Below, one piece after another: positions 1 through 64,000 of a DNA stretch of 64,000 nt. Below the pieces are notes generated by a model. It saw only the letters and a program-made list of their open reading frames with translations, was not told the DNA's origin and did not search any database. The DNA is taken from contig CAYJSN010000008.1 of NCBI GenBank assembly GCA_964373125.1, forward strand, positions 4,244 to 68,243, given 5' to 3'. Every line of letters begins with the position of its first letter. Position 1 is the stretch's first letter. The position numbers and the translations under genes were made by a program. Source of the stretch: an uncultured Nitrosopumilales archaeon. Lineage in GTDB: Archaea > Thermoproteota > Nitrososphaeria > Nitrososphaerales > UBA213.

Positions 1-791
1 CCTACAGCGAGATGGCTGCGCTGCAGCACTTCGGCCCCGGCATAGAGCTCGAGCCGTGCAGGACACTCTCCGACGTGTTCGAGGTGGTGGAGGGCGGCAG
101 GGCAGACCATGCCATAGTGCCGATAGAGAACTCGATCGAGGGCAGTGTCAATGAAACCTACGACCTGCTTCTGAAGACCAAGCTGATGGTGAGCAGCGAG
201 GTCTACCTACGGGTGGTGCACTGCCTGATCGGCATGAGCGATAGCAGGGCTGAGGAGATAAAGATCGTCTACTCGCACCCGCAGGCCCTCGGCCAGTGCA
301 GGGAGTTCATCAGGTCGCGCGGGCTCGAGGCGATCCCGTTCTACGACACGGCCGGCGGCGTGAAGATGCTGAAGCAGCTGGAGCTGAAGGAAGCAGCGGC
401 GATAGCGGGCGAACGGGCGGCAGAGACCTACGGCATGAAGATACTCGCAAGGGGCATAGAGGACAGCAAGAACAACTACACGAGGTTCCTAGTCCTAGGC
501 TGGAATGATGCAGAACCTTCTGGAAAAGACAAGACTCTGGTGATATTCACCACCAAGCATGTGCCGGCCGCGCTCTACAAAGCGATAGGAGAGTTCGCCG
601 AGAGGAACATCAGCCTGACGATGATAATGTCCAGGCCGACGAAGGAGAAGCCCTGGGAGTACAACTTTTACGTTGACTTTGAGGGGCACAGGTCAGATGC
701 AAATGTGAGAGAATGCTTGGAGCGCCTGAGGGCGAGGACGACGTTCCTGAAGGTGATCGGATCCTATCCCAGGTTCGAAGGCAAAAAGTAA
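1..791 (+). CDS. pheA: Prephenate dehydratase, 5' end cut by window edge
   Basis: Frame is open to nt 3. PDT-domain strings HAIVPIENSIEGSV and NNYTRFLVLG, then an ACT-type C-terminus (LTMIMSRP...WEYNFYVDFEGH). First residues align to the interior of full-length PheA. Confidence 0.85.
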   Translation, partial: YSEMAALQHFGPGIELEPCRTLSDVFEVVEGGRADHAIVPIENSIEGSVNETYDLLLKTKLMVSSEVYLRVVHCLIGMSDSRAEEIKIVYSHPQALGQCREFIRSRGLEAIPFYDTAGGVKMLKQLELKEAAAIAGERAAETYGMKILARGIEDSKNNYTRFLVLGWNDAEPSGKDKTLVIFTTKHVPAALYKAIGEFAERNISLTMIMSRPTKEKPWEYNFYVDFEGHRSDANVRECLERLRARTTFLKVIGSYPRFEGKK

Positions 792-803
792 TCCGTTGAC
801 TTG

Positions 804-2237
804 CTACATCACGTCAACGTCGTGCGGCATGCTCTCCATGTAGCCAGCCGTGGTCATCCTGATGAAGGTGGCGTTCTTCTGCATCTCGGGTATCGTGCTC
901 GCGCCGCAGTAGCTCAGCCCGGAACGCAGGCCGCCCGCCAGCTGGCGTATGATATCGACGACGCTCCCCTTGTACTCCACCATCGCCTCGACTCCCTCTG
1001 GAACATAATCATTGAGGTCCCCCTCGATCGGGAGCCCGCCCTCCTCGCGCATCTTCCTGCCCAGCGATGCATAGAACGACGCCATGCCGCGGTAGATCTT
1101 GAACCGCTTGCCGTTCTTTGTCAGGTACGCCCCGGGGCTCTCGTCGGTTCCCGCAAGCAAACTGCCGGCCATCACGGTCGACGCGCCAGCAGCAAGAGCT
1201 TTGGTGACGTCACCCGGGTTCCTTATGCCGCCGTCGGCTATCACCGGTATATCATACTCCTTTGCGACCTTTGCGCAGTCCATTATCGCCGTGAGCTGCG
1301 GCACGCCGGAGCCGGTTATGATCCTAGTTATGCAGATCGAGCCCGAGCCTACACCGCACTTGACGGCATCGATGCCAATGTCGATGAGGTCCTTGGCGCC
1401 ATCCTCCGTAGCCACGTTTCCTGCTATTAGTTCACAGTCGGGGAACGCCTTCTTTATCAGCCTGCAGGCGTTGAGCGCGTTCTCGCTGTGGCCGTGCGCT
1501 ATGTCCACCACGATCGTGTCTGCGCCGGCCTCCAAGAGTGCCTCCGCCCGCTCCATAAAGTCACCCTTCACGCCAACTGCTGCACCGACGAGCAACCGGC
1601 CCTTCTTGTCCTTGGACGCCAGCGGGTACTGCTCCATCTTGGTTATGTCCTTGCCGGTTATCAGGCCCCTGACGCGCCTCTCGCCGTCGACCAGCGGCAG
1701 CTTCTCGATCCTGTGCTTGCGCAGTATCTCCTTCGCGTCCTCGATCGGGATGCCGTACTCGGCCGTCACGACGTTCCTCGTCATCACGTCCGATACCTTG
1801 CGCTGCAGGTTGGTCTCTAACTGCACGTCCTTCCTAGTCACGATCCCGACCAGTTTGTTCCCGTCCTCGACCACCAGCAGCCCGGAAATGCCGTGATGCT
1901 GCATCGTCTCCCTAGTCTCCTTTATCGTCCTGTCCGGCCCGATGGTGTAGGGCTGCTCGATGATTATGCTCTCGGAGCGCTTCACCTTCCGGACCTCCTC
2001 GACCTGCTGCTCAACGGTCAGGAACCGGTGGATTACGCCGATCCCGCCCTCCCTTGCGAGCGCTATGGCCATGTTTGCCTCTGTTACCGTGTCCATGTTG
2101 GCGCTCACGATCGGAAGGTTGAGACTGATCCTTCTCGACAGCCTCGTCTTCAGGTTGGTGTGCGCCCTAGAAACAACGGCGGAGCGCTTTGGGACTAGCA
2201 GCACGTCGTCGAACGTTAGGCCTTCTCTTATTTCCAC
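804..2237 (-). CDS. guaB: IMP dehydrogenase
   Basis: 477 aa. N-terminus MEIREGLTFDDVLLVPKRS, inserted CBS pair, catalytic loop GVGSGSICITR. Confidence 0.95.
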   Translation of the reverse strand: MEIREGLTFDDVLLVPKRSAVVSRAHTNLKTRLSRRISLNLPIVSANMDTVTEANMAIALAREGGIGVIHRFLTVEQQVEEVRKVKRSESIIIEQPYTIGPDRTIKETRETMQHHGISGLLVVEDGNKLVGIVTRKDVQLETNLQRKVSDVMTRNVVTAEYGIPIEDAKEILRKHRIEKLPLVDGERRVRGLITGKDITKMEQYPLASKDKKGRLLVGAAVGVKGDFMERAEALLEAGADTIVVDIAHGHSENALNACRLIKKAFPDCELIAGNVATEDGAKDLIDIGIDAVKCGVGSGSICITRIITGSGVPQLTAIMDCAKVAKEYDIPVIADGGIRNPGDVTKALAAGASTVMAGSLLAGTDESPGAYLTKNGKRFKIYRGMASFYASLGRKMREEGGLPIEGDLNDYVPEGVEAMVEYKGSVVDIIRQLAGGLRSGLSYCGASTIPEMQKNATFIRMTTAGYMESMPHDVDVM

Positions 2238-2294
2238 CTAATCCCTCGCTAGTAATTTAGGTATGCCATTATAAGCGTTACCTCGGCTTATTTT

Positions 2295-2660
2295 CTATAC
2301 CGAGTTGTGTCTGAAGTGGCAGTGTTCCTCCATGCAGCTCCTGGAACAGAACAAAGCTTCGCAACTCTCTTCCCTGCAGGGAATCGGCTCCCTGTCGTTG
2401 AAGACTGCATTGCAGTAAACACAGAACGATTCAAGCTCTGGATAATTTTTATTCAGGTGATCCCCGCAGTTGCGCTTCTCCCTGAACCAGACGACCTCGA
2501 TCCTCCGCTTCTCGGCATAGGTCAGGACCGTATCGTAGGCCTCGTAGTAGCCCTCCGCCATGAACTGGCGTATGAAGGACTTGCCGTTCTTCCTGAAGCA
2601 GGCTAGCCACTTCTCCGGCAGGATGAGCTCGTCCTCGTTCTGCGCTATCTTCTTGCTCAA
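2295..2660 (-). CDS. Hypothetical Cys/His-rich zinc-binding protein (MYND/HIT-like spacing)
   Basis: 121-aa ORF in a GC3-rich frame. C-terminus CVYC-x11-C-x4-C-x4-C-x3-C-x3-HCH-x2-H. Confidence 0.6.
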   Translation of the reverse strand: MSKKIAQNEDELILPEKWLACFRKNGKSFIRQFMAEGYYEAYDTVLTYAEKRRIEVVWFREKRNCGDHLNKNYPELESFCVYCNAVFNDREPIPCREESCEALFCSRSCMEEHCHFRHNSV

Positions 2661-2712
2661 GGCGAAGAAGATCTGCAGAACACCTAGATTTAGCTTTTGG
2701 ATTTCTACTTAT

Positions 2713-3558
2713 TCATCCTCTGAGCACGGCCTCGGCCATCCTCACTGCCTGGATTGTGGCTGCAACGTTGTGGGTTCGTATCAGATGCGCGCCGTTGAGC
2801 ACGCAGATGGCCTCTGCCGCGATCGAGCCGAGGAGTCGCTCCTCCGGCTCTTCGATCCCGAGTACCCTGCCGATGAATGATTTCCTTGATACGGATACGC
2901 AGACCGGCTTCCGCAGGGCGTGCAGCCTCGAAAGGTTCCTCAGCAATAGAAGGTCCCTCTCCAGCCAGGTCGTGCTCTTCATCCTAGTGAAGAAGGGATG
3001 GTTGCCCTTACTCCTGAAGAAGCCTATCGCCGGATCCACCGCTATGCTGTCTGATCTTATCCCTGCCTCTCTGGCCAGCCTGATGCTTGCCTTCAGCGAG
3101 TTTATCGTCGTCCTGACGGGGTCGCCAGATACCGTGCGCTTCTCATACGCAGATACGATGAGGGAGGCACCGTGATCCGCAACGACCCTTCCCATATCCG
3201 GGTCGTACTTCAGGCCGGTCACGTCGTTCACAACCTCGGCCCCGAGGTTCAGTGCCGCGTCCGCAACCCTCGCCCTCGGCGTATCTACCGAGACCGGCAG
3301 GCCGCAGGCATCCCTCACAGCCTTGATTGCATGTCTCAGCCTGGCCGCCTCCTCCTCCGGCGGGATCACGGTCTTCAGGTAGGGCGCGGTTGACATCGCG
3401 CCGATATCTAACAGATCGGCGCCCTGCTCCGCCATCTCTCTTGCGGTTCTGGCTATCTCCCTCGCCGAGGTCTTTATCGATTGTTTGTAGAAGGACTCGG
3501 GGCTGACGTTGATCACGCCCATTACCCTGATCCTGCCCAACGAGCCGCTTATACGCAT
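2713..3558 (-). CDS. folP: Dihydropteroate synthase
   Basis: 281 aa. Pterin-binding domain strings VMGVINVSPESFY, DLLDIGAMSTAP, VNDVTG. Confidence 0.85.
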   Translation of the reverse strand: MRISGSLGRIRVMGVINVSPESFYKQSIKTSAREIARTAREMAEQGADLLDIGAMSTAPYLKTVIPPEEEAARLRHAIKAVRDACGLPVSVDTPRARVADAALNLGAEVVNDVTGLKYDPDMGRVVADHGASLIVSAYEKRTVSGDPVRTTINSLKASIRLAREAGIRSDSIAVDPAIGFFRSKGNHPFFTRMKSTTWLERDLLLLRNLSRLHALRKPVCVSVSRKSFIGRVLGIEEPEERLLGSIAAEAICVLNGAHLIRTHNVAATIQAVRMAEAVLRG

Positions 3559-3652
3559 ATGCTATAATTTCCTTCCCCATGGACATATTACTCCACCGAT
3601 CGGCGGATCAAATTGTTGATATGTGCGTCCGCCCATCCGGTGATCGAACAGT

Positions 3653-4405
3653 ATGAACTTGGAGGAGTGGCTGAAGCGCTACGACGGCATAAGGACGAAG
3701 TTCGGCTACAGCATAGTGGAGGACCAGAACGCTGCGATATTTCTGGGCGAGCTGCTGGAGGGCAGGGCGCTGGAGCCCAAGGTTCTGGCCGACATCATAT
3801 CTGACCGGGATGTTGTTGTGGTGGGGGCTGGCCCGTCGCTGGAGGACGCGCTTCAGAAATTGTCAGAGATCGGAGGTTTCAGGATGATAGCGGCCGATGG
3901 CGCAACACAGGCGCTCCTTGAGAACGGGATCAGGCCCGATGTCGTGGTAACCGATCTCGACGGAAGTCACGAACATCTGCTGCAGGCCGACAGGAAGAAC
4001 TCGGTAATGGTCGTGCACGCTCATGGTGACAATGTCAACCTGATGCGCAACCTCGTGCCGAAGATGCATAACTGTATAGGAAGCACGCAGGTCAAGCCGA
4101 TCAGGAACGTCTACAACTTTGGGGGCTTCACCGACGGAGATCGGGCCGTCTTCCTCGCGAGCGAGTTCAGGGCAAGGACGATCGTGCTGGCGGGCATGGA
4201 CTTTGGGGAAAAGATCGGCAGGTACTCCAAGACCGGGGTAAAAAATGAAAAGCTCAAGGTCGAGAAGATGGCCGTGGGCAAGGAATTATTGGAACGGCTC
4301 TCCACCTTCTCGGGCTCGGAGCTTTACAATACCTCGCCAAGCGTGATAAGAGGTTTCAGGAACATCTCCCTAGAGGAAGTTCGCTCGCTGATCCGCCGAG
4401 CATGA
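3653..4405 (+). CDS. mptE: MptE-like 6-hydroxymethyl-dihydropterin pyrophosphokinase (DUF115 family)
   Basis: 250 aa. VVVVGAGPSLED, IAADGATQALLENGIRPDVVVTDLDG, VVHAHGDN. Transcribed divergently from folP. Confidence 0.7.
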   Translation: MNLEEWLKRYDGIRTKFGYSIVEDQNAAIFLGELLEGRALEPKVLADIISDRDVVVVGAGPSLEDALQKLSEIGGFRMIAADGATQALLENGIRPDVVVTDLDGSHEHLLQADRKNSVMVVHAHGDNVNLMRNLVPKMHNCIGSTQVKPIRNVYNFGGFTDGDRAVFLASEFRARTIVLAGMDFGEKIGRYSKTGVKNEKLKVEKMAVGKELLERLSTFSGSELYNTSPSVIRGFRNISLEEVRSLIRRA

Positions 4406-4477
4406 ATCCTGCGGAAATAATAGTATGATCTTCAAAACACGAAAAGATTTTATGCTCCATGACCTGCGGTTGGAGCC

Positions 4478-4570
4478 ATGCCCAACGTCGGCACGCTTGT
4501 AATGGCCCTGGCACTGGCTATCGCATTTATCCTTATTGCGATTAGCGTATGGCGCGGCAACAGGGACTGA
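4478..4570 (+). CDS. Possible 30-aa hydrophobic micro-protein
   Basis: ATG-to-TGA reads MPNVGTLVMALALAIAFILIAISVWRGNRD (one TM helix plus a basic tail). Below the ORF-track cutoff. A/T-rich stretch about 50 nt upstream. Confidence 0.3.
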   Translation: MPNVGTLVMALALAIAFILIAISVWRGNRD

Positions 4571-4600
4571 TGCCCGGAACCAGCCAACTGTGGCGCCGAT

Positions 4601-4613
4601 TAAATTTATTATA
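4601..4613 (+). promoter_or_regulatory. TATA-like box for the 4637 gene
   Basis: taaatttattata centred about 30 nt upstream of the ATG at 4637, consistent with a leaderless or short-leader archaeal mRNA. Confidence 0.4.
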
Positions 4614-4636
4614 CCAGTGAACATTATCATCCTTAG

Positions 4637-5182
4637 ATGAGTTATTCTGAAGACGAAGTAAAACGGGTCGCGGAACTCAGGGAGTGGTTTGTCAAGCAGC
4701 TGAACGAGAAGGAGGACGAAGTGGCAAGGCTCAAGGCAGCACTAACCCTGATAGACGGAATGCTGAAGCAGGTCAGCTTCAGGCCCGCAGTAACATTAAG
4801 CCAGACGGCTGGCAAGGAGGTCACCGAGCACGGCGAGGCCAGGCCGCTGAAGACAAAGGACAACGTTGTACTTGCAAATGCATATACGTCACCGACCTCG
4901 GTCACGATCGTACCAGCAAGCCAGTTCAAACTTAGCACGAGCACGCCGCCCTTCCAGTCGTTCTTCCTCAGCAGGATACTGGAGGGTATGAAGGGCAAGG
5001 ATACCGAGCGTGTTGAGCTCGGCCAGCTGCGCAGCGATGAGATGATCAGCTACTCGATCGAGGAGGAGGACGGCGTCATCAAGAAGATCGTCGTCAACAA
5101 CTACAGGGAGAGGGAGCGGCTCAACGAGATACTCAACACCGCAACGTGGGTATTCGCCAGGATGCTGGAAAAAACAAGGTAG
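4637..5182 (+). CDS. Hypothetical protein with N-terminal coiled coil
   Basis: 181-aa ORF. TATA-like box 4601-4613 about 30 nt upstream of the ATG. Stop is 6 nt before guaA. No recognisable domain. Confidence 0.6.
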   Translation: MSYSEDEVKRVAELREWFVKQLNEKEDEVARLKAALTLIDGMLKQVSFRPAVTLSQTAGKEVTEHGEARPLKTKDNVVLANAYTSPTSVTIVPASQFKLSTSTPPFQSFFLSRILEGMKGKDTERVELGQLRSDEMISYSIEEEDGVIKKIVVNNYRERERLNEILNTATWVFARMLEKTR

Positions 5183-5188
5183 ATACCG

Positions 5189-6718
5189 ATGGACAAGATC
5201 ATAGTTCTGGACTTTGGCTCCCAGTACGCACACCTGATCTGCAGGAGGATAAGAGAGTGCAAGGTCTACTCCGAGCTCGTCCCGTACGGCATCTCGGCAG
5301 AGGAGTTGAGGAAGATGCAACCGACGGGGCTGATATTCTCGGGCGGTCCGGCGAGCGTCTACGAGCCCGGCGCGCCGAAGTGCGACAACAAGATCTTCGA
5401 TATGGGGTTGCCGATACTCGGCATCTGCTACGGCCATCAACTACTTGTGCACAGCTTCGGCGGCAAGGTGAAGCGTGCCAAGCGCGAGTACGGCTCCGCA
5501 GATCTTATGATCGATGATAAATCCGACCTCTTCAGCAACCTGGACTCCAAGATACGGTGCTGGATGAGCCACGCCGACGCGGCCGAGAACCTTCCCGACG
5601 GCTTCAAAATCCTGGCCCACACCGAGAACTCCTTTGCGGCGGCCATAGGCAACAAGGACAGGAAGGTTTACGGCATCCAGTTCCACCCCGAGGTCGCGCA
5701 CACCGAGCGAGGCTTGGACATACTGAAGAACTTCTCGACCAGGGTCTGCAGCGCCAGGCAGGAGTGGGATATGAAGAACTTTGTGGAGAGCACGGTGGAG
5801 GAGATCAGGAAGCAGGTAGGAAACGAGCCGGTCCTGTGCGCAACGAGCGGCGGTATTGACTCGACCGCAACTGCACTCATCCTGCACAGGGCCATAGGCG
5901 ATAGATTACGCTGCATCTTCGTGAACCACGGCCTGCTGAGGGAGGGCGAGGATGACGAGGTCGTGAGGATGTTCAAGGACAACTTCGGGATCAGGCTCAT
6001 CCACATCGATGCGCAGGAACGGTTCATGCGGCGGCTGAAAGGAATCACCGATCCGGAGCAGAAGCGCATGATAATCGGCGAGGAGTTCGCCAGGGTCTTC
6101 GAGGACGCCGTGAAGGAGCAGGGGCCGTTCCAGTGGCTGGCGCAGGGCACATTATATCCTGATGTGATAGAGAGCGGTGTATCGAAGGGCCCGGCCGCCA
6201 GGATCAAGGCGCACCACAATGTCGCAGGGCTGCCTGACTGGCTGAACCTGAAAGTAATAGAGCCACTGCAGAACCTCTACAAGGACGAGGTTAAGGAAGT
6301 AGCCAAGCTGCTCGGCATGCCCGATCATCTGATAAGGCGGCATCCGTTCCCCGGCCCCGGTTTAGCTGTTAGGATAATCGGCGATGTCACTAGGGAGAAG
6401 GTCGCGATCTGCAAGCATGCCAGCAGGATCGTAGAGGATGAGCTGGTGAAGGCCAACCTGTACGACAAGGTCTGGCAGGCATTTGCGATCGTAGGCGATG
6501 ACAAGGGAGTCGGCGTGCTCGGCGATGAGAGAGTATACGGCCACATCGTCACTGTAAGGATAGTCGAATCATTGGATGCTATGACTGCAGACTGGGCAAG
6601 GATACCCCACGACCTTATGGAGCGCATCAGCAACAGGATAACCAACGAGATCGAGGGCGTTACGTGGGTGACATACGCAATCTCAAGCAAGCCGCCGGCC
6701 ACGATCGAGCCGCAGTAG
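5189..6718 (+). CDS. guaA: GMP synthase (glutamine-hydrolysing), fused GATase + ATP-PPase
   Basis: 509 aa. GATase triad context GICYGHQ and QFHPEV, PP-loop SGGIDST, C-terminal dimerisation domain ending TIEPQ. Confidence 0.95.
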   Translation: MDKIIVLDFGSQYAHLICRRIRECKVYSELVPYGISAEELRKMQPTGLIFSGGPASVYEPGAPKCDNKIFDMGLPILGICYGHQLLVHSFGGKVKRAKREYGSADLMIDDKSDLFSNLDSKIRCWMSHADAAENLPDGFKILAHTENSFAAAIGNKDRKVYGIQFHPEVAHTERGLDILKNFSTRVCSARQEWDMKNFVESTVEEIRKQVGNEPVLCATSGGIDSTATALILHRAIGDRLRCIFVNHGLLREGEDDEVVRMFKDNFGIRLIHIDAQERFMRRLKGITDPEQKRMIIGEEFARVFEDAVKEQGPFQWLAQGTLYPDVIESGVSKGPAARIKAHHNVAGLPDWLNLKVIEPLQNLYKDEVKEVAKLLGMPDHLIRRHPFPGPGLAVRIIGDVTREKVAICKHASRIVEDELVKANLYDKVWQAFAIVGDDKGVGVLGDERVYGHIVTVRIVESLDAMTADWARIPHDLMERISNRITNEIEGVTWVTYAISSKPPATIEPQ

Positions 6719-6723
6719 GCCAG

Positions 6724-7761
6724 CTAGCTCCGCGAAATAAATTTTGTAACATCGGCGAGCCTAGGGGCTTTGATATCGGCACTAGATATGTAGAGGGCCG
6801 CGCAGGCATTTGCGAATAGCAACCTATCGCTCGCATCCATCTTACATAGATAGCCGATGATGTCGGCTGCGTCCCACACATCGCCGGCGCCCGTAGTTGT
6901 TCGCACTTCGACATCGAACGACTGCACAAAGACAGTCTCCCTGCCCGCAGAGCTTGCTACCCCGATCGGCGTGTGAAGATCAACTATCACTGACAGTTTG
7001 TCGGAGAGGCTCCTTGCCGCGTCGCCGACATCCTCGCCAGAGTAGCTTGCAGGCAGCGGCTCCATCCCGAGCGGCTCCATCAGCAGCCTGCACTCGTTCT
7101 CGTTTATGCTAAGCACATCAAGCTTACCGGCGAGCGTTTTCAGGCAGCTTACAAACTCTTCCTTCCTGCTGCCAAAGTCGGCCGGGTCTAGGTAACGCAA
7201 TACGCCCTTCCGTGCGCTCCTGAATGCCTTCAGCGCGAGTTCGGTCCCCCTCAGGTTGCTGGCCCAGTTCATTACCGCAACAGCGCTGGCGCTCCTCATC
7301 GCGGCGAGCTCGCGTCTTCCCAGCCTCTCGGGTCCGAAGTTTGCCGCGTCGCCGACATCGCTGACCATCACGTTGGACTTTCCGCCCCCGCGCGGCAGCT
7401 CGAGCGAGACCGTGTATCCAGGCCTGCCCTTCGCGATGAAGAGTCTGGAGTTTCGCATCGGTGAGAACCCGTTCCTCAGTATAGCCGAGCCGATGTCGTC
7501 CGCCATAGTTATGAGCGATGCTCTTGCGCCCAGCCTCGCGGCAGCGTAGGCAACGTTCACGGCATTCCCGCCCCGCACCTCCGCCTGCTCGATGCCGCGT
7601 ATGCTACCGCCCCCGGCATCCTTCTTGGAACTAATGGTGGAGAATAGGTTATCCAAGTCCTGACCGCCGAGTCGCACGATCCTGTCGATGAAAAAATCGT
7701 GCATCACGACCACCGGCCTGAGCGACCTTATCCTCTTGGCAAGGCTGCGGCTAGCTAGCAC
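6724..7761 (-). CDS. PfkB-family carbohydrate/nucleoside kinase
   Basis: 345 aa. GGNAVNVAYAAARLG near the N-terminus and TTGAGDVWDAA anion-hole motif near the C-terminus. Confidence 0.8.
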   Translation of the reverse strand: MLASRSLAKRIRSLRPVVVMHDFFIDRIVRLGGQDLDNLFSTISSKKDAGGGSIRGIEQAEVRGGNAVNVAYAAARLGARASLITMADDIGSAILRNGFSPMRNSRLFIAKGRPGYTVSLELPRGGGKSNVMVSDVGDAANFGPERLGRRELAAMRSASAVAVMNWASNLRGTELALKAFRSARKGVLRYLDPADFGSRKEEFVSCLKTLAGKLDVLSINENECRLLMEPLGMEPLPASYSGEDVGDAARSLSDKLSVIVDLHTPIGVASSAGRETVFVQSFDVEVRTTTGAGDVWDAADIIGYLCKMDASDRLLFANACAALYISSADIKAPRLADVTKFISRS

Positions 7762-7807
7762 CTGTATGAAAAATAGGGTTGAGTATTTTATCTTATGCCG
7801 TCGTTCT

Positions 7808-9490
7808 TTATCCTTCCATTCCCATGCCGCCCATCCCTTCCATGCCGCCCATGCCGCCTCCTCTAGGCGGTCCGGCAGGCATCTGGGGCTTGGACGCGGC
7901 TATCACATCGTCTATGCGCAGGATCATGTTTGCTGCCTCCGTTGCCGACTTCATTATCTGCGCCTTGACCGCAGCGGGCTCGATGACATCGAGCTTGTAC
8001 ATGTCGGCGACCTTCGTGTTCCTGACGTCCACGCCGATCCACTTGCCTCCCTTGCTCTGCTTCGACCTCAGCTCGGTCATGGTGTCGATCGGGTCCATTC
8101 CTGCGTTTTCTGCCAGCGTTACGGTTATTGTCTCCAGCGCGTCAGCGAACTGCTTCGCGGCAAGCTGCTCCCTTCCCGAGAGCTTGTTTGCCCACTCCCT
8201 CAGCTCGTTGGCTATGTAGCACTCGATGGCGCCGCCGCCGGCCACGATCGCCGGCTTCTCGAGCACGTCCTTGGTCACCATCAGCGCGTCGTGCATCGAC
8301 CTCTCGGCCTCGTCAACCACCCTCTGCAGCCCTCCGCGCACCAGGATGGTGATGGCCTTCGGGTCCTTGCACCCCTCGATGAAGACCCATTTGTCGGTCT
8401 CCACCTTCCGCTCCTCGACCAGCTCAGCGTGGCCGAGGTCCTTTGATGATAGTTCCTCGACATTGTTGATTATCTTCGCGCCGGTGGCCTTTGCGAGCTT
8501 GTACATGTCGCTTTCCTTCACCCGCCTCACCGTAAGTATGCCTGTCTTTGCGAGGTAGTGCTGCGCGATGTCGTCAATGCCCTTCTGGCAGATCAGGACG
8601 CTTGCGCCTGACTGCGCGATCTTGTCCACCATTGCCTTCAGCATCCTGTTCTCCTCGTCCAGGAACATCTTCATCTGCGTCGGGTCGCTGATCCTGATCT
8701 CAGCGCTCATCTCGGTCTTCTCGATCTCTAGCGCCGCGTTCAGGAGCACGATCTTTGCCTTCTCCACCTTCTTCGGCATACCGCCGTGCACGACCTCCTT
8801 GTCGAGCACTATGCCCCTGATCAGCTTGGTTTCCCTGATGGAACCGCCAGCCTTCTTCTCCACCTTGATGTTGTCCATATCGACCTTGTAGGTCTTGTCG
8901 GCCTTCTCGGCCACCTGCATCACAGCGTCCACGACTATCTCGGCCAGCAGCGGGCTTTCCTCGCTGACGAGCTTCGAGCCCATGCTGGTTATGGCTATCT
9001 TGAGGAGCGTCTTCCGGTCCTCGGGATCCACCTTTATGCTCACATCGTCGAGTACCTCCAGTACCTTCTCCAGCGCCGCCCTGTAGCCGTCCACGATTAT
9101 GATCGGGTGCACGTCCTTCCCGATCAGCTCCTCGGCCTTCTCGATCAGCGCCCCGGCCAGCACTACAGATGACGTGGTGCCATCGCCGACCTCGCTGTCC
9201 GTGGTCTTGGCGATCTCGACCATCATCTTTGCCGCGGGGTGCTGGACATCGATCTCCTTCAGTATCGTCGCGCCGTCGTTAGTTATCGTAACATCACCGA
9301 GCGTGTCTACGAGCATCTTGTCCATGCCTCTAGGCCCTAGTGCCGACTTGACGAGCTCGGCCACGAGCTTTGCAGCCATTATGTTGTTCTTCTGCGCCTC
9401 TCTGCCCTTGGTCTCCTTCGCTCCTTCCTTGAGGATGAGAACTGGCATTCCTCCACTGGTAGTAGCCTGTATTGCCGCCAAATTATTCAC
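7808..9490 (-). CDS. ths: Thermosome subunit (group II chaperonin)
   Basis: 560 aa. [31 protein letters not shown]-terminal GGM-type tail [20 protein letters not shown] start. Confidence 0.95.
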
Positions 9491-9588
9491 CCAGAATTAT
9501 TCACACCCCCGGTCTGTAATTTATAATTTTTCATATTCGGGGGCCCTGAGCTGTGGCATCGATGAGGCGCGCCTCTTGGCAGTGTATC

Positions 9589-9598
9589 TTTAAATTAT
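9589..9598 (+). promoter_or_regulatory. TATA-like box for the L44e-S27e operon
   Basis: tttaaattat centred about 27 nt upstream of the ATG at 9620. Confidence 0.45.
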
Positions 9599-9619
9599 GG
9601 TCGCCCCGTCACAACGGCG

Positions 9620-9898
9620 ATGAAGGTTCCGAAGGAGGTAAACACCTACTGCCCGAAGTGCAAGAAGCACACCGTACACACAATCAACCTCTACAAGAAG
9701 GGCAAGGACAGGGCGGCCGCGCTCGGCGCCAGAAGGCACGCCGAGGATAAGAAGGGCTACGGCGGCCAGAAGTTCCCCGAGCTGAAGCGCACGGCCAAGA
9801 CCACAAAGAAGCAGACTCTGCGCTACAAGTGCAAGGAGTGCGGCTACACGATCCAGAGGCACGGCATGAGGCTCAGGAAAATGGAGATCGTGGCATGA
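9620..9898 (+). CDS. rpl44e: Ribosomal protein L44e (eL42)
   Basis: 92 aa. MKVPKEVNTYCPKCKKHTVH...YKCKECG zinc ribbon. Very basic. Confidence 0.9.
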   Translation: MKVPKEVNTYCPKCKKHTVHTINLYKKGKDRAAALGARRHAEDKKGYGGQKFPELKRTAKTTKKQTLRYKCKECGYTIQRHGMRLRKMEIVA

Positions 9899-10101
9899 AG
9901 AAGACGTACACGCTCGTCCCGAAGCCCAGCAGCAGCTTCCTGCTCGCTGCCTGCCCCAAGTGTGGAAAGGAGGCAGTCGTATTCTCGCACACCACCAAGG
10001 ATGTGCACTGCAAGGCGTGCGACGAGCTTATCGCGGAGAAGACCGGCAGTAAAGCCATCCTTCACAGCAAGAACTTCAAGCGGCTGGACCAGGTAGAGTA
10101 G
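9895..10101 (+). CDS. rps27e: Ribosomal protein S27e (eS27)
   Basis: 68 aa from the internal ATG (ATGA overlap with the L44e stop). CPKCGKEAVVFSH...VHCKAC zinc ribbon. Confidence 0.85.
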   Translation: MKKTYTLVPKPSSSFLLAACPKCGKEAVVFSHTTKDVHCKACDELIAEKTGSKAILHSKNFKRLDQVE

Positions 10102-10102
10102 C

Positions 10103-10720
10103 CTAAGAACCTTTCAAAAGTTTCTCAGCCAGCTCAAGCTCGCGAGCGGTGTTAACGTTCAGCGCCAACCCGGGCTCGTCCATCAGCAGCACCTCTTCCT
10201 CCACCGGCCGGGAGCCGGATACATGCGACGTGTCGATCATGCTGACCCCGGTGTAGCAAACGGTCCTGCCGTCGTGCTCGAAACAATATTCTGCCCCGGC
10301 GCCCAGCCTCTTGACAAGGTTCTCGCTCACCACCACCGCCAGCGAGGGTTTGGAGCGCTGCTCGAACCTGCCCGCGATCTTTCTTACTGTTTCAGCATCC
10401 AAGAGGGGCAGGTCGGCCGGCACGATGAAGACGCCCTTCGGCTTGATTGTTTGCAGCAGGTCGCCGAGATCTCTGACATAATCTGTGCCCGAGCTGTCGG
10501 AGATCAGGACACCGCGTTCTGTGAGGTATTGTGCAGTCCGGGGAGTGCTGCTGCTCACCAGCGCCATTATGCGCTCGAAGCACCCCGAGTCCTTCAGGGC
10601 CTCCAGGACGTAGCTGACCACCGGTTTGCCTCCCGCGTTAATCATCGGCTTCTCCTGCCCGGAGCGCATCCTGGTTCCCCTGCCCCCGGCCATTATTACC
10701 GCGATCAACCCTGCCTGCAT
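10103..10720 (-). CDS. cobY: Adenosylcobinamide-phosphate guanylyltransferase (CobY-type NTP transferase)
   Basis: 205 aa. N-terminal IAVIMAGGRGTRM nucleotidyltransferase motif. Last gene of the cobD-cobQ-cbiB-cobS-cobY string. Confidence 0.75.
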   Translation of the reverse strand: MQAGLIAVIMAGGRGTRMRSGQEKPMINAGGKPVVSYVLEALKDSGCFERIMALVSSSTPRTAQYLTERGVLISDSSGTDYVRDLGDLLQTIKPKGVFIVPADLPLLDAETVRKIAGRFEQRSKPSLAVVVSENLVKRLGAGAEYCFEHDGRTVCYTGVSMIDTSHVSGSRPVEEEVLLMDEPGLALNVNTARELELAEKLLKGS

Positions 10721-10724
10721 CCTC

Positions 10725-11465
10725 CTACAGCATCGAGGCCAGAATTATCAGCGATGAGAGCCGCGTTATCTCGTTCGAGGCGCCGAAGACGTCGCCCGAG
10801 ACCCCGCCGAAGCTCCTGTTCGCAACTTTCAGCAGGATGAACGCTATCAGGACGGCGGCTCCCAGAGCGTACAGCCCGGCGGTGCCGGCCAGAAGGTAGG
10901 CCAGCGGCACGGTGATCGCGACCGAGGCCAGGAACTTCGGCCTGCTCTTCATCTGCTCCGTGAAGGGTGACCCTATCCCTTCCCAAGCAGCTATACCCCG
11001 GTGTGCCTGCAACACCATCACGAACTTTGCTATCGCCTCGCTCGCTATCAGGGCGGTGAGCAGGGCGAGCCCGTTCATCATCGAGACCGCGATAACCGAA
11101 CCTGCAAGGTAAAGCACCAGCGACGCAACTCCCGCCGAACCGGCCCTGGGGTCACGCATGGCCTTCCGCTTCGAGTCCTTGGTGCCCTTTGCCATCAGCC
11201 CGTCCGCAAAATCAGACAGCGCGTCGGTGTGGTGCGAGCCGGTAAGGACAAAGAGCGCGGCCGTTGCGATCAGGCCCACAAGCAGGCCGCCCAGGACCAT
11301 CGAGAGCCCGAATGCTAATGAACCAATGATGAGCCCGATTATCGCGCCGGCAGCCGGGAAGAGGAACATGTGGCGCGCGATGTAGTTTACCTCGTAATCC
11401 TTGCCTGTGGGCAGGATCGTCAAAAATGAAAGTAACGCGCGTATCTGGTTCAGGCTCCTCACCAA
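10725..11465 (-). CDS. cobS: Adenosylcobinamide-GDP ribazoletransferase (cobalamin synthase)
   Basis: 246-aa polytopic membrane protein. LSFLTILP N-terminal motif, HHTDALSDFADG motif. Confidence 0.85.
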   Translation of the reverse strand: MVRSLNQIRALLSFLTILPTGKDYEVNYIARHMFLFPAAGAIIGLIIGSLAFGLSMVLGGLLVGLIATAALFVLTGSHHTDALSDFADGLMAKGTKDSKRKAMRDPRAGSAGVASLVLYLAGSVIAVSMMNGLALLTALIASEAIAKFVMVLQAHRGIAAWEGIGSPFTEQMKSRPKFLASVAITVPLAYLLAGTAGLYALGAAVLIAFILLKVANRSFGGVSGDVFGASNEITRLSSLIILASML

Positions 11466-12421
11466 CCAAGAAGCGCGAGCAGGATGATCGCAGGCACGGC
11501 GAATACCAGGCTGAAGAGGATGGTGGTGATCTTCATTATCGTTATCGTCTTCTCGCAGTGCTCCAGTGTAAGGTGTTCATAGCTCTCTCCGAGCGAATAA
11601 TAACCAACCTTCTCGAGCCTGACCCTCAGCGCGCCCGCAACCGTGGAGATGGGCCAGCCGGCGTTGAGGCTGGGCGTCCTCTGCTTGTCCCTCTGGAGTA
11701 TGCGCGCCGAGTTCCTCCAGTCCGCGCCCACCATCCTTGCCGCGATGACCATCAGGAAGGCAGTGATCCTGGCAGGAATGTAGTTTGCAACCGTATCGAG
11801 CCTTGCCGAGAGGAACCCTATGTGTTTGTGGTACTCATCCTTGTAGCCGATCATCGAGTCCAGGGTGTTTATCGCCCGGTAGGCAAAGGCCCCCGGCAGC
11901 CCGAAGAGCGCATAATGGAATATTGGCGCTGTGATACCGTCGACCGTGCTCTCGCTGACGCTCTCGATCGTCGCAGAGAGGATGTGCTGCCCGTCCAAGT
12001 TCGAGGTGTCCCTCCCCACTATCTTCGAGAGGTTCGTCCTTGCGGCATCCATGTCATTCATTGCCAAGGCATTCATAACTGCCCTGGCATGCCGCTCCAT
12101 CGACCTGATCGCGATCGTGCTCTTCAGCATCAGCACGCTCAGCGGTACGAGCACGAATAATCCGAAGAACTCCCCGACGTAATGGAGCAGGTAGTACGCC
12201 GACAGGGCGGCGAGGGCAACTACAGCTACGGCAAAGACCGCACCGTTGACTCGCTCGATCCCCGCAGAGCGGTGCTTCAACTTGGGAGCGACGGAGTCGA
12301 TCAGCCTGCCCAGCCACGCCGTCGGATGCGCTTTGTTCGGAGGGTCGCCCGCGGCAAGGTCCAGCGCCACCGCGGCCGCGAGCACCAGTAGCGAGGCAAG
12401 GAGTTCGATCATTGGAATCAT
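11459..12421 (-). CDS. cbiB: Adenosylcobinamide-phosphate synthase
   Basis: 320-aa membrane protein. GDPPNKAHPTAWLG, NTLDSMIGYK, GWPISTVAGAL motifs. Confidence 0.85.
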   Translation of the reverse strand: MIPMIELLASLLVLAAAVALDLAAGDPPNKAHPTAWLGRLIDSVAPKLKHRSAGIERVNGAVFAVAVVALAALSAYYLLHYVGEFFGLFVLVPLSVLMLKSTIAIRSMERHARAVMNALAMNDMDAARTNLSKIVGRDTSNLDGQHILSATIESVSESTVDGITAPIFHYALFGLPGAFAYRAINTLDSMIGYKDEYHKHIGFLSARLDTVANYIPARITAFLMVIAARMVGADWRNSARILQRDKQRTPSLNAGWPISTVAGALRVRLEKVGYYSLGESYEHLTLEHCEKTITIMKITTILFSLVFAVPAIILLALLGW

Positions 12422-12422
12422 C

Positions 12423-13913
12423 TCAGTGGAGGCCTGCCAGGGCCATCAAGCGCTGCATATCGATGTTAGCCCTCACTATCTCGCTCAGCCTCTGGGTCTG
12501 AATGTCCCAGAACTCCATCGCGCCTAGGTCATGCGCGGAGGCTTTCAAGCCTTTCCTTTGGGCGACGAGCCCCAGAATTGTATTCCGGATTGCGGGGGCG
12601 TCGAAGAGTCCGTAGACGCAGGAGCCCAGTGCGAGCCCGTCCCTGCCCGCCGAGCCCTCCGCGAACTTTTTGCCCCTGCCGTTCAGGCCGGTGACGTCCA
12701 GGAGCGGCGCTGCTCCCCTGCCCCTGACCAGCCTGTAATCCTGCCGCAGGTGGCCCTGTATCACGCCGGCGCCAAGGTGGCTAGCCTTCGATATCTCTGC
12801 TCTTATCCTGCCCGAAAGCCTGTCCGCAGAATGAGCTACCACATCAAGGAGGCCCAAGCCGTCGAGCCGCCGGGAGCCGGTGAATATGCGTTTGCACATC
12901 ATCGCGTACCCGTCGCCGATGCCTATGACCGGGGTGCCTGCTGCATGGAGCGCTCTTATCCTCTCGGCTGTCCCGCTTTCGTGCAGCCACTCCAAGTCCC
13001 GGGCAATGTCCCTGCTCGGCGGCAGCAGTATGATATCAGCCTCGTCGAGCCTGTTCGACGGCGTCACATGGTAGGCATTCGTGGCAGCGGAGGCCTGCAG
13101 CAGCGGGTCAAGGTCGGAGAGGTTGGCTGCGCCCGGGTACCTGATTATGGCCATGTTGATCCTGTCCGGCCTAGCTGCCCCCCTGCCCATGCCGAGCGAG
13201 TCCTCGCTGGGCAGCAGCATCTCATCGATGAAGGGAATTATTCCTAGAACCGGCTTGCCCGTCATCTTCTCAAAGCGGCTCACGGCCGGGTGCAGGATCG
13301 ATTTGTCGCCCCTGAACTTGTTTATCACGAACCCTTTGACCAGGGTCTTGTGCTTACGCTCCAGCAGCTGCAGGGTGCCGACCATGCTCGCGAAGCAACC
13401 GCCCCGCTCGATGTCGGCGACGATAACCACCGGGGCCCTGATCTTCTCTGCGAGCTTCATGTTGGCGAGGTCGTACCTTGCAAGGTTTATCTCGGCCGGG
13501 CTTCCCGCGCCCTCGATCACGATCAGGTCGTAATCCTCGGAGAGCTTCCTGATCGCCTGGGCAACGTACCTTGCGCCGTCCCGCATCACGAACCCGTTGT
13601 AGTAGTCTTTTGCATGCATCTCCCGGTACTCCCTGCCCAAGAGCACGACCTTGCTCACATAGTCGCCCATCGGCTTGAGCAGGATCGGGTTCATGTAGAC
13701 GCTGGGCTCCGTCCTAGCCGCCACCGCCTGGAGGGCCTGGGCCCTCGCCATCTCCAAGCCATCAGCAGTTATGTGGACGTTGGATGACATGTTCTGGGCC
13801 TTCAGCGGGGCTACTCTGTAACCCTTGTCGGAGAATATCCTGCAGAGCGCCGCTGTCAGGGTGCTCTTGCCGGAGTTGGAAGAGGTGCCCTGCACCATCA
13901 GGAACCTGACCAT
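12423..13913 (-). CDS. cobQ: Cobyric acid synthase (glutaminase domain degenerate, see findings)
   Basis: Start taken at MVRFLMVQGTSSNSGKSTL, 4 nt after the cobD stop. Full-length collinearity with CobQ/CbiP (NPILLKP, GLGLL, YGLFD). Confidence 0.85.
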   Translation of the reverse strand: MVRFLMVQGTSSNSGKSTLTAALCRIFSDKGYRVAPLKAQNMSSNVHITADGLEMARAQALQAVAARTEPSVYMNPILLKPMGDYVSKVVLLGREYREMHAKDYYNGFVMRDGARYVAQAIRKLSEDYDLIVIEGAGSPAEINLARYDLANMKLAEKIRAPVVIVADIERGGCFASMVGTLQLLERKHKTLVKGFVINKFRGDKSILHPAVSRFEKMTGKPVLGIIPFIDEMLLPSEDSLGMGRGAARPDRINMAIIRYPGAANLSDLDPLLQASAATNAYHVTPSNRLDEADIILLPPSRDIARDLEWLHESGTAERIRALHAAGTPVIGIGDGYAMMCKRIFTGSRRLDGLGLLDVVAHSADRLSGRIRAEISKASHLGAGVIQGHLRQDYRLVRGRGAAPLLDVTGLNGRGKKFAEGSAGRDGLALGSCVYGLFDAPAIRNTILGLVAQRKGLKASAHDLGAMEFWDIQTQRLSEIVRANIDMQRLMALAGLH

Positions 13914-13917
13914 CGCG

Positions 13918-15048
13918 CTAGACCTCCCCGTCTTCCTGCCCGAGGGCATCTATCAGTATATTATTCTCGCTCCGCCTCTGGACGGAGACTCGGACATGGT
14001 CGGTGCCCATCCCCGTGAAACTGCTGCAGTCCCTCACCAAGACTCTGTGCTTCTTCAGCAACCTAGATTTCAGCGAGACCGAGTCTGTGTTCTTCAGCGT
14101 TACCAGGAAGAAGTTTGTATCAGAGCTGCAGGGGGCGAACCTGTGCATCCTAGATATCGCGCGCAGCAGGTAGGGCTTCTCGCGCTTCACCAGCGTCCTG
14201 GTCTTCCGCAGGTGCTCCCTGTCCTTCAGCGCGGCCACGGCCGCCACCTGTGCGAGGGCGTTGACACCCCAGGGGACCCTCACCTTGTTCAGGAGCCGGG
14301 CCATCTTCGTGCTCGCAACCGCATAGCCGGCCCTCAGCCCGGCAAGGCCGAAGGCCTTTGTAAGCGTCCGCAGGACGAGCAGGTTATCGTACTCCTTCAC
14401 TGCACTGACGAAGGAGTTCCGCTGCGGCTCCTCCACAAACTCCATGAAGCACTCGTCCAGCAGCACCAGCGTGCCGTTGTTGTACGCATGGTCGAGTATC
14501 TTTGCCACGCCCTGCCTTTCGGCCAGCAGCCCCGTCGGGTTGTTGGGGTTGCATACGAATACAGCTTTGGTCTGCTTGTCCATTGCGGCCAGCACCGGTT
14601 CTGGCTCCAGCCGGAAGTCCTCCAGCTCGACGTAGGTTATATTGGCAGAGTTCTTGTCGCAGGCAAACTCGTACTCGAAGAAGGTCGGGACGGGGATCAC
14701 GGCCTTCTCATCCTTCCCCACAAAGACATCAGCAAAGAGGTGGATGAGTTCATTCGCCCCGTTGCCTGCAACGATGCAGTCCTCGTCCCCGATCTGCAGG
14801 TAGTCCATCACCGCCCGCTTGAAGGTTTTTGAATCCGGGTCGGGGTATAATGAGATTAATTCAATATTCTGCCTGATCGCCTGGTGGACCTTCCGCGAGG
14901 CGCCGAGCGGGTTGACGTTCGTGCTGAAATCTATCAGGTCGCCGCCGTCCTTAACATAATGCCTGCCGCCGTGGGTGCGCGGGCTGGCCCTGAGAAAGCC
15001 TTCCTTTGCGAGCCGGTTCAGGTCGAGACGCCCGTGTCTGGTGAGCAC
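13918..15048 (-). CDS. cobD: L-threonine-O-3-phosphate decarboxylase (class-II aminotransferase fold)
   Basis: 376 aa. THGG...DFSTNVNPLG N-terminus, NPNNPTG, PLP-lysine context RTLTKAFGLAGLRAGY. Cobalamin operon context. Confidence 0.8.
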   Translation of the reverse strand: MLTRHGRLDLNRLAKEGFLRASPRTHGGRHYVKDGGDLIDFSTNVNPLGASRKVHQAIRQNIELISLYPDPDSKTFKRAVMDYLQIGDEDCIVAGNGANELIHLFADVFVGKDEKAVIPVPTFFEYEFACDKNSANITYVELEDFRLEPEPVLAAMDKQTKAVFVCNPNNPTGLLAERQGVAKILDHAYNNGTLVLLDECFMEFVEEPQRNSFVSAVKEYDNLLVLRTLTKAFGLAGLRAGYAVASTKMARLLNKVRVPWGVNALAQVAAVAALKDREHLRKTRTLVKREKPYLLRAISRMHRFAPCSSDTNFFLVTLKNTDSVSLKSRLLKKHRVLVRDCSSFTGMGTDHVRVSVQRRSENNILIDALGQEDGEV

Positions 15049-15156
15049 AGGATAGATTCATTGCTCCATTATTTTAGTATGCATTTCCTCGCGGAGAAGA
15101 TCATCCAACCGCACCGGCAAAAACGATTATTAAATACAGAGACGAAGTGTCTGCAT

Positions 15157-16236
15157 ATGCTCCGCGTAGCGGTGATAGGCGCAACAGGCGTGGTCGGCCA
15201 AGAGTTCATGGTGGCGCTCAACAACCACCCCTGGTTCGAGATCAAGCGTATAGCAGCCTCCGAGCGCTCGGCAGGCAAGAAGTACGCCGATGCCATACGC
15301 GACAGTAGCACCGGCGTGATGAAGTGGCACCAGCACGAGCCCGTGCCCGACTATGCAAAGAATATGACGGTCGAGAACGTCAACGATATCAAACCGTCGG
15401 AGGTCGACCTGGTCTTCACGGCTATCGAGGCCGACGATGCCAAGGTCATAGAGCCCAGGTTTGCCCAGCACGTGCCGGTGATAAGCACGGCCGCTGCCTT
15501 CAGGTACGAGAGCGACGTTCCGATTCTCATACCCGGCATAAACGACCAGCAGGCAGAGCTCATCCACGTCCAGCGCAAGAACAGGGGGTGGAAGGGCTTC
15601 ATAGCGCCCCTGCCGAACTGCACCACGACCGGACTTGCGATAACGCTCAAGCCGATACTGGACGAGTTTGGCATTGAGAAGGTCTTCATGACCTCGATGC
15701 AGGCGGTCTCCGGCGCCGGCAGGACGCCCGGGGTTGCCGCACTTGACATCTTCGATAACATCATACCCTATATCCCGAAGGAGGAGGAGAAGGTCCAGTC
15801 GGAGACGCTGAAGATACTGGGTAGGCTGAACGGCTCCGCGCTCGACAACGCCAAGATGAAGGTCAGCTGCACCTGCACAAGAGCAGCAGTGCTAGACGGC
15901 CACACCGAATCGGTCTTCGTGGAGACAACAAAACAATGCGAGCCTGCAAATGTGAAAGATGCCATGCTGAAATACTCTGCAAACGTGAGCATCAAGGGAC
16001 TGCCCTCCGCGCCGCCCGAGTACATATTCGTGCACGACGACCCGGCGCGGCCCCAGCCCAGGCTTGACAGGGAGATGAACGACGGTATGACAACCGTTGT
16101 AGGGAGGCTCAGGAGGGATGCCGTCTTCGAGCGGGGCGTGAAGTATATGCTGCTATCACACAACGAGAAGATGGGCTCAGCAAAGGGCGCGGTGTTGCTT
16201 GCGGAGCTGCTGAAGCGGCAGAACTTGATCGGCTAA
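15157..16236 (+). CDS. asd: Aspartate-semialdehyde dehydrogenase (archaeal type; malonyl-CoA-reductase-like paralogy not excluded)
   Basis: 359 aa from [17 protein letters not shown]. Active-site PNCTTTG and [10 protein letters not shown]. Confidence 0.85.
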
Positions 16237-16403
16237 GTTTTGCTGTCATACGACCTCAGTCTTCGTGCCTAACAACCTTATCGACCGAAACCAAGATCTT
16301 TTCTGAAAAATGACGCTGCGCTGTGAAAAATTCTACGGCGCGCCGTTTATGCCTACAGCCGTGTATTATTGCACCAAAGTGGCTTCAAATTTGCAAAAAC
16401 AAG

Positions 16404-16414
16404 TTTATTAATTA
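16404..16414 (+). promoter_or_regulatory. TATA-like box upstream of the Lrp/AsnC gene
   Basis: tttattaatta in an A/T-rich spacer, about 35 nt upstream of the ATG at 16444. Confidence 0.4.
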
Positions 16415-16443
16415 CTTTTTACAGAATAAATTGGGCTAAAAGC

Positions 16444-16920
16444 ATGGGCAGAATCGATGATTTAGATATACGAATTCTTGCAGAACTCTCAAGGGATGCC
16501 AGCATCTCGGTTCCCCGGCTCAGCAAGAAGATCAACGTCAACGCGTCGGTGGTCTACAGCAGGATAAAGCGGCTCGTGAAGCGCGGGCTGATCAAGAAGT
16601 TCACGGTGATAATCAACGAGGAGGCCTTGGGCATGAACGTGAAGGCGATCACCGGCATAAACATGGACTCGAAGCTGCGCGACAACGTCCTTGCAGAGCT
16701 GCTCAAGATCCAGGAGGTCAGGGAGGTTTCAGAAGTAACCGGCAGGTTCGACATCCTTGTCACGGTAACGACCAAGGCGCTAGACGAGATGCACCAGCTG
16801 ATATCGGAGCGGATAGGCAGGATCGAGGGCGTGCAGAAGACCGAGACATTCATAGAGATGCGCCGGACTGTGAAGGAACCAGAATTCACAACCGCAACCG
16901 TGCCCGCTATTGCAAAATAA
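16444..16920 (+). CDS. Lrp/AsnC-family transcriptional regulator
   Basis: 158 aa from MGRIDDLDIRILAELSRDASISVPRLSKKINVNASVVYSRIKRL (HTH), followed by a RAM/ACT-like ligand domain. Confidence 0.85.
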   Translation: MGRIDDLDIRILAELSRDASISVPRLSKKINVNASVVYSRIKRLVKRGLIKKFTVIINEEALGMNVKAITGINMDSKLRDNVLAELLKIQEVREVSEVTGRFDILVTVTTKALDEMHQLISERIGRIEGVQKTETFIEMRRTVKEPEFTTATVPAIAK

Positions 16921-17389
16921 AATTAGGAAGGCCCTCCGCAAGTTTCTTTGTGGATGCCTTTGCTACGTTGCTCAGCCTGTACTTGGCCGTCCCCTTCTCG
17001 TCCTTCTCCTCGACCAGCAGCCTGCTGCGCTTCATCAGGTCGCGCTTGAAGTTGCTCCCGTTCCACCAGCCCTCGTCGATGCCCAAGTCCCTGGTGCGCT
17101 CCCTTACCTCCTCCTTGGTCAGGGGCCTGCCTGCGAAGTAGAGCAGTGCCTGGATCTTCTCCTTGTTCGTCAGCTTGGACACGCCCTCCAGCAGACGGTC
17201 GGGGATGCTTCCCGGCGCGGCCCTTTTGGGCCTCCTAGTGACCTCCGGGGGAAGCACCGCGGCTAGGGAGTGTTGCTCGATCAGCTTTGAGAGTATGACC
17301 TTAAACGCCTCGAGTTTATATGGTTCCGGCTCGTCCTGAACGGCCTCGCGCGCCTGCCTGATCCACCGCCTCATCTCAGAAGTTTCCAT
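16907..17389 (-). CDS. Hypothetical protein, possible C-terminal winged-helix
   Basis: 160 aa from METSEMRR. No recognised motif. GC3-rich frame. Confidence 0.5.
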   Translation of the reverse strand: METSEMRRWIRQAREAVQDEPEPYKLEAFKVILSKLIEQHSLAAVLPPEVTRRPKRAAPGSIPDRLLEGVSKLTNKEKIQALLYFAGRPLTKEEVRERTRDLGIDEGWWNGSNFKRDLMKRSRLLVEEKDEKGTAKYRLSNVAKASTKKLAEGLPNFILQ

Positions 17390-17478
17390 ACCTAGGAGTA
17401 AAAAGCCAAGGTAATTGAAAAGATTTGCTGATCGGTCTTTGAACCTATAAATAACAACCAAAACGAAGATCAGGCGGA

Positions 17479-18363
17479 TTGCTAAAGGCGGGGGTGGGGA
17501 CGGGCATAAGGGTTCACTGGGAGGTCACCAAGCCAAGGATCTGGTACCTCCTAGTCTTCACGGCCGGGATGGCCGCGCTCACCGCATCGAACGTGCACGA
17601 TATTGCCGTATCACCGGTTACCTGGGGGCTCCTGCTGGCCTCGGTCACCGCTGGCTCGGCCGGCGCCAACACCCTGACCAACTACATAGACCGGGATATC
17701 GACGCGAAGATGGACAGGACCCGGACTAGGCCGATCCCCAGCGGCAGGATGACGGCCGAGAACGCGCTTTACTACGGGCTGACGCTTGCGGGCATATCGC
17801 TCGTGCTGTCCTACATGATAAACATCTATGCCGTTGCCCTGATGGCATTCGGCCTCTTTGACAATGTAATTGTGTACAGCAAGTGGCTGAAGCGGAGGAA
17901 TGTCTCCAACATAATACTTGGCGGCTTTTCGGGCGGGGCCCCGGCCCTGATCGGTTATGTAGCGGTTACCACGGCCACCATAGAGCTCGGCTTGGTGATG
18001 GCGGGCCTGGTCTTCCTCTGGATCCCGACCCACATATGGAGCCTCGCGCTGCATATCAGGGAAGACTACGCAAAGGCAAAGGTGCCCATGCTGCCGGTGG
18101 TGAAGGGCGAGGGCCTCTCGATACGGGTGATAGCTGGAACCACGCTCCTGATGGTACTCTTCAGCATCCTCCCCGTGTACTGGGGGATGTTCGGGATGAT
18201 CTACCTCCTCATGGCGGGCATCTTGGGGGCGATAATAACCGCGATGAGCATAAACCTCCTGGCCAGACCCACCGAGAGCAAGTCCTGGACGCTCTTCAAG
18301 TTCTCGAGCCCCTACCTTGCGCTGCTCTTCATAGGCATGGTAGTGGATTCCTTCGTCTTCTAG
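17479..18363 (+). CDS. ctaB: Protoheme IX farnesyltransferase (heme O synthase), UbiA family
   Basis: 294-aa polytopic protein. NYIDRDIDAKMDRTRTRPIPSG motif. TTG start. Confidence 0.85.
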   Translation: MLKAGVGTGIRVHWEVTKPRIWYLLVFTAGMAALTASNVHDIAVSPVTWGLLLASVTAGSAGANTLTNYIDRDIDAKMDRTRTRPIPSGRMTAENALYYGLTLAGISLVLSYMINIYAVALMAFGLFDNVIVYSKWLKRRNVSNIILGGFSGGAPALIGYVAVTTATIELGLVMAGLVFLWIPTHIWSLALHIREDYAKAKVPMLPVVKGEGLSIRVIAGTTLLMVLFSILPVYWGMFGMIYLLMAGILGAIITAMSINLLARPTESKSWTLFKFSSPYLALLFIGMVVDSFVF

Positions 18364-18418
18364 GCAGCCATCGTGGATCAGCCGCCGATCCATAATTATT
18401 TAATACCAAGATCGGGGA

Positions 18419-18745
18419 GTGAAGAGCATGGGCCTGTACGGAATATACGGAAGCCATACGACCGAGTCGTGCCCGCTGAACAACGCCGCGAACAGGAAGA
18501 TAGTCTTGGGGGCGCCGGCCGACCTGGAGTCCTTCGCAAGGAAGTACAAAATCAACAGGATCCTGGGACAGTATCACTCTGCGCTAGAGCACGAATTCCT
18601 GTGGGTGGTGGACGCCGAAGACCCCCACCTGGTGGAGCGGTTCTGCATCGAGGGAGGCGTGGCAAAGTTCAATGCGGTCAAGATAGTGCCGCTGATAACC
18701 TTCAAGGACGTAGTCGAAATCTGCAGGGCGATCGGCCCCGGCTGA
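18419..18745 (+). CDS. Hypothetical small protein
   Basis: 108-aa ORF (alternative start MGLYGIYG at 18428). No recognised domain. Confidence 0.5.
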   Translation: MKSMGLYGIYGSHTTESCPLNNAANRKIVLGAPADLESFARKYKINRILGQYHSALEHEFLWVVDAEDPHLVERFCIEGGVAKFNAVKIVPLITFKDVVEICRAIGPG

Positions 18746-18764
18746 TCCCTTTTTGGGTGAGACC

Positions 18765-19085
18765 ATGCGCCGGGACGCTCTGGTAAACAAGATAAAGCGG
18801 CTGCGGGGGGTGAGCGGGAGGCCGATGTTCGGCTACGAGTGTTACTCGGTCAACGGCAAGTTCTTCGTGGGCTTCAGCAAGAAGCAGGGGCACGAGGTGA
18901 TACTCCGGCTCTCAAAGGGCGAGTCGCAGAAGGCAGTCAAAAGCAGGGGCATCAAGCCTTTCAGCCATGGAGCAAAGGCAGGCTGGATAGAGATCGATAC
19001 CAGGTCCGCGGCATCAGGTGAGGTTCTGGCATGGATGCGGAAGGCCTACGCCCACGCCGGCCGCCTCGCAGGCAGCAAGAAATGA
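18765..19085 (+). CDS. TfoX N-terminal-domain-like protein
   Basis: 106 aa from the ATG. RPMFGYECYSVNGKFFVGFSK resembles the TfoX_N core. Confidence 0.5.
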   Translation: MRRDALVNKIKRLRGVSGRPMFGYECYSVNGKFFVGFSKKQGHEVILRLSKGESQKAVKSRGIKPFSHGAKAGWIEIDTRSAASGEVLAWMRKAYAHAGRLAGSKK

Positions 19086-19086
19086 T

Positions 19087-20409
19087 TCAGAGATAATCGT
19101 CTAGATTGATTTTGTCGTCGCCCGGAATCTTCGCGATCTCGAACTTGTCCTTCGGCTTCAGAACCGATATCGTGGCGTCAATGCCCACCTTCGTGGTCAG
19201 GAGGTTCTCTTGGTCGCTGGACGGATCCAGGCTGGAGCCCTTCGCGTTGGGTATTACGATCAGGTTCTTGTCGGCCTGGAACCGCGTGGCCAGGGCATAT
19301 TCAACAGCCTTCGGGTCGGTCGGGTCGATATCATCGTCGACTACTATGGCCATCTTCAGCGACGGGTGCGCCGCGAATGCCGCCAGCAATGCATTTTTGG
19401 ATTCGCCCTCCAGCCGCTTCTTTATCTGTATGACGGCGTGGAGCCAGTTGCACCCGCCGTCGGTGAAGTATACCTGTTTTGTGGTTGGTACGACATTCTT
19501 CACTGCCTGCAAAACTTTCGCTTCCACCGGCATCGACATCAGCAGCCTGTGCTCGGCATAGCCGGGCAGGATGTCGTGGTAGATCGCGCCGTTCCTGAAC
19601 CTTATCGCCTCGAGCTCGAAGACCGGCTGCTTCCGCCTGTGGTCGTAGGTTCGGAGCATCTCCACCATCCACTCCTCTTGGAAGCGGTCCTTCAGCAGCC
19701 TGCCGTCGAGCACGATCTCCGAATGGGACGGAATGTAAAGGCCAGTGTATTCGCTCTTGCTGAGTGCAAAATCGTTGTCCAAGAGAGAGTTGGCCATCTC
19801 CATCTCGTCCGAGCCGTACGCGGCCTGGTAGGCGGCGGCTATCATCACAGCCGGGTGCACGCCCACCACGGCGGCAACCCTGAGGTCCTCGCCGTGCTCC
19901 CTCGCGTATGTGTAGCACTTGTGCAGGTGCCTCCCCTCCACCATCCTGACGGCCATGTGCTTCCCGTCCATGTAGAGGAACCTGTGCACGGAGGCGTTCT
20001 GCGTGCCGGTCTCCTGCTCCCTGGCATAGACGATGGAGGATGTTATGAATGGCCCGGCATCTTTCTCGAAGTGGGTAACTATCGGCAGGATTGATAGATC
20101 CTTGGAAACATTCTCCATGAACTTGCCGTCCTCGACCTTTGGCTTGCTCGGCCGGGACATCGCCTCGAATACCCTGCTGTGCAGGCTCTCGGGCTTTGCG
20201 TTGATCGCCATGCCGAACCTCCTCTTAGTGCCGCACACGTTGGCAGCGAGCTTCATCTTGCTCTCCTTGATGTTATCGAAGAGCACGGCCTGCCTGCCGT
20301 CGAGCTTCCTGGTAAGGGAGGCGATCTCGAACTTTGTGGAGACCGGTCTCCCGACGGTGACCAGCTCGTCCTCCTTCTTCAGCCTGTCAAGGTAATCACG
20401 AAGATCCAT
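19087..20409 (-). CDS. UbiD-family decarboxylase (candidate anhydromevalonate-phosphate decarboxylase)
   Basis: 440 aa from MDLRDYLDRLKKEDELVTV. UbiD-length and collinear. AcnX pair lies 8 kb away. Confidence 0.85.
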   Translation of the reverse strand: MDLRDYLDRLKKEDELVTVGRPVSTKFEIASLTRKLDGRQAVLFDNIKESKMKLAANVCGTKRRFGMAINAKPESLHSRVFEAMSRPSKPKVEDGKFMENVSKDLSILPIVTHFEKDAGPFITSSIVYAREQETGTQNASVHRFLYMDGKHMAVRMVEGRHLHKCYTYAREHGEDLRVAAVVGVHPAVMIAAAYQAAYGSDEMEMANSLLDNDFALSKSEYTGLYIPSHSEIVLDGRLLKDRFQEEWMVEMLRTYDHRRKQPVFELEAIRFRNGAIYHDILPGYAEHRLLMSMPVEAKVLQAVKNVVPTTKQVYFTDGGCNWLHAVIQIKKRLEGESKNALLAAFAAHPSLKMAIVVDDDIDPTDPKAVEYALATRFQADKNLIVIPNAKGSSLDPSSDQENLLTTKVGIDATISVLKPKDKFEIAKIPGDDKINLDDYL

Positions 20410-20749
20410 GCAAACCACCCATGGCGCTCGTGACGCTGTCCATCAGGGACTTCATCGTTTTTAAATCGAGCGTGTTTACGGTGTGGAGCGATGCCACGCA
20501 GACGCCTTTTATCATCGAGGCCATCCGCTCGGAGAGCACGCTGAGGAACAGGGCGTCCTGCTTGCTGGGTATGACCTTGGCCGTGGTGACTCCCCCGGCG
20601 CCTGGCAGCGATACGTTTAGCGCACCGATCCTGTGCGCGCTGCCTTCTGAAATAGAAACAAAACCGCCGTTGGCAAAAAGAATGATGCGTATGGCGAACT
20701 CCCTGCCGTTTACCTTTACATTCCGCTCTAGGTATCTATCGGCGGACAT
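20396..20749 (-). CDS. LpdD-like small partner of the UbiD enzyme (putative)
   Basis: 117 aa. 14-nt overlap with the UbiD start. NGGFVSISEGSAHRIGALNVSLP and VCVASLHTV resemble the LpdD-type family as I remember it. Confidence 0.5.
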   Translation of the reverse strand: MSADRYLERNVKVNGREFAIRIILFANGGFVSISEGSAHRIGALNVSLPGAGGVTTAKVIPSKQDALFLSVLSERMASMIKGVCVASLHTVNTLDLKTMKSLMDSVTSAMGGLHGSS

Positions 20750-20774
20750 TGAAAGGCTAAGGCGCTAACCGACT

Positions 20775-21011
20775 TTATGTGCTTATTGCTATGGGCTGGA
20801 TTACCTGAACCTTCTTCCTCGCCCGCAGTTTTGCCTTGTACTTGAGGTTTCTGGGCTTCGTTCTCAGCCTGTAACCACAGCACGGGCACCACAGTCCATC
20901 CCACTTGATGAATATCTCGCATATCTGGCAGCGCTTCTGTCCTGAGGCATACCTGCCTGAACCGACTGGCTTCTGTGCCTTGTATCTTGAGCAAATTCCT
21001 TTGCACGTCAT
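20775..21011 (-). CDS. Zinc-ribbon protein with basic tail
   Basis: 78 aa. C-x3-C ... CQIC-x12-CPCCG. C-terminus RLRTKPRNLKYKAKLRARKK. Confidence 0.6.
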   Translation of the reverse strand: MTCKGICSRYKAQKPVGSGRYASGQKRCQICEIFIKWDGLWCPCCGYRLRTKPRNLKYKAKLRARKKVQVIQPIAIST

Positions 21012-21045
21012 GGTTTTTACCTGCAGAAATCGGATTCTGCGATCT

Positions 21046-21101
21046 ATTATCGTAAAGTAAGTATATAAAGATTATCCAATATTTCCTAGAAATTATCGTA
21101 A
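21046..21101. repeat. 10-nt direct repeat attatcgtaa x2 in an A/T-rich spacer
   Basis: Identical decamers at 21046-21055 and 21092-21101, upstream of the minus-strand Zn-ribbon gene. Confidence 0.4.
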
Positions 21102-21280
21102 TTTTTTTAAAATTTTATTCATTTACCAACGGATGGGTGCATGCAAAAGTTTGATAAAAACTGCTCATAGTATATATATTCCTTGCTATTTCGCCTCATA
21201 GGCCCTTCCGGACGAGACGTTCCTCTCGTGGGGGACCCTGCCGCTTGCCTTTCAAGCAAACGATTTCATCGGGCCGAGGG

Positions 21281-21955
21281 TCAGCCACGAGGCCGGGCGA
21301 ACGGCCTGAAGATCCTGCCGTGCCTCATCGCGATCGCCCTTGCTGAGGCCCTGTCGCGCACGCCCCGCCTGTTGGAATCCACCGACCGCACCAAGGATGT
21401 GCCGTGCTCGTCAACCAGCTCGATCACGACCTGGTTTCCGAAGCCTGCGTGCAGCATATTCGCGATGCTCCTTGCCATCGCGGGATCGCCGTAGCCTATC
21501 CGTATGATCTTTTTTCTGGAAGTGGTGCCATTCAGCAGCACGCTCACTAGGTCGACGGCCTCCTTGACGGATGTTACCACCTTGCTCTCGATCTCCTTCT
21601 GCAGGTAGAACACGGCCAAGCCTATCCTTCTGCCGGGGTCTATGCCAATTATCAGCTGGTCGTCCTGGTATCTCCCCATAATACTGCGGAGGATCTTTGC
21701 TTTGATCAGCGCAGGCTCCTCGTCGAGCTCACTGTCCAGAAGGATCTTCCCGTGTGGGATCTTTGCCCGCTCCTCCTTGGTGGTTATCACAAGGTTGGGG
21801 CCGAGCCTCGCGGCCTCCTCCGGAGAAACAGAGTCAAACTGAAGGCCCAGCGATTTCAGGGCGCTGATGATCTTGTAGTACGGCTTTCCGTGCACGGTCG
21901 CTACAAGTACACGCGCGGGAATGAGGTCACTCCTCAGGGGCGCTTCATCGGGCAT
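21281..21955 (-). CDS. RNase H-fold nuclease, YqgF/RuvX-like C-terminal half with N-terminal extension
   Basis: 224 aa. IIGIDPGRRIGLAVF, VIELVDEHGTS and VRDRASARAIA align to the GxDxGxxxIGxA, DE(R)xT and DxxSAxxIL blocks of YqgF. Confidence 0.6.
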   Translation of the reverse strand: MPDEAPLRSDLIPARVLVATVHGKPYYKIISALKSLGLQFDSVSPEEAARLGPNLVITTKEERAKIPHGKILLDSELDEEPALIKAKILRSIMGRYQDDQLIIGIDPGRRIGLAVFYLQKEIESKVVTSVKEAVDLVSVLLNGTTSRKKIIRIGYGDPAMARSIANMLHAGFGNQVVIELVDEHGTSLVRSVDSNRRGVRDRASARAIAMRHGRIFRPFARPRG

Positions 21956-22025
21956 ACTTCATGCGGAGCACTATTAAACGTTGTGTGAATTATTCGCATG
22001 ATGAGTAGTAATTGCGAAAGATCGC

Positions 22026-22379
22026 CTAGGCGAAAAGAACTTTTTCCACGATCAGATCGACCGCCTTGTCGAAGGAGCGGTCGATGTTCTTCTTGATGTT
22101 CTGGACCGACTTTTCGCCGTCTGCGGTTATCTTGGACGACTCCTCCTCGGCCGCCTTCCTTGCCTCTTCCACTATTCTCCTGGCCTCCCCATTCGCTATC
22201 TCCTTGAGCTTCTCCTTCAGCTTCTCGACCTCCTCGTCCGAGTAGGCGTTCAGCCTCCTCCTGATGTCGTCGAGCGAGGCGTTGATCGTATCGATGTCCT
22301 TCTCCAGCTCTGACAATGAGGATAGAATCTTTTCAACGGGCGATGAGGAGACGACCTGGCTCTCGGCCTTGGATTCCAA
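22026..22379 (-). CDS. Hypothetical Glu/Lys-rich coiled-coil protein
   Basis: 117 aa, heptad-like charged sequence. Co-directional with the NAC and PUA genes. Confidence 0.55.
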   Translation of the reverse strand: MESKAESQVVSSSPVEKILSSLSELEKDIDTINASLDDIRRRLNAYSDEEVEKLKEKLKEIANGEARRIVEEARKAAEEESSKITADGEKSVQNIKKNIDRSFDKAVDLIVEKVLFA

Positions 22380-22424
22380 CGGTAGCAGTGCCCGCGCGGA
22401 GTTATTAAATCCTTACCTCGATGC

Positions 22425-22763
22425 TCACTTTGTGGTCAGGCTCAGGATAGCTTTGGCAAGGTCGCCCTGGGCATCTTCGAGCGCCTTGATGGCAACCTCC
22501 TTCGAGACGCCGGCCTGCTGGGAGACCAGCATGACGTCTTCGTCGCTGAACTTGGGGACCTCCCTGTGTATCTCCTCGATGTCGTCGCCCACGACCTGGT
22601 AGATGGTGGAGTCCTGGCTCTTCAGCTCGGCCACGGTGGGCGATTTTATCCTGAGCTCCTTCTCCTTCGTCCTGATGACTACCTCCTCCACGTTGCTCAG
22701 CTCGCTCATGTTGAGCCCCATCTTGTCCAGCATGCGCCTTAGCTGCCGGTTGCCGCGCATCAT
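22425..22763 (-). CDS. nac: Nascent polypeptide-associated complex protein
   Basis: 112 aa. NAC domain (VEEVVIRTKEKELRIKSPTVAELK) plus C-terminal UBA (EDVMLVSQQAGVSKEVAIKALEDAQGDLAKAI). Confidence 0.9.
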   Translation of the reverse strand: MMRGNRQLRRMLDKMGLNMSELSNVEEVVIRTKEKELRIKSPTVAELKSQDSTIYQVVGDDIEEIHREVPKFSDEDVMLVSQQAGVSKEVAIKALEDAQGDLAKAILSLTTK

Positions 22764-22765
22764 TT

Positions 22766-23257
22766 CTAATCTAGATTTTGGGTTCCTGCTTTTAAACCCT
22801 CGCGCACCTTCACGGCAACCCCCCGCTTGAACTCTCTCATCATCCTGGCAGGGAGCAGAGAGCGCCCAACGGCGATGATGTTTTTATCCTCGTCGAGGAC
22901 CGCGACATCGCTTCCCACCCTGACGTTGCTGCCGCAACCCACCACGTGTTTGCAGAAGACCGATTTTCCTGCGGCGATGAACTCTGCTACATCGTTGCTT
23001 ACCGTGACGCAGTTCTCCCTGAAGTTCGGGCTCTGCATAAGCAGCTTGGCGCCGAAGATCGTGAGGGCCAGCCCGCCGTCCGTCCGGAGCGTTACGACCA
23101 GGTTGCTGTCAAGCAGTACGCTCCTTATCCTGCCCGTCCGCCTCGAAAAAACGAACTCGAGCCTCTCGATGGGGACGGACGATGATACGCTGCTGCCGAA
23201 CACGGCGTCGATGTTGGCAGCTATCTTCTCTCTGGGATCGATCAGGAGCTCGAGCAT
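22766..23257 (-). CDS. PUA-domain RNA-binding protein
   Basis: 163 aa from MLELLIDP. C-terminal PUA strings VRVGSDVAVLDEDKNIIAVGRSLL...GVAVKVREG. Stop is 2 nt before the NAC start. Confidence 0.7.
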   Translation of the reverse strand: MLELLIDPREKIAANIDAVFGSSVSSSVPIERLEFVFSRRTGRIRSVLLDSNLVVTLRTDGGLALTIFGAKLLMQSPNFRENCVTVSNDVAEFIAAGKSVFCKHVVGCGSNVRVGSDVAVLDEDKNIIAVGRSLLPARMMREFKRGVAVKVREGLKAGTQNLD

Positions 23258-23373
23258 CGACGCAATTCTCTGCTGGCTGCAATAATAAGATTGGCACAGC
23301 CAGATCATGTGCGGCCAGCCTGCAAAAGCGGCCTATATAGTTCCTATATACAATATAGAATATGCATATATGC

Positions 23374-23392
23374 GCCGACAATCATTGTCGGC
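23374..23392. promoter_or_regulatory. Perfect 19-nt palindrome upstream of the phosphate-transport operon
   Basis: gccgacaat-c-attgtcggc (9-bp arms). Lies between a TATA-rich stretch (23344-23372) and the ATG at 23443. Confidence 0.5.
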
Positions 23393-23442
23393 ATGTGAGC
23401 TGGCTTTCTTGGATAAAACCAACCGATAAGGAGATCCTGAGC

Positions 23443-24024
23443 ATGCTAGAGACCCAGGCGGCCAACCTGCTCAGGGCGTCCGAACTCTTGGTCGATCTGA
23501 TCAACAACTACGAAAATGTAAGCACGAAGGAAAACAGCATAAAGGATCTTGAGCACAACGGCGACATCATAGCCCACAACATCTTTAACACGCTGGACAA
23601 GACGTTCGTCACGCCCCTCGACAGGGAAGATATATCGCGCCTTACCGCATCGATAGACAACGTACTGGATTCTGCAGACGGCGCAGCAGATCGCTTCGTG
23701 CTCTTCAAGATCAAGAAACCCACGCCGTACATGGCCGAACTCGCCAATTATATCAAGCTTGCGGCGACCGAAATCCACGGCTTGGTATCAAAGCTATGGA
23801 ATCTGAAGGATGCCAAAGACATCATAAACCACTGCAGGAACATCGGCAGGCACGAGCATGATGCCGACCAGGTCTACAGGAAGGCTGTTGCCGAGCTCTT
23901 CGAGACCCACGACCCGGTCGAGATAATCAAGATGAAGGAGGTCTACGATGCTCTGGAGCAGGCCACGGACAGGTGCGTGGATGTGGCCGACGTTATCGAG
24001 GATATCGTCCTAAAGTACAGGTAA
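23443..24024 (+). CDS. DUF47/PhoU-like phosphate transport accessory protein
   Basis: 193 aa from MLETQAANLL. Helical PhoU-like repeats. Immediately precedes the PiT transporter. Confidence 0.8.
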   Translation: MLETQAANLLRASELLVDLINNYENVSTKENSIKDLEHNGDIIAHNIFNTLDKTFVTPLDREDISRLTASIDNVLDSADGAADRFVLFKIKKPTPYMAELANYIKLAATEIHGLVSKLWNLKDAKDIINHCRNIGRHEHDADQVYRKAVAELFETHDPVEIIKMKEVYDALEQATDRCVDVADVIEDIVLKYR

Positions 24025-24029
24025 GCAAT

Positions 24030-25022
24030 ATGTATGAACTCGTAATAGTGGCCGTGATAGCCGCCCTGTTTTTCGACTTTATCAACGGCTTTCATGATGC
24101 GGCCAATGCCATAGCCACGGTGGTGGGCACGAGAGTGCTCAAGCCGCTGCAGGCGGTCACGCTGGCGGCCATAGCCAATTTCGCTGGGCCCTTCATCTTT
24201 GGCGTTGCCGTGGCCACAACTGTGGGCAAAGGGATCGTTGACCCCAGCTCCGTAACCGTGTATGTGATCATTGCTGGGCTTATCGGCGGGATCGTCTGGG
24301 ACATCATAACCTGGCTCTACGGCCTACCCACATCAAGCAGCCATGCGCTGATCGGCGGGCTGATCGGCGCCGGGGTTGCCTCTGGCGGCATCCAAGCAAT
24401 ACTTTTCGAGGGAGTGAACAAGATTTTAACATTCATGATCGTATCCCCGGTGGTCGGGCTGACCATAGCTTTCGGCATCACGCTCACGCTTTTACATGTA
24501 TTCAAACACCGCAGCCCGTATACGGTGAACAGAGTCTTCGGAAGACTGCAGATCGCGTCGTCTGCGTTTTTTTCACTCACGCACGGTGCGAACGACGGGC
24601 AGAAGACGATGGGAGTAATAGTGGCGTTGCTGCTTGCGGAGGGCATAATCGATCACTTCTACGTGCCCTTCTACGTTATCGTCATGGCAGCGGCCGCGAT
24701 AAGCCTCGGCACATTCTTTGGGGGGTGGAGGATCGTGAAGACGATGGCATTCAAAATAACCAACCTCCGGCCGTACCAGGGCTTCAGCGCTGAGACCGGA
24801 GGGGGCGTGGTGCTGACGTTCATGGCACAGTTCGGAATACCTGTGAGCACGACCCACGCGATAGCCGGGGCCATAATGGGTGCCGGGGCAACGAAGCGGC
24901 TCTCGGCCGTCCGGTGGGGCGTTGGCAAGAAGATCATCTGGGCATGGATAATCACGATACCGGCAAGCGCCAGCGTGGGGTTCGTCTCCTACAAGATAAT
25001 TGAGATGGTCGGTGTTATATAG
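24030..25022 (+). CDS. Inorganic phosphate transporter, PiT family
   Basis: 330 aa. FFDFINGFHDAANAIATVV and LTHGANDGQKTMG signature repeats. Polytopic. Confidence 0.9.
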   Translation: MYELVIVAVIAALFFDFINGFHDAANAIATVVGTRVLKPLQAVTLAAIANFAGPFIFGVAVATTVGKGIVDPSSVTVYVIIAGLIGGIVWDIITWLYGLPTSSSHALIGGLIGAGVASGGIQAILFEGVNKILTFMIVSPVVGLTIAFGITLTLLHVFKHRSPYTVNRVFGRLQIASSAFFSLTHGANDGQKTMGVIVALLLAEGIIDHFYVPFYVIVMAAAAISLGTFFGGWRIVKTMAFKITNLRPYQGFSAETGGGVVLTFMAQFGIPVSTTHAIAGAIMGAGATKRLSAVRWGVGKKIIWAWIITIPASASVGFVSYKIIEMVGVI

Positions 25023-25051
25023 AGAAAATCCTTTGATATATAATTCTGCAA

Positions 25052-25063
25052 AAACTATATAGA
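25052..25063 (+). promoter_or_regulatory. TATA-like box upstream of the AbrB-PhoU regulator gene
   Basis: aaactatataga about 25-30 nt upstream of the ATG at 25086. Confidence 0.35.
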
Positions 25064-25085
25064 TAGTATATCCGTAGTGTGCCGC

Positions 25086-26135
25086 ATGGAACAGTCGCAG
25101 GAAGAGACCCGGAAGATCCAGTTCACGGGCAAGTCGTCATACATAGTCTCGCTGCCAAAGAAGTGGGTCGAGGATATCGGGCTTAAACCCAGAGACGAAG
25201 TGACGGTAACCAGGCAGGGCAACTCCATGCTCCAGATAGCTCCCGCAAAGAAGCGGACGGCAACCAAGACAGCAAAGGAGGCGACGATCGAGGTCGCCGA
25301 GCACGAGGACCCCAGCAAGACGATCAGGAGGCTCATCGCGCTTTACCTGCTAGGCTTCAATGCCGTGAATATACGCGCGAAGGACGGCAGGCTGGGCCTA
25401 GAGCAGAGGGAGGCGATAAAGGACACGGTAAGGAGGTTGCTGATGGGAACCGAGATCACGGCCGACTCGACCGACGGCATCACCATACAGGTCCTGATAA
25501 GCCTAGTCGAGCTCTCCGTCGACGGCGCCCTGAAGCGGATGCTGCTGATAACCAAGTCCATGCTCAAGGACGCGATACTGGCGCTGCAGGAGTCCAACAT
25601 CGACCTCGCCAAGGAGGTTATAAAGAGCGACGACGAGGTGGACAGGTTCAGCTTCTACATAATCAGGCAGCTGAAGATCGCTATCCAGAACGAGCACCTG
25701 CTCGCGGAGATGGGGCTGGTGAGCCCGAGGGACTGCTTGGGCTACAGGCAGGTGGTGAAGAGCATAGAGAGGGTTGCGGATCACGCTGCCAACATAGCCG
25801 GGGACTTGGTGGAGATGAAGGAATCGATAGACAGGCAGGTTCTGGCAAGGATAGGCGAGATGGCCGTCTTTGCCACGGGGGTGCTTGACGATGCCTGCCT
25901 CTCGCTCTTCAAGCGTGATTATAGCACGGCCGAGCACGCCATCGAGAGGGCCAAGACGATAGAGGCGCTCGAGAATGCTGTTATTAAGGCTTCGCAGGGC
26001 TGGAAGAAGGCCGGCGAGCCCTACAGGGTAAAGCTGATAACCGAAAACCTCAGGCGCATCGCGGAGTATGCGAGCGACATCGCGGAGATCGTGCTCAATA
26101 TGACCGTGGAGCAGACGCTGAAGCAGGCAAAGTAA
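25086..26135 (+). CDS. Phosphate uptake regulator: AbrB/SpoVT DNA-binding domain fused to PhoU repeats
   Basis: 349 aa from MEQSQ. KIQFTGKSSYIVSLPKKWVEDIGLKPRDEVTV (AbrB swapped hairpin), then two PhoU-like helical repeats (DDEVDRF..., RVADHAANIA, RIAEYASDIAE). Confidence 0.8.
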   Translation: MEQSQEETRKIQFTGKSSYIVSLPKKWVEDIGLKPRDEVTVTRQGNSMLQIAPAKKRTATKTAKEATIEVAEHEDPSKTIRRLIALYLLGFNAVNIRAKDGRLGLEQREAIKDTVRRLLMGTEITADSTDGITIQVLISLVELSVDGALKRMLLITKSMLKDAILALQESNIDLAKEVIKSDDEVDRFSFYIIRQLKIAIQNEHLLAEMGLVSPRDCLGYRQVVKSIERVADHAANIAGDLVEMKESIDRQVLARIGEMAVFATGVLDDACLSLFKRDYSTAEHAIERAKTIEALENAVIKASQGWKKAGEPYRVKLITENLRRIAEYASDIAEIVLNMTVEQTLKQAK

Positions 26136-26167
26136 AGGCTAAATTTAGAGTGTGTGCTCGATAGCCC

Positions 26168-26560
26168 ATGTCATACTGTGAGCTTTGCGGGTCCCAGATA
26201 ACGGGGAGACCGATCCCGATAGTTGTAGAGAACGATGTCGTGATGCAGGTCTGCGGCCAGTGTTCTAGGCACGGCAAGCAGCATCCCTCGAAGAAGATCG
26301 AGAAGAGGTGGGAGAGGCGGCAGCCCAGGCAGGCATTCACCATCAAGCTCATGTCCGTCAGGAAGGATTACAGCAAGCTGATCAAGGAAGCAAGGCAGCG
26401 GCTCGGCATGACCGAGGACGAGCTCGGGGAGAAGATGGGCGAGCTCGGCCCGGTGGTGAAGCTCATGGAGGTGGGCAAGTTCAAACCCGACGAAGCACTC
26501 GCAAGGAGGCTGGAGGGAGTGCTGGGGGTAACCCTGCTAGAAGAGGAAGTTCATGAATAG
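26168..26560 (+). CDS. mbf1: Archaeal multiprotein bridging factor 1 (Zn ribbon + cro-like HTH)
   Basis: 130 aa. MSYCELCG...CGQC ribbon. HTH region LIKEARQRLGMTEDELGEKMG. Confidence 0.8.
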   Translation: MSYCELCGSQITGRPIPIVVENDVVMQVCGQCSRHGKQHPSKKIEKRWERRQPRQAFTIKLMSVRKDYSKLIKEARQRLGMTEDELGEKMGELGPVVKLMEVGKFKPDEALARRLEGVLGVTLLEEEVHE

Positions 26561-27758
26561 CAGGACCAAGACAATACTGGTCACCTACCCGCAGGAAGAC
26601 TCGATGAAGGAGGCGCTAGCGCTAGCAGACGCTGCTGGCTATGAAGTAGTTGCAACCATCACCCAGCGATACCTGACCAAGTCAAGGTACGGCCTCGGCA
26701 GGGGGAAGGCCGAGGAGCTCAAGCAGATGGTCGAGGACATAGGGCGATGCGTGATAATATTCGACGAAGTGATGAAGTCTACCCAGGCCTACAACCTGGC
26801 GACAATGGTACAGACCGAGATAATCGACCGCGAGAGGCTGATACTCGAGATATTCGAGAAGAGGGCGAGCAGCGCCGAATCGAGCATCCAGGTGAAGCTC
26901 GCGCAGCTCAGGTACGAGATGACAAGGGCCAGGGAGAAGGTCAGGCTCGCGAAGAAGGGCGAGCAGCCCGGCTTCTTCGGTCTTGGAAGGTACGAGGTCG
27001 ACGACTACTACCGCGACATAAAGCGCAGGGTATCCACGCTGAAGCAAAAATTAGCTGATGTGGCGAAGCGGAGGGAGCTCTACAGGCAGCAGCGGACGAA
27101 GCAGGGCTTCCCGGCGGTATCGCTCGCGGGCTATACATCAGCTGGCAAGACGACACTGCTCAACACCCTCGTGGGCGAGCGACACGACACCGGGAAGGGA
27201 ATGTTCACCACCCTAGCCACCTATGCAAGAGGACTTGAGTTAAGGAAGGGCAGGGTGTTGCTCTCCGACACCGTCGGGTTCATCAGCAAGCTCCCGGCCT
27301 ACATGATCGAGGCCTTCAAGTCCACGCTTGACGAGCTGGTCTTCGCCAAGCTGGTGCTGCTGGTGATCGATGCCAGCGAGCCGCTCGCCGAGGTGACCAG
27401 GAAGTACAACAGCTGCGTCGAGATACTCAACGAGCTGCAGGTGCCGCAGACCAAGATACTCTATGTATTGAACAAGATGGACCTTGTCGGGGAGGAGGAC
27501 GCGCTGGCAAAGGCCGAGAAGCTGGGCCTGCTGGAGAGCAGGTGGTATATGGCGGTATCGGCAAAGACAGGGCAGAATATTGAGCGCCTGAAGGAACTGA
27601 TCGGCGAGATCGTCTTCGAGACAGTGGCCGAGAAGCCCAAACCTGCGGTGCCAGCAGAGATTATGGGATTACAGTTCGACGAGGCTGCACAGGTCCTTGA
27701 CGCTCAAGAACCGGTAGGGTCCCTCGAAGTGGTTCGCGATGAGAGTGACAATACTTAG
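26553..27758 (+). CDS. hflX: GTPase HflX
   Basis: 401 aa. HflX N-domain (QLRYEMTRAREKV). G1 GYTSAGKTTLLN, G3 DTVGF, G4 NKMD. Confidence 0.9.
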   Translation: MNSRTKTILVTYPQEDSMKEALALADAAGYEVVATITQRYLTKSRYGLGRGKAEELKQMVEDIGRCVIIFDEVMKSTQAYNLATMVQTEIIDRERLILEIFEKRASSAESSIQVKLAQLRYEMTRAREKVRLAKKGEQPGFFGLGRYEVDDYYRDIKRRVSTLKQKLADVAKRRELYRQQRTKQGFPAVSLAGYTSAGKTTLLNTLVGERHDTGKGMFTTLATYARGLELRKGRVLLSDTVGFISKLPAYMIEAFKSTLDELVFAKLVLLVIDASEPLAEVTRKYNSCVEILNELQVPQTKILYVLNKMDLVGEEDALAKAEKLGLLESRWYMAVSAKTGQNIERLKELIGEIVFETVAEKPKPAVPAEIMGLQFDEAAQVLDAQEPVGSLEVVRDESDNT

Positions 27759-28278
27759 GATCGGTCACAGGTACGTGCGGGACTATCGAGTTACGACGCA
27801 CGTAGCCCTGGTGGCAAGGGCGTTTGGCGCTGAAAGGATGTTTGTTACGGATGCCGAGGACGAGATCGGGAAGACGGTAGCCGAGGTGAACGAGCGGTGG
27901 GGCGGCGAGTTCGTGGTTGAGCAGGTATCTAACTGGAAGGACGTAGTAAGAGACTGGAAAAAGCACGGCAGGGTCGTGCACCTTACGATGTACGGGGTCA
28001 ACGTTGACGATGCAATGCCGCGCATCAGGGAGGAGAAGCAGGATTTGTTGGTGGTGATCGGCGCCGAGAAGGTTCCACGGGAGGTTTACGATATGAGCGA
28101 CTACAACGTCTCCATAGGCAACCAGCCCCACTCGGAGATAGCCGCGCTTGCGATCTTCCTCGACAGGCTCTTTGAGGGCAGGGAGCTGAAGCGAAACTAT
28201 GATGGAAAGATCAGGATCGTGCCGAGTGCCAAGGGAAAGGACATCAGGGCGTCCGGCGAAGAAACCCCGGACGAATGA
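27739..28278 (+). CDS. trm56: tRNA (cytidine56-2'-O)-methyltransferase aTrm56 (SPOUT)
   Basis: 179 aa. [69 protein letters not shown]. Confidence 0.9.
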   Translation: [179 protein letters not shown]

Positions 28279-28281
28279 TCC

Positions 28282-28348
28282 GGTGCACGGACTTTTATCG
28301 TCATCCCCCTCAAAAGGGTCGGTTCGCCCATCGAAAGTGCCGTGCACC
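28282..28348. other. Long-range inverted repeat / hairpin between convergent genes
   Basis: ggtgcacggacttt (28282-28295) pairs with aaagt-g-ccgtgcacc (28334-28348): 14 bp with a 1-nt bulge and a 38-nt interior. Confidence 0.4.
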
Positions 28349-28397
28349 AGACCAAGATAACTTGGGCAATTTCAGATTAAAAGTATGCGGATCGGGT

Positions 28398-28793
28398 TTA
28401 CGAATCCACGACCTCGATCGTACTCTTCCCCGCGTCGACCCTTACCCTAGAGCCGGCTCTTACCGAGAATATCTCTCCCTCGGCCTTGTCAACCAGTGGG
28501 ATGCACGCTATCGCGCACCCCGATGCGGTGGTTATGTCTGCCCTGCCGCAGATCACGGCCCGCGGCGCCACGCCGTTGATCCTCAATGCATAGATAGAAT
28601 ATGCGCCGACACTGCTCCCGATCGCGTTCGGAAAAATTAGAATCTTATCGGCGATCTTCCTGCCGTGGAGCTCGTGGCTTTCATCGGTAACATCGCCGCT
28701 CGTAGGGTCTATCATGGCGAGGAAGTTTATCGGCTGCCTTGTGACCAGGGCCTCGCCCTCGCCGGTGCCCCCAACTATTGCCCGGCACTTCAT
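28398..28793 (-). CDS. Aconitase X swivel-domain protein (AcnX small subunit; phosphomevalonate dehydratase small subunit candidate)
   Basis: 131 aa from MKCRAIVGGTGEGEALV...INFL. Start overlaps the large-subunit stop by 1 nt (TGATG). Confidence 0.8.
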   Translation of the reverse strand: MKCRAIVGGTGEGEALVTRQPINFLAMIDPTSGDVTDESHELHGRKIADKILIFPNAIGSSVGAYSIYALRINGVAPRAVICGRADITTASGCAIACIPLVDKAEGEIFSVRAGSRVRVDAGKSTIEVVDS

Positions 28794-29947
28794 CACTCGC
28801 ATTCTTCGCTCACTATCTCCTTCAGGCTCTTCAGGCAGACGCCCACCCTGTTCCAGCTCTTCAGGTAGTAGGCACCCTTGATGCTGTTCGTTATTACTGC
28901 ATCGACGTCCCTGCGGTCTATCAGCGGTGTCAAGCATGTACAACAGTCGCACAGCATCTCCGCCCCAGCCCGCTCGATCCTGTCTGTATGACCCAACTTC
29001 TTGGCGCTTTCGTAGGCCGTCCTTGCGCAGAAGATCAGGCACCGCTTCTTGAACCTTCTTCCTTCAAGCATATCGGCAAGAACCGAGAGGTCATCCACTC
29101 CAAGCTGGGGGCTGCCGAGCGCGATGATGTCTCCGCGGTCGCTGGTGTACAGCTCGTCCCTTGTCCTTCTGGCCTCCTCCCTCCCGTACTCGATCTTCTC
29201 CATGTTAGGAGCTTCCTCCGTTGTGAACATGCCGCAGGAGCCCGAGGTGCCGAGCGCGGCCGAGAGCGCCTTTGCGTTCCTCTTGCTAAGGGAGCCTATC
29301 CCTGATAACGCGATCGAGGCGTCCGACGCCTTGCCGGCAAAGTATCCCAGCAGGCCGTAGTCGAGCTCGCTCTCAAGGTTGAGCCCGGCCCTGACGCACT
29401 TCTTCGGGTGCCTGAACTCCTCCAGCCTCAGCTCGGAACAGGGAGCCTTGCCGGTGAGCGAGCTGGCGAGCGCGCTCAGGCCGCTCTCCTTGTTCGTCCG
29501 CAGCCCCATCACCGAATTCGCATAAACAGCCGCATTGCTCTCGGCGAAGCTCACGTCCGCACCCCTGCCCGGGAGGTCGAAGACCTCGTAGGGGATGCAG
29601 GTCAGCGACTTGGCTAAGCCCATCCGCTCGTAGGCGCCCACGATCCTGTTTTGCCTCTCCACGAACCTGCCTCCCGGCATCGGATCTTTCTTAAGCGGGT
29701 CGAAGCCCATCGGGTTGATCGTGCTCTTCACAGCCGTCCTGCCGTCCCTGCTAAGCTTCTCCAGCAGCTCGAGCCCGGCGTCTCCGATCGTGTTGTAGTT
29801 CACGCCCGATACGTGGGCCCACCTGATCGGCACCATCTTTTCAGCGTCTGTGGCCTCGCCGATCGCGAGCAATATCCTGTAAGCGGTGGCCAGAGCTTCC
29901 CCGTGCTCGCCCTTCAGCGCCTTCTCCTCGTCACTGGTCAGTTGCAA
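28793..29947 (-). CDS. Aconitase X catalytic-domain protein (AcnX large subunit; phosphomevalonate dehydratase large subunit candidate)
   Basis: 384 aa. MQLTSDEEKALKGEHGEA...IRWAHVSGV. Aconitase-X (DUF521) length and layout. Confidence 0.8.
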   Translation of the reverse strand: MQLTSDEEKALKGEHGEALATAYRILLAIGEATDAEKMVPIRWAHVSGVNYNTIGDAGLELLEKLSRDGRTAVKSTINPMGFDPLKKDPMPGGRFVERQNRIVGAYERMGLAKSLTCIPYEVFDLPGRGADVSFAESNAAVYANSVMGLRTNKESGLSALASSLTGKAPCSELRLEEFRHPKKCVRAGLNLESELDYGLLGYFAGKASDASIALSGIGSLSKRNAKALSAALGTSGSCGMFTTEEAPNMEKIEYGREEARRTRDELYTSDRGDIIALGSPQLGVDDLSVLADMLEGRRFKKRCLIFCARTAYESAKKLGHTDRIERAGAEMLCDCCTCLTPLIDRRDVDAVITNSIKGAYYLKSWNRVGVCLKSLKEIVSEECE

Positions 29948-30037
29948 CAGCCACGCTTGGTCCGTTCATCATAATAATCTTTCACCGGCACGAAGAAAAG
30001 ATAAGATAATAACGAACGCTGAGCCTCTTCAAACGGC

Positions 30038-30700
30038 ATGGAGATACCGCGCGTGCTGGACCTGATGACGGAGACCCTGAAGCGGACCAGACCCCCCAGG
30101 CTGACCGCGCTGAAGGAGCTGCAGGAAGAGGAGGAGGGCGATCCTCTAAAGATACTGATCGGGACCATACTCTCTGCCCGCACTAGGGACGAGAACTCCA
30201 AGGTCGCTGTGAATAACCTCTTCCGGAGGTACAGCACCGTCGAGGAATTGGCAGATTCCGACCCGAAGGAGGTCGAGAAGCTCATCAAGCCCGCCGGGTT
30301 CTACCGCGTCAAGTCAAGAAGGATCAGGGAGGTTGCAAGAACACTGCTGGAGGAGTTCGGCGGGAAGGTTCCCGAGAAGATCGAGGACCTGCTGAGGCTT
30401 CCCGGCGTTGGTAGGAAGACCGCCAACTGCGTCCTCGTCTATGCCTTCGAGAAGCCGGCCATCCCGGTTGACACGCATGTCCACAGGATCGCGAACCGCC
30501 TCGGGCTGGTGGAGACAAAGACGCCCGAGCAGACCGAGGCCGAGCTGGCGACGAAGGTGGAGAAGCGGTACTGGACCAGGATCAACGATACATTCGTGAT
30601 GTTCGGGCAGAACATCTGCAGGCCCGTGGGCCCGCTCTGCGGTCAGTGCCTGCTCAGGCGAGGCTGCAGGTACTACCGGGAGATCAGGTCCGCCTCTTGA
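30038..30700 (+). CDS. nth: Endonuclease III
   Basis: 220 aa. HhH-GPD LPGVGRKTANCVL, PVDTHVHRI. FeS loop C-x6-C-x2-C-x5-C (CRPVGPLCGQCLLRRGC). Confidence 0.9.
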   Translation: MEIPRVLDLMTETLKRTRPPRLTALKELQEEEEGDPLKILIGTILSARTRDENSKVAVNNLFRRYSTVEELADSDPKEVEKLIKPAGFYRVKSRRIREVARTLLEEFGGKVPEKIEDLLRLPGVGRKTANCVLVYAFEKPAIPVDTHVHRIANRLGLVETKTPEQTEAELATKVEKRYWTRINDTFVMFGQNICRPVGPLCGQCLLRRGCRYYREIRSAS

Positions 30701-31355
30701 TCTTCAGCAGCGTCAGGATCACACCGGCCACGGCCACGAGGAGGATGATGGGCGTCAGCATTACCGGGTTTTCCATCGGGTTCCCGGAGACGATGTCAAA
30801 CACGATCTCCCCGGCTACAGCGTTAGCAGGGTCCTCGACCAGATCCCTGCCGTAGACCTCGACGGTGCCAAGGGCCAAGGGACCTATCCTGAACTTGTCC
30901 AGCACGATCCTCTGCCCGTTGGCAACGCTCAGCCTCTCGTTCGCTATGTACGACAAACTGACCTCCCTGCCCTCGAACCAGCCCTGCTCGCTCCCGAAGA
31001 GCTGCGCTTGGCCGGACTCCTCGCTGGCAAACGTGGCCACGAAGGTCCGCGTAGGATCGCCGAACATCGCGAGCTCGATGTACCTCTCGCTCGCAGGATC
31101 CTCCTTCAGGCGCATCACGACCTTGGCATCGGGGTTCTCGGGGTCGTATGTGAGTTCGTTGATTATGGTCAGGATCCAGTCTCCTATGTGCTTGGACTCG
31201 AAGAGGTACTGCTCGGGGTTCTTCCGGTCGGCATTTGCCGCTGTATACGGAATCGTGATTCGCTCGATCTTCATGCTGCCCTCCTGGGCCTCGGCTATGC
31301 CAACAAGGAACCCGGCGATTAGCAGGCCGGCTATGAAGAAAGAAATTATCTTCAC
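30684..31355 (-). CDS. Exported protein with signal peptide and C-terminal TM anchor + basic tail
   Basis: 223 aa. N-terminus MKIISFFIAGLLIAGFLVGIAEAQ. C-terminus PIILLVAVAGVILTLLKIKRRT. Confidence 0.55.
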   Translation of the reverse strand: MKIISFFIAGLLIAGFLVGIAEAQEGSMKIERITIPYTAANADRKNPEQYLFESKHIGDWILTIINELTYDPENPDAKVVMRLKEDPASERYIELAMFGDPTRTFVATFASEESGQAQLFGSEQGWFEGREVSLSYIANERLSVANGQRIVLDKFRIGPLALGTVEVYGRDLVEDPANAVAGEIVFDIVSGNPMENPVMLTPIILLVAVAGVILTLLKIKRRT

Positions 31356-31433
31356 AGGTGGCAGTAAAAATATCCAGTAATAAAAACTAAATTATGACTT
31401 ACAGTTTATTATTCCCGGCCGGTAATAGGATCT

Positions 31434-31934
31434 GTGGGAAGGAATAAGAAGTTAGGGATAGCCGGCATCTTTCTGGGGATCATCCTGATAACCTCGCTCG
31501 TGGCGCTCACCGGCTCCCAGCCAGCTGCAAGCACGATAAAGGAGCTGGAGGTGAAGCGTGAGCAGAAGCTGGATGTCATCGACACAGCGTCGGTCTACTG
31601 GCAGCAGGGCCTGATCGGATCCGACGAGTTCATCGAGGTCATCAACCAGTCGATAACGGACACTGACGCCCTGCGCGCGGAGTACCTCGCGCTCAGCGTC
31701 TCCCCGAGGTACGACGAGTACAGGAACCTGTCGCTAAATTCGCTGGACAGGCAGAAGGAGGCCTTTGTAAAGTTGAGGGAGTATGTGGAGACCGGCGACC
31801 AAGAGCAGAGGCCGGCCGTCCGCGAGGAGTTCGACAGGCTTATACTCTTGTCCTTCGAGTACCGGAGGGACGCCCTGAGGGAGCTGAACCTGATCGAGCT
31901 GGAGAAGATAGGAACCGTGAACGCGCTGCCCTGA
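31434..31934 (+). CDS. N-terminally anchored helical protein (paralog of 55547-56053)
   Basis: 166 aa, GTG start. TM GIAGIFLGIILITSLVAL, then a charged helical ectodomain. Confidence 0.5.
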   Translation: MGRNKKLGIAGIFLGIILITSLVALTGSQPAASTIKELEVKREQKLDVIDTASVYWQQGLIGSDEFIEVINQSITDTDALRAEYLALSVSPRYDEYRNLSLNSLDRQKEAFVKLREYVETGDQEQRPAVREEFDRLILLSFEYRRDALRELNLIELEKIGTVNALP

Positions 31935-31942
31935 TTCGATGA

Positions 31943-33121
31943 TTATTCAACGAACGGGTCCTTCCAGCCCAAGATGAGGTCCGCGATCTCGGGCCGCATC
32001 AGGAGCTCCGGCGGCCTCTCACCGCTCGTCACCATCTGCCTCAGCTTCGTGCCGCTGAGCTCGAGCCTGTGCTGGGGATCGTGCGGGCATGTCTTTTCGC
32101 TCACAGTGCCCATGCAGACCTTGCAGTAAAAGAAGGCCGGGAAGAAGACCGGCTTTATCTCCAGGTCGGGGTAGTCCTTGAAGATCTCTTGGGCAGCGAA
32201 GGGGGGATAGTAAGAGCCAACGCCCGCGTGATCCCGCCCGACTATGAAGTGCGAGCAGCCGAAGTTCTTCCGCATTATCGCGTGCAGGATGGCCTCCTTC
32301 GGACCGGCGTAGCGCATCTCGGTGTGCAGGGTCACGAACTCGACCTTGTCCTGCGGGAAGTACCTGTCTAGCAGGGTCTCGTAGGCCCTGATGATGACCT
32401 CGTCCTTAAAGTCGCCGGCCTTCTTCCTCCCGATCAGGGGGTTGATGAATAAGCCGTCGAAGAAGTTCAGCACGGATTTCTGGAGGGCCTCGTGGGCCAT
32501 GTGGGGTATGTTCCTGGTCTGGAAGCCGACGACGGTCCTCCAGCCGTTCCTTCTAAATGCGTCCCTTGTCAGCGGGGGTGTCAGCCTGTGCGTCCGCAGG
32601 TCGCCGCCCTGTTGCCTGTCGATGAGATCGACCCTGCCACCGGCGAGCATCTCCCTCATGCTCATCGTCTTGGCCACGCCCGGGTGCGCCGTATCCTCGG
32701 TCTGGTAAACAGACTTGGCCATCTCCCGCCTGTCGAACCTGTAAACATCTTCGACATGCATGATCGCAAATATCCTGCCGGCCTCGTCCTTTATCGCAAC
32801 GTCGCGCGAGTCCTTCATCCCGGCCGCCGTGCGCTCGTCTACGTCCAGCACTATCGGCACCGTCCAGGCGATGCCATTTGCAAGCCTGCCCCGCCGGATC
32901 ACTTCCGCAAAGTCATGCTCGGGCAGGAACCCCTCGAGGGGGCTGAAGATGCCGTCGGCTATGTTCTCGATATCGTTGACCAGGTCACTGTCCACGGTTA
33001 TGCTCATCAGTTCCTTCGAGTCGTTCTGCGCCCGCTCCAAGGCCCTCCCTGAGAGGACCCGGTTCACAAGCACGCCGCCGTGGGGGGAAGGTATCCCACC
33101 GCTTTCGCTCAAAACTATCAC
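31943..33121 (-). CDS. sat: Sulfate adenylyltransferase (ATP sulfurylase)
   Basis: 392 aa from GTG (GTGA overlap with the cysH stop). PHGG, GFQTRNIPHMAHE, VGRDHAGVG, LSGTKLRQM. Confidence 0.9.
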   Translation of the reverse strand: MIVLSESGGIPSPHGGVLVNRVLSGRALERAQNDSKELMSITVDSDLVNDIENIADGIFSPLEGFLPEHDFAEVIRRGRLANGIAWTVPIVLDVDERTAAGMKDSRDVAIKDEAGRIFAIMHVEDVYRFDRREMAKSVYQTEDTAHPGVAKTMSMREMLAGGRVDLIDRQQGGDLRTHRLTPPLTRDAFRRNGWRTVVGFQTRNIPHMAHEALQKSVLNFFDGLFINPLIGRKKAGDFKDEVIIRAYETLLDRYFPQDKVEFVTLHTEMRYAGPKEAILHAIMRKNFGCSHFIVGRDHAGVGSYYPPFAAQEIFKDYPDLEIKPVFFPAFFYCKVCMGTVSEKTCPHDPQHRLELSGTKLRQMVTSGERPPELLMRPEIADLILGWKDPFVE

Positions 33122-33849
33122 TTTTTCTTCAGGGGGTTGAAGTGTAGGCCGCACTCCTTGTGGGCGTCCTGCTCCCACCACCACCTTCCCGCCCTGAGGT
33201 CCTCGCCCGGCTTTACCGCCCTGGTGCAGGGCTCGCACCCTATGCTCGGGTATCCTGTGTCGTGCAGCTTGTTGTAGGAAATATCGTTCTTCCTTATGTA
33301 GTCCCAGACCATCTCCCAGGTCCAGTCGGCAATCGGGTTCATCTTCACCATGTTGCCGTGCCCGGCATCGATCTCGATCTTCTTCGTCGTCGCCCTGGTG
33401 GCGACCTGATCCCGCCGCAGGCCGGTTATCCATGCGTCTAACTTACTCAGCGCCCTGTTCAGCGGATGGACCTTCCTTATCTCGCAGCAGAGCTTCCTGT
33501 TATCGACGCTGTGGTAGAAGAGGTTGAGCCCGTGCTGCCTCACCATGTCCTCGACCTCCTTCTGGTCGGGGAAGTAGATCTCGATCGTAATGTCATATTT
33601 GTCGCGTATGGTGTCCATCACATCGTAGGTCTCTTGGTTCAGGCGGCCGGTGTCCAGCGTGAAGATCTTTGCGTCCTTCCTGATCTTCGCGAGCATGTCT
33701 ATCACCACCACATCCTCCGCGCCGAAGCTCGAGGCAAGCGCGACCCTTGGGTGGAAGGTATCCAGTCCCCACCTGAGGACCTCCTGGGCGCTCTTGTCCT
33801 CCATCGCGCCGGAGATCTTCTGGATTTCTTCCGGACTCATCTTAAGCAT
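33118..33849 (-). CDS. cysH: Adenylylsulfate (APS)/PAPS reductase, FeS-type CysH
   Basis: 243 aa from MLKMSPEE. SFGAEDVVV PP-motif. Cys pair RKLCCEIRKV plus GCEPCT (FeS-type signature). C-terminal ECGLH. Confidence 0.9.
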   Translation of the reverse strand: MLKMSPEEIQKISGAMEDKSAQEVLRWGLDTFHPRVALASSFGAEDVVVIDMLAKIRKDAKIFTLDTGRLNQETYDVMDTIRDKYDITIEIYFPDQKEVEDMVRQHGLNLFYHSVDNRKLCCEIRKVHPLNRALSKLDAWITGLRRDQVATRATTKKIEIDAGHGNMVKMNPIADWTWEMVWDYIRKNDISYNKLHDTGYPSIGCEPCTRAVKPGEDLRAGRWWWEQDAHKECGLHFNPLKKK

Positions 33850-33945
33850 GGCTCCCCCAACCCAAGTATCTCTTATAATTATTGCTCCTCTTGCACTGCG
33901 CTGTACGAAATCCTCTCTGCATTTATCTGAGAGCATGGATGGCGG

Positions 33946-34401
33946 CTAGAGCTGGCTTTCTATGCCGGCAGGTCTGGTCATCCACCAGAGCCCGTGGAAC
34001 CACAGCCCCAGCGCGGCGACCGGCACGAGCAGCTGCTGCATGTCGAGTATGAACAGTATGTTCGAGATCACGGCAAACCAAGAGGCAGACGCGAACACCA
34101 GCACTATTACATCGTAGTACTTGGTCATCTTCCTGAGGTGCCTGTAGAAGACGTAGACCGCCGGGATGCCGGTCAGGAACTTCACGACCACGAAGGCGTC
34201 GAGCCCGTAGAGGTTGTAAACCACGCTGGTCTCCACATAGGCGGGCACCAAACTTAGCGATATCCCGTAGTACGTTATCAGCGTGTCCAGGACTATGAAT
34301 GCCAGGCAGAATGAGAGTATCTTCAGGATGACACTCCTGCTTCCTAAAAGCTCTCCTCTCAGCATTCCGTAACTCGGCAAAGTACATGCTACTATCGTCA
34401 A
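33946..34401 (-). CDS. Hypothetical polytopic membrane protein
   Basis: 151 aa, 4 hydrophobic segments. The competing frame 33923-34387 is Arg/Ala-rich junk. Confidence 0.55.
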   Translation of the reverse strand: MTIVACTLPSYGMLRGELLGSRSVILKILSFCLAFIVLDTLITYYGISLSLVPAYVETSVVYNLYGLDAFVVVKFLTGIPAVYVFYRHLRKMTKYYDVIVLVFASASWFAVISNILFILDMQQLLVPVAALGLWFHGLWWMTRPAGIESQL

Positions 34402-34462
34402 AACGTAATATAATTGAGGGTCGCCGTTATTTTACAAAGAAGGTCGTGCGTTGTTAATGATT

Positions 34463-35749
34463 TCAGGGATAAACCCGCGTAATTGTTCTGGGAAACAACG
34501 ATGTCGCGCGGATATGTTTCAAATTGCATATCCATCTTACGGAGCGTTCCACCCCGATCCCGAAGCCGGCGTGCGGGGGCATCCCGTACCTGCGCAGGTC
34601 GACATACCACTGGAAGGATTCCGCCGGTAGTTCCTGCTTCTTCAGCCGGTCCAGCAGGGCGTTGTGGTCGTTTATCCTCTGCCCTCCCGTGGCGATCTCG
34701 CCGAAGCCCTCCGGCGCTATCAGGTCGGCCGAGAGCGTGTTCCTGTCGTCCTCCGGCTTGGTCATGTGGTAGAAGCTCCTTGCGCTCAGCGGGTAATCGG
34801 TGATGAAGAACGGCTTGTCGAACATCTTTGATATCAGGCGCTCCGCCTCCGTTGGTATGTCCTCGCCCCACTCGAAGCCGATCCCGTTCTTCGCTGCCGT
34901 CTCTCTAGCTTCGTCGTAGGTTATCCTGGGGAAGGGCTTCTCGGGCACGCTGAACTCTCTCCCGAGGATCTCAAGCTCTCTGCTCCGCTTCTCGGCTATC
35001 CGGCTGCAGACGTGGTTGACGAGGTCCTCCTGCAGCTTCATGTTTTCCTGCTGGGTGTTGAAGGCGACCTCGGCCTCGATCATGACAAACTCGGTCAGGT
35101 GCTTGGCCGTCTTCGACTTTTCGGCCCTGAAGGCCGGCTGCACCACGAAGACCCTGCCGAAGGCGCAGATCGCGGCCTCCTCGTACAGCTGCGCGCTCTG
35201 CGTGAGGTAGGCCTTCCTCCCAAAGTAGTCTATGCCGAAGAGGGTGGAGCCGCCCTCGACGGCCGAGCCCACGATCGAGGGCGCGCTTATCAGTACAAAA
35301 TCACGCTCTTCGAAAAAGTCCACGGCCGCAAGGATGAACTCCGACCTTATCTTCATTACCGAGCTGCTCTTCCTCCCTCTTATCGAGAGGTGCCTGTTGT
35401 CGTAGAGAAACGCCGACGACCTGACGGCGCTCTTGGTTATCGGCCACTGCGCTGATGGCGCGATGATCTCGAACTCCCTGATGGTGAGCTCTTTTCCGCC
35501 CGGCGCGCGGGGATCGTCCCTGAGCTCGCCCTTCACGCTGACGGCGGACTCGATCGCAACGTCCTTCATCCTGTCAAGGCAAGGCCCGTCGGTTACGCCC
35601 TTCTTCCCGACTATCTGGATGTATCCCGAGCCGTCGCGCAGGAGGATGAAGAGCAGTGCTCCGACCGTGCTCTTGGTGACGACCCATCCATTCAGCTCGA
35701 CCGTGCTGCCGCCCGCAAGTTTTAGAGAATCGCTGATCGATTGAACCAA
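34463..35749 (-). CDS. aspS: Aspartate--tRNA ligase (archaeal type)
   Basis: 428 aa. OB-fold N-domain, class II motif 2 FRAEKSKTAKHLTEF, motif 3 GFGIGVERSV, C-terminus FPRTITRVYP. Confidence 0.85.
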   Translation of the reverse strand: MVQSISDSLKLAGGSTVELNGWVVTKSTVGALLFILLRDGSGYIQIVGKKGVTDGPCLDRMKDVAIESAVSVKGELRDDPRAPGGKELTIREFEIIAPSAQWPITKSAVRSSAFLYDNRHLSIRGRKSSSVMKIRSEFILAAVDFFEERDFVLISAPSIVGSAVEGGSTLFGIDYFGRKAYLTQSAQLYEEAAICAFGRVFVVQPAFRAEKSKTAKHLTEFVMIEAEVAFNTQQENMKLQEDLVNHVCSRIAEKRSRELEILGREFSVPEKPFPRITYDEARETAAKNGIGFEWGEDIPTEAERLISKMFDKPFFITDYPLSARSFYHMTKPEDDRNTLSADLIAPEGFGEIATGGQRINDHNALLDRLKKQELPAESFQWYVDLRRYGMPPHAGFGIGVERSVRWICNLKHIRATSLFPRTITRVYP

Positions 35750-35826
35750 TCGCTTCAGGCTCTTATCTGGCGGTTCCCGTTATAAGGTTAATCGACGCGA
35801 TGGACTTTCGGAAAAGCAGAGATTTG

Positions 35827-36993
35827 TCAGAGGTAGGATCGTACCTTCTGGATCAGGTTCTCGGTCCCATCCATCTTTTCTGTCATCTCCATCAGCATCC
35901 GTGCCTTACTAGCATACCGCGAGTCATTGAGCACCTGCTGCACCGAGCTGGCGATATCCTGCGGTGTTAGATCCTTCTGGTTCAGCATCAGGCCGAGGCC
36001 CATCTTCTCGGCTTTCCTGGCATTGCCCAGCTGCTCGCCGTGGTTCTCGATCGGGATGCTCACCACCGGCTTGCCGAACTGCATCGCCTGCGCGAGAACG
36101 GAGTGGCCGCCCCTCATTATCAGCAGGTCGCTCATAGCGAACACCTCGTCCTTCACCGGGCACCACTCGAAGTACCAGCTGTTCCTTATCCTTCTCGGCA
36201 CGGTGTCTCCCTTCGGCCTTCCCTCGGAGACAACGAACTGGACGTCTTCCATGCCCTGCAGCGCCTCCACCACCTTCTTCAGTGCCACGATCTTTGTGGC
36301 CGCGGGGCCGCTTATGTGCCCGAAGACTATCGGCTTGCTGCGATCGAAGCCCAGCAGCTTTGCAACCTTGTCGACGTACTCCTCCTGAATTGTAGGCTTC
36401 GGCGCCATGAACCCGATGTATTCTAGCTTGTTGGAAACGCTTTTGATCCCCCAGATGTTCTGCTCAGAGAGTGTATAGGGCGGAGGAAGGTCGGGTATCA
36501 ATAGCGAATCGCTCCTAGCCCATCTCTTACCTAATGATTCGGCCAGATGATGTTCGAAGCTGCGTGCGATACTTAGCTCCCGGATTCCCGTAGAGAGTAG
36601 CAGTTTTATCTGATTGATGATTGTAATGACAGGAAGCTTCAACTGTTTCGCAGCAACAAGCGATGATAGCCTCGTATCAGACACGACCACATCAGGATTG
36701 AATCCTGATATGTTCCTACGCTCCTTCCGCCGCTGGGACATGTAATTTATGAAATTTTTCGGAAGCTTCTTTATACTCGTCGTTAACGTGAATCCCCGAT
36801 CCGGGCTCCAGCCGAACTCGACGGGCGGCACATCGAAGCACCGGTAGCCGTGCATCTCCACATACTTCACGGCATCGCCGAATGTTGAGAACCTGACCTC
36901 GGTGCCTTGCTTTGCGAGGCCGTTCGCAACTGGAAGCATCCTGCTAGCGTGGCCTAGTCCAACGCCGTAGAGGGAGATGTAGACCCTGCTCAT
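35827..36993 (-). CDS. GT-B glycosyltransferase (MurG/GT28-GT1-like)
   Basis: 388 aa. N-terminal YGVGLGHASRMLPVANGL. C-terminal donor-binding block MRGGHSVLAQAMQFGKPVVSIP...EQ. Confidence 0.75.
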   Translation of the reverse strand: MSRVYISLYGVGLGHASRMLPVANGLAKQGTEVRFSTFGDAVKYVEMHGYRCFDVPPVEFGWSPDRGFTLTTSIKKLPKNFINYMSQRRKERRNISGFNPDVVVSDTRLSSLVAAKQLKLPVITIINQIKLLLSTGIRELSIARSFEHHLAESLGKRWARSDSLLIPDLPPPYTLSEQNIWGIKSVSNKLEYIGFMAPKPTIQEEYVDKVAKLLGFDRSKPIVFGHISGPAATKIVALKKVVEALQGMEDVQFVVSEGRPKGDTVPRRIRNSWYFEWCPVKDEVFAMSDLLIMRGGHSVLAQAMQFGKPVVSIPIENHGEQLGNARKAEKMGLGLMLNQKDLTPQDIASSVQQVLNDSRYASKARMLMEMTEKMDGTENLIQKVRSYL

Positions 36994-37031
36994 CCGCTCA
37001 CCAACAGATTAGAGACCAACCAAGCCCACCT

Positions 37032-37047
37032 AAATATCATGATATTT
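37032..37047. promoter_or_regulatory. Perfect 16-nt A/T palindrome in the glycosyltransferase promoter
   Basis: aaatatcatgatattt, 39-54 nt upstream of the minus-strand start at 36993. Doubles as a TATA-like element. Confidence 0.4.
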
Positions 37048-37083
37048 ACTTTTTCACCCTGCATGCTTCTGAGCCGCATTCAA

Positions 37084-37704
37084 CTAGCGCCCACTCATGT
37101 CGACCCGGACGATGTCGCCTCCAGGCTTGAGTTCCTTGAAGACTATCGCGCCGAATCTGTAAATCTTTGCATCCCTCTGTAGCCAGGCATCGGGCATCGC
37201 GCCGGCCTTCATGCAGGTCTCGCACAGGAACTGCTCGGCATCCCATCCATATTCTACAGGCACCTGTGGAAGCAGGAGCCCGGAGCCGTATGCCCAGCGC
37301 ACGATCAGGCCGTCCATTCCGATCCTTATCCTGTCCTTGTACTGCTTTGGGTTCTCCACCACGATGAGCTCCGGCTGCGTCAGCACGCTGAGCTCGATCG
37401 CGATCCTGTCGAGCTCGTCCTTGGTGAGCGGCTTGAACCTAGGATCGGCGGTTGCCGATGCTATCGCGGCCTCGATCACGGCCTCGCAGAGCATCTTTTC
37501 TGGCATCGGGAAGCCTATGCAGCCACGGAGTTCCTCCGCATCGCCGCGGAGCACGTTCAGCGTCACAAAGACGCCGGCCTTCTCCCTGTACCTTTCGGCT
37601 ATGCCGTCTGGCGCGTCGATTCTCGCATTATTCGCAAGGTAGGCCTCGATCGCGCTCCTTGAGAGCTTCACCAGCTGTAGACCGTCCTCATCGCTCAGGT
37701 TCAA
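37084..37704 (-). CDS. AMMECR1-domain protein
   Basis: 206 aa from a TTG that overlaps the upstream stop (TTGA). AGVFVTL...LRGCIGFP core motif. Confidence 0.85.
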   Translation of the reverse strand: MNLSDEDGLQLVKLSRSAIEAYLANNARIDAPDGIAERYREKAGVFVTLNVLRGDAEELRGCIGFPMPEKMLCEAVIEAAIASATADPRFKPLTKDELDRIAIELSVLTQPELIVVENPKQYKDRIRIGMDGLIVRWAYGSGLLLPQVPVEYGWDAEQFLCETCMKAGAMPDAWLQRDAKIYRFGAIVFKELKPGGDIVRVDMSGR

Positions 37705-38198
37705 CCTGACCTGCCCAACCTCCTGTTCACATTCCGTCCGAACTCTATAATTTTCTTTGCGTGGCTCCCCTCCCAATAGACCTTGCTGCAGCCGCCGCAG
37801 AGGTAGAATTTCGAGTGCTTCTCCAGAACTCCTGACGGCACCGCCGCTCCCACCGAGTCTTTGCCCCGCTCCTCAAGCAGGCCGTTGCAGAGCGGGCACC
37901 TTGACCGCGACGGCAGAAACTCTACGCCTTCGATGCCCATTCCGGTAAGAACCTTCATGATATCGTCAAGATCGCCCGCACCCGTCAGCAGTAGGCTCTT
38001 AGCCCCTGCCTTGATTGTTCGTTGATACAGTGTCCGGTCGCTGGTCAGAAGCACCCTCCCTTCTCCGAGGGCAAGGTCGATGAGCTTGTCGTCCTCGGCA
38101 TCGTTGTAGTACAGGGTGTCGAAACCGAACATCCTCAGCTTTCTGGCCAGGCTGCCGTGCATACCATCCACAACAAAGATCGGGTGCGTCAGGTTCAT
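37701..38198 (-). CDS. Mut7-C (DUF82) PIN-like ribonuclease with Zn ribbon
   Basis: 165 aa from MNLTHPIFVVDGMHGSLARKLRMFGFD. LLTSDRTL. CPLCNG...CGGCSKVYWEGSH. Confidence 0.8.
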   Translation of the reverse strand: MNLTHPIFVVDGMHGSLARKLRMFGFDTLYYNDAEDDKLIDLALGEGRVLLTSDRTLYQRTIKAGAKSLLLTGAGDLDDIMKVLTGMGIEGVEFLPSRSRCPLCNGLLEERGKDSVGAAVPSGVLEKHSKFYLCGGCSKVYWEGSHAKKIIEFGRNVNRRLGRSG

Positions 38199-38764
38199 CT
38201 GGACTCTGTAGAAATCTCGGCCGGGCGGCCCTCGCCCCTGCACTCCTCGCAGAGGAACTTCCCGTCTGTGTACTGCAGATAGTCAGACCACTCGTTGCAC
38301 TCGTCACAGTAGCCCGATATCAGTGTCGGGCCCCTGCCCCTCTCTCCGCGCATCATGCTCGCCTTCTCGGAGACGATGTCCACGAGCTCCGGCATGACCG
38401 CGATCACGTCGGAAGTTGATACGATGCCGACGAGCCTCTCCTTGTAGGTTACCCCCAGCCGCTTTATGTTGTGCTTCCTGAGGAGCCTCGCTGCCTGCGT
38501 TACGCCCTCCTCGCTCTCTATGGTAACGAGAGACTGCATAAGATCCTTGGCAAGTATCCTGCTGGGGAGCTCGTCCCTGACGGCCGCCCGCGAGACGATG
38601 TCCCAGTCGCTTACTATGCCAACCGGCTTGCCGTTATCCATTATAACCACGGAGCCGATCTTTGCCGCCGTCATCTTGTTCGCAAGCTCCTTCACGCTTG
38701 CATTGGGCGCCGCAGTTATCACTGGGCTGTTCATCACGTCCTTCACCATTACCCTTGTAGTCAT
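38195..38764 (-). CDS. CBS-pair protein with C-terminal Zn ribbon
   Basis: 189 aa from MTTRVMVKDVM. Two CBS motifs. CDEC-x15-CEEC. ATGA overlap with the Mut7-C start. Confidence 0.8.
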   Translation of the reverse strand: MTTRVMVKDVMNSPVITAAPNASVKELANKMTAAKIGSVVIMDNGKPVGIVSDWDIVSRAAVRDELPSRILAKDLMQSLVTIESEEGVTQAARLLRKHNIKRLGVTYKERLVGIVSTSDVIAVMPELVDIVSEKASMMRGERGRGPTLISGYCDECNEWSDYLQYTDGKFLCEECRGEGRPAEISTESR

Positions 38765-38949
38765 GTGTGGATCTGTTTCTTCCCTGCGCCCCAACGGCTA
38801 TGCTTCAACTTACCCTCTCTTAATCATTTTGCTGGGCGCAACGCTTGTACAGAGCTCATCTTGGGAGATTTGGTCGATATGCCGCAACCACCCTGCCAGC
38901 CGCGGCAAACCAAAAGACATTAAACCCCGTCAATTGGAGAGAAGAAAGA

Positions 38950-39243
38950 TTGGGACCGATCGACAAGATCTTCTGGATAAGGGTTGGGTTTGCTGTTCTG
39001 GCAGGCGTACTTGCAGGCGCCCTGGGCTACGTCAGCCTGAACCCGATGGCCTTCCGCGGGATCGGAATCGGCTTCCTGATCTACTTCATCTCCTACATCG
39101 CGGTGAGGGTCGCCTTCACGAAGCAGCTTCCGCCGTCCGACTACAAGAAGCTGATCACCACCGGCATGCTGGCCTACGTGTTCATGTTTCTCTTCGTATG
39201 GGTGCTTTACAACACCTTCACCTACGGGCAGCAGACAGAATAA
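38950..39243 (+). CDS. Small 2-3 TM membrane protein (start uncertain)
   Basis: 97 aa from TTG preceded by ggagagaag. IFWIRVGFAVLAGVLAGALGY... The longer 38845 start adds a non-hydrophobic, Ala/Arg-rich leader. Confidence 0.45.
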   Translation: MGPIDKIFWIRVGFAVLAGVLAGALGYVSLNPMAFRGIGIGFLIYFISYIAVRVAFTKQLPPSDYKKLITTGMLAYVFMFLFVWVLYNTFTYGQQTE

Positions 39244-39273
39244 ATAAAAGAACGGAAGGTTTCTGGAACCTAG

Positions 39274-39864
39274 TTGTGGCCATATCGAACTGCAGGCATC
39301 CCTGACGAGATGTTCGAGAGAAACGAGCGCGTCCCGATAACGAAGGAGGAGGTCCGGGTTGTGGCGCTCAGCAAGGCAAGGCTCAGGGATGGCGCGGTTA
39401 TAATTGACATCGGCTGCGGGAGCGGGAGCATAAGCGTCGAGGCCGCCATCCAGGCCGGGGCCTCCGGCAGGGTCTATGCCGTTGACCAGGACGAGGAGGC
39501 CGTCAGGCTCACCGGGATCAACGCTAGGAAGTTCGGCATCTCCAACATCGAGGTGATACACTCCAAAGCCCAAGACGCTCTGGACAGGATGCCGGCGGCC
39601 GATGCCATCTTCATAGGCGGCACCGGCGGCGACACCTACGACATAATCAAGCTGGCATCCGGAAAGCTGAAGAGCAAAGGCAGGATCGTGTCGACGACGA
39701 TCCTGATCGAGACCATGTACCGCTCCCTGAAGGCCGTAGAGGAGGTCGGGCTGGAGGACATCGACATAACGCAGATAACCGCGGCCAAGAGCAGGAAGGT
39801 GAGCACAGGCACGATGATGCTGGCGCGCAACCCGGTGCTGATAATATCCGCGCAGAAACCCTGA
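39274..39864 (+). CDS. cbiT: Cobalt-precorrin-6B C15-methyltransferase (decarboxylating)
   Basis: 196 aa. GIPDEMFERNERVPITKEEVR N-terminus. SAM motif IDIGCGSGSISVEAA. Confidence 0.85.
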   Translation: MWPYRTAGIPDEMFERNERVPITKEEVRVVALSKARLRDGAVIIDIGCGSGSISVEAAIQAGASGRVYAVDQDEEAVRLTGINARKFGISNIEVIHSKAQDALDRMPAADAIFIGGTGGDTYDIIKLASGKLKSKGRIVSTTILIETMYRSLKAVEEVGLEDIDITQITAAKSRKVSTGTMMLARNPVLIISAQKP

Positions 39865-39905
39865 ATCTGCGTTTAAATATAGTGGGAATAATATCTGATG
39901 AAGAT

Positions 39906-40640
39906 ATGACCGGAAAACTTTTCTGCATCGGCTGCGGGCCGGGAGACCCGGAGCTGCTCACGCTCAGGGCGGCCGATATCCTGAGCTCATGCGATGTGAT
40001 CTTCTGCCCGACATCACGCCAAGGAAGAGAGAGCATGGCACTATCCATAGTCAGACCGATCCTGGAGAAGAGGGAGAAGCAGCCCGAGACTGTCGATCTC
40101 ATCTTTCCGATGGTGAAGGACAAGGCAACGCTCAGCGAAACCTGGCACAGGAATGCTGACGAGATCGCAAGGAGGTGCGCCGAGGGCAAGAAAACCGCCT
40201 ACCTGTGCGTGGGGGACCCGGCGCTCTACAGCACCTTCGCCTACATACACAAGGAGCTAAAAAGTCGATACCCCGAGATCGGGGTGGAGATAGTTCCCGG
40301 CGTTGCTTCATTATTCTCGTTTGCGTCGCAGGCCAAGATCAGCCTGGTCGAGGGAGACCAGACACTGGCCATCGTGCCGGCGTGTTACGACCTTGAGCGG
40401 GTAAAATCTGCGGCCAGCTCCTGCGATACCGTGATCTTCCTAAAGGACGGCAGGTACTTCGGCAGCGTGATCGAGATCCTGAAGCAGGCCGGCTTCCCGG
40501 ACGACTCGCTCATCGCGATCGCGCAGGACGTCTCTGCCGAGGGCGAGGTGGTCAGAGTCGCCAAGCTTGGGGAGGTCGGGAGCAGCAACCCGGCGGAGAA
40601 GTACTTCTCGATAATGGTGGTAAAGCGTGGGCGCGGCTAA
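39906..40640 (+). CDS. cbiL: Cobalt-precorrin-2 C20-methyltransferase
   Basis: 244 aa from MTGKLFCIGCGPGDPELLTLRAADIL. Tetrapyrrole methylase fold (CVGDPALYSTF). Confidence 0.8.
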   Translation: MTGKLFCIGCGPGDPELLTLRAADILSSCDVIFCPTSRQGRESMALSIVRPILEKREKQPETVDLIFPMVKDKATLSETWHRNADEIARRCAEGKKTAYLCVGDPALYSTFAYIHKELKSRYPEIGVEIVPGVASLFSFASQAKISLVEGDQTLAIVPACYDLERVKSAASSCDTVIFLKDGRYFGSVIEILKQAGFPDDSLIAIAQDVSAEGEVVRVAKLGEVGSSNPAEKYFSIMVVKRGRG

Positions 40641-41406
40641 GCCAAAGGTATGCTTCGTGGGCGCAGGGCCGGGCGATCCGGAGCTGATCACCCTGAAGGC
40701 GAAGAAGCTGATCGGAGCAGCAGATACGATCGTGTACTCCGGCTCGCTACTGCACCCCAAGCTGCTCAAGTACGCAAAGAAAGGCGCTGATCTTTACGAC
40801 GCCGCAGAGCTGGACAGGGAGAAGATATCCGAGATACTCATTGCCGCAGCGAAGAAGGGCAAGTTTGCGATCAGGCTGCACGACGGGGACCCTGCGCTCT
40901 TCAGCGCGATTCGGGAGCAGATCGACAGGCTGGAAAAGCAGGGCATAGAGTGCCAAGTTGTACCCGGCATAAGCGCGCTCTTCGCCGCCGCCGCAAGGCT
41001 GAACCTCGAGCTTACGCTGCCGGGCATAACGCAGAGCGTGATAATAACCAGGGCGGAGCTGAGGACGCCCGTGCCTGACCGGGAGCGGATATCGGAACTA
41101 GCGAGGCACAGGAGCACGATGGCCTTCTACCTGAGCGTGCACCTGACCGACCGCCTTGTCAGGGAGCTGGTCGCCGGGGGATATCCTCCAGAGACGCCCG
41201 CTGCTGTTGTATACAGGGCAACCTGGGAGGATGAAATTGTACTAACAGGCACGCTGGCGGACATCGCATCGAAGGTAAAGGCAGCGAGGATAACCAAGAC
41301 TGCCGTCGTGATAGTCGGGGATGTGCTCAGGCCGAAAAGCTACGAATTCTCCAAGGTCTACGACCCGGCGTTTACGCACACGTACAGGAAAGCAAGAAAA
41401 AGCTAG
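40627..41406 (+). CDS. cbiF: Cobalt-precorrin-4 C11-methyltransferase
   Basis: 259 aa, GTG start. VCFVGAGPGDPELITLKA, IVYSGSLL, LHDGDPALFSAIREQ. Confidence 0.85.
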   Translation: MGAAKPKVCFVGAGPGDPELITLKAKKLIGAADTIVYSGSLLHPKLLKYAKKGADLYDAAELDREKISEILIAAAKKGKFAIRLHDGDPALFSAIREQIDRLEKQGIECQVVPGISALFAAAARLNLELTLPGITQSVIITRAELRTPVPDRERISELARHRSTMAFYLSVHLTDRLVRELVAGGYPPETPAAVVYRATWEDEIVLTGTLADIASKVKAARITKTAVVIVGDVLRPKSYEFSKVYDPAFTHTYRKARKS

Positions 41407-41525
41407 TGGAACAGGATAGCTCGTCTGGTGGATCGGCCGTCCCGAGCTCGCGGTGCAGGCCTGCATATAGCAAACCCTGCACGGGTCTCGTTATCCACTG
41501 CTCACTATCCTGGACTTTGTTTCTT

Positions 41526-42158
41526 CTAGGTGAATCTTGGCAGCTCTTCTGCGGCTGGTACTGAGGGGAGCCTGCTATCCACGTTCTTCTCTGCCACTGC
41601 GGAGGCTTCTGCCAGTATCTTCTCTACCTCCTCGTTGGAGGCGTCGCTCACGAAGCTGAAGCTTCCTCCGGAGAGCGTGTCAACCATCAGGTTGCCTAGC
41701 GTGCTCGTCATCTCTCCTATCTCGTTCTCCGCCTCGGGCATGAACTTCACCAACCCAGCCTTCACGCTCTTCATTGCGCCCACCGCAGGCATCAGTGCCA
41801 CCACAGCATCGCCCACATCGTGGACTGTGCTGAGTCTGAGATTCACCTGCTCGAGAGCCAACCTCGCGTGGCTGAGAGTCTTGGTTACCTTCCGCACCTC
41901 GGCCAGCTCGTTTGAGAGAACTCTTCCCGCATCCGCGTCGTGTTTCTGCATCGCGTCTACGATCCTCTTGAAGAGTGCCGAGTCCTTCTCGCGCATCTTC
42001 GCAAGCATCGTGTCCATCCTCTGTATCTGTGCTTGCAGTCTGTTCATTGCTCCGTCAATCCTCGGCCTCAGGGGTCCCTGTGGCTTGACGGTGTCCCTCA
42101 CCTTCTCTGCTACTCCTCTGTTGTCCGGTCTAGTCCAGTTCTTACCGAAGTTACTCAT
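41526..42158 (-). CDS. cdvB: ESCRT-III/Snf7-family protein (CdvB-like)
   Basis: 210 aa. Basic N-terminal helical hairpin, acidic C-terminus. Snf7-like heptad pattern (RLQAQIQRMDTMLAKMREKD...). Confidence 0.7.
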   Translation of the reverse strand: MSNFGKNWTRPDNRGVAEKVRDTVKPQGPLRPRIDGAMNRLQAQIQRMDTMLAKMREKDSALFKRIVDAMQKHDADAGRVLSNELAEVRKVTKTLSHARLALEQVNLRLSTVHDVGDAVVALMPAVGAMKSVKAGLVKFMPEAENEIGEMTSTLGNLMVDTLSGGSFSFVSDASNEEVEKILAEASAVAEKNVDSRLPSVPAAEELPRFT

Positions 42159-42324
42159 GGGCGATCCTCCTACGTTTTGTTATTAATTCTAGGTGTGTAT
42201 TATTATTGATAACAAAGACAAACGCCAAGTTTACACTCTTCCTCATGCACAGAGATATCTCACTGCGGCTCCTGCTTCTCACTCCTGCACAAAGCAATTA
42301 TTACAAGTCCGCGTTTACCAGTGC

Positions 42325-43137
42325 ATGGCAGACGACCGACCGATAGCTGTTTTTGACTCTGGAATGGGCTCGCTCTCCGTGGTCAGCGCCCTTAGGGAGG
42401 AGCTGCCGGGCGAATCGATCATCTATCTTGCAGACAGGGCCCACTATCCCTACGGAAACAAGAGCAAGGAGCAGCTCCGGTCGATAATCGTGCAGACGAT
42501 CAAGTTCCTGGAAAAATACGACACGAAGTCCATCATCGTTGCGTCGATCACGCCGTCTATGCTAGTGCTGAAGGAAGCCAGGCTTTACACCAACGTGCCG
42601 GTCTTCGGTGTCTATCCGGCAATGGCCGGTGCGCTGGCAGTGTCAAAGACAAAGCACATAGCATTCTTGGCAACGCAGGCAACCATCGAAAGCGTTGAGC
42701 TGGACGAATACACAAAACCGTACATATCCACCGCAAGGATAGTCAGGATAAATGCGTCGCCGATCATCGACATAGTTGAATCGGGGCAGTTTCTGGAAGA
42801 CGGCAACGTCGCAGAAACGCTGGCCAGGGTAACGCGTGGGATCAAGTCGGACCCAAAGATCGATGTCATAATGCTGGGCAGCACGCACCTGACGCTGGTG
42901 AAGGATCGTCTGGCGGAGCTCTTCCCGAAGATGCAGTTCGTGAATCCCGCGCTCGACACCGTGAAGCAGGTGAAGAACTACCTGCAGCGGCAGGACATGG
43001 CTGCCAAAGGCAAGGGCGGCCTGAAGATCCTTGTGTCAAAGAAGAAAGAACAGTTCGAAAAGATCATAAGAAAACTGAGGATGAAGGAGAGCGTGGAGGA
43101 GGTCGCGCTCGACTTTAGGCTCGACCTCTTCACCTAG
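42325..43137 (+). CDS. Glutamate-racemase-family protein with non-canonical (Ser/Ser) catalytic positions
   Basis: 270 aa from MADDRPIAVFDSGMGSLSV. YPYGNKS. Collinear with MurI, but ACNTAS reads ASITPS and LGCTH reads LGSTH. Confidence 0.8.
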   Translation: MADDRPIAVFDSGMGSLSVVSALREELPGESIIYLADRAHYPYGNKSKEQLRSIIVQTIKFLEKYDTKSIIVASITPSMLVLKEARLYTNVPVFGVYPAMAGALAVSKTKHIAFLATQATIESVELDEYTKPYISTARIVRINASPIIDIVESGQFLEDGNVAETLARVTRGIKSDPKIDVIMLGSTHLTLVKDRLAELFPKMQFVNPALDTVKQVKNYLQRQDMAAKGKGGLKILVSKKKEQFEKIIRKLRMKESVEEVALDFRLDLFT

Positions 43138-43803
43138 CTATTGATCACTGCTGATCAGCTTCCTGATCCTCCTGAAGACGCCTATCCACTGCCGCCAAGT
43201 CAGCCTCCCGGTCTGGGTATTCTGCCTGCTGGGGTGGTATGAGGCGATGAGAACCTTCCCATCCACATCGTATGAGAGGTTGTGCCCGAACCTGAGGCCT
43301 CTCACGCCATGCAGGGACGTGTAGGCCCTGAAGGCTATCGAGCCGAGGGCCAGCACAACCTTCACGTCTTTCAGTAACCCCACCTCCTCGGCCAGGTAGC
43401 AGGAACAGTTCCCGATCTCCTTCCCGGTGGGCTTGTTCCCGGGCGGGGCGCACCTGACCACCGCGGTGATGTAGGTTGATTTGAGCTTTAATCCATCGTC
43501 CTTCCTCTGGCTGGTCGGCTGGTTGGCGAAGCCGGTCTCGTGGAGCGCCCTTACGAGCCAGTCGCCCGACATGTCGCCCGTGAACATCCTCCCGGTTCTG
43601 TTGCCGCCGTGGGCTGCAGGAGCCAGGCCTATTATCAGCAGCTTGGCATCGGGATCGCCGAACCCGGGCAGGGGCCTGCCCCAGTACTCCCAGCCGCCGT
43701 AACGTCTTACCTTCGTCCTTGCGACTGCCGCTATATACTTCGCAAGCCTCGGGCACTTGCTGCATCTTATTATCCGGTCATTTAGAAAGTCGAGCTCGCG
43801 CAT
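43138..43803 (-). CDS. Uracil-DNA glycosylase, family 5 (UDGb-like), FeS
   Basis: 221 aa. CSKCPRL, GLAPAAHGGNRTGRMFTGD (family-5 type motif A), SYHPSRQN motif B. Confidence 0.85.
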   Translation of the reverse strand: MRELDFLNDRIIRCSKCPRLAKYIAAVARTKVRRYGGWEYWGRPLPGFGDPDAKLLIIGLAPAAHGGNRTGRMFTGDMSGDWLVRALHETGFANQPTSQRKDDGLKLKSTYITAVVRCAPPGNKPTGKEIGNCSCYLAEEVGLLKDVKVVLALGSIAFRAYTSLHGVRGLRFGHNLSYDVDGKVLIASYHPSRQNTQTGRLTWRQWIGVFRRIRKLISSDQ

Positions 43804-43869
43804 ATGCTGGATGAAGAAGTGGTGTTATTTGTATGCTCTTGATCAGATCATCCTGAAGCAGGCAACAAC

Positions 43870-45327
43870 CTAGGGTATCCTGCTGTGGTCGCTAAGATGC
43901 TTGGTCAGCTCGGACGATTTCAGCCGGACCTGCTCCATGCTGTCCCTTTCTCTTACTGTCACAGTGTCGTCCTCGAGCGTCTGCCTGTCCACCGTCACCG
44001 CAAAGGGAACGCCGGATTCGTCAAGCCTCCTGTACCTGCGCCCGATCGAGCCCGACTCGTCGTATATTGCGTCCATATTCGTCTTCAGATCCTCGAAGAT
44101 CTGCGCTGCTTTTTCCGCCAAGCCGTCCTTCGTAACCAGCGGAAAGACGCCCACCTGTATCGGCGCAAGGTAGGGCCTGAGCTTCAGCAATAACCTTTCA
44201 TTCTGCTTGTCATCGACCAGCGAATGCTCGAGTATGCAGTAGAGGCTCCTGTCGATTCCCATCGAGAGCTCAAAGATGTGCGGTAGGACCTTGCCATCGA
44301 TGTCTAACACTTCCATATTCTCCTTGCTGACCTTCATGTGCCCGCCCAGGTCGTAGTCCGACCTGTAGTTGCAGGCGACTAGCTCAAGCCAGCCGATCGC
44401 GGTCTCGACCTCGAAATCAAACGCAGCAGTTGCGTAGAACGCCTTTTCGTCGTCGCCGAGCCTCCTGAACCTTGAGCGCCGCATGTCTATGCCGGTCTTC
44501 GCGTAGAACTCTGCAAGCAGTGCCAGATAGTATGCGATGAGCTTGTTCGGCATTATTCCCCTGCTGACGGCCTGCTCGCACGTAAATTCCTGCGTCGAAC
44601 TGCCGTCAAAGATCCTCAGTGCTATGTCCTTCACTTTGTCGAACTTCGGCAGGTCGTTCAGTCTGCGCGGGTTGCAGAAGACCTCGACCTCGGCCTGGTA
44701 GAACTCCCGCAGCCTGAGGAGGCTCTGCCGCGGGGCTATCTCGTTCCTGAAGCTCTTCCCCACCTGCGCCATGCCCAGCGGGAGCTTGCCGCGCATGACC
44801 TTGAATATCCTGGGAAAGTCAACGAAGATCGTCTGGCACGTCTCCGGCCTCAGGTAGGCCTCCTCCCCGCCGGGGCCGATCCCTACCCTGAACATCATGT
44901 TGAACTTGCTCACCTTTCCAAGCTCGCCCTTGCAGTTCGGACACTTCAGACCGTGGCTGGCGATGAGCGCGTCGATCTCGGGATCGCTCATCCTCTCGGG
45001 CACGTTCTCGCCTATCCTCTCCGCAACGAACCTGTCGGCCCGCAGGAACGAGCCGCACTTTGTGCACTTTACAACAGGATCGTTGAAGCTCTGCAGGTGC
45101 CCCGATGCCACGAAGACGCTCTTGCTCATTATCTGGGCGCCGTCGATCTCCAGCATGTTGTCCCTGCGGACGAGCTCACGCCTCCAGAGCTCGATGTACT
45201 TGTTCTTCAGGCTAACGCCGAGAGGGCCGTACTCCCAGAAGCCGGCCTGCGCGTCCGGGTAGATCTCGCAGCTCGGAAAGTAGAAGCCCCGCTCGAGGGC
45301 CAGCTTCATAACGTCGTCGTAATTCAT
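43870..45327 (-). CDS. glyS: Glycine--tRNA ligase (archaeal/eukaryal dimeric type)
   Basis: 485 aa from MNYDDVMKLALERGFYFPSCEIY...FWEYGPLG. Class II motifs. C-terminal anticodon-binding domain. Confidence 0.9.
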   Translation of the reverse strand: MNYDDVMKLALERGFYFPSCEIYPDAQAGFWEYGPLGVSLKNKYIELWRRELVRRDNMLEIDGAQIMSKSVFVASGHLQSFNDPVVKCTKCGSFLRADRFVAERIGENVPERMSDPEIDALIASHGLKCPNCKGELGKVSKFNMMFRVGIGPGGEEAYLRPETCQTIFVDFPRIFKVMRGKLPLGMAQVGKSFRNEIAPRQSLLRLREFYQAEVEVFCNPRRLNDLPKFDKVKDIALRIFDGSSTQEFTCEQAVSRGIMPNKLIAYYLALLAEFYAKTGIDMRRSRFRRLGDDEKAFYATAAFDFEVETAIGWLELVACNYRSDYDLGGHMKVSKENMEVLDIDGKVLPHIFELSMGIDRSLYCILEHSLVDDKQNERLLLKLRPYLAPIQVGVFPLVTKDGLAEKAAQIFEDLKTNMDAIYDESGSIGRRYRRLDESGVPFAVTVDRQTLEDDTVTVRERDSMEQVRLKSSELTKHLSDHSRIP

Positions 45328-45460
45328 GGTAGCCACCAATTGCTGTAGGGGTTCTTAAATTCATTTGGCAGGCGGGCGCGTTTGGCGCACCGGCTTCTTA
45401 ACAAATTGCAACAAATCCGTTACTTTGATAGTATTTGGATGGCAGCTGCGAAATTCAGAC

Positions 45461-45481
45461 AGGATTTTGACAAAAAATCCT
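45461..45481. promoter_or_regulatory. Inverted repeat abutting the TATA-like box of the HMGL-like gene
   Basis: aggatttt-gacaa-aaaatcct (8-bp arms), followed by ttaaacttatta. Start codon at 45528. Confidence 0.45.
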
Positions 45482-45527
45482 AATAGTTAAACTTATTAGT
45501 GTTACGATTAGAGAGCCACACATTACT

Positions 45528-46949
45528 TTGACAAGCCTGGATTTTGAGGAACGCAAGAAATTCCTCGAGTTTGTGAAGAAGGAAGCAATCGACCTGCCCG
45601 ATTACGAGGTTGTTGACGTCAAGGAGCCCAAGCTCTACAAGAACATCTTCCCCTTCAAGAGCGCGCCCAGGGCTGTATTCGATGGCGTGGTCATCAACAC
45701 AAACATCCCCGAAAAGCTCTGGATCTCCGACACGACCTTCAGGGACGGGCAGCAGTCAAGGGAGCCCTACTCGGTGGAGCAGATAACCAGCATCTTCAAG
45801 CTCCTGCACGATCTGGGCGGAAAGCAGGGCAAGATAAGCTACACCGAGTTCTTCCCATATACAGAGAAAGACAGGGAGGCGATCAGAAAGTGCGCCGAGT
45901 TTGGCTACGAGTTTCCGCGCGTGACGGGCTGGATAAGGGCCACAAAGTCCGACCTGCAGCACGTGAAGGAACTGAAGCTCAAGGAGACGGGGCTGCTCAC
46001 GTCGGTCAGCGACTACCACATATTTTACAAGTTCCCCGGGAAGAGCAGGTCGCAGGTCATCCAGATGTACCTGGACGTTACGGAGGAGGCGCTGAAGAGC
46101 GATATAACGGTGAGGCTTCACATCGAGGACGTCACCAGGGCCGATATCTTTGGCGTGGTCGTGCCGCTGGTGAAGAAGGCGATGAAGCTAGCAGAGAAGT
46201 ACAGTCTACCTGTTAAGATCAGGTGCCCAGATACACTTGGGGTGGGCCTGCCGTTCCCCGAGGCCGCCCTGCCGCGCGGTATACCAAAGCTGTTCTGGCT
46301 CCTGAACAAGGCCCTCGGCGTGCCATCGGAGTGGCTCGAGTTCCACGGGCAGAACGACTTCCACCTCGGAGTCTCAAATGCTACCGCGGCGTGGCTCTAC
46401 GGCGCGGCGCTCAACAACTGCACGCTGCTAGGCATAGGCGAGCGGGCCGGGAACATCCCGCTGGAGGCGATGATCTTCGTTTACGCGATGATCAAGGGGA
46501 CGTTCGATGGCATGAACACCAAGGTGGTAAAGTACATCACCAAGTATTACGAGAAGGAGCTCAACTACAAGCTGCCGGAATATTATCCGATAATAGGCGG
46601 GAACTTCAATGTGACCAGGGCTGGCATCCATGCAGATGGACTGCTGAAGAACATCGAGATGTACCTGCCCTTCGACACAGAAGAGTTGCTGGACTCGCCG
46701 CCGAGGGTCATGGTCTCGGAGCACTCCGGGCTGGCGGGTATTGCTTTTTGGATAAACAGCTTCTTCAGGCTGAAGGACACGGAGAAGGTCGGCAAGGACG
46801 AGCCGGCGCTGAAGAAGATCCAGGACGAGGTCATCAAGCAGTACCAGGAGGGCAGGGTTACGGCGATGACCGACGAGGAGGTGCTAACATTGGTGAAGCG
46901 CTACGTGCCCAAGCTCTGGGAGAAGTACAAGGACCGGACGTCGGCCTGA
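45528..46949 (+). CDS. DRE-TIM (HMGL-like) metallolyase, isopropylmalate/homocitrate/Re-citrate-synthase-like
   Basis: 473 aa, TTG start. ISDTTFRDGQQS, EFHGQNDFHLGVSNATAAWLYGA, GIGERAGN. Confidence 0.8.
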   Translation: MTSLDFEERKKFLEFVKKEAIDLPDYEVVDVKEPKLYKNIFPFKSAPRAVFDGVVINTNIPEKLWISDTTFRDGQQSREPYSVEQITSIFKLLHDLGGKQGKISYTEFFPYTEKDREAIRKCAEFGYEFPRVTGWIRATKSDLQHVKELKLKETGLLTSVSDYHIFYKFPGKSRSQVIQMYLDVTEEALKSDITVRLHIEDVTRADIFGVVVPLVKKAMKLAEKYSLPVKIRCPDTLGVGLPFPEAALPRGIPKLFWLLNKALGVPSEWLEFHGQNDFHLGVSNATAAWLYGAALNNCTLLGIGERAGNIPLEAMIFVYAMIKGTFDGMNTKVVKYITKYYEKELNYKLPEYYPIIGGNFNVTRAGIHADGLLKNIEMYLPFDTEELLDSPPRVMVSEHSGLAGIAFWINSFFRLKDTEKVGKDEPALKKIQDEVIKQYQEGRVTAMTDEEVLTLVKRYVPKLWEKYKDRTSA

Positions 46950-46957
46950 CCTGCTAG

Positions 46958-47809
46958 TTATTTAACGCCTGCGAGTTCCTTCACCTTAGCCATATTTCCA
47001 ACATCATCACGCCGCTCGTCTATCGGCGTCTCCATTATCAGCGGGAGCTGCCTGAACTCCTTCTGCGCCAATATAGCCTTGAAGCCCTTCTCGCCGATGT
47101 AGCCCATCCCTATGTGCTCGTGCCTGTCGCGGTTGCAGCCGAGGTCGCCCTTCGAATCGTTGAGGTGCGCCAGGCGGAGGTTCTTCATGCCGACATATTT
47201 GTCGAACTCGGCGATGGCGTTCTGCACTTTGTCAGCGCTCCTCAGGTCGTAGCCCGCCGCAAAGGCGTGGCAGGTATCGAAGCAGACGCCGAACCTCTTC
47301 CTGTCGTCCAGCAGGTCCATTATCTGCCGCAGCTCCTCGAACTTGGAGCCGATGCTGTTCTTCTGCCCCGCCATATTCTCGAGGAGTATGACCACATCGC
47401 TCTTCACCTTCCCGGCCGCGGCGTTGCAGGCACCTGCGAGGTTCTTTATGCCCGACTCGGTCCCACTACCCAGATGGCTGCCAAGATGTGTGACTAGGTA
47501 GGGTATGCCCAGAAGCGCGCACCGCCTGACCTCGTTCACAAACATGTCGAGCGATTTCCCGTAGATGTCCTTCTTGGGCGAGGCGAGGTTCGGAAGGTAG
47601 GGCATGTGTGCGCAGGTGGCCCCGCGCTTTATCTTGCTATCAGCAAGCTTGGCCTTGAAGAGATCCGCCTCCTCCTTCTGGAGCGGTTTTGAGGCCCAGC
47701 CCCTCGGGTTTCTGGTGAAGATCTGGAAGGCTGTACAGTTCAGAGCGGTGGCGTTGTCGACCGCCCTGTCGATCGAGCCCGAGATCGATACATGGAACCC
47801 TATCCGCAC
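46958..47809 (-). CDS. nfo: Endonuclease IV
   Basis: 283 aa. MRIGFHVS, FQIFTRNPRGW, VTHLGSH, LENMAG, CFDTCHAFAAGYD, HLNDS. Confidence 0.9.
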   Translation of the reverse strand: MRIGFHVSISGSIDRAVDNATALNCTAFQIFTRNPRGWASKPLQKEEADLFKAKLADSKIKRGATCAHMPYLPNLASPKKDIYGKSLDMFVNEVRRCALLGIPYLVTHLGSHLGSGTESGIKNLAGACNAAAGKVKSDVVILLENMAGQKNSIGSKFEELRQIMDLLDDRKRFGVCFDTCHAFAAGYDLRSADKVQNAIAEFDKYVGMKNLRLAHLNDSKGDLGCNRDRHEHIGMGYIGEKGFKAILAQKEFRQLPLIMETPIDERRDDVGNMAKVKELAGVK

Positions 47810-47895
47810 GTCCTACTCTCTGCGGGGCACGGATTTAATCTTAGCCGGGCAGTTCAAGCAAACTTTTATTGTGAGGTATTCGTTCTCTAACCCAT

Positions 47896-48948
47896 TTGAG
47901 CACGGTTCAATTCGGCAAGGGCGACCTTGCAAAGTATCCCTTCCTGAGCGAGGCGGGGACGTACCTGAGGCAGCTCGATTACAGCCTGGACGAGTTTGAC
48001 GACTCCTCCAAGAAGCGCATAATCGAGAGGGCTATGGAACGCGTAGTAACCCCGCTCGATGGTCATGTATTCGAGCGGCTGGAAGACCCAGACACCGAGG
48101 TAGTATCCTTTCTGATAGCATTGATAATCGTGCGCGCTCTGGGCATGAGGAACGTGAGCAGGAAGTACGCCCTGGGCGAGGCCAGGAGGACCGAGATGTT
48201 CCTGGAGAAAGATCTGCGGCGGGAGAGCAACGAGCAGGTAAGGAATGCTATCCTGAAGCGGATCTTCGGGGACCTCTTCGGGCTGGAGGTCGTGCAGGAG
48301 GACGGCAAGTTCAGGGTCAAGGTCTCCGATTACCTGAAGCGCGCCTCGTACTTTCACGACGGCCACTGGAAGCTTGTCAACAGGATCGTGAAGAAGGGAC
48401 ATGTCTACCTGGAGCCGCACGAAACAGTGCGGCTCATCCGGGATGAATTGAGCCTCTTCATCTACGAGCGGATAAACAGGATGGAGGTCAGGCAGCTCCC
48501 GGAGCAGATCAAGCAGCAGGTGGCCGAGCTCAGGGGCAAGGCCGCCAAGAAATGGGAATTCAGGCGGTACGAAGTGAGCAAGTACCCGCCCTGCATCGAA
48601 CATATATTACAATCATTATCGAAGGGAGAGAACCCGCCGCACACAGCCAGGTTCCTTCTTGCAACCTACATGCTCTCTATAGGCAGGAGCACCGACGAGG
48701 TCTGCGCGCTCTTCGAGTCGGCGCCGGACTACAACGAGCGGATCACCAGGTACCAGGTGGAACACCTCGCGGGCGTCAGGGGCGGCAGGACCAGGTACAG
48801 GTGTCCGTCCTGCGAGAAGGCCGCGAGCGAGAACCTCTGCTACAGGACTAACGAGTGCAGCGGGATAATCACTCCGATCCAGTTCGGCAGGAAGAGGGTG
48901 GATGAGCGTGATCTGAAAGATGAAGCAGGAAAGCCTGAACCTTCTTAA
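47896..48948 (+). CDS. priL: DNA primase large subunit
   Basis: 350 aa, TTG start. YPPCIEHIL...PHTARFLLATYMLSIG...YNERITRYQVEHLAG...YRCPSCEK (FeS domain). Confidence 0.85.
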   Translation: MSTVQFGKGDLAKYPFLSEAGTYLRQLDYSLDEFDDSSKKRIIERAMERVVTPLDGHVFERLEDPDTEVVSFLIALIIVRALGMRNVSRKYALGEARRTEMFLEKDLRRESNEQVRNAILKRIFGDLFGLEVVQEDGKFRVKVSDYLKRASYFHDGHWKLVNRIVKKGHVYLEPHETVRLIRDELSLFIYERINRMEVRQLPEQIKQQVAELRGKAAKKWEFRRYEVSKYPPCIEHILQSLSKGENPPHTARFLLATYMLSIGRSTDEVCALFESAPDYNERITRYQVEHLAGVRGGRTRYRCPSCEKAASENLCYRTNECSGIITPIQFGRKRVDERDLKDEAGKPEPS

Positions 48949-50056
48949 GCAAACCTTCCGGGAGTTCTACTTCAAGAGCGACGGGTACATCGAGTTCCCG
49001 GCCAGGATGGAGGAGCGGGAGTTCGGTTACATGCAGTTCGGCAGCGGCATGGTACGACATCTAGCGTTCAAAAACAAGAACGAGCTGCTGGCACTCCTGC
49101 TGAAGGAAGTCCCGTCGGATGTTTACTGCTCCTCCGCATACTATGCAAGTCCCGCAACCTCGCCAATGGAGGAGAAGGGCTTCAGGGGATCGGACCTGAT
49201 ATTCGATATCGATGTGAAGGAGCTCGAACTGAAGTGCGTCAACGATCACTCGGTCTGGCTCTGCAGGGATTGCGGCAACGCCATGCTCGAAAGACAGAAC
49301 TGCGGCAGGTGCGGCAGCATGAAGCTGGAACATGTATCCCTCCCGTGCGGGAACTGCGTCGATTCAGGGAAGAAGGAGGTGAAGAAGCTGCTGGACGTCC
49401 TGAGCGAGGACCTGGGCATCGCCGAGAAGGAATACAGGACGTACTTCTCCGGGAACAACGGTTTTCACATACATGTTTACAGCAAGGAGTTCGAGCCCCT
49501 GGACTCGCCCGCGAGGGGAGAGATCGCCAACTACGTCATGGGCAACAACCTGGCGCCGGAGGCCTTCGGCATAAGGAGCGGCAAGAACTCGCTGACCAGC
49601 GTGATGAAGAAGTTTCCGGGGGTGGACGCCCCGGGCTGGAGGGGCAGGGTTGCGAGGAGGCTGATTGACAACAACGAGGCCAAGCTCAAGACCGTCAGGA
49701 CGATACTCAGGGGAGGATACACCAAGTTCAGGGATGAACTGGTTAGTGTTGCAGGGGAGCTCGGCGCCCAAGGGCTGGATCCGAAGGTCACGAGCGACAT
49801 ACACAGGATCTTCAGACTGCAGGGAACGCTCAACAGCAAGAGCGGGCTATCAAAGGCACCGTGCAACGACCTGGAAAACTTTGATCCGTTCACCAGTGCC
49901 TGCCTGTTGAGGGAGGAGGAGCGCACAGTGCATGTGGCATATTCACCGAGGTTCCGGCTCAGGGAGAACTCCTTCGGGCCGTATAAGGACGAGAGCGTTA
50001 AACTGCCAGCATACGCTGCTGTTTACCTCATCTGCAAGGGTTTAGCTGAGGCCTGA
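48920..50056 (+). CDS. priS: DNA primase small (catalytic) subunit
   Basis: 378 aa. SDLIFDIDVKE catalytic Asp pair, FSGNNGFHIHV, Cys-rich Zn module, RIFRLQGTLNSKSG. Confidence 0.85.
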   Translation: MKQESLNLLKQTFREFYFKSDGYIEFPARMEEREFGYMQFGSGMVRHLAFKNKNELLALLLKEVPSDVYCSSAYYASPATSPMEEKGFRGSDLIFDIDVKELELKCVNDHSVWLCRDCGNAMLERQNCGRCGSMKLEHVSLPCGNCVDSGKKEVKKLLDVLSEDLGIAEKEYRTYFSGNNGFHIHVYSKEFEPLDSPARGEIANYVMGNNLAPEAFGIRSGKNSLTSVMKKFPGVDAPGWRGRVARRLIDNNEAKLKTVRTILRGGYTKFRDELVSVAGELGAQGLDPKVTSDIHRIFRLQGTLNSKSGLSKAPCNDLENFDPFTSACLLREEERTVHVAYSPRFRLRENSFGPYKDESVKLPAYAAVYLICKGLAEA

Positions 50057-50131
50057 CGGCCATTTTTCTGCGATTTGCGGCAGAAAGCTCCCTAAAATTT
50101 TAATTGAGCATCAATCCAGATAGTACCAGAT

Positions 50132-52969
50132 TTGTGGGACAGCGCTCAATCCAAGCCGAGGCAGGACATAGGCAACTACATAAGGATCGGACTCTTCGCG
50201 CTCATAGCCCTGGTAATTTTTGGCATAGTGAGCAGCCAGTCGGTCGTGATCCTGCTCAACGTTACCGAGTTTCAGGACCTGTTCGTCAAGCCGCTCTACT
50301 ACGCGATACTCTCCGGGCTAATCCTTGCATCGATAGCCCTGATCAGGGTGGACGTACGGCACCGGGAATCCATGGTCTGGTGGATCATCTCCGCCGGCAT
50401 CTCTTTTTTGAGAAGGGAGGCGCCTGAACAAGGCAAGGCTTCTTTCAGGTACCGCGATTTCAAGTTGGGCAGGGGACATTTTGCGCTGTGGCAGGTCACA
50501 AAGGTTCTGCTCCTTGCCCCGATCTTCAGCAACCTGATGTTCGGAATGGCAACCCAGTACGTGCTGGACGGCAAAGAGCTAGGACTTTCATCGCTCTCCC
50601 AGATATTCTACCTGCCGTTCATAACGTCGCCAAACCCTGCCATCGCCGAAGAGCTGGTGCTGCCGATGATCCCGTCGCTCACGCTGCTGATACCCCCGGT
50701 ACTCGGCGCGATCGGGATCAGGCTCGTGCTCTACGTCGGCGTGCGCAACATAGCCCACATAATCTCCGGCTACCTTTCCGATGCGGCGGAGGGCAGGCCA
50801 AGGTTCCTCTTCTACATAGCCGTGCTTGAGATGATAGTAGGCACAGGTCTCTTCTGGTCGTCCTTCAACATGTTCTTCCAGTCGAACATAGACTACAACA
50901 CCAAGTATGCAATAGCCGGCACCGCGCTCCTAGGTGCTGCATTTGTGGCATGGTCGCTGATAGACAGGAGGAAGTCCAAGGTGATACTCATGTTCCCGTC
51001 AAGGAAGAACATCTACCTGCGCCTCCTCACCATAATCTCTATAGCCGTTGTGGTGGGCTCGATAATGGCCGTGAACAACAGCATAGCCGATGCGAGGAAG
51101 ATCGAGTGGCTGGGGCCGTACACTGCCCAGCAGATCGTGGTCAACAGGTACTTTGCGGACCTCGACCAGGTCAAGGAGGTGAACTACGACATCGAGCTCT
51201 TCGCGACCCCGCCAAGCAGCACCAAGGAACCCACGGAAGAAAGTAAGGAGATACTCTCAAAGGTGCGGCTCTGGGACTGGAGCGCGGCCTTTGCCAAGCT
51301 GAAGCCCGAGATCGGGCTCATACCGTATGTTGACTTTTACGACTCGGACATAATCCGGTTCAACGGCACGCTGTACTGGAGCGCCGCGATGCAGCCGATA
51401 CTTCCGTCCAGCGTAACCGCCGAGAACCAGTGGTACTCTGAGCACCTGGTCTACACCCACGTGCCGAACGGGTTCCTGATGCTCGACGCCCACGACGGCG
51501 ACATAGTGAACAGCAATAACTTCTTCGATCAGAGAAGGATATACTACGGGGAGGGCGGGCTGCTCAGCGAGGTCTGGTCCGCCTACCCGGCCGACAGGCA
51601 GACGAGCGACGAGCTTGACGGATACTTTTACAACGGCGATGGCGGGATAACGGTTCCCCCGCCCCTGAGCTGGATGTTCGAGCCCAACTTCCTGCTCTCT
51701 TACCCGGATGAGGCCATACACATAATGCGCTACAAGGACGTGCACGACAGGATGCAGCTGCTATATCCATACTTTGAGTATGACTTTGGGAACAGACGCG
51801 TGGACGTGCTTCCCGTCACCGACGGCCCCAACACATACTGGCTGATGCCGCTCATTGTGCGGCTGGATACCGACCGTGTGCCGTGGAGCGCCGACAACCC
51901 GATGTACAGGCTGGTTGGCTACATACTGATCGACACCTACGACGGAAGCCACCAGATACTGGTAAAAGGCGAGGACTTCTTCACGGAGATTTTCGTTGAT
52001 CAGTACCAAGAGCACGTCACGCGGGAGATCCCGTCCTGGCTTCACAACCAGCTGAGGTACCCCGAGGAGCTGTTCTGGTGGAAGGTAAACATGTACAACT
52101 TCTACCACGTGACCGACACATCAACATTCATAGTCGCAAAGGAGTTCTACGAGATACCCTCCGGGCTGACCCCCTACTACATATTCGCCAAGCCGCAGGG
52201 CTTCGAAAAGATCGAGTACATCTCGCTCCTCTCCCTCGAGCTGAGGGGAGCTGCGGGGAGGAACCTTGCCGGCTACATGGTGGTGCGGAATGACTATCCC
52301 TACGATGGCGATCTGGTATTCTACGAGGTTTCGCTCGAGTCGGAGGTGAAGCTGCTAGGACCCAGCGCCGTCAGGGAGGCGCTCGACAGGGACCCGGATT
52401 TTGCTCAGCTGAAGACCCTGCTGAGGAACCCGAGAATCGGCGATAACATACTCTACAGGATAGGCGACCGCGATGTCTACTTCATACCCGTATACACGGC
52501 CGGGGCCGGTGGCGTGGTAACCCAGCTGGGCACCATCGCGGCCGTGGGCGCGACCTTCACGGGCGAGTATTACGTTGGTCTGGGCGATACCGCTGAGAAG
52601 GCCTTCAACGCCTACCTTGCTAAGCGTATCGGCATTAAGGCGCCTCCGGGCCTGCCGACGCTGCTTGACCGTGATGCAAAGGTACGCAGTCTCATGCAGC
52701 TGTTAGAGGAGAGAGGGGTCGATGTTGCGAGGCCTGCGTCGATATCGGTCCCGCTGACATTCTTGGAGGGAGAGCTGGAGTACGGCGACGAATCTGATTT
52801 CGAGGATGTGAAGCTCGGGATCGACGAGTTTATCAACACCTGGGTGAAGGAGGGCGGGGCCAAAAGGATTCTGGCCTGGGAGGAAGAGGAGGCGATCAAC
52901 TTCGGCGTTGCGACTGTTGTAGACGGCATAACCGAACTGCACTACGTGGCGGTCAAGGTAGGCAGATAG
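50132..52969 (+). CDS. UPF0182-family large membrane protein
   Basis: 945 aa, TTG start. About 7 N-terminal TM segments plus a large soluble part with LRYPEELFWWKVNMYNFYHV, RNLAGYMVVRNDYPYDG, GDNILYRIGDRDVYFIPVYT blocks typical of UPF0182 as I recall it. Confidence 0.75.
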   Translation: MWDSAQSKPRQDIGNYIRIGLFALIALVIFGIVSSQSVVILLNVTEFQDLFVKPLYYAILSGLILASIALIRVDVRHRESMVWWIISAGISFLRREAPEQGKASFRYRDFKLGRGHFALWQVTKVLLLAPIFSNLMFGMATQYVLDGKELGLSSLSQIFYLPFITSPNPAIAEELVLPMIPSLTLLIPPVLGAIGIRLVLYVGVRNIAHIISGYLSDAAEGRPRFLFYIAVLEMIVGTGLFWSSFNMFFQSNIDYNTKYAIAGTALLGAAFVAWSLIDRRKSKVILMFPSRKNIYLRLLTIISIAVVVGSIMAVNNSIADARKIEWLGPYTAQQIVVNRYFADLDQVKEVNYDIELFATPPSSTKEPTEESKEILSKVRLWDWSAAFAKLKPEIGLIPYVDFYDSDIIRFNGTLYWSAAMQPILPSSVTAENQWYSEHLVYTHVPNGFLMLDAHDGDIVNSNNFFDQRRIYYGEGGLLSEVWSAYPADRQTSDELDGYFYNGDGGITVPPPLSWMFEPNFLLSYPDEAIHIMRYKDVHDRMQLLYPYFEYDFGNRRVDVLPVTDGPNTYWLMPLIVRLDTDRVPWSADNPMYRLVGYILIDTYDGSHQILVKGEDFFTEIFVDQYQEHVTREIPSWLHNQLRYPEELFWWKVNMYNFYHVTDTSTFIVAKEFYEIPSGLTPYYIFAKPQGFEKIEYISLLSLELRGAAGRNLAGYMVVRNDYPYDGDLVFYEVSLESEVKLLGPSAVREALDRDPDFAQLKTLLRNPRIGDNILYRIGDRDVYFIPVYTAGAGGVVTQLGTIAAVGATFTGEYYVGLGDTAEKAFNAYLAKRIGIKAPPGLPTLLDRDAKVRSLMQLLEERGVDVARPASISVPLTFLEGELEYGDESDFEDVKLGIDEFINTWVKEGGAKRILAWEEEEAINFGVATVVDGITELHYVAVKVGR

Positions 52970-53533
52970 ATGCTTCTGGTTGTCGACAACCTTTCCTCGT
53001 ACCTAGACGATCTTGTCCGCTCACTGGCGGAAACCGGTGCGAGCTGCGAGGTGAAGCGATACGACGCCCTCGGCGGATCCAACCTGAACAACTATGACGG
53101 CATAATAATTTCCGGCAGGATGAAGAACGACGGGTCTGTGAATGTACCGAACATGCGCGTCGTGAAATTCGCACACGAAAACAGCAAACCGCTGCTGGGC
53201 ATCTGCTACGGTGCGGAGATCACCGCGCTTGCGTTAGGCGGTTCCCTCCGCAGGCTGGAGGAAAGAGTGACCGGCGAGCGGGCGGTGGCCATCAGGAGAA
53301 GCAACCCCCTGACCAGCAAGAAGACGGTACGCGTATTCGAGAGCCACGGCTACTACATTGCCCGCCTGCCGCAGGAGTTTTCTGCGCTGGGCGACTCTGA
53401 GAGCTGCAGGTACGAGTTCGTAGGCCTTAACAAAAAACCGATCTTCGGCACGCAATTTCATCCGGAGGTCAGGGTCGGTGGCGGCGACGGGCTGGAGATC
53501 ATCGGCAACTTCGTCAGACTGACCAGACGCTAA
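52970..53533 (+). CDS. Stand-alone class I glutamine amidotransferase
   Basis: 187 aa. ATG directly follows the UPF0182 stop (TAGATG). PLLGICYGAE nucleophile elbow, GTQFHPEV His-Glu. Confidence 0.8.
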   Translation: MLLVVDNLSSYLDDLVRSLAETGASCEVKRYDALGGSNLNNYDGIIISGRMKNDGSVNVPNMRVVKFAHENSKPLLGICYGAEITALALGGSLRRLEERVTGERAVAIRRSNPLTSKKTVRVFESHGYYIARLPQEFSALGDSESCRYEFVGLNKKPIFGTQFHPEVRVGGGDGLEIIGNFVRLTRR

Positions 53534-53708
53534 TTGGCATGGATTTGTTGCGCTGACATGCACTGCCAGCTGCCGCGGGATGAGGCGTAATATTGCGAGG
53601 TCATCCTGCCGGTTCAGCTCTAGAATTATCATGAGATACAACATTGAGATGAATACAGTAATTTCCATGAGATGTGCATCGAACCAGATATTCGGCACAG
53701 ATAGATTT

Positions 53709-53897
53709 ATGAATAGCAACCCGGCTAATTCGACCGTCTTGGGCGAACTTGAAGATAAGGTTGCAACGATGGAGGAAGAGCTCCGGAATCTGAAGCGCGA
53801 GCTTGATGTTGTCAAGAATGCCCTCAGGAACGAAATAGTACGGTTCGAGATAACCGAGGTAAAGAAGGGCAGAGACGTCCGGTCAATCGTTGACTAG
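53709..53897 (+). CDS. Possible 62-aa coiled-coil protein
   Basis: ATG-initiated part of ORF 53580-53897: LGELEDKVATMEEELRNLKRELDVVKNALRNE. Weak support only. Confidence 0.3.
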   Translation: MNSNPANSTVLGELEDKVATMEEELRNLKRELDVVKNALRNEIVRFEITEVKKGRDVRSIVD

Positions 53898-53964
53898 CAA
53901 CTTTCTTTCTACTCTCCAGAAACAGCGTATACAAATCTGCTAAAGCGTTTTGGCGATTAATCGG

Positions 53965-54990
53965 TTATTCTGCCACCAGCAGTATTATCGTCCTTATAGA
54001 CATTGATAACGGTATGGGGTCCTCGAGGCTCTTCCAGACGAATACCTCCGCGAAGTAGATCCCGTTCTCCTCCGGGACCCAAGATATCTTGAACGGCATC
54101 GACATGTTCGGGGTAAGGACGCCGTCCACCCAGTTGATCGTCACAGGCAGGCCGTCAGCGTCCTTTACCTGCACGATGTAGGTGAACTCCTGCTCGATCG
54201 GGAGTTCGTTCCTAAGGTCAGACCTGATCCAGATGCGCTCGTCCGGAGCAAACTTGCCGGTGCCGGCACCATGCTCGTCGGCAGCGGAGAGCCCCCAGAC
54301 GCTCACCTTCGCGCCTGCCTCCGAGGATTTGATGTTCCTGATCTCAAACGGCGACAGCGAGTACTGGTCAGACTCTGCAAAGAGCGTGTAGCTCATTATG
54401 GAGGGAGTCCTTTCATTCATGCTTACCGTGAAGCTAGACTTGCCGCCCGGCTTGATGACGGCGACATCGGCCGGGGCAGAGTCGTATCCGATGACCTTGC
54501 CGCTGCTATCGTAGAAGGTGGCATACACCTTCGTCGAAGTGGCCACGTCCTTTCCGGTGTTCTCGAGCTCGCCCCAGATACTTGCTCCAATCAGGCCGTC
54601 GGAGAGTCCCTCTGAAGAAGTCACATGCAGCGCGGCTGGCTTGGCCTTTGCCTCTGCAAAGTTCACGATCTGCAGCTCGTAGCTCTGGATCCGCGAAGCG
54701 TAGCCCGAGCCGCCGACAAGCATGAAGGGCGCCCTCTGGCCGGGTGGGATGATCTCAGGCGCGGTGCTGGCCATGCCAGAATCGATGACCTTGCCGCTGC
54801 CGTCGATGAAACTGACCTTCACCTCGACCGACCTGACCGGCGAGGAACCGTGGTTTACCACCTCGCCTGCAACGACCGGCGAGCCGCTCGAGTTTATATA
54901 ACTCGCGTAGTTGTCGACCTCGACGTTTATCCCGTAGGCTGGTATGAGTATGAGCGTTCCCAGCAGTAGCGCGGGTGCTATCCTTCTCAC
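53965..54990 (-). CDS. Secreted protein with two FxLYD-like modules and a C-terminal beta domain
   Basis: 341 aa, signal peptide MRRIAPALLLGTLILIPAYG. Repeated GE(V/L)xNxG...V...F(I/Y)D(G/S)SGKVI modules. Confidence 0.6.
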   Translation of the reverse strand: MRRIAPALLLGTLILIPAYGINVEVDNYASYINSSGSPVVAGEVVNHGSSPVRSVEVKVSFIDGSGKVIDSGMASTAPEIIPPGQRAPFMLVGGSGYASRIQSYELQIVNFAEAKAKPAALHVTSSEGLSDGLIGASIWGELENTGKDVATSTKVYATFYDSSGKVIGYDSAPADVAVIKPGGKSSFTVSMNERTPSIMSYTLFAESDQYSLSPFEIRNIKSSEAGAKVSVWGLSAADEHGAGTGKFAPDERIWIRSDLRNELPIEQEFTYIVQVKDADGLPVTINWVDGVLTPNMSMPFKISWVPEENGIYFAEVFVWKSLEDPIPLSMSIRTIILLVAE

Positions 54991-55103
54991 ATATTCGTGA
55001 CGAAGGAATTTGATTAAATATTGGTGAATTAACTTTTGTTAGTTACCTGCTAGAAGCGAATTAACCATCTCAAGAACCGTCTCGCTGTCCGGCAGACCGG
55101 TAT

Positions 55104-55436
55104 CTACAGATCGCTGAACTCCTCGCTCTCGAGCGTCTTTACCCTCGCCTTGGAGCCTGCCTCGTTTAGTTTCGTCCTTAACCAGTCCTCAAATTTCTCG
55201 TAAAAGGTCCAGCCCATGGCATGCATGAAGCTCTCGTACACATCGGCCATCTTTGCTATGAAGGTGACATCCATGGTTACGGTGAAGAAGGTCCAGCCCA
55301 TGTACCTAGAGGGCTCGCCTACCTCCAGGCCGCTCTTGTCGTGCACGCCCCACTCTGCGCGTGCAATTATCTCCACGATCTTCCTCCTGTCGGATTCGTA
55401 ATCGAGGGTGATTATTTCGAAGACCTGGCGCTCCAA
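55104..55436 (-). CDS. Hypothetical protein with duplicated MGWTF motif
   Basis: 110-aa ORF. No recognised domain. Contains a perfect 15-nt internal direct repeat. Confidence 0.5.
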   Translation of the reverse strand: MERQVFEIITLDYESDRRKIVEIIARAEWGVHDKSGLEVGEPSRYMGWTFFTVTMDVTFIAKMADVYESFMHAMGWTFYEKFEDWLRTKLNEAGSKARVKTLESEEFSDL

Positions 55437-55546
55437 CGTGCATGGACGGCCGGTGATCTTACTTAAAGCTTGAACCGAAGCGCCGGCGCCAAAATCCCGG
55501 TGCAGCTATGCTTTTATTGATTGAAAAGAGATACCCCTAGTTCGAG

Positions 55547-56053
55547 TTGGTCACAAAGAAGGGGATCGCGCTCACCGCGGCCATAATTGGAGGGTTCACC
55601 GCCGCCAGTTTTCTGGTATACTTTGTGCCAACATCGCCCGCGAACGAAGTCATGGTCACCTACACCGACCCGGCCACAGAACTAGCCTTTGCCAGGGAGC
55701 GCGGCGAAGCAATACTGAACGAGTTCGACCTGACGTTCGAAATGTGGAAGAGCAACGAACTGGAGCGCGGCGAATTTGACGAGCGCGCAGGCCCGGCGCT
55801 GGAACAGATAGACTCGCTCATCCAAGAGCTGCACAAGAGCAAGCCGCCCGAGGCGTGGGTTCAGAGCTACTTCCTCTACATCCAGGCGCTGGAAAGCTAC
55901 AGGTCCTACTTCGAGCAGGCCGGCGAGTATGTTGCGTATGCGTCCCAGGCTGATGCTGATCCCGAACGAGTCGAAGAGCTGCGGGACTCGATCTCGGAAT
56001 CACTGGCCAAAGCCGATGACCTGCTCAGACAGTCAGAGGACGCGGTGCCCTAG
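55547..56053 (+). CDS. N-terminally anchored helical protein (paralog of 31434-31934)
   Basis: 168 aa, TTG start. TM IALTAAIIGGFTAASFLVYF. Ectodomain alignable to the 31434 protein (W...GEFDE / W...SDEFIE; GEYV / REYV). Confidence 0.5.
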   Translation: MVTKKGIALTAAIIGGFTAASFLVYFVPTSPANEVMVTYTDPATELAFARERGEAILNEFDLTFEMWKSNELERGEFDERAGPALEQIDSLIQELHKSKPPEAWVQSYFLYIQALESYRSYFEQAGEYVAYASQADADPERVEELRDSISESLAKADDLLRQSEDAVP

Positions 56054-56105
56054 GAATATTATAAAAAAAATAAAAAGATGGTGGGGGAAGCAGGCTGCGG
56101 CGGGT

Positions 56106-56131
56106 GGACGCGCCCTGTCATTGGTGCGTCC
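56106..56131 (+). terminator. Hairpin followed by T-run between convergent genes
   Basis: ggacgcgcc-ctgtcatt-ggtgcgtcc (9 bp including one G-U), then tttatt. 52 nt after the stop of 55547-56053. Confidence 0.35.
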
Positions 56132-56132
56132 T

Positions 56133-56756
56133 TTATTCGTAGCCGTCTATTGGAATCTTCATCCCGAACTTCCTGATCGTCTCGTCCTTCAGTCTGGCGA
56201 AATGCTCCACCACGCTCCAGTTTCCCTCAATTACCGCTGCAACGCCCGGGGGAACAAACTTCCTCCAGTCCTCCGGTGCCCTGCCCAGCACTTCTTTGTA
56301 CATCAGCTCCCTCACATAGGTAGCGGAGACGGCCTTCCTCTGCCCGCGCTCCGGGTTCAGGCCGAACTTCTTCAGGAGGAGGTACTCGCTGTAGTTGCCC
56401 GTGTAGGACTTCCTCGGCTCCGGCACCTGCGCTATGATCCTGTCCCTCAGCTCGCGCGCCTTTTCGCTGAATCCTACCGGGATGCCCGCGATGGTCCTGC
56501 CCTCGTAATCCTTGTAGGGCTGGCTGAACGTGTACGTGTCGAGGATGTGGATTCGGTCCCCAAAGACCGAGCGCAGCATCTCCCTCCTGGCCTCGAAGCT
56601 GAAGGGAAGGCTTCTGGTGTTGACTTCAACCCCGTCCTTCCTCCTGAAGATCACGGGGAAGACATAGACACCGCCCTCCAGCATCTTCTCCCTGATTATT
56701 TCCTCGTGGGACCTGGTTACCGGGTTTACGTGCGCAAGCCACATTATCGATACCAT
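56133..56756 (-). CDS. Small HxxH-type nucleotidyltransferase resembling the catalytic core of ATP sulfurylase
   Basis: 207 aa. WLAHVNPVTRSHEE vs Sat GFQTRNIPHMAHEA. VFPVIFRRKDG vs FINPLIGRKKAG. VSATYVRELM vs LSGTKLRQMV. Confidence 0.6.
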   Translation of the reverse strand: MVSIMWLAHVNPVTRSHEEIIREKMLEGGVYVFPVIFRRKDGVEVNTRSLPFSFEARREMLRSVFGDRIHILDTYTFSQPYKDYEGRTIAGIPVGFSEKARELRDRIIAQVPEPRKSYTGNYSEYLLLKKFGLNPERGQRKAVSATYVRELMYKEVLGRAPEDWRKFVPPGVAAVIEGNWSVVEHFARLKDETIRKFGMKIPIDGYE

Positions 56757-56941
56757 GGGGCAGCTCTAGGTCATTCAAATTAATTTAAACCATTTGGGAT
56801 CGGATCCTATGCGACAGCGAAAGAATCTGGAATGAATTTGGACAAACCGATAAATATCCAGCAAGCAAAAGTTGCTTAACTGGCCATGATACTTGCTTTT
56901 GGATCATACAGATTTATATCGACAGAACTCATAGGCGGAGA

Positions 56942-58579
56942 GTGCAAGTGAACGACCGGACTCGCCGCTTCATTGCAGGCCTCGCTGCAGGAAGCATAGC
57001 TCTGGCAATCTCATTATTTCTTCGAACCTTCGCCGGCGGATTGTTCATTCCTGAAATTGCCGCTCAAACGGTCTTCTCCCTGACGCCGGGCGCAGTCGAG
57101 TCTCAAGCGGTGGCCACGCTGGGGTCTCTGGCCAAATACTCCGCATACATTGGTGCGGTCGTGGTTAACCTTCTTATCTATGGAGTTCTCGGCGTCCTCC
57201 TGCATGGAGCGCATAGAAGACTGGCTGGGAAGGGGTACCTTGTTAATGTCTTGCAACTTTCACTCATATCTTATTCGATCCTGTTTGTAGCGGGCCTGAT
57301 CCTGCTGGAGCTCACAGAGGTTCTAACACAGCCGGTTCCAATTCAGCTTGCGGCCATATACCTTCTTCCACCTCACATAGCCTTCGGCTCCGTTCTATGC
57401 TATGTTTTCCGTCGCCAAGTCCCTCCACCGGAGCTCACGCATCAAAATAATCCTCTTCCGGAGCAAAGGACTGACTCCGATAGAAGACGGTTCCTCCGCG
57501 TAGCAGTGGCGGGTGTGATCGCATCGGCGTTCCTGTTTTCCGGATTCGATCTTTTCTTACCCAGGTCCGCACAGCCAGAGCGAAGAGTTTTACAGCCAGC
57601 GCAACCACCAAAATCTGCTTCAACTTCTGAAGACGTGTTTGCTGGCCCGAGGCTTGCCGAGTTTACTGCATCGGAAGTGACGCCCAGCGATCGATTCTAC
57701 ACCGTGGATGTGAACGTCATGACCCCCGTGGTCAACGTGAATGCCTGGAAGCTCAGGGTAAAGGGACTGGTAAACAATACTTTGGAACTAACATACGAGG
57801 AGGTAAGGTCGCTGCCGGCGGTCGAAGAGTATGCCACGCTGGAATGCATCAGCAACAAGGTAGGCGAGGACCTCATCAGCAGCGCACTTTGGAAGGGTGT
57901 TCTTCTGAAAGAGATACTAGAGAAGGCTCAGGTCAAGCCCGAGGCAAAGTACATCGTCTTCAGATGTCATGACGGCTACGATGTGGGAATACCCCTGGAG
58001 CGGGGCCTTGAAGGAACCATACTGGCTTACGAAATGAACGGCGCCGCTCTCCCTCTGGGGCACGGCTTTCCATTAAGAGCGATCGTCCCCGGGCTCTACG
58101 GGATGATGAATGCCAAGTGGATAACCGAGATCGAACTTGCTGACAGCGTCTATGAAGGTTTCTGGCAGAGGGAGGGTTGGAGCAACAACGCCGAGTATCA
58201 GATACATTCTACGGTCGTCCTTCCGGGCGGAGCGCTCAGATCAAGATTCGGTGCCTCTGCGCCGTCGAGGGTCGTCCTCGGCGATAAGGTGCCGGTAGCC
58301 GGCATAGCATTCGCAGGGGACAGGGACGTATCGAAAGTCGAGGTCAGCACGGATGGAGGGAAGAGCTGGGAAGAGGCCATGATCAAAGAGCCGCTTTCGA
58401 AGAATGCGTGGGTTCTGTGGGCTACCGAATGGAACCCGCCAGCGGAAGGCAGGTACAGAATCATGGTCAGAGCAACCGACGGGACGGGAAGAGTCCAGGC
58501 AGCAGAACAGCGACAGGCATTTCCGAGCGGCTCGACTGGCTATCACGCAGTCGAGGTAACTGTGGAAGCACCGGCTTAA
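56942..58579 (+). CDS. Polytopic sulfite-oxidase-family molybdopterin oxidoreductase
   Basis: 545 aa, GTG start. About 4 TM segments, internal SDRRRFLRVAVAGVIASAF, Mo-ligand context YATLECISN, GFPLRAIVPGLYGMMNAKW, C-terminal Ig-like dimerisation domain. Confidence 0.85.
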   Translation: MQVNDRTRRFIAGLAAGSIALAISLFLRTFAGGLFIPEIAAQTVFSLTPGAVESQAVATLGSLAKYSAYIGAVVVNLLIYGVLGVLLHGAHRRLAGKGYLVNVLQLSLISYSILFVAGLILLELTEVLTQPVPIQLAAIYLLPPHIAFGSVLCYVFRRQVPPPELTHQNNPLPEQRTDSDRRRFLRVAVAGVIASAFLFSGFDLFLPRSAQPERRVLQPAQPPKSASTSEDVFAGPRLAEFTASEVTPSDRFYTVDVNVMTPVVNVNAWKLRVKGLVNNTLELTYEEVRSLPAVEEYATLECISNKVGEDLISSALWKGVLLKEILEKAQVKPEAKYIVFRCHDGYDVGIPLERGLEGTILAYEMNGAALPLGHGFPLRAIVPGLYGMMNAKWITEIELADSVYEGFWQREGWSNNAEYQIHSTVVLPGGALRSRFGASAPSRVVLGDKVPVAGIAFAGDRDVSKVEVSTDGGKSWEEAMIKEPLSKNAWVLWATEWNPPAEGRYRIMVRATDGTGRVQAAEQRQAFPSGSTGYHAVEVTVEAPA

Positions 58580-58586
58580 CATGGGA

Positions 58587-58802
58587 CTACCTTGCTATCC
58601 TGCGCTTGATCGAGATGATTATTCCAGCCGCTAGCAAAGCACCGCCCGCGGCAGCGATTACCGTGCCGTTAACCAGCCACTCCGGGTTTCTGTACATGAA
58701 CGAGCTCTCGGGCCCGACAAGAGACTGGCTTTGTGCCGTGAAGATTATGCCGAATACCACGATTATGGAACCGGCCGCGATCAGCGCCTTTGCCAGCATC
58801 AT
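58587..58802 (-). CDS. Small 2-TM membrane protein
   Basis: 71 aa. Two hydrophobic helices and a KRRIAR tail. Stop lies 7 nt from the oxidoreductase stop (convergent). Confidence 0.5.
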   Translation of the reverse strand: MMLAKALIAAGSIIVVFGIIFTAQSQSLVGPESSFMYRNPEWLVNGTVIAAAGGALLAAGIIISIKRRIAR

Positions 58803-58874
58803 GCATCATAAATACACTGTTACAGATATAATCTGTTTGACCTGATGGATGGCTGATAATTCTTAAAAGACTGC

Positions 58875-58886
58875 ACAGTGCACTGT
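58875..58886. promoter_or_regulatory. 12-nt perfect palindrome abutting a start codon
   Basis: acagtgcactgt ends 5 nt before the ATG at 58892. Confidence 0.35.
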
Positions 58887-58891
58887 AGCAT

Positions 58892-59140
58892 ATGATACCA
58901 AAAGATGACGTGAACCAGATAATACAGATGCTCGCGCAGGGTCTGGCCGGTATCAAGGTGCAGGCCGATCAGAAGGATTACGTGCTTCTGGACCTCAGCC
59001 ATGACATACAGGCAGAGGGCAGCAGCGAAAAATACTACACGGTGGGGCCGCTGATAATAAGCAGCAACGCCGAGCAGGCAGTAAAGCTCAGGCAGCAGCT
59101 CAGAGAGATCATCAACAAAGAGCTCGGCCTGCAGAAGTGA
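58892..59140 (+). CDS. Hypothetical small protein
   Basis: 82-aa ORF. No recognised domain. Confidence 0.45.
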   Translation: MIPKDDVNQIIQMLAQGLAGIKVQADQKDYVLLDLSHDIQAEGSSEKYYTVGPLIISSNAEQAVKLRQQLREIINKELGLQK

Positions 59141-59186
59141 TCGCGAACATAAAGATAGCACAGCCCGGTAGATGGTTTGCCCCGAG

Positions 59187-60077
59187 CTACCGCACGGCGT
59201 TGATGAAGAGCTCCAGCGCATCGGTATCAAGCGGGTCCTGAAACGCCAGCAGGAGCTGCTCCACGCCGGCGCCCGCATACTCCTTTATGCGTTCGGCCAC
59301 GCGCTCCGGCGTTCCCACCAAGCTGTGCTGCCGTACCTGGTGAAGTATGTTGGGCCCGCGCTCCATTACGAACAGTTGTTCTTTATGCCTCAGCTCCTCC
59401 TCGGAAGATGCTATTATGACATCGGCCTCGATCGACCTTCTCACGGTCCTTCCCTGCTCCCTTGCCAAGGCATCGAACTCTGCGTTCAGCTCGGCGAAGC
59501 GCTCGGGTGGGAGGTACGATGCCTCCCATACCTCCGCGTGCTTGGCGGCGATCTGCATCATCCGCCTCCGCTTGGCTGCCACCGTTATGGGGATCGGGTT
59601 GCTGGGTTTCTGCATTGTTGCGCCGTTGACCGTGAAGTATTTCCCATTGAGGTGGGCCGCGCCCTTCTCCCAGAGCATCCGCAGGATCTGGAGCCCCTCC
59701 TCCAGCATCGAGACCCGCTCACTGCCATCGGGATAGTCTATCCCGTAGGGATACCACCACTGCGCCGCGTACTGCAGCGTGGCGCCCGCCCCGGTCCTGA
59801 ACTCGAACCTGGCCTTCGAGACCTCCTGCATGGTCGCAGCAGCCTTTGCCAGCAGGGCTATGCCCCTGTAACGGGGCAGCAGGTAGGTTATGACGGGACC
59901 CAGCTTTATGCTGCCGGTCTCCGCAGCCAGGCCCGCAAGCACGGTCCAGCAGTCTAGGTCGAGCTCTGCCAAGGACTCGCCGTAGTAGAACGCGTCGTAG
60001 CCCAGTTCCTCTGCACGCAAGCATGTGTTCTTGATCTTGGTGTAATCTGTTCCCCAGACCTCCAGGCAGAACCGCAC
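59187..60077 (-). CDS. Luciferase-like (LLM-class) flavin/F420-dependent oxidoreductase
   Basis: 296 aa. TIM-barrel LLM pattern (AEELGYDAFYYGESL, LGPVITYLLPRY, GTPERVAERIKEY). Confidence 0.8.
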   Translation of the reverse strand: MRFCLEVWGTDYTKIKNTCLRAEELGYDAFYYGESLAELDLDCWTVLAGLAAETGSIKLGPVITYLLPRYRGIALLAKAAATMQEVSKARFEFRTGAGATLQYAAQWWYPYGIDYPDGSERVSMLEEGLQILRMLWEKGAAHLNGKYFTVNGATMQKPSNPIPITVAAKRRRMMQIAAKHAEVWEASYLPPERFAELNAEFDALAREQGRTVRRSIEADVIIASSEEELRHKEQLFVMERGPNILHQVRQHSLVGTPERVAERIKEYAGAGVEQLLLAFQDPLDTDALELFINAVR

Positions 60078-60188
60078 GGTGCTATCTGCATTGCGTGGCT
60101 AATAACCGTTCGATTACAAACCAGTGGTTGACAAAGATGCCGTTGCTGAAGGAAAAACGATTTAAGCTCTGCCCGGGAAGGCTGTGGC

Positions 60189-60569
60189 ATGCCGGACCTT
60201 GAGGAGCTGACCGCGCTTCTTAGCGAGAAGGCAGAGACCAACAGGGTGCTGCTGGTGGCTAGGAACGACATCAATCTAAACTCGAAGGCCCAGAACACGA
60301 TCTACGTCCTTGAGGTTGAGGAGGGCGGCCGCGCCGCGGGCGGACGAGGCGCGGGGTTCGGCCAGAGGAGATTCGGAAAGATCTACGGGTTCGAGTATAA
60401 GGATGGAACCTGCAGGAAGGTCATTGAGACAACAGAGAATGTCGGCGACCTTGATTCAGGATACGTCGTTAGGCTGCCCGTAACCCTTCCCGACGGGAGG
60501 GAGATCATGGCATCGTGCTCGATCAACCCCCAGCTCGTGCAGGAATACGACCAGAGGTTCAGACGATGA
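60189..60569 (+). CDS. Hypothetical protein with Gly/Arg-rich loop
   Basis: 126-aa ORF. GGRAAGGRGAGFGQRRFG segment. No recognised domain. Confidence 0.5.
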   Translation: MPDLEELTALLSEKAETNRVLLVARNDINLNSKAQNTIYVLEVEEGGRAAGGRGAGFGQRRFGKIYGFEYKDGTCRKVIETTENVGDLDSGYVVRLPVTLPDGREIMASCSINPQLVQEYDQRFRR

Positions 60570-60645
60570 CCGCAGGGTAGGGGCCGCGGATTGCCCCGCT
60601 TGTTATCTAATTTTAATTAAGGACAGCGTCGTATATGCATGCATA

Positions 60646-60804
60646 ATGAACGAGGCCGCCGACAGCGAAATCCAGCAGGAGGTGGAGGGCCTGCTGCGGG
60701 CCGACAGGGTGCTTGACGAGCTCTCGAACATGCGGGTCACATTCAGAAGGACCAAGAGCCGCGAAGAGCTCGAATACGAGCAGGGAGACATCGGCGGAGG
60801 ATGA
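60646..60804 (+). CDS. Possible 52-aa acidic micro-protein
   Basis: MNEAADSEIQQEVEGLLRADRVLDELSNMRVTFRRTKSREELEYEQGDIGGG. GC3-rich frame. The listed minus-strand ORF 60603-60791 is Ser-rich antisense-looking. Confidence 0.3.
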   Translation: MNEAADSEIQQEVEGLLRADRVLDELSNMRVTFRRTKSREELEYEQGDIGGG

Positions 60805-60818
60805 AGTTGGGATAAAGG

Positions 60819-61388
60819 TCAGCGCCGCATGTGGTTGCGTATCACGTGGGTTCGCAATTCCTCGTCGCTTCTGAACTCTATGTTGCAGGTGGAGCATACG
60901 TATGCGATCGGGCCTGCCGGCACTTCCGGCCCGGCCTCTTTCTTCGCGATCTCTTCCTTCGAGGGAGCCGGTTTCTCAAACGCCGGTGCTGCACTGACGC
61001 TCCTTATCGCCAGCGCCCCGCCTATCACGCCCAGCACCACGCCCGGCAGTATCGCTATGTTCAGGAATCCCGCGCCGGCCATGCTCATCAGCGCCAAGAT
61101 TATGATCATGATGCCCCAGCGCCTCGATTCATCGGGCCGCCTGTGCAGCAGGAACGACAGGATGAGGATGGCCGCGCCGGTGCTGAGGCCGGCCACAGCA
61201 TTCCTGATCTGGAACGTCCTGAACCCGGCCTCGCCCATCTCTGCCCTGAGCTGATCCAGTGTCTCGTCGGTCTCGGGCAGGCCGACGAAGATTCCCGCCA
61301 TGAATAGCGTACCCTGCCCCAACAGGATCAGTCCCGATATTGTGGAAAGGACCAGCCCGGGCGAACGCTTCCTTATCACGAATCCCAC
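60819..61388 (-). CDS. Membrane protein with C-terminal C2H2 zinc finger
   Basis: 189 aa. About 4 TM segments, Pro/Ala/Lys linker, then YVCSTCNIEFRSDEELRTHVIRNH (C-x2-C-x12-H-x4-H). Confidence 0.6.
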   Translation of the reverse strand: MGFVIRKRSPGLVLSTISGLILLGQGTLFMAGIFVGLPETDETLDQLRAEMGEAGFRTFQIRNAVAGLSTGAAILILSFLLHRRPDESRRWGIMIIILALMSMAGAGFLNIAILPGVVLGVIGGALAIRSVSAAPAFEKPAPSKEEIAKKEAGPEVPAGPIAYVCSTCNIEFRSDEELRTHVIRNHMRR

Positions 61389-61630
61389 CAGCGCATTACG
61401 ATATCCTTGCTCAATATAATCGTCTTTCGACGGCTGCCCGCATTCGCAAGATAATGACGCGTGTCGAAATTTTCTCAGAGATGAAAAGCATAATTACATT
61501 TGTTTTCAAACTGTAAATTCATTACGTGCAGCCGTGCGAACGAACCACCGCATTGGTAAAAGTTTTCTATGCTCTGGCGTCAGTTATTTTCTCTCGCACG
61601 TATAAGTACGGCCGCCCCGATTTCTGCAAC

Positions 61631-61834
61631 ATGAAGCGAAGAAATAGCCGGAGACGCGCAAGAAGACATTCCAGAGCCAGGCGACGGTCCAGCGTGGTTC
61701 GAGCGGGAGGATTTTCGATTACAAGGACAAAGAAGGGTCTGAGGATCTCGCTTTCCCTTACGAGGGACACGATCAAGTCTGCCAGTGCGAAACGGAAGGG
61801 CGGCTACACCGGCAAGGTCATGATCGCGGTATAA
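61631..61834 (+). CDS. Possible 67-aa arginine-rich protein
   Basis: MKRRNSRRRARRHSRARRRSS... from an internal ATG of ORF 61526-61834. Competing ORFs on the other strand, so coding status is uncertain. Confidence 0.3.
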   Translation: MKRRNSRRRARRHSRARRRSSVVRAGGFSITRTKKGLRISLSLTRDTIKSASAKRKGGYTGKVMIAV

Positions 61835-61917
61835 ACCCAATTTTTTATTCTATGCCATTGCCAGCAGCAGACGCTGGCACAAGAAACTACATTAGGCACG
61901 TGCAACCAATCAGCTGC

Positions 61918-62169
61918 ATGCAGAAGGAATGCTCGAAGTGCAAGAAGACTTTCGTGTGCGGCTTCGATACCGGTTCCTGCTGGTGCCAAGACCTTGAGAT
62001 TGAGAAGACCGAGCTTGAGAAGCTGAACAACAACTACGAGTCATGCCTCTGCAAGGAATGCCTCTTATCCTATGCAAAGAACTCTATGCCTTCTGTGGAA
62101 GGAGATTTTAGGACGGCCAGAGGGACGGCCGGAAACAAAGCTCAAGGGTCCAAGGCCCCAAAGTCTTAG
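61918..62169 (+). CDS. Cysteine-rich CWC-type small protein
   Basis: 83 aa from MQKECSKCKKTFVCGFDTGSCWCQDL...CLCKECL. Matches the C-x2-C...C...CWC...C-x-C-x2-C pattern. Confidence 0.55.
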   Translation: MQKECSKCKKTFVCGFDTGSCWCQDLEIEKTELEKLNNNYESCLCKECLLSYAKNSMPSVEGDFRTARGTAGNKAQGSKAPKS

Positions 62170-62299
62170 ACTTTGGCTATTTCCCGGTCGCCCTCTGACG
62201 GGTATAGTTACACTGCGCGGCTATTAAATCTCCCCAAAGATTTCATCCCTGATAATCAGCTCTGAAGATCGTGACGAACCATTAAATACGGATACAAGA

Positions 62300-62755
62300 A
62301 TGCTTATCGATTATAACGTATCAAGCCAAAGAGAATTATACTTGGTGCACTCGATATCTGTTATGGCGAACAGTTCGACGGTGGATTTCACCGATCTCCT
62401 GGAGAAGTACGGCGAGCTCATCCTTTCCCTCAAGACCAGGTTCCCTAGGACGGATCTTAGATTTTTATTCGAGCTCATGTCGCACGAATTCCTGAACCCG
62501 GAGCACACGCCTACGCTGCAGCTGGAGATATTCTACAGGCCCGGCACGGACCTGCACACAAAATCCAAGTCGTTGGAGAGCAGGATGGACAGGGTGCCGT
62601 CCATTTTTGCGGCCGAGAACCGGCTGGTCATAGAGCCCAGGGTCACCATGAAAGACCTGGCTGAACTTGCGAAAGATCCCGACATAGAGAGCCTTGCCGG
62701 CGATGTGCTCTGCTGCACCGATGCGCTGCTGAGCCGCAGAAAGCACGAGCTCTAA
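62300..62755 (+). CDS. Hypothetical protein
   Basis: 151-aa ORF (alternative start MANSST at 62363). No recognised domain. Confidence 0.5.
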   Translation: MLIDYNVSSQRELYLVHSISVMANSSTVDFTDLLEKYGELILSLKTRFPRTDLRFLFELMSHEFLNPEHTPTLQLEIFYRPGTDLHTKSKSLESRMDRVPSIFAAENRLVIEPRVTMKDLAELAKDPDIESLAGDVLCCTDALLSRRKHEL

Positions 62756-62786
62756 CATAATTTTGCAATCAACAACGGATCATCTG

Positions 62787-63248
62787 CTAGCGAACGACAA
62801 CGGTATCCTGCCACACCATCTGGTTGTGGATATCGTTGTAGCGTATCGTGAGCGATTTGCCCTTGAGAGTGGCCCCGGCATCGTCGGTGGTGGGTATCTT
62901 GATCACCGCTTGGAAGACTCCCGTGTGCGGCCCGGTCTCCCTGAACGAGGTCCTGAAGAGCTTATCCACAAAGACACTCGACGCCTTCTTCTTGTTCACT
63001 TCGAGTGAGACAAACCCCTGCACCGGCTTGTAGGAGTCGATCGCATCGTGGCGCTTGTCCAGGTTCTTGTCAATTATAGTGACCTTGCCTTTCTGTCCCA
63101 TCGAGTAGAACTGCTTGTCGAAGAAGACATGATCATGCCTGGCCTTCGATTCTTGCGCAGCGGCTGCAGCGTTGCTCACAGATGCTGCGCCTACTGATGC
63201 CGTCAGGATGGCGATGCCCAGAAGCACGGCAAAGAACCTAGACTTCAT
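62787..63248 (-). CDS. Secreted single-module surface-type protein
   Basis: 153 aa. Signal peptide MKSRFFAVLLGIAILTASVGA. VTIIDKNLDKRHDAIDSY...FRETGPHTGVFQAVIKI resembles the ETG-x-x-TG-x-F beta-sandwich module of archaeal surface proteins. Confidence 0.6.
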   Translation of the reverse strand: MKSRFFAVLLGIAILTASVGAASVSNAAAAAQESKARHDHVFFDKQFYSMGQKGKVTIIDKNLDKRHDAIDSYKPVQGFVSLEVNKKKASSVFVDKLFRTSFRETGPHTGVFQAVIKIPTTDDAGATLKGKSLTIRYNDIHNQMVWQDTVVVR

Positions 63249-63337
63249 CTGTTACTTGTCAGGGCGGACTAATTTTATATTTCTTGTCCGGAACAGCCCC
63301 TTTGAGTCGGGGTATCAAGACCGCGCTCGCAACGTAG

Positions 63338-63778
63338 TCATTTCCTTGACATCCTGATGATCTCGTCCCACAATTCATCGGGAACCGGCATGACCGACAG
63401 TCGCGGGATTCTTACGAGCTCGAAGCCCCTGAACTTTGGGTTCGCCTTGATCTCCCCGAGTGTGACGGGCCGCTTCAGCTTCTGCAGGGGAGCTATATCA
63501 ACAACCACCAGCTTCGGATCCTTTTTATCGGGATAAGGCACTGACACGGCTCTGGCTATGCCCACCGCTGCTTTTTCGTCCCCGGTGTGGTAGTAGAGTA
63601 TTCGATCGTTCTCCTTCACGTTGCGCAGGTGCTTGAGCGCAAGGTTGTTCCTGACTCCGTCCCACCTAGTCCTACCGTCCTTCAGAAGATCATCGAAGGC
63701 GTAGTGTTCGGGTTCTTCCTTGAAGAGCCAGCTCGCCACGCCAGTAATTGGTTGAGGGCAGATATCAAACTTTTCCAT
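63338..63778 (-). CDS. EVE (PUA-like) domain protein
   Basis: 146 aa. WLFKEEPEHYAFDDL...TRWDGVRNNLALKHLRNVKENDRILYYHTG. Confidence 0.8.
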   Translation of the reverse strand: MEKFDICPQPITGVASWLFKEEPEHYAFDDLLKDGRTRWDGVRNNLALKHLRNVKENDRILYYHTGDEKAAVGIARAVSVPYPDKKDPKLVVVDIAPLQKLKRPVTLGEIKANPKFRGFELVRIPRLSVMPVPDELWDEIIRMSRK

Positions 63779-63808
63779 GCGGAAACGGCGAGCATAACAA
63801 AGTCTAAT

Positions 63809-64000
63809 TCAATCGCGCCTGACACTATACGAGACATGGCCGAGAGCGAGTCCGATGTCATATCGATAATCTTGTCCTCCCGCTGAGGTCGCATAGTCGG
63901 GCGCGAAGTATCCTATGGGCCTAACATCCTGGTCATAGATGAAGTAGGCGAACTCCTCACGGGCGAGGATCCAGCTCATCATTGGGTTTACTGGGTCCTG
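63809..64000 (-). CDS. 3' end of an unidentified gene running off the window
   Basis: Open GC3-rich frame from the window edge to TGA at 63809-63811: QDPVNPMMSWILAREEFAYFIYDQDVRPIGYF... Not in the ORF track because it has no start in the window. Confidence 0.4.
   Translation of the reverse strand, partial: QDPVNPMMSWILAREEFAYFIYDQDVRPIGYFAPDYATSAGGQDYRYDIGLALGHVSYSVRRD

Follow-up and report, generated by a model that had tools for sequence, protein, structure and literature searches.

A 189-residue protein encoded in the 64-kb stretch of DNA that we analysed, which we call the window, very probably combines a four-helix transmembrane domain, a linker and a classical C2H2 zinc finger in a single polypeptide. 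The reading that we favor, with a probability of roughly 45%, is that the protein is a membrane scaffold or adaptor whose tethered finger recruits a partner. Its architecture, the homology of both modules, the conservation of the ligands, and the predicted fold and topology were computed here. No DNA-binding module is more common in eukaryotes than the classical C2H2 finger, whereas archaea have few such fingers, and these have received little study (PMC3541406). In the literature that we searched, no fusion of a C2H2 finger to a tetraspanin-like four-helix membrane domain was found, and what we found on C2H2 in ammonia-oxidizing archaea consisted of papers on acetylene (C2H2) only. The two modules themselves, a C2H2 finger and a DUF6114/DUF4064-type domain, are both of kinds that are already known.

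The gene is complete and is preceded by a TATA-like element:

60819..61388 (minus strand): complete coding sequence, 189 amino acids from the GTG codon at 61388
61411..61420 (minus strand): putative TATA-like promoter element, ATTATATTGA, recognized from its sequence

The protein gives a 100% tblastn match to locus L001. The same gene has been called from a second in-frame GTG at position 61379, giving a protein of 186 amino acids (NCBI/Logan, P0001) that is 99% identical to the window protein over 98% of the query. Because that protein begins at 61379 and not at 61388, the start codon is uncertain by three residues. The ATTATATTGA element lies 26 nt upstream of the GTG at 61388 and 35 nt upstream of the GTG at 61379, and the motif GACGATTATATTGA also precedes the gene of the closest homologue (L027). 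The presence of a TATA-like element both here and at the L027 homologue suggests that the gene has a promoter of its own and that its leader is short or absent.

The initial annotation had described a protein with about four transmembrane helices, and our predictions agree with it. A Kyte-Doolittle profile of the window protein contains four hydrophobic segments (residues 11-37, 64-82, 92-111 and 113-130). Likewise, an AlphaFold2 model that takes as its input a 21-sequence family alignment with 20 complete members (A3) contains four helices, at residues 10-35, 42-83, 85-106 and 111-129, with a mean pLDDT of 78. The membrane domain is laid out as follows:

61359..61388 (minus strand): N-terminal basic stretch, residues 1-10, containing RKR; predicted to be cytoplasmic from the family count of K/R against D/E
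61278..61358 (minus strand): transmembrane helix 1, residues 11-37, from the Kyte-Doolittle profile; AlphaFold2 helix 10-35, pLDDT about 90
61200..61277 (minus strand): predicted extracytoplasmic acidic loop or helix, residues 38-63, from its charge; the AlphaFold2 helix 42-83 continues into transmembrane helix 2
61140..61199 (minus strand): transmembrane helix 2, residues 64-83, from hydropathy and AlphaFold2
61116..61139 (minus strand): short basic loop, residues 84-91, RPDESRRW; predicted to be cytoplasmic from conservation and charge
60999..61115 (minus strand): helical hairpin of transmembrane helices 3 and 4, residues 92-130, from hydropathy; AlphaFold2 helices 85-106 and 111-129

The first loop (residues 38-63) carries a conserved LGEEGFR.F.IR motif that is specific to this subfamily and in which G52, F56 and R62 are invariant. 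The second loop terminates in a conserved Trp-Gly pair (W91-G92), and the hairpin that follows is rich in glycine (G105xG107 and G123G124). A comparison of the full-length model to the PDB with Foldseek returned generic helical bundles, the best of them with an E-value of 0.32, and these matches were set aside.

K/R residues cluster in three regions across the family. Averaged over the 21 members, the N-terminus has 3.2 K/R and 0.2 D/E in about 9 residues, the second loop has 3.7 K/R in about 9 residues, and the stretch following transmembrane helix 4 has 4.3 K/R. The first loop is net acidic across the family, and the turn between transmembrane helices 3 and 4 is uncharged, with K/R in no member. 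Given this distribution and the even number of helices, the N- and C-termini are both predicted to lie inside the cell. The side of the membrane on which the finger lies, a question that the initial annotation had left to topology prediction, is thus predicted to be the cytoplasm and not the exterior. This placement is predicted from the charge distribution and the four-helix model and by analogy with AuxB of Staphylococcus aureus; prediction and the analogy with this distant bacterial relative make up the support for the topology.

In a three-helix topology, the linker and the finger would instead be extracellular and would form a metal- or ligand-binding tail. Such a topology draws on the fact that residues 92-130 are continuously hydrophobic on the hydropathy plot, and topology predictors were ambiguous between three and four helices for AuxB (PMC12505970). 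However, AlphaFold2 divides residues 85-129 into two helices and a turn, lysine and arginine residues follow transmembrane helix 4 while the N-terminus and the second loop are basic as well, and AuxB was determined experimentally to have four transmembrane helices with its C-terminus inside (PMC12505970). We consider the three-helix topology to be very unlikely. A Cys2His2 zinc site is also better suited to the reducing cytoplasm than to the exterior.

At its C-terminus, the protein carries the finger and its four putative zinc ligands:

60831..60902 (minus strand): classical C2H2 zinc finger, YVCSTCNIEFRSDEELRTHVIRNH, residues 163-186, from motif, conservation and predicted fold
60894..60896 (minus strand): ligand C165
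60885..60887 (minus strand): ligand C168
60846..60848 (minus strand): ligand H181
60831..60833 (minus strand): ligand H186

The translation confirms the exact C-x2-C-x12-H-x4-H finger, with phenylalanine and leucine at core positions, that had been read from the sequence at the outset. The C-terminal YVCSTCNIEFRSDEELRTHVIRNH reads as C-x2-C-x3-F-x5-L-x2-H-x4-H, its spacing of C165-x2-C168-x12-H181-x4-H186 fits the pattern C-x2-4-C-x12-H-x3-5-H, and all three classical positions of the hydrophobic core are filled, by Y163, F172 and L178. Through these Cys2His2 ligands, the finger would presumably bind one Zn(II).

A motif of this size could have arisen by chance, without function, on the unstructured tail of what is otherwise an ordinary DUF6114-type protein. 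By chance alone, a six-frame 64-kb window should contain about 0.44 copies of the bare C-x2-4-C-x12-H-x3-5-H spacing, and the scores of the finger against Pfam are below threshold (19.5 bits for zf-C2H2_6, with a cut-off of 25, and 17.4 bits for zf-C2H2, with a cut-off of 25.2). A lone finger of 23 residues seldom attains a Pfam cut-off, and 15 of the 21 family members do match zf-C2H2 at E<=0.01. Against a chance origin, none of 200 shuffles contained the spacing together with all three hydrophobic core residues. Furthermore, an ortholog search with a check of the Cys/His residues, the course that the initial annotation had suggested, found the ligands to be invariant in all complete homologues: C165, C168, F172, H181 and H186 are kept in every complete member of A3 (20/20), both cysteines and both histidines are likewise kept in P0005-P0007, and the invariance holds down to 33% overall identity. 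Conservation in A3 is 90% or higher at Y163, N169, D175, E177 and L178 (L178 is replaced by Met in P0168), and H-x3-H replaces H-x4-H in three A3 members. The finger is also the most conserved segment of the protein, with a mean pairwise identity of 0.57, compared to 0.43-0.53 for the membrane parts, and its fold is predicted confidently. Because the Cys/His ligands are conserved across homologues, the finger is a real observation, and this conservation effectively refutes a chance motif, to which we give only a negligible probability.

The predicted structure of the finger bears out its assignment to the classical type. AlphaFold2 predicts a beta-beta-alpha finger with strands at residues 163-164 and 171-172 and a helix at residues 175-185, with a pLDDT of 84-89 within the full-length model and 93-94 when the finger is modelled alone. 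In a Foldseek search of the PDB, the 50 best matches to the finger model were all classical C2H2 fingers, among them those of Tramtrack (probability 0.96), BCL6, CTCF and SUPERMAN. The best matches superimpose with an rmsd of 0.4-1.4 Å (0.4 Å over 25 columns for ZNF524), although, with so small a domain, the E-values do not reach significance. When the last 39 residues were compared to the PDB with phmmer, the 60 matches listed of 121 were nearly all eukaryotic C2H2 proteins, together with one archaeal-virus C2H2 protein, 2wbt. The best match was HKR3, the fourth finger of which also has the H-x4-H spacing. Only 3-7 residues follow the last histidine. Fingers of the Ros/MucR type space their ligands as C-x2-C-x9-H-x3-4-H and belong to a globular domain of some 58 residues. 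This type was rejected for the window finger, which has a spacing of x12 and about 27 structured residues.

The Pro/Ala/Lys/Glu linker noted in the initial annotation joins the finger to the membrane domain:

60903..60998 (minus strand): disordered Pro/Ala/Lys/Glu linker, residues 131-162, from AlphaFold2 pLDDT and conservation

AlphaFold2 pLDDT values fall below 50 over residues 133-143 and 145-159, which is consistent with disorder. The linker varies in length from 22 to 53 amino acids among homologues and is the least conserved segment of the protein (mean pairwise identity 0.15), and no conserved motif or cleavage site was found in it in the A3 alignment. The combination of the highest conservation in the finger with the lowest in the linker therefore indicates that selection maintains the finger as a functional module and that the linker serves as its flexible tether.

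Approximately 25 clusters of homologues share this architecture, and all of those that can be placed are from Nitrososphaeria, mainly Candidatus Nitrosocaldus. Our first word-indexed homologue search returned 3 relatives and a second search, with a wider profile, returned 19 clusters at 90% identity, several of which are named Candidatus Nitrosocaldus sp. by NCBI. When 1.84 billion representatives were searched exhaustively with a profile, five clusters with the full architecture emerged at 50% identity (P0005-P0009), along with well over 100 small proteins of 80-185 amino acids that match the membrane domain alone. The same search matched about 29 long multi-finger proteins through the summed scores of their finger repeats only, and these are uninformative on the family. 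Among GTDB representatives (one genome per species), a first scan with patterns derived from alignment A1 found zero relatives; the family is present there in nine genomes, all of them Nitrososphaeria, which comprise several Candidatus Nitrosocaldus species, Archaeon HR04 and metagenome-assembled genomes labelled Nitrososphaerales or Nitrosopumilales. Nine further loci of the family were found in JGI metagenomes. Since a scan of IMG/VR viral contigs found zero relatives, an origin in the viral gene pool is unsupported. In their sources, family members are labelled merely as hypothetical or uncharacterized membrane proteins. Judging from these searches, the fusion appears to be rare and to be kept in a few thermophilic Nitrososphaeria. 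For the window itself, we note that the best named matches of its thermosome are from Candidatus Nitrosocaldus (78%) and Nitrososphaera viennensis (76%), which places the organism in Nitrososphaeria, and that its GC content is about 57%.

The membrane domain has a much wider set of relatives. An alignment of the membrane-only relatives of the C2H2 family (A4) matches A3 in hhalign with 99.7% probability and an E-value of 1e-26 over residues 2-132, and the A4 profile recovers the window protein with a score of 90 bits. At E<=0.001, 73 of the 81 A4 members match DUF6114 and 22 match DUF4064; the window protein itself scores below threshold against both (23.4 bits for DUF4064, with a cut-off of 32.1, and 20.7 bits for DUF6114, with a cut-off of 27.9). 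The C2H2 family and its membrane-only relatives have in common the Trp-Gly pair at the start of transmembrane helix 3 and the glycine-rich helices 3 and 4. Position 91 is tryptophan in most A3 members and phenylalanine or tyrosine in some, and it is tryptophan in at least 90% of A4. By profile comparison, then, the membrane domain is assigned to the DUF6114/DUF4064 (tetraspanin-like) superfamily. No second copy of the domain was found in the 64-kb window, and our literature search found nothing published on DUF6114.

Some of these relatives carry a different zinc module in the place of the finger. A CxxC-x10-CxxC ribbon follows transmembrane helix 4 in 13 of 116 small relatives (by regular expression), and 9 of the 81 A4 members match Pfam Zn_Ribbon_1 or DZR. 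These counts indicate that the arrangement of four transmembrane helices, a linker and a C-terminal zinc module recurs within the superfamily, and the C2H2 finger is the Nitrososphaeria version of that module.

The genes surrounding the C2H2 gene differ between clades. At Nitrosocaldales-type loci, a gene for a four-helix membrane protein of 155-167 amino acids, the C2H2 gene and a GNAT acetyltransferase gene follow one another on a single strand, with the GNAT gene 15-20 nt downstream of the C2H2 gene. This triad is kept in 9/9 species representatives, which fall into two sub-clades with 51-57% identity between them. We ruled out that the 155-residue upstream membrane protein is a paralogue of the DUF6114-like domain (hhalign probability 1.7%). 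In a second clade (ten loci, L003 and L018-L026), a Methyltransf_3 O-methyltransferase gene lies directly upstream, and the C2H2 gene retains a TATA-like element of its own despite it. The Nitrosocaldales triad is missing from both the second clade and the window, as is the upstream O-methyltransferase from the window, where the neighbors are the following:

61852..62169 (plus strand): Cys_rich_CWC gene, divergent neighbor in the window
60189..60569 (plus strand): small convergent gene, which also adjoins the closest homologue in L027
60646..60804 (plus strand): small convergent gene, which also adjoins the closest homologue in L027

Farther out, the window encodes an LLM-type oxidoreductase, a sulfite-oxidase-like molybdenum enzyme and an EVE-domain protein. 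Scans of the 64 kb for tRNA and Rfam elements were negative. Across the clades that we compared, no partner gene is conserved family-wide, and no metal-homeostasis genes are conserved near the C2H2 gene. Likewise, no protease gene was found in any conserved neighborhood, whether of the Nitrosocaldales type, of the second clade or of the window.

Taken as a membrane adaptor, the protein would work as follows. It would be a four-pass inner-membrane protein of the DUF6114/DUF4064 type with both termini in the cytoplasm, and its membrane domain would self-associate, probably as a dimer, or pair with other membrane proteins. The single finger would be tethered at the C-terminus by a flexible linker of about 30 residues that evolves quickly. 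The finger, filling the position that zinc ribbons hold in related proteins, would be a cytoplasmic docking module that keeps a soluble partner close to the membrane; this partner would most probably be a protein. Zinc binding, dimerization and the nature of the partner are what we infer in this scheme. A protein is favored as the partner because the finger is single, with a net charge of -3 to +2 (mean -0.9; -3 in several Nitrosocaldus members), because the acidic D-x-E at the start of its helix is invariant and there are no basic flanks beside it in the family members examined, and because the tails of AuxB and of Haloferax volcanii CdpC bind proteins. From its sequence, a single neutral-to-acidic finger without basic flanks does not look like a DNA binder. 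Counting against the adaptor model are the variation of the gene neighborhood by clade, the Pfam scores of the protein itself, which are below the thresholds, and the fact that the AuxB tail is not homologous to the C2H2 finger. Most characterized classical C2H2 fingers, moreover, are nucleic-acid binders.

If the finger instead bound DNA or RNA, perhaps paired with a second finger in a dimer, the protein would anchor the nucleic acid at the membrane or would regulate after proteolysis. The finger is of the classical type that is best known for binding DNA and RNA, its nearest matches in sequence and fold are DNA-binding fingers, and a single-finger C2H2 protein of an archaeal virus, AFV1p06, binds DNA (PMC3541406). 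The predicted cytoplasmic location of the finger and the long flexible linker, which could reach DNA, are in keeping with such a role, and a dimeric scaffold would present two fingers. We rank nucleic-acid binding below an adaptor function, however, because the finger is single and acidic to neutral, because no protease gene in the neighborhoods compared and no conserved linker motif were found, and because of the tails of the relatives, which bear zinc ribbons or, in the characterized case of AuxB, bind protein. Single-finger DNA binders such as GAGA require basic flanking regions. Overall, we judge nucleic-acid binding to be unlikely, and the more specific proposal that a scaffold dimer presents two fingers, which either keep a chromosomal, plasmid or RNA target at the membrane or, once released, regulate transcription, to be more doubtful still. 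Of the initial proposal of a membrane-sequestered protein that binds nucleic acid or acts in signalling, the membrane-tethered finger has stood, and nucleic-acid binding is the part that is now less favored, given AuxB and the ribbon-bearing relatives.

The finger might also be a zinc or redox switch, a sensor and not an adaptor, in which metal limitation or oxidative stress drives a reversible loss of zinc from the Cys2His2 site and the altered conformation of the tail changes how the membrane domain interacts. The cysteine thiols are invariant, the site is near the membrane of aerobic or thermophilic Nitrososphaeria, and zinc-thiolate switches occur in other membrane-associated regulators such as the ZAS anti-sigma factors. 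However, the sites of classical C2H2 fingers are as a rule structural and stable, the H-x3-C-x2-C motif of the ZAS type is absent from the sequence of the window protein, and there is no conserved association with metal-homeostasis genes. In addition, conservation extends from the ligands to D175, E177 and N169 on the surface of the finger, a pattern suggestive of a binding surface. The chance that the finger is such a switch is, in our estimate, slight.

Whatever the finger binds, the family shows a classical C2H2 finger that has been fixed by selection in cellular Nitrososphaeria. The occurrence of a finger or a ribbon at the same position provides a natural domain-swap series for the zinc modules on the tails of prokaryotic membrane proteins, and the family is an archaeal entry point to the DUF4064/DUF6114 family, of which AuxB is the sole studied member. 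If the finger binds a protein, it would add to the evidence for archaeal zinc fingers as membrane-proximal adaptors, of which CdpC is an example. If it binds nucleic acid, the protein would represent a novel type of archaeal regulator, the first archaeal membrane-bound C2H2 regulator and an early case of the recruitment of C2H2 fingers to regulation outside eukaryotes.

Compared to eukaryotic fingers of the TFIIIA/Krueppel type, the window finger matches the consensus (F/Y)-x-C-x2-C-x3-F-x5-L-x2-H-x3-4-H exactly, and its best PDB matches in sequence or fold include HKR3, PRDM9, CTCF, ZNF524 and SUPERMAN. Unlike them, it is single, lacks a TGEKP linker, is acidic to neutral, and is borne on a polytopic membrane protein of an archaeon. 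AFV1p06, from a crenarchaeal virus (PDB 2LVH), is a soluble protein that binds zinc and DNA, and the study that described it found Thaumarchaeota to be without a homologue (PMC3541406). Both AFV1p06 and the window finger are single, classical-type fingers from the archaeal world, but the viral protein carries a structural extension at its C-terminus and has a glutamate as its fourth ligand. The downstream extension of the AFV1p06 type (loop, helix and third strand) was not found after the last histidine of the C2H2 family, and 2LVH does not appear among the 60 PDB sequence matches listed out of 121.

Membrane-bound transcription factors of the ToxR/CadC and SREBP/ATF6 types likewise carry a potential nucleic-acid module on the cytoplasmic face of the membrane. 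The analogy with them that had been drawn in the initial annotation is not supported here, given a single finger with a mean charge of -0.9; a basic or multi-contact DNA-binding domain, a conserved cleavage site in the linker and a protease in the neighborhoods compared were not found. An analogue in its logic is CdpC, the membrane anchor of FtsZ1, in which a long disordered linker connects a membrane-binding domain to a C-terminal zinc-finger domain, the part that binds FtsZ1 (bioRxiv 10.64898/2026.07.16.738847). CdpC is unrelated to the window protein in sequence, and CdpC-like proteins are reported to be absent from Thermoproteota save for one singleton (bioRxiv 10.64898/2026.07.16.738847).

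Among the relatives of the membrane domain, the ribbon-bearing DUF6114/DUF4064-type proteins P0013, P0026, P0029 and P0120 have the same layout of four transmembrane helices, a short linker and a C-terminal zinc module. Their module is a Cys4 CxxC-x10-CxxC ribbon, a fold that is distinct from the beta-beta-alpha C2H2 finger. AuxB, which belongs to DUF4064, has four transmembrane helices and an intracellular C-terminal tail, as determined by cysteine-accessibility mapping, and DUF4064 has been placed in the tetraspanin clan (PMC12505970). The tail of AuxB binds the cytosolic regulator GpsB, and its membrane domain homodimerizes through a tryptophan that is conserved in DUF4064 proteins or, alternatively, pairs with the transmembrane helix of PknB (PMC12505970). 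W91 of the window protein may be equivalent to Trp86 of AuxB, the contact residue of this homodimer. AuxB and its partners GpsB and PknB are bacterial, and our analysis gave no sign of equivalents of these partners here. The C2H2 family is archaeal and is set apart from AuxB and the DUF6114 (PF19609) and DUF4064 (PF13273) proteins by its subfamily-specific motif in the first loop and by a tail that ends in a classical finger. What these proteins share with the C2H2 family is a homologous four-helix membrane domain and a variable C-terminal cytoplasmic tail that would serve as the output module.

In the Nitrosocaldales-type genomes (L004-L017), the gene encoding the four-TM protein with a C-terminal C2H2 zinc finger (the TM-C2H2 gene) belongs to a triad on one strand that is kept in every genome (e.g. 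L004 5475..7089), in the order 155-167-aa four-TM protein, TM-C2H2 gene, GNAT acetyltransferase. The 155-167-aa protein of these loci matches no known family, and the outer flanks of the triad vary from genome to genome. The second clade (L003, L018-L026) keeps a different set of genes, located upstream: Alba, a 194-aa protein, and a Methyltransf_3 O-methyltransferase (e.g. L018 3513..5212). In this clade, a promoter-like motif, GAGTTATATTTTTACAATGG, is conserved directly 5' of the TM-C2H2 gene. The gene was called as the longest ORF in L018 and L023, where it spans this motif, and these two calls are probably too long.

The window's own TM-C2H2 gene (60819..61388, minus strand) has the following neighbors:

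60189..60569, plus strand, 126-aa small gene, convergent with the TM-C2H2 gene
60646..60804, plus strand, 52-aa small gene, convergent with the TM-C2H2 gene
61389..61851, intergenic region, about 460-530 nt
61526..61834, plus strand, Arg-rich 102-aa ORF, the sole ORF within the intergenic region
61852..62169, plus strand, small protein with a family match to Cys_rich_CWC (PF14375), divergent from the TM-C2H2 gene

Family searches with the 126-aa and 52-aa proteins gave no matches. Relatives of both (74% and 71% identity, respectively) lie beside the closest homologue of the window's protein, in locus L027, where the counterpart of the 52-aa protein is 105 aa long owing to an additional N-terminal/central part. 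On the other side, the Cys_rich_CWC gene, which is also found in L001, places another small Cys-rich protein beside the zinc-finger gene. The spacer between these two genes is of unusual length; an Rfam search of it gave no matches, and its Arg-rich ORF was left uncalled by the gene caller in L001.

Two further proteins in the window were recorded:

2295..2660, minus strand, 121-aa ORF with a Cys/His-rich end, strict C2H2-like pattern match
50132..52969, plus strand, 945-aa protein, UPF0182 (PF03699) match

Besides the TM-C2H2 protein, the 121-aa ORF is the sole strict C2H2-like pattern match in the whole window. It has no matches to Pfam or NCBIfam, and by eye its C-terminal stretch, CVYCNAVFNDREPIPCREESCEALFCSRSCMEEHCHFRH, bears a closer resemblance to a cross-brace zinc finger of the HIT/MYND type. 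UPF0182 is a large uncharacterized membrane-protein family.

Another membrane-anchored C2H2 protein lies on a 1.1-kb contig:

L028 190..999 (JGI 3300008255), P0138

P0138 has a single TM helix at its N-terminus and, after it, four C2H2 fingers in tandem with the pattern Y.CPYCGA.F....EL..HI...HP. Judging from the charge pattern flanking the TM helix, these fingers could even be extracellular. The architecture of P0138 is distinct from that of the TM-C2H2 protein.
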